Assembly (NCBI GenBank): GCA_036679605.1
Contig: JAZDCZ010000074.1
Coordinates: forward strand, 1 to 10,163
Source of the DNA: Gemmatimonadota bacterium
GTDB taxonomy: Bacteria > Gemmatimonadota > Gemmatimonadetes > Gemmatimonadales > GWC2-71-9
Direction: 5' to 3'
DNA length: 10,163 nucleotides
Each line of letters begins with the position of its first letter. Positions within the stretch are counted from its first letter, which is position 1. Position numbers and translations under genes: made by a program. Shown here one piece after another: positions 1 through 10,163 of this stretch. Below the pieces are notes generated by a model that saw nothing but the letters and a program-made list of their open reading frames with translations, made no database searches and was not told where the DNA came from.

Positions 1-118
1 GCTTTTCGTTCCACCACTCCTCGGTGATGGCCTGGCGGGCGGCGGTAACAACGTCGTGACTAGTACGCGAAGCGAGATAGCTGATCACGGATGTCTCAAT
101 GTAGACCGAAGACGTCAC
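1..118 (-). CDS. PIN-domain (VapC-like) toxin, 5' part; runs off the window
   Basis: Manual translation from GTG 118 gives MTSSVYIETSVISYLASRTSHDVVTAARQAITEEWWNEK. VYIETSVISYL is the typical first strand and acidic residue of a PIN-domain family. It is absent from the ORF track because it is truncated. Confidence 0.85.
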   Translation of the reverse strand, partial: MTSSVYIETSVISYLASRTSHDVVTAARQAITEEWWNEK

Positions 119-124
119 AGCAAA

Positions 125-153
125 ATCGTACTCGTACTCAGCCTAATAGCTAA
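125..153 (-). promoter_or_regulatory. Putative cassette-internal promoter for the PIN gene
   Basis: TTAGCT (153-148), a 17-nt spacer and TACGAT (130-125) lie 6 nt upstream of the GTG start. A tandem GAGTAC GAGTAC repeat overlaps it, and there is no Shine-Dalgarno sequence. Confidence 0.4.
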
Positions 154-279
154 CGGATCGGCGATAAGCGGCGTGGAATAGCGCCACCGAGATCGCCGAG
201 CCTGAAGAGGCTGTTGCCAGATTCTACCGCGTTCGACCTGCTCAGCTATCCCACGACGGTCTTCATCGTTTTGTTAGAC
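148..279 (-). other. attC site (132 bp)
   Basis: Minus strand: GTCTAAC-AAAACGATGAAGACCGTCGTGGGATAGC...GCTATTCCACGCCGCTTATCGCCGATCC-GTTAGCT. It shares a 26-nt identical block with the 6681-6814 attC. Confidence 0.92.
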
Positions 280-548
280 TGCACCCTGGCGATTTCGCCG
301 CAAGGGAGACAACGCCTCGTGTTGAGCGTTCAAGAACAGGCTCCATGCCTGACTTTTGTATCACGTCACCAAGCCAATGCGGGTCGAGTCGAAGCTTCTC
401 ATAGCTGCTGACGGTAAAATTCCAGCCGGATTCGGTTCTCTCATGAACAAGATCATGGACGCGCACGTGACTATCCAGATACTCAAGGAAACACGTGAGT
501 ACTCGGCGGCTATCTGATCGAACTGGAATGAAACGTGCGCCTCCCTGG
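263..548 (-). pseudogene. 5'-truncated CDS remnant, probably the C-terminal part of a class I SAM-dependent methyltransferase
   Basis: The 263..466 frame extends upstream without a start codon as QGGARFIPVRSDSRRVLTCFLEYLDSHVRVHDLVHERTESGWNFTVSSYEKLRL. From memory, this resembles the C-terminal region of a bacterial class I methyltransferase family. No glycine-rich SAM motif is present, and the frame is closed upstream by TAA in the half attC (595-593). Confidence 0.62.
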
Positions 549-598
549 CGCCAGCGCCGTGACAGGACCGAGCCACTAGCTTCAACGAACAGTTAGAC
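549..598 (-). other. Truncated (5' half) attC of the KAP cassette
   Basis: 51 nt after the KAP stop, the minus strand reads GTCTAAC-TGTTCGTTGAAGCT...GTCACGGCGCTGGCG, resembling the left arm of the 4189 attC (CTAAC..TTGAAGCT..GTCAC). TGGTCTAAC is 8/9 complementary to the KAP cassette start GTTAGCCCA. No GTTRRRY partner follows. Confidence 0.7.
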
Positions 599-649
599 CA
601 GACGGCCAATGTCCCTCTGACGGCCGGAGACACTGCAGGCCCAAAAGAC

Positions 650-3600
650 TCAACTGCCCTCTCTTGGCGTCAAGCCTTTCGGGCACTCAACCCCGATCGT
701 GTCCGCCAATTCAATACGGAGAGCCTTCGCTTCCTCCGTGTCTCCCTCGGGTTCTGACCTGAGCATGTCCTCCAAACGGCGCTGGAAGTCTCCAACACCG
801 CTCTTGTTCGGATGAGAATCAAGGAAGTCGGGCTCGGCCTTCAGAAAGTCAATCATCCAACGCAGTCCATCGGCATTTCCTAGCTTTAATAATGAGGTGA
901 AGAGTCCAGATACGGCACGACTGTCATTCAGAACTTCCAATTGCGCAACTTCCTGCCCGTAGAACTCAAAAAAGGCTGCAGGAAGTTTGCCCTGGGCTGT
1001 AACAGCCACCTCAAAGAGGTCGGACCGGAAGACCTTCCTTGTGTCTGGGTGAAGAGGCACCAGTAAGTCTTGCCAGTGCGTGGGCTTGAGATATTCGGGT
1101 TTTTCCTCGCCTGCCACTGTCTTGCGGGCATGTTCCACAAGCGCATCCCGGTATTGGTGCCCAAGTTCAAAATCGATCTTCGCTTCGACGAGATCAACGA
1201 CGAGCTCCGCAAGGTTATCTTCGCCGTGGAGCTCGATCTGCCATCTATCGAGGTCGGTATCCTGGAGGCCCGCAACGCAGACTCTCTGCAGCTCTTCCGC
1301 CGCCCCCGTTCTAATCATGAGCGCGTACAACGAGCCTCGATCGGGAGCGAATTCCTGCTCTTCGAGATAGTTAAGGAGCTGAATCTTCTCCACTAGCAGA
1401 GTAGCAAAGGTCTCTTGTGTTTCCTCCGTAAGGGTCTCGGAAATAAGCGGCCACTTTTCGAGAACAGTTTCAGGTGGAAAAAACTGGGCGAAGTCGGCGG
1501 CTTTCGCGGCGTGGCGCAGGCACTCGACTACGAGCGGTTTGATGGCATCGTTAGCTCCGGCGAGCTCAAACAGGAGCGCGCATTGGTCCGTTCCAGATAG
1601 GTATTCAGTGATAGCAGAAACAAGGTCCTGTGGCGGCGCGGCAATCAGTTGTGTCGCCGATTGATGCCCCGCAGCAGCGTTGCCGGTCCCCGGCGGCGCC
1701 GGCAGCGACGGCTGAGCCTCGAGGTGAAGCAGGAGACATCGAGCTGCTGCTGCCGTATTTACACCCCTGCCCTTTGAGTAGACGGCGTGAAGGTGATGCA
1801 AAAGGTGGCCACCACTTGCCATAGTTGAAAGTGCCTTCTGTGCAGACACGACGTCGGATCGGAGATCGACTAGGATGTTCAAGAGCGCCTCGACGGATGT
1901 GGTGTCCAGGGCATCGGGGCTCTCGAGGCGCGATCGCGCCGTGGCGACAACGGTTTCCCACTTCAACTCGGCGTTAATAACGCGAAGGACGTGTAGGGAA
2001 TCAACAAGCATCGGGAGAAGCGCGTCGTCGCTGAGCCCGGCAGTTACGGCTTCCTCGAAATTGTCCTTGGTCACGTCGACGCGGAACACCTTCCAGAAAC
2101 GGGCGTCCGAGTCGCGCTCGGCGAGGTAGTGACAGACGAGAAGGCTATTCTGAGCAGGCCCCGGTATCTCAATCCCTTCCGCGAACGCGTCTTGGAAATT
2201 GAGTTCCTTCAAGGTCTCCAAGAGGGCAACAACGGTGATAGACCAGTCCGCCGCGGAAAACCCTTTGTCTTCTTCTGTGTGGCCGGGAGAAAGAGTAGCA
2301 AGGAGACGTTTGGCGAGTTGTCGGTCTCCGCAGAGGCGACACATAGCACTCAGTCCAAGGCTCGTTTCGGTGCCGAGAGGCTGCCATTTCTTGACAGCGA
2401 GCGCGGCGGTTCGAAGGTGGCTGAGCGTGTGCTGCTTCATCGCCGAATCCAGTCCCTTGATGATTTCAGACTCTGCGATGCACCATGCAGCTTTCGCAAG
2501 CTTTTCTGGCTCCTGTTCGGACCACTGAAAGAAGTCGATCGACTCAAGAACCTCCCAGAGCCCAGGAGAATCGACCAGGCTTTTCAGGGCCTCCGCGTCG
2601 GCCTGCTCCAAAATGTGTGTGAGCTTGTCTCCTAGGATGAGCTGCCGAGCGACGGAAACGCTCGTGTTGAAAGCGAGCGCGGCGAGGTTGTCTCTGATCT
2701 CGGGACTGACGAGGTCCTGGACTTCAGGAGTGGGCAACTCGGCGTTTCGAAGCACTTTTTCGACGTCGTCACCTCGATGTCTCAAGAGAACGTAGTATGC
2801 GAGATCGGAAAGAGGCAGCTGGTCCTGCCACTGACGATGAAGACCGCCGATGTCGTTCACATACAGTTTGAGATTTCGGGGAGTGGGAGAATTCATCGGT
2901 TCGAGTAACGACGCGTAAAGTCGGTAGACTGCGTGGAAGTCGTCTTGATTGTGATCCGGAAGGGCTTCGTGAAGCTGCTCGTTTAAGTATGTTCGCCAGT
3001 TAGAGACGAGGAGCGGTGGCACAGATAGACGGAGTTGGAATGTTTTGCTGAGAAAAGAGCTCGCGACCTCCTTGGAGGCGATGGTATCAGCCCAGAGATG
3101 TTGAATCCCCTGGGGATCATACGGAACCACAATCCAGAAACGCGCGATCCACGCAGGGCAGTGGTGCTCGCTAAGCTGAAGGAATGTGCGAAGAGATGAC
3201 CATATTGACAGCGCATCATGGGGAGCGACCCTGTCGAGATTGTCGACTACAAGAACAGTGCGGCGGTCAGTGTCGGAACCAAGTGCAGCCTGCATCAGAT
3301 CAACGAAGATCGACTGAAACTCTACAGATGTGGGTTCGGGTGTTTCTATTGCTTCGGTACGGGTGGTCGTTGTCGAGCCTTTCACGAGAACGGCCCATGC
3401 TTCTGTGCTCGCGTTGCGAAGCCGCGCCCAGAGCAGAACGAAGAGCGGTGCAAGGGTGAAGAGAAGACCAATCAAGAATTGCCAAGCGAAGGTCCTACCA
3501 GGCCCCGGAATGAGGTATACCGGGTCCCGGAGCCCACTATTCATAAGGGCGAAGCCAATCGGCACAAGAAACGTGCTGGTGAGAAGGTATTTCGCAAATG

Positions 3601-3994
3601 GGGTCAGGCGTGGAGTCGTGACAGTTTCGGAGACCTTCTTCCGTCTGGAAAGATGGTCCCTTCTGTCGGCCCACTCCTTCTCTGAGATCCAGTCAGCATC
3701 GACGAAAGCGCTGATTAGAGTCTCAAGGAAGGTCCGCCGGAGTGGATCGCCCTCGTGAGCCCAGGCGTCGAAAACGAGGAGAGTTAAATTCTCGTCGCGG
3801 TCTGTTTCGCCGCGAAGAAGCTTCACGACGGTAGATTTCCCAGAGCCCCACCCTCCCTCGAGGCCGATTGCTTTCCCACCGCGTTCGGCGCGGATCAACT
3901 CAGCGAGGGCTGTTGCTATTCTCTGGTGCGATCCAAAAGCATCGGACGATGCCGGGGCGTCAGAGATGAGTTTTGTGCGGCAATCAGATGCCAT
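650..3994 (-). CDS. Cassette 4: KAP-family P-loop NTPase with two inserted TM helices and a long helical C-terminal region
   Basis: Motifs are N-terminal SDAP..DAFG, Walker A IGLEGGWGSGKS (3856-3833), FDAWAHE, Walker B VLVVDNLDR, FLSKTFQ and TPRNLKLYVN. Two TM segments lie between Walker A and Walker B (YLLTSTFLVPIGFALM; FLIGLLFTLAPLFVLLW). GGAGG lies upstream of the ATG. Confidence 0.92.
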   Translation of the reverse strand: MASDCRTKLISDAPASSDAFGSHQRIATALAELIRAERGGKAIGLEGGWGSGKSTVVKLLRGETDRDENLTLLVFDAWAHEGDPLRRTFLETLISAFVDADWISEKEWADRRDHLSRRKKVSETVTTPRLTPFAKYLLTSTFLVPIGFALMNSGLRDPVYLIPGPGRTFAWQFLIGLLFTLAPLFVLLWARLRNASTEAWAVLVKGSTTTTRTEAIETPEPTSVEFQSIFVDLMQAALGSDTDRRTVLVVDNLDRVAPHDALSIWSSLRTFLQLSEHHCPAWIARFWIVVPYDPQGIQHLWADTIASKEVASSFLSKTFQLRLSVPPLLVSNWRTYLNEQLHEALPDHNQDDFHAVYRLYASLLEPMNSPTPRNLKLYVNDIGGLHRQWQDQLPLSDLAYYVLLRHRGDDVEKVLRNAELPTPEVQDLVSPEIRDNLAALAFNTSVSVARQLILGDKLTHILEQADAEALKSLVDSPGLWEVLESIDFFQWSEQEPEKLAKAAWCIAESEIIKGLDSAMKQHTLSHLRTAALAVKKWQPLGTETSLGLSAMCRLCGDRQLAKRLLATLSPGHTEEDKGFSAADWSITVVALLETLKELNFQDAFAEGIEIPGPAQNSLLVCHYLAERDSDARFWKVFRVDVTKDNFEEAVTAGLSDDALLPMLVDSLHVLRVINAELKWETVVATARSRLESPDALDTTSVEALLNILVDLRSDVVSAQKALSTMASGGHLLHHLHAVYSKGRGVNTAAAARCLLLHLEAQPSLPAPPGTGNAAAGHQSATQLIAAPPQDLVSAITEYLSGTDQCALLFELAGANDAIKPLVVECLRHAAKAADFAQFFPPETVLEKWPLISETLTEETQETFATLLVEKIQLLNYLEEQEFAPDRGSLYALMIRTGAAEELQRVCVAGLQDTDLDRWQIELHGEDNLAELVVDLVEAKIDFELGHQYRDALVEHARKTVAGEEKPEYLKPTHWQDLLVPLHPDTRKVFRSDLFEVAVTAQGKLPAAFFEFYGQEVAQLEVLNDSRAVSGLFTSLLKLGNADGLRWMIDFLKAEPDFLDSHPNKSGVGDFQRRLEDMLRSEPEGDTEEAKALRIELADTIGVECPKGLTPREGS

Positions 3995-4109
3995 GGTCTA
4001 GCTCGCCCTCCAAGGTCGATGTCGTACGGCTCATATCGTTACTCTTGTGTCGGTGTCTTTTTCGGGGGTTGCAATCCAGTGCAAGAGGGGTTTCCTCGAT
4101 CTTATGTTG

Positions 4110-4189
4110 GGCTAACGTTGCCTTAAGCTGCGGGCGCGACGCTTGCGCCAGCAAGCGGTGTGACCGTCAGCTTCAAGGTGTTGTTAGCC
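4110..4189 (-). other. attC site (80 bp) of cassette 3
   Basis: Minus strand: GGCTAAC-AACACCTTGAAGCTG...CGCTTGC TGGC GCAAGCG...CAGCTTAAGGCAAC-GTTAGCC. CCTT(G)AAGCTG pairs with CAGCTTAAGG with one extra base. CTGGCTAAC is complementary to the cassette start GTTAGCCAG at 6687. Confidence 0.95.
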
Positions 4190-4244
4190 AGCACACTCCC
4201 AGCTCGCCCAGACACCTCCGGAAGAGCCGCTCCTGACGTACGCA

Positions 4245-6536
4245 TCACGGCGCACTCTCCTTGCCATCTCCCTCCTCGCTTCTGGTTGGCGCCTCTACAG
4301 AGGCACTCGGGTTAGACGCTGAAGGTGGAGTGGCTGGTGCAGGGTGTCCAACTCGGAAGCGAGAAATGAAGTCACTCCGGTTATTTACCCTCATCAATAC
4401 AGGGTTCTCGCAACTGGACGCCTTTCCAAAGAACACGACGTGCCTTTCTTCGAGGCTTGGAAGCACATGGGCGTAGTCTGGTCCTAGATAGTTCTCAAGA
4501 AAAGCCATTCCTGTATCGTCGAAGGTGCGAAACGCCAGAATGGTATTGCACTGATTCAGAATCGTTTTTGTTACGTTGGCCGTTCTCTGCGATATCAATA
4601 AGCACCCCATCCCGTACTTGCGCCCCTGCAAAATCGCGCGACTTGTCCCGGCAACTGCATGCTTATCTGAATCAATCGTCAGGTTGTTGTACTCAGGAAC
4701 CAGGGAGTGCGCTTCTTCGAATACGAGACATACCTTCGCGTTGTCACGCATTTGGTCTTGGCAGGCTGCCAAGCAAGATTCAGCGACGATTCGTGTTATT
4801 TCGGCAGGAGTCGTCTCTCGAAACGCCGCTACCTGAGCCCAGTCATCTTTACCGGGACCAGTCTTTTTGTTTCGAAGGTCACCAGCCTGGATGGAAGCAC
4901 TCAATTGGCCCGGATTGTAGATCTTGATCTTTGACGCGCAACCGTCAGACAAAAAGGCGGCGATATCATCACGAATCGCGACCTTAAGATTCGCAAAGCT
5001 CCCTCCCTGTGATCTCGAATCCTCAACTTTGTCACGGTCTTTGTCGGCAGCAGTCCTAATCCTCTCGATGCATTCGGCCTCGCCAGCAGCGTCATGGTAT
5101 GCAGCGAGTTCTTGAGCATATTGGTTGGTGAGGTCGAGGCAGACCACCTTGATGCCTTCCGCAAACATCCGCTCCAGAATCTCGATCGCGAGAAATGATT
5201 TTCCAACACCGAGGATCCCCAGGATCGCGGTGTTGTGAGTGACGAGCTCGTGGATGTTCTTAAGCCTTATCGGGTACTTGGTGGAAGGAAGGTGTCCAAT
5301 CGCGTTCTCGTCTAGATCTTCAGATGGACCCTTGCTCGTAAACACTGGCGAGTGCATGGCAGGAATCCACTTGACCGACTTGAAACTACCCGTACCCGAA
5401 TCCCAACGACCGATCTTGCGGGCTTCGGCGCGCGCAAACCCGCGTGTGTTTCGTTGGAACACAGTTTCTTCACGAGTCAGGCCGTCGGTGATCTGGTAAA
5501 GAACTGACCTTCCCTTGATCGACGCCTCCACGACCGCTCCTTCACTCACGCTGGCCTCTTGAATGACCTCCACATAAAGCCTGTTAATCGAGGTGTTCTC
5601 GGCAACCAAGCCCACGAGGTCGCTCGCCCGTTGGGGATAGGTCTCCTGATCGAGAACACTCTTAAGGTATCCGTCGGGAAGAACCCTCGCCGCGTATCCG
5701 CTTGGGATGGTCTTCGCTAGTACCTCCACCCTATTCTGCGCTTCCGCTGGTAGCTCAAGAAGCTTCGCACGTAGGAGCATTCCGAAATCCCTCCCGAAGT
5801 AGCCCAGGACTTGCGATAGCTGCGGTCTCGCTCCCCGATCATTGACTATGAGATAGTCACCAAACTTGGCGTCCCTTGCGGGCTGGCGGACAATTACGAT
5901 GCCCGGATCGTCGAAGCCCGCGATTTCTCCCGCGACTCCCAAGACTTCGGTACTTCCCCAGATCCTGCGGATCTTGCTGAGAAAGGTGGCGAAGTGAGCC
6001 TCGGGGCGAAGCAGAACTATGACGATTAGGACCAACAGAATTGTAAACACCTGCAATGAACTATCACGATGGAACAGGCCGACGGCAGTAATGATCACGA
6101 TGCTGAACAAGATCCGATCGTTCCCGAACTGGTTTGAGAGCTCCTTTGCGGATGTTCCGATTCGGAGCCATGGCCCTTCTCGCTGAGATCGCAGCAACAA
6201 TGCGCATGCGGAAGAGATCCCGACAAGGACCAGGTACACTAAGACTGCGACAGCAAGAAATGACTCAACACTGTCAAACGCAGACCAGTCAAACGCTAGC
6301 CAGCATGTTACGAAGGCAGCAACCGCTGAGGCAATGTGATTAGCGGGGCGCTCGAAGTAGGGCGTCACGAGAAAGCTGCTCAAGAGCAAGCTTAGTACTC
6401 CGGCGACAAACCAGAGACTGTTGCCGTCAGTTGCCGGGATCCATGAACCGAACGCCAGTCTGTTGGCCGCGAAGAGTAGGCCAAGATAGAGAACCAAAAA
6501 CAGGAATCTTATCTTACTGCTCTCAATTGGTTTCAC
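4245..6536 (-). CDS. Cassette 3: membrane-anchored HerA/FtsK-superfamily ATPase (DUF87/HerA-like) with an N-terminal multi-pass TM domain
   Basis: Walker A GILGVGKS (5219-5196) follows THNTAIL. Other HerA-like motifs are VVCLDLTNQY, Walker B LVFEEAH, ILQGRKYG, LISQR and ILNQCNT. About six hydrophobic helices lie in the first ~190 aa. Start placed at GTG 6536 (GAGG upstream); TTG 6584 is the alternative. Confidence 0.88.
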   Translation of the reverse strand: MKPIESSKIRFLFLVLYLGLLFAANRLAFGSWIPATDGNSLWFVAGVLSLLLSSFLVTPYFERPANHIASAVAAFVTCWLAFDWSAFDSVESFLAVAVLVYLVLVGISSACALLLRSQREGPWLRIGTSAKELSNQFGNDRILFSIVIITAVGLFHRDSSLQVFTILLVLIVIVLLRPEAHFATFLSKIRRIWGSTEVLGVAGEIAGFDDPGIVIVRQPARDAKFGDYLIVNDRGARPQLSQVLGYFGRDFGMLLRAKLLELPAEAQNRVEVLAKTIPSGYAARVLPDGYLKSVLDQETYPQRASDLVGLVAENTSINRLYVEVIQEASVSEGAVVEASIKGRSVLYQITDGLTREETVFQRNTRGFARAEARKIGRWDSGTGSFKSVKWIPAMHSPVFTSKGPSEDLDENAIGHLPSTKYPIRLKNIHELVTHNTAILGILGVGKSFLAIEILERMFAEGIKVVCLDLTNQYAQELAAYHDAAGEAECIERIRTAADKDRDKVEDSRSQGGSFANLKVAIRDDIAAFLSDGCASKIKIYNPGQLSASIQAGDLRNKKTGPGKDDWAQVAAFRETTPAEITRIVAESCLAACQDQMRDNAKVCLVFEEAHSLVPEYNNLTIDSDKHAVAGTSRAILQGRKYGMGCLLISQRTANVTKTILNQCNTILAFRTFDDTGMAFLENYLGPDYAHVLPSLEERHVVFFGKASSCENPVLMRVNNRSDFISRFRVGHPAPATPPSASNPSASVEAPTRSEEGDGKESAP

Positions 6537-6680
6537 GACCGGACCCTCATGAATAAGCCGAACGTAGGCCGCATCACCCGACAATGTTTGTGAGCCGGAG
6601 ACTAATCGGGATAAATGACCACATGAACGTCAGGCCAACCTTGCATTGCTTTGTCAGAACCGACTCTCCTAACCTTGACT

Positions 6681-6814
6681 GGCTAACGGATCGGCGATAA
6701 GCGGCGTTGAATAGTGCCGCCGGACTCCGCCGAGCCAATGAAGGTTGATGCCAGAACGGTACAGCGGTCGTTCGAACCACGCTATTCCACGTCCGGTTCA
6801 ACGCCTTGTTGGGC
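6681..6814 (-). other. attC site (134 bp) of cassette 2
   Basis: Minus strand: GCCCAAC-AAGGCGTTGAACCGGACGTGGAATAG...CTATTCAACGCCGCTTATCGCCGATCC-GTTAGCC. Its inverse core CGCCGCCCAAC is complementary to the cassette's left end GTTGGGCGGCG at 7702. Confidence 0.92.
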
Positions 6815-6821
6815 GGCGGCG

Positions 6822-7685
6822 CTACTGCTTGCACGTGCAACCTGAGGAACCCAGCTTCTTGGCCAGTGTGCGACACGTGGGGGGAACGAACCAAGTGGCT
6901 TGGACTGTACGCTCACTGGGAGTGAGGCGAGCTACGACGTAACGCATACCCACGTACACCTCGTCATCTGATCCAAGCGCGATCGAGTTCGGATAGAGGC
7001 CTCCCAGTTCGATCCTCTGGAGCACTTGCAGCTCACCGCCTCGATACGAGAGGATCCGGTCGGTAGCAACGATGAGAATTCCCAGAGTTGGGTGCTTGAT
7101 AGCAACTTCAGCAGCCGTCCCGAGAGGCGTTTCGCGAACGATTCGCCACCGGCCGTCATCGCCACGACGGATGTACTTTATCGAGCCCTCACGCAGGCCT
7201 AGATGGGCGAGTCCGGAAACCAGAAGGACCTCTTCACCAGCGGGGAAGAACGCGACCGGGTTGCCACCGGCGCCCCAGGTTTCACTGAGGCGATCGTTGG
7301 AACTCCCATCCGAAGAGAGCCACCAAACACTGCCACCCCATTCGCCCGCGTTGAATCCGACGAGATAGCCGTCATCAACCTTGAGATATGACCTGGCCCC
7401 GCGTGCGGCGTCGCCGAGGCTTGCATAAGCGGTCTCTGGCAACGGCAAGGAGACCTCGAGTCGCTGTTGATACTCCTGGACCACCACGCGCCCCGACTCG
7501 GCCCCGACGTGCCATTCACCCCCGAATCCATGGTTGGCGCACATGAAGAGAGAGTTAGACCACTCGTCGGGGGCTCCGAACTCCGCCCAGCGAGCGATTT
7601 CCTGTGGTGGGGCCTCACCTGCGAACTGCCAGGCATCGGCGCTTGCCGCAGTCAACAGAAACAGCAAGACGATCGCATACTGCAT
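6822..7685 (-). CDS. Cassette 2: secreted hypothetical protein (~287 aa, possibly beta-propeller-like)
   Basis: ATG 7685 lies just inside the cassette and begins a signal-peptide-like MQYAIVLLFLLTAASADA ending in AxA. The body has Gly/Trp-rich beta repeats (GYLVGFNAGEWGGSVWW, GLAHLG, LYPNSI, VYVGMR) and a C-terminal Cys cluster. The stop lies 7 nt before the attC. Confidence 0.82.
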   Translation of the reverse strand: MQYAIVLLFLLTAASADAWQFAGEAPPQEIARWAEFGAPDEWSNSLFMCANHGFGGEWHVGAESGRVVVQEYQQRLEVSLPLPETAYASLGDAARGARSYLKVDDGYLVGFNAGEWGGSVWWLSSDGSSNDRLSETWGAGGNPVAFFPAGEEVLLVSGLAHLGLREGSIKYIRRGDDGRWRIVRETPLGTAAEVAIKHPTLGILIVATDRILSYRGGELQVLQRIELGGLYPNSIALGSDDEVYVGMRYVVARLTPSERTVQATWFVPPTCRTLAKKLGSSGCTCKQ

Positions 7686-7695
7686 CGGCTTCGCC

Positions 7696-7783
7696 GCCCA
7701 ACGCTGGGCGTCAGCCGCTGACGGAAGCGGGAGCGAGGAACGAGCATCCGCTATAGGCAGTCGGCTGCACGCCGATGTTAGGC
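7696..7783 (-). other. attC site (88 bp) of cassette 1
   Basis: Minus strand: GCCTAAC-ATCGGCGTGCAGCCG...CGGCTGACGCCCAGC-GTTGGGC. The arms GGCGT(G)CAGCCG and CGGCTGACGCC pair with the characteristic single extra base. Confidence 0.93.
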
Positions 7784-7795
7784 CGCAGGTGTGCA

Positions 7796-8467
7796 CTACA
7801 CGTTGATCCCCAAGTCGCTAAAATGTACGGTCTTTCCGGAAACGTATTCCGAGAGAAATTCATCCGAAAAAGTGTACTTAAAGCTGTGGAGGACCTTCGC
7901 TCTTTTCATGTTGCTGGCCTTCACGTAGATGTCGAACCTGTACTCACCTTCAGCAAGGGCGAACGGCGGTTTCCCTTCTGGAATGACGAACAGAATCGAC
8001 TTTACGATGACCTTCTTTGATTCAAGCGGGAAACTGCTGAACGTACCGATGGTGTTGTCGGCATGCAGGTAGTGCCTGCCCTGCCAGAATTTCAACTGGT
8101 CAATCTCTAGCGTCGGGTGAAGAACTGCGAACTGGCCGTCGGCTGTACGTACCAGCTTGAGGGCAATCCACTCGACTACACCCTCTGCATACCCGGTGTT
8201 GACGAACGACAACGGAAGTATCACCGTCAACTCTGCGTGTACCGGTCGTGCCTGCGCAAGGATAACCTCGGCCCCAAACACCGCTAGCGAAAACTCGAAC
8301 AACTCGTTCTTGAACGCTGACAATATGGCTACCGCCAATGAGGCAATCGACAGGCCGAGCGGAAGCCAAAGGGCAGCATTGTCGCCTCCTCGAATCACGA
8401 ATGCTCCGACAAGTGCCGCGGCCACAATGCCGGAAACGGTCAGGAACAATCGGTGTGGGAAGCGCAT
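7796..8467 (-). CDS. Cassette 1: hypothetical membrane protein (two N-terminal TM helices, beta-rich C-terminal domain)
   Basis: The 223-aa ORF fills the attI-attC interval, with GAGGTG just upstream of the ATG. Hydrophobic segments are LFLTVSGIVAAALVGAFVI and LWLPLGLSIASLAVAILSAF. Confidence 0.85.
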   Translation of the reverse strand: MRFPHRLFLTVSGIVAAALVGAFVIRGGDNAALWLPLGLSIASLAVAILSAFKNELFEFSLAVFGAEVILAQARPVHAELTVILPLSFVNTGYAEGVVEWIALKLVRTADGQFAVLHPTLEIDQLKFWQGRHYLHADNTIGTFSSFPLESKKVIVKSILFVIPEGKPPFALAEGEYRFDIYVKASNMKRAKVLHSFKYTFSDEFLSEYVSGKTVHFSDLGINV

Positions 8468-8497
8468 GTCACCTCGTTGAGTGCTGTGTGGATCGCG

Positions 8498-8520
8498 GCC
8501 TAACTATTATCTGACCCGCC
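8498..8520 (-). other. attI recombination site (core GTTAGGC, 8504-8498)
   Basis: The minus strand reads GGGTCAGATAATA-GTTAGGC between intI and the first cassette gene, with no upstream inverse core. GTTAGGCCGC is complementary over 10 bp to GCGGCCTAAC at the first attC (7786-7777), as expected for an integrated cassette. The upstream boundary is approximate. Confidence 0.82.
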
Positions 8521-8548
8521 CCCGCCTCGGGCTATCACACACATGGTC

Positions 8549-8626
8549 TTGGGCGAGCAGTACACACCCTTCTATACTCCAACAGCTTGGCCTGGCGCAA
8601 GGCAAGGACGCTGAAGATGATATGCT
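8549..8626 (+). promoter_or_regulatory. Candidate intI promoter(s)
   Basis: TTGGGC(8549-8554)-18 nt-TATACT(8573-8578), and an extended -10 TG-A-TATGCT (8618-8626). Motif match only. Confidence 0.33.
8571..8600 (-). promoter_or_regulatory. Candidate cassette promoter Pc
   Basis: Minus strand TTGCGC(8600-8595)-18 nt-TATAGA(8576-8571) points toward attI. The -10 is imperfect. Confidence 0.25.
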
Positions 8627-8645
8627 GCGGAGTTATGCCGCCACG

Positions 8646-9605
8646 ATGAAGGCGCGGCTACTTGACCAGGTACGGGCTACGATCCGGGCGAAGCATTACA
8701 GCTACCGGACCGAGAAAACGTACGTTCAATGGGTTCGGCGCTTCGTTCTGCATCACGGCAAACGTCACCCGGCTCAGATGGGAGAGGACGAAGTGCGAGA
8801 CTTTCTGACACACCTGGCAGTCAAGCGGCAGGTGGCCGCAAGTTCGCAGAATCAGGCACTTGCCGCGATCCTTTTTCTCTATCGAGAGGTGCTTCGGCTC
8901 GAGATAGGCTGGATCGACGGAGTCGTGCGGGCAAAGCGACCGTCACGAATCCCGGTCGTACTGACGCGGGCGGAGGTTCGATCGGTTTTCAAGCACCTGC
9001 GCGGCACACCGCACCTGGCGGTGGGTTTGCTCTACGGCGGTGGTCTTCGCCTGACCGAATGCCTCGGACTTCGCGTGAAAGACATCGACTTCGAGTACGG
9101 CCAGGTCCTCGTCCGTGATGGAAAAGGACAAAAGGACCGTGCAACGATTCTGCCCGGCGCGGTCCGTGATGCACTACTTGCTCATCTGAGAGAAGCGAAG
9201 CGGCTACACGAGCGCGACCTTGCTCTGGGCTTCGGACGTGTTCCCCTCCCCTTCGCCCTCGCTCGAAAACACCCAAACGCGGACCGAGAGTGGGGTTGGC
9301 AGTTTGTGTTCCCGGCATCCAGGCATTGCACCGACCCACGGACCGGCAAGACGGTGCGGTTCCATCTCGTCGACAGCGCAGTTCAGAAAGCTGTTAAAGA
9401 AGCTGTCCGCCGCTCCGGAATCGCGAAACCGGCGAGCTGCCACACCTTCCGCCACAGCTTCGCCACCCACCTACTCGAGGACGGCTACGACATCCGAACC
9501 GTTCAACAGTTGCTCGGTCATCGCGACCTCAGAACGACAATGATCTACACGCACGTACTTAGACGCGGCAGCCTAGCGGTACGCAGCCCTCTCGATAACC
9601 GCTGA
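8646..9605 (+). CDS. intI: Integron integrase (tyrosine recombinase, IntI family)
   Basis: The N-terminus [33 protein letters not shown] is typical of IntI. Catalytic motifs are [40 protein letters not shown] and TTMIYTH. The IntI-specific insertion [23 protein letters not shown] is present. Start placed at ATG 8646 (ATG 8622 is possible); the ORF-track start at 8481 runs through attI. Confidence 0.97.
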
Positions 9606-9639
9606 AACATCAGAGGACTAGATCGAGCGGCCATCGAAC

Positions 9640-9744
9640 CGTGCCGTCCTGACGCTACGAGCAGCCGGCAGGTTGCGTTTGGCACCCGCGCTTCCGCGGT
9701 GCCAAACGGAGTCTGCCGGTTGCCTCTTCGTCAGCCGTGGCACG
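9640..9744. repeat. Long imperfect inverted repeat between convergent genes (terminator-like or REP-like)
   Basis: Nested arms are CGTGCC/GGCACG, CTGACG/CGTCAG, GCAGCCGGCAG/CTGCCGGTTGC, CGTTTGGCAC/GTGCCAAACG and CGCG/CGCG around a CTTC loop (9691-9694). Confidence 0.85.
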
Positions 9745-9760
9745 ACTGCGATCGCCCGCG

Positions 9761-10163
9761 CTACCCCGCCAGATCCCTCGCCGTCAACTCCGCCACCGAC
9801 TCACGCCGCCCTGACGCCAGCTTGGACATGATTTCCTTGACCGGCGCCTGGCACTCGCCGGGTAGACTTTCGTGATCGACTTTGCCGCCGCCGCGTAACA
9901 CCTCGACGATCCAATCGACCGTCACGCTGTCGGGAGCAAAGGCAAGTACAAGCTCTTCGTCTGCCGGCCCGGTCGAGCGCACCAGCCCGACCGCCGTAAG
10001 ATCCTTGACCACCGCGTGTACTCTGCCCACCGGCACGTCCAAGGTCGCGGCAAGTTGGTCGAAGGTCACCGCATCGGTGTGACGGATCGACGCACGAGCG
10101 AGTTCTGCGACCATCGCCAAGCCGATGTACTCGCGCAGCGCGAAACTATCCATGCTCACAGTG
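9761..10163 (-). CDS. 3' end of a gene with an Rrf2-like winged-helix domain, probably a YihY/BrkB-family membrane protein
   Basis: VTFDQLAATLDVPVGRVHAVVKDLTAVGLV...LAFAPDSVTVDWIVEVL and the terminal LTARDL match the Rrf2-like pattern, without Fe-S cysteine clusters. The frame is open to the window edge. The YihY fusion is inferred from known architectures. Confidence 0.62.
   Translation of the reverse strand, partial: TVSMDSFALREYIGLAMVAELARASIRHTDAVTFDQLAATLDVPVGRVHAVVKDLTAVGLVRSTGPADEELVLAFAPDSVTVDWIVEVLRGGGKVDHESLPGECQAPVKEIMSKLASGRRESVAELTARDLAG

Follow-up and report, generated by a model that had tools for sequence, protein, structure and literature searches.

The described systems closest to the locus reported here are two anti-phage systems, SIR2-HerA (Gao19/Nezha) and DUF4297-HerA, both of which combine a HAS barrel with a RecA-like motor and occur in a defence-island context. 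In the second one, according to excerpts of PMC11291478, a HerA that is nearly inactive by itself is activated by DUF4297, which stacks on its HAS domains; without the partner, HerA adopts a split spiral of low activity, and the base of the HerA ring is the supposed entry of DNA. Outside defence, HerA forms a repair complex with NurA in archaea and bacteria, and in the archaeal Ced system a membrane-bound FtsK-HerA ATPase works with a membrane protein of 6-7 helices (PMC11823120, in its accessible part). Moreover, integron cassettes often encode defence functions, including a predicted membrane pore, as described in portions of 10.1101/2024.07.02.601686. Here, we describe TM-HerA, a HerA-type ATPase with a predicted membrane module that is encoded alone in an integron cassette, and we present it as a credible candidate for a one-gene anti-phage system that is probably defensive.

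The window (the whole stretch of 10,163 nt that was analysed) contains an IntI integron integrase gene on the plus strand (8481..9605; TIGR02249 455 bits vs. a cut-off of 265), with an attI core at 8498-8504 that is evident in the sequence. The integrase is oriented opposite to the cassette array, whose attC sites lie on the minus strand at 7696-7783, 6681-6814, 4110-4189, and 148-279. The TM-HerA cassette is 2571 bp long and has one gene (6686..4116, minus strand). It starts at the core G^TTAGCC at 6687/6686, which comes from the attC of the preceding cassette (6681..6814, minus strand; cores present in the sequence), and ends with the G at 4116. Its own attC of 80 bp (4110..4189, minus strand) folds into a canonical hairpin (z -6.25; 0/200 shuffles equally good), and the inverse core GGCTAAC (4189-4183) is a perfect complement of the cassette start core. 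These boundaries, with matching core and inverse core, agree exactly with those of the initial annotation. Thus, the gene is followed by an attC hairpin with matching cores, and the array to which it belongs adjoins intI and attI.

The attCs at 6681-6814 and 148-279 have a 41-nt repeat in common, and an unconstrained fold gave no canonical structure for these two long sites (z -0.49 for 6681-6814). In the one sequencing run that contains this DNA, one contig covered positions 126-6713 with zero differences to the window; this run is probably the source sample and not independent support. No RNA dataset was listed as carrying this DNA. The contigs of the run end within the repeated attC (6713-6782), and no single contig bridges the cassette and intI. 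Joints between 189 and 6741 were considered as cassette excision and rejected: with 18-19 foreign letters and sides of 24-25 bases, we read them as attC sites of other organisms. A promoter scan stayed at chance level.

The longest frame in the cassette spans 4245-6584, from a TTG at 6584, and a single ORF fills the cassette as first described. Since close homologs start at the GTG at 6536, this is the likely start, and the gene probably encodes a protein of 763 aa (P0001; 4245..6536, minus strand). The 150 bases upstream and 55 bases downstream are too little for a partner gene, which was the argument of the initial annotation for a system acting on its own.

At the protein level, TM-HerA belongs to the HerA clade of FtsK-HerA ATPases: a HAS barrel precedes the RecA-like core, the HerA motifs are present, and the Pfam DUF87 match is above its cut-off (35.3 vs. 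23.2 bits). The motor, with a short insertion, occupies residues 403-730 (4347..5330, minus strand). It carries Walker A GILGVGKS (residues 440-447; 5196..5219) and Walker B LVFEEAH (4707..4727), each kept in 111/113 aligned homologs, the QGRKYG motif (4611..4628; 113/113), which we take to be the arginine finger of HerA, and SQR, all on the same minus strand. The motor had been called intact, and this holds across the family, with each of the four motifs kept in 111-113 of the 113 aligned homologs; among 112 more distant sequences, the counts are 106-112.

In structural alignments with VIA-align, residues 306-724 of the AlphaFold model (pLDDT 87, pTM 0.73; 113-row alignment) matched complete HerA chains, beginning with the first residue of each (4d2i, Z 23.1; 9c1m, Z 22.9). 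Residue 306 aligned with residue 1 of both chains, so residues 306-402 (5331..5621, minus strand) are the HAS barrel. The match to 4d2i covered 326 residues at an rmsd of 4.0 and lay within 1 Z of 9c1m, and the fold searches with the whole model took in the motor part only. Other pumping ATPases scored lower (TrwB, Z 16.4; FtsK, Z 16.9), and Pfam matches to these coupling-protein and FtsK families stayed below cut-off (TrwB 13.2 vs. 20.5 bits), which argues for a HerA-type motor rather than one of the TrwB/VirD4/FtsK type. The distance between Walker A and Walker B is about 165 residues (family median 155) vs. about 275-290 in 8xau and 8wiv; judged from these sequences, an insertion some 110-130 residues shorter than in the defence HerAs may mean that DNA is handled differently.

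Residues 7-176 (6009..6518, minus strand) form a predicted six-helix membrane module, supported by family hydropathy, K+R bias, and model helices. The hydrophobic segments of the family-mean profile (11-29, 40-58, 64-82, 97-115, 137-155, and 158-176) recurred in a broader sample of 112 sequences and coincided with helices of the AlphaFold model, in line with the roughly six N-terminal helices reported at the outset; a crude single-sequence scan gave only 4-5 membrane segments. K+R counts were 2.7 at the N-terminus, 4.7 in loop 4, and 4.2 after helix 6, vs. 0.9, 0.3, and 0.9 in loops 1, 3, and 5, and only 0.8 in loop 2. This distribution suggests an N-in/C-in topology, with a predicted cytoplasmic motor and very short outer loops of about 10 residues or fewer.

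The module was under purifying selection in 8/8 pairs (pN 0.09-0.16 vs. pS 0.37-0.77), and sequence searches found no Pfam or PDB relative of it. Only R10, W42, P59, P64, and G138 are at least 80% conserved in the wider family, where the module has neither a conserved acidic or catalytic set nor a channel-like charged set. A PKD_channel match (E 0.012, in 1/55 members) and pentatricopeptide matches were rejected as chance. Residues 1-300 folded in the absence of an alignment yielded a model too poor to use (pLDDT 44), a three-copy complex prediction of the same residues gave no answer (score 0.00), and the ESM Atlas returned only unnamed DUF87 clusters, with a lead of 0.86 for the N-terminal part. 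Between the module and the HAS barrel, the model strands define a beta domain of no assigned family (residues 196-290; 5667..5951, minus strand); a second HAS barrel at this place was unsupported (hhalign probability 0.7%). The middle of the protein is therefore beta-rich, as noted in the initial annotation, but it is not one region of about 200 aa: it consists of this domain and the HAS barrel.

The solved proteins nearest in sequence were the anti-phage HerAs (8wiv, E 1.6e-14; 8xau, 2e-13), followed by the repair HerA 4d2i (7e-5), and together with 9c1m the first two place the best sequence matches in the SIR2-HerA/DUF4297-HerA group. Unlike SIR2-HerA, TM-HerA has no SIR2 gene in its cassette, and none was seen among the family's neighbours that were searched; the same holds for the DUF4297 nuclease gene of DUF4297-HerA. 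Unlike both systems, it carries the six-helix module and the beta domain as a fusion at the HAS side, besides the shorter insertion. HerA of the HerA-NurA repair complex is its top fold match (4d2i), but TM-HerA is accessory, mobile, predicted to be membrane-bound, and without NurA in 6/6 host genomes. PADLOC (2023) gave no full-length match, only a local stretch, and no NCBIfam cut-off (June 2026) was approached (51.4 vs. 850 and 42.7 vs. 800 bits for HerA_antiphage). Sucellos and other integron defence cassettes are also cassette-borne and some have membrane effectors, and the 2.57-kb TM-HerA cassette can be set beside them; the words "HerA" and "ATPase" are absent from the main text that describes them (10.1101/2024.07.02.601686). 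In full-text searches of a limited library we found no description of the family, which candidate tables of defence predictions may already list. Thus, TM-HerA is outside every named system tested, in agreement with the initial annotation, and is a single-gene, membrane-fused variant of HerA.

The family is large and patchy. Among 8000 scored candidates, 1389 passed E<=0.001, a set that will include other HerAs, and 585 clusters at 50% identity passed E<=1e-30. In a crude scan, 111 of the 115 listed representatives of at least 650 aa had at least three N-terminal hydrophobic windows. A genome scan gave 158 relatives, 80 of which were kept, and a metagenome scan gave 12 loci; duplicate rows (L045, L089, and L091) were removed before counting. 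A tree of 70 proteins of at least 680 aa (quick search, SH-aLRT only) mixed 15 labelled phyla. Neither 60 relatives of the genome of the window (G000) nor 60 congeners of another host (G062) had a full-length copy, and gene GC was below that of the distant flanks in 60/65 loci. Members of the family were absent from 50,697 phage records and from viral contigs. A search for shorter forms gave seven matches, most of them probably fragments.

The cassette of the window is not the only one. A canonical attC lies directly 3' of the gene in 6/85 other loci, namely L001 (z -5.9), L007 (-1.2), L012 (-4.7), L026 (-5.6), L073 (-5.7), and L088 (-2.5). They fall in three branches of the tree: that of the window (L001, and L088 assigned by 80% identity), a marine gammaproteobacterial one (L007, L012, and L073, about 42% identical), and one in Bacteroidota (L026). 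Two of them, L001 and L007, have a single ORF flanked by an attC on either side, although the upstream site of L001 and the downstream site of L007 combine the right fold shape with a weak z. Comparison of related copies supports these boundaries: L001 and L003 are 99% identical beginning exactly at the GTTCGGC core, and L007 and L013 differ up to GTTACAC but are nearly identical from there on. The attC detector was loosened twice after inspecting flanks by eye, and its successive rounds gave one downstream candidate (L080), then 2/88, and then 8/85 vs. 15/425 shuffles. L080 was unconfirmed in the later rounds, L021 was dropped because it is a tRNA-Thr, and L020 because of weak pairing. Since the detector misses the two long attCs of the window, 6/85 is a floor; the other 79 of the 85 loci showed no clear attC. 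Only a minority of the family occupies integrons, yet this setting recurs independently. Integron cassettes in general carry many non-defence genes.

Regarding the genomic context, a restriction-modification (RM) gene was adjacent in 14/79 loci and within three genes in 19/79, vs. 27/5847 ORFs (0.46%) and 64/5847 ORFs (1.1%), respectively, in G000, a baseline of one genome with an RM reference set taken from the TM-HerA loci themselves. In the remaining 60/79 loci, RM genes were absent from this three-gene range. On the 70-row tree, the 15 rows with an RM link require 12 label changes, at least 11 of them forced, and this scatter indicates that the RM association arose many times; in shuffles of the RM label against the tree, 43/500 were as low, with no clear difference. 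A mainly alphaproteobacterial clade of 17 rows had zero RM-labelled members, and several of its members lie among housekeeping genes. Other neighbours in the family include Shedu, AbiJ, HEPN, TIR, DarTG, IetAS, PD-Lambda-3, and ThsB, and on one annotated plasmid the gene is near AbiEi/AbiEii and reverse transcriptases. The defence-like neighbourhoods anticipated for homologs were thus found, together with integron cassettes, patchy spread, and low GC, and from this genomic context a defence function of TM-HerA is quite probable.

How TM-HerA would defend the cell is a more tentative matter. The reading we favour, with some reserve, is that of a self-contained one-gene system directed at phages or at other DNA that enters the cell, with a membrane effector that the motor would switch. 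A HerA-type hexamer would probably sit at the cytoplasmic membrane, on its inner face. The HAS barrel carries the membrane and beta modules as an N-terminal fusion within one chain, on the face where DUF4297 docks, and by this analogy the fused module probably takes the place of the partner. Phage DNA on the motor ring would switch on ATP hydrolysis, and the HAS and beta domains would relay the conformational change to the membrane helices, whose ring would depolarise or permeabilise the membrane and abort the infection. The hexamer, DNA as the trigger, and the membrane as the effector, when taken together, are a possible but still more tentative combination.

Defence could also do without a pore, with the helices holding the motor where phage or plasmid DNA enters. 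Such a membrane-tethered trap or pump would capture entering DNA in its ring and stall it, drain ATP, or feed it to nucleases of the host or the neighbourhood, such as restriction enzymes. HerA/FtsK domains have been proposed to bring invader DNA to restriction components (excerpts of PMC10853773), which is consistent with this idea. The recurrent insertion inside RM operons, including a second annotated plasmid on which the gene lies inside a type I RM operon, also fits, but type I RM operons are hotspots for insertions of all kinds, and cassette copies move without a nuclease. Similarly, in one representative (P0121) the C-terminus is extended by about 520 residues that weakly match PD-(D/E)XK (E 0.019, not reaching the cut-off), but such a C-terminal fusion was present in only 1/148 listed representatives, and longer forms of TM-HerA were not found in our search, which is weak evidence on fusions. 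The few conserved polar residues of the membrane module would suit a mere anchor, for which one or two helices are enough, not six under purifying selection. On balance, we consider this variant rather unlikely.

A function outside defence would be a one-chain machine for DNA import or export, carried as mobile cargo and resembling either a coupling protein or archaeal Ced, with its CedA channel and CedB/CedD. A multi-pass membrane part joined to an FtsK-HerA motor does recall CedA (6-7 helices) with CedB/CedD (PMC11823120, in part), and the CedD profile gave a weak match (E 3e-6), but its score of 26 is far from the cut-off of 600. A comparison at the sequence level gave no match of the module to CedA; unlike Ced, TM-HerA is bacterial, is one chain, and has no recurring pilin partner. 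In TrwB/VirD4 and FtsK, too, a pumping-type ATPase carries N-terminal membrane helices, but TM-HerA differs from them in its HAS barrel, in the lower fold and Pfam scores given above, and in not being part of a secretion operon. In four of 80 loci (L051, L061, L068, and L070) the gene lies on an element that also carries relaxase, MobC, or VirD4 genes, but the elements of L051 and L068 already have a VirD4 family gene of their own besides TM-HerA. Near-full-length copies were present in only 2/72,556 plasmid records, pilin, VirB, or competence neighbours did not recur, and the predicted outer loops are very short. DNA transport is thus improbable.

It is also quite improbable that the cassette alone does little and that the protein depends on a partner elsewhere in the genome (SIR2, a nuclease, or NurA), despite the near inactivity of a DUF4297-type HerA alone (PMC11291478, in the part available). 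A SIR2_2 gene was present elsewhere in only 1/5 host genomes, and NurA in 0/6 (the control search was positive in 7/14); a DUF4297 search gave 0/5 but was equally negative in every control genome, so that it speaks neither way. Moreover, intact copies occur as single-gene cassettes in unrelated phyla, and the HAS face of the protein is already joined to the fused module. Closer to the gene, we clustered the 436 neighbours lying up to three genes away in 88 loci, and the families recurring in at least three loci were RM subunits, serine recombinases, and further island genes, with no recurring uncharacterised partner among them. SIR2, DUF4297, NurA, and VirB were absent from 142 immediate neighbours (Pfam, first 450 residues; 58 without a match) and from 131 second neighbours (PADLOC). 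Homologs were therefore neither beside nurA nor consistently in secretion operons, and the family travels without a partner gene, which is single-gene mobility.

Finally, the motor might pump captured phage DNA toward, and perhaps through, the ring that its membrane helices would form and out of the cytoplasm, since in DUF4297-HerA DNA supposedly enters at the base and a continuous channel runs via the HAS side, where the membrane module is located; we regard this DNA ejector as highly doubtful, and if true, it would be a defence by reversed or jammed DNA injection without a nuclease or a partner gene.

At the functional level, the HerA defence systems that we checked consist of a soluble motor and a separate enzyme. 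TM-HerA is a single gene whose product is predicted to lie in the membrane and shows no recognisable enzyme effector. Its repeated natural packaging as a lone cassette makes it testable with a single cloned gene. If it is defensive, TM-HerA would represent a new way to couple a DNA motor to immunity, in a family that is widespread.

The assignment of this contig to its host is uncertain, because it is a small contig in a contaminated bin that is larger than most of its relatives. The window is the entire 10-kb contig and was placed in a 6.7-Mb genome bin (G000) with 6.3% contamination, whereas the 60 relatives searched are mostly of 2-5 Mb.

At the level of the array, the products of its first two cassettes are encoded at 7796-8467 (223 aa, with a hydrophobic segment at the N-terminus) and 6822-7688 (288 aa, with a signal-like N-terminus), both on the minus strand. 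Pfam, PADLOC, and NCBIfam searches of the two proteins retrieved no match. Past intI, we observed an inverted repeat (9661-9723) and, by Pfam, an Rrf2-like winged-helix ORF on the minus strand (9761-10159).

Within the TM-HerA family, P0121, a representative of 1273 aa, carries ~520 additional C-terminal residues that appear nuclease-like from a weak PDDEXK_1 match (E 0.019). A distant relative of 616 aa on Bradyrhizobium plasmids (L083:5404-7254; 31% over the motor) has only a short N-terminal hydrophobic part, and IS elements and an Abi fragment flank it. At five loci (L002, L034, L044, L068, and L087), two ORFs stand in place of the single gene owing to a frameshift or stop, reflecting either decay or sequencing error. 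At another family locus, L001, two short attC sites (7920-7980 and 10405-10464) have the core GTTCGGC where GTTRRRY is usual, and an intI fragment lies close to the array that holds them.

The cassette next to that of TM-HerA in the same array encodes a KAP-family NTPase of 1114 aa (650-3994, minus strand; Pfam, 81.5 bits). On its 3' side, an inverse core (592-598) lacks a matching core and continues on the minus strand into a 67-aa remnant with similarity to class I SAM methyltransferases at their C-terminal end. This arrangement at 263-598 probably reflects a deletion that joined two cassettes into one. As for the NTPase, PifA and QatA matched it only locally in the PADLOC search, a PDB sequence search gave no match, and its C-terminal part is long and without known assignment. 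Alongside the TM-HerA cassette, this one is another candidate for one-gene defence in the array.
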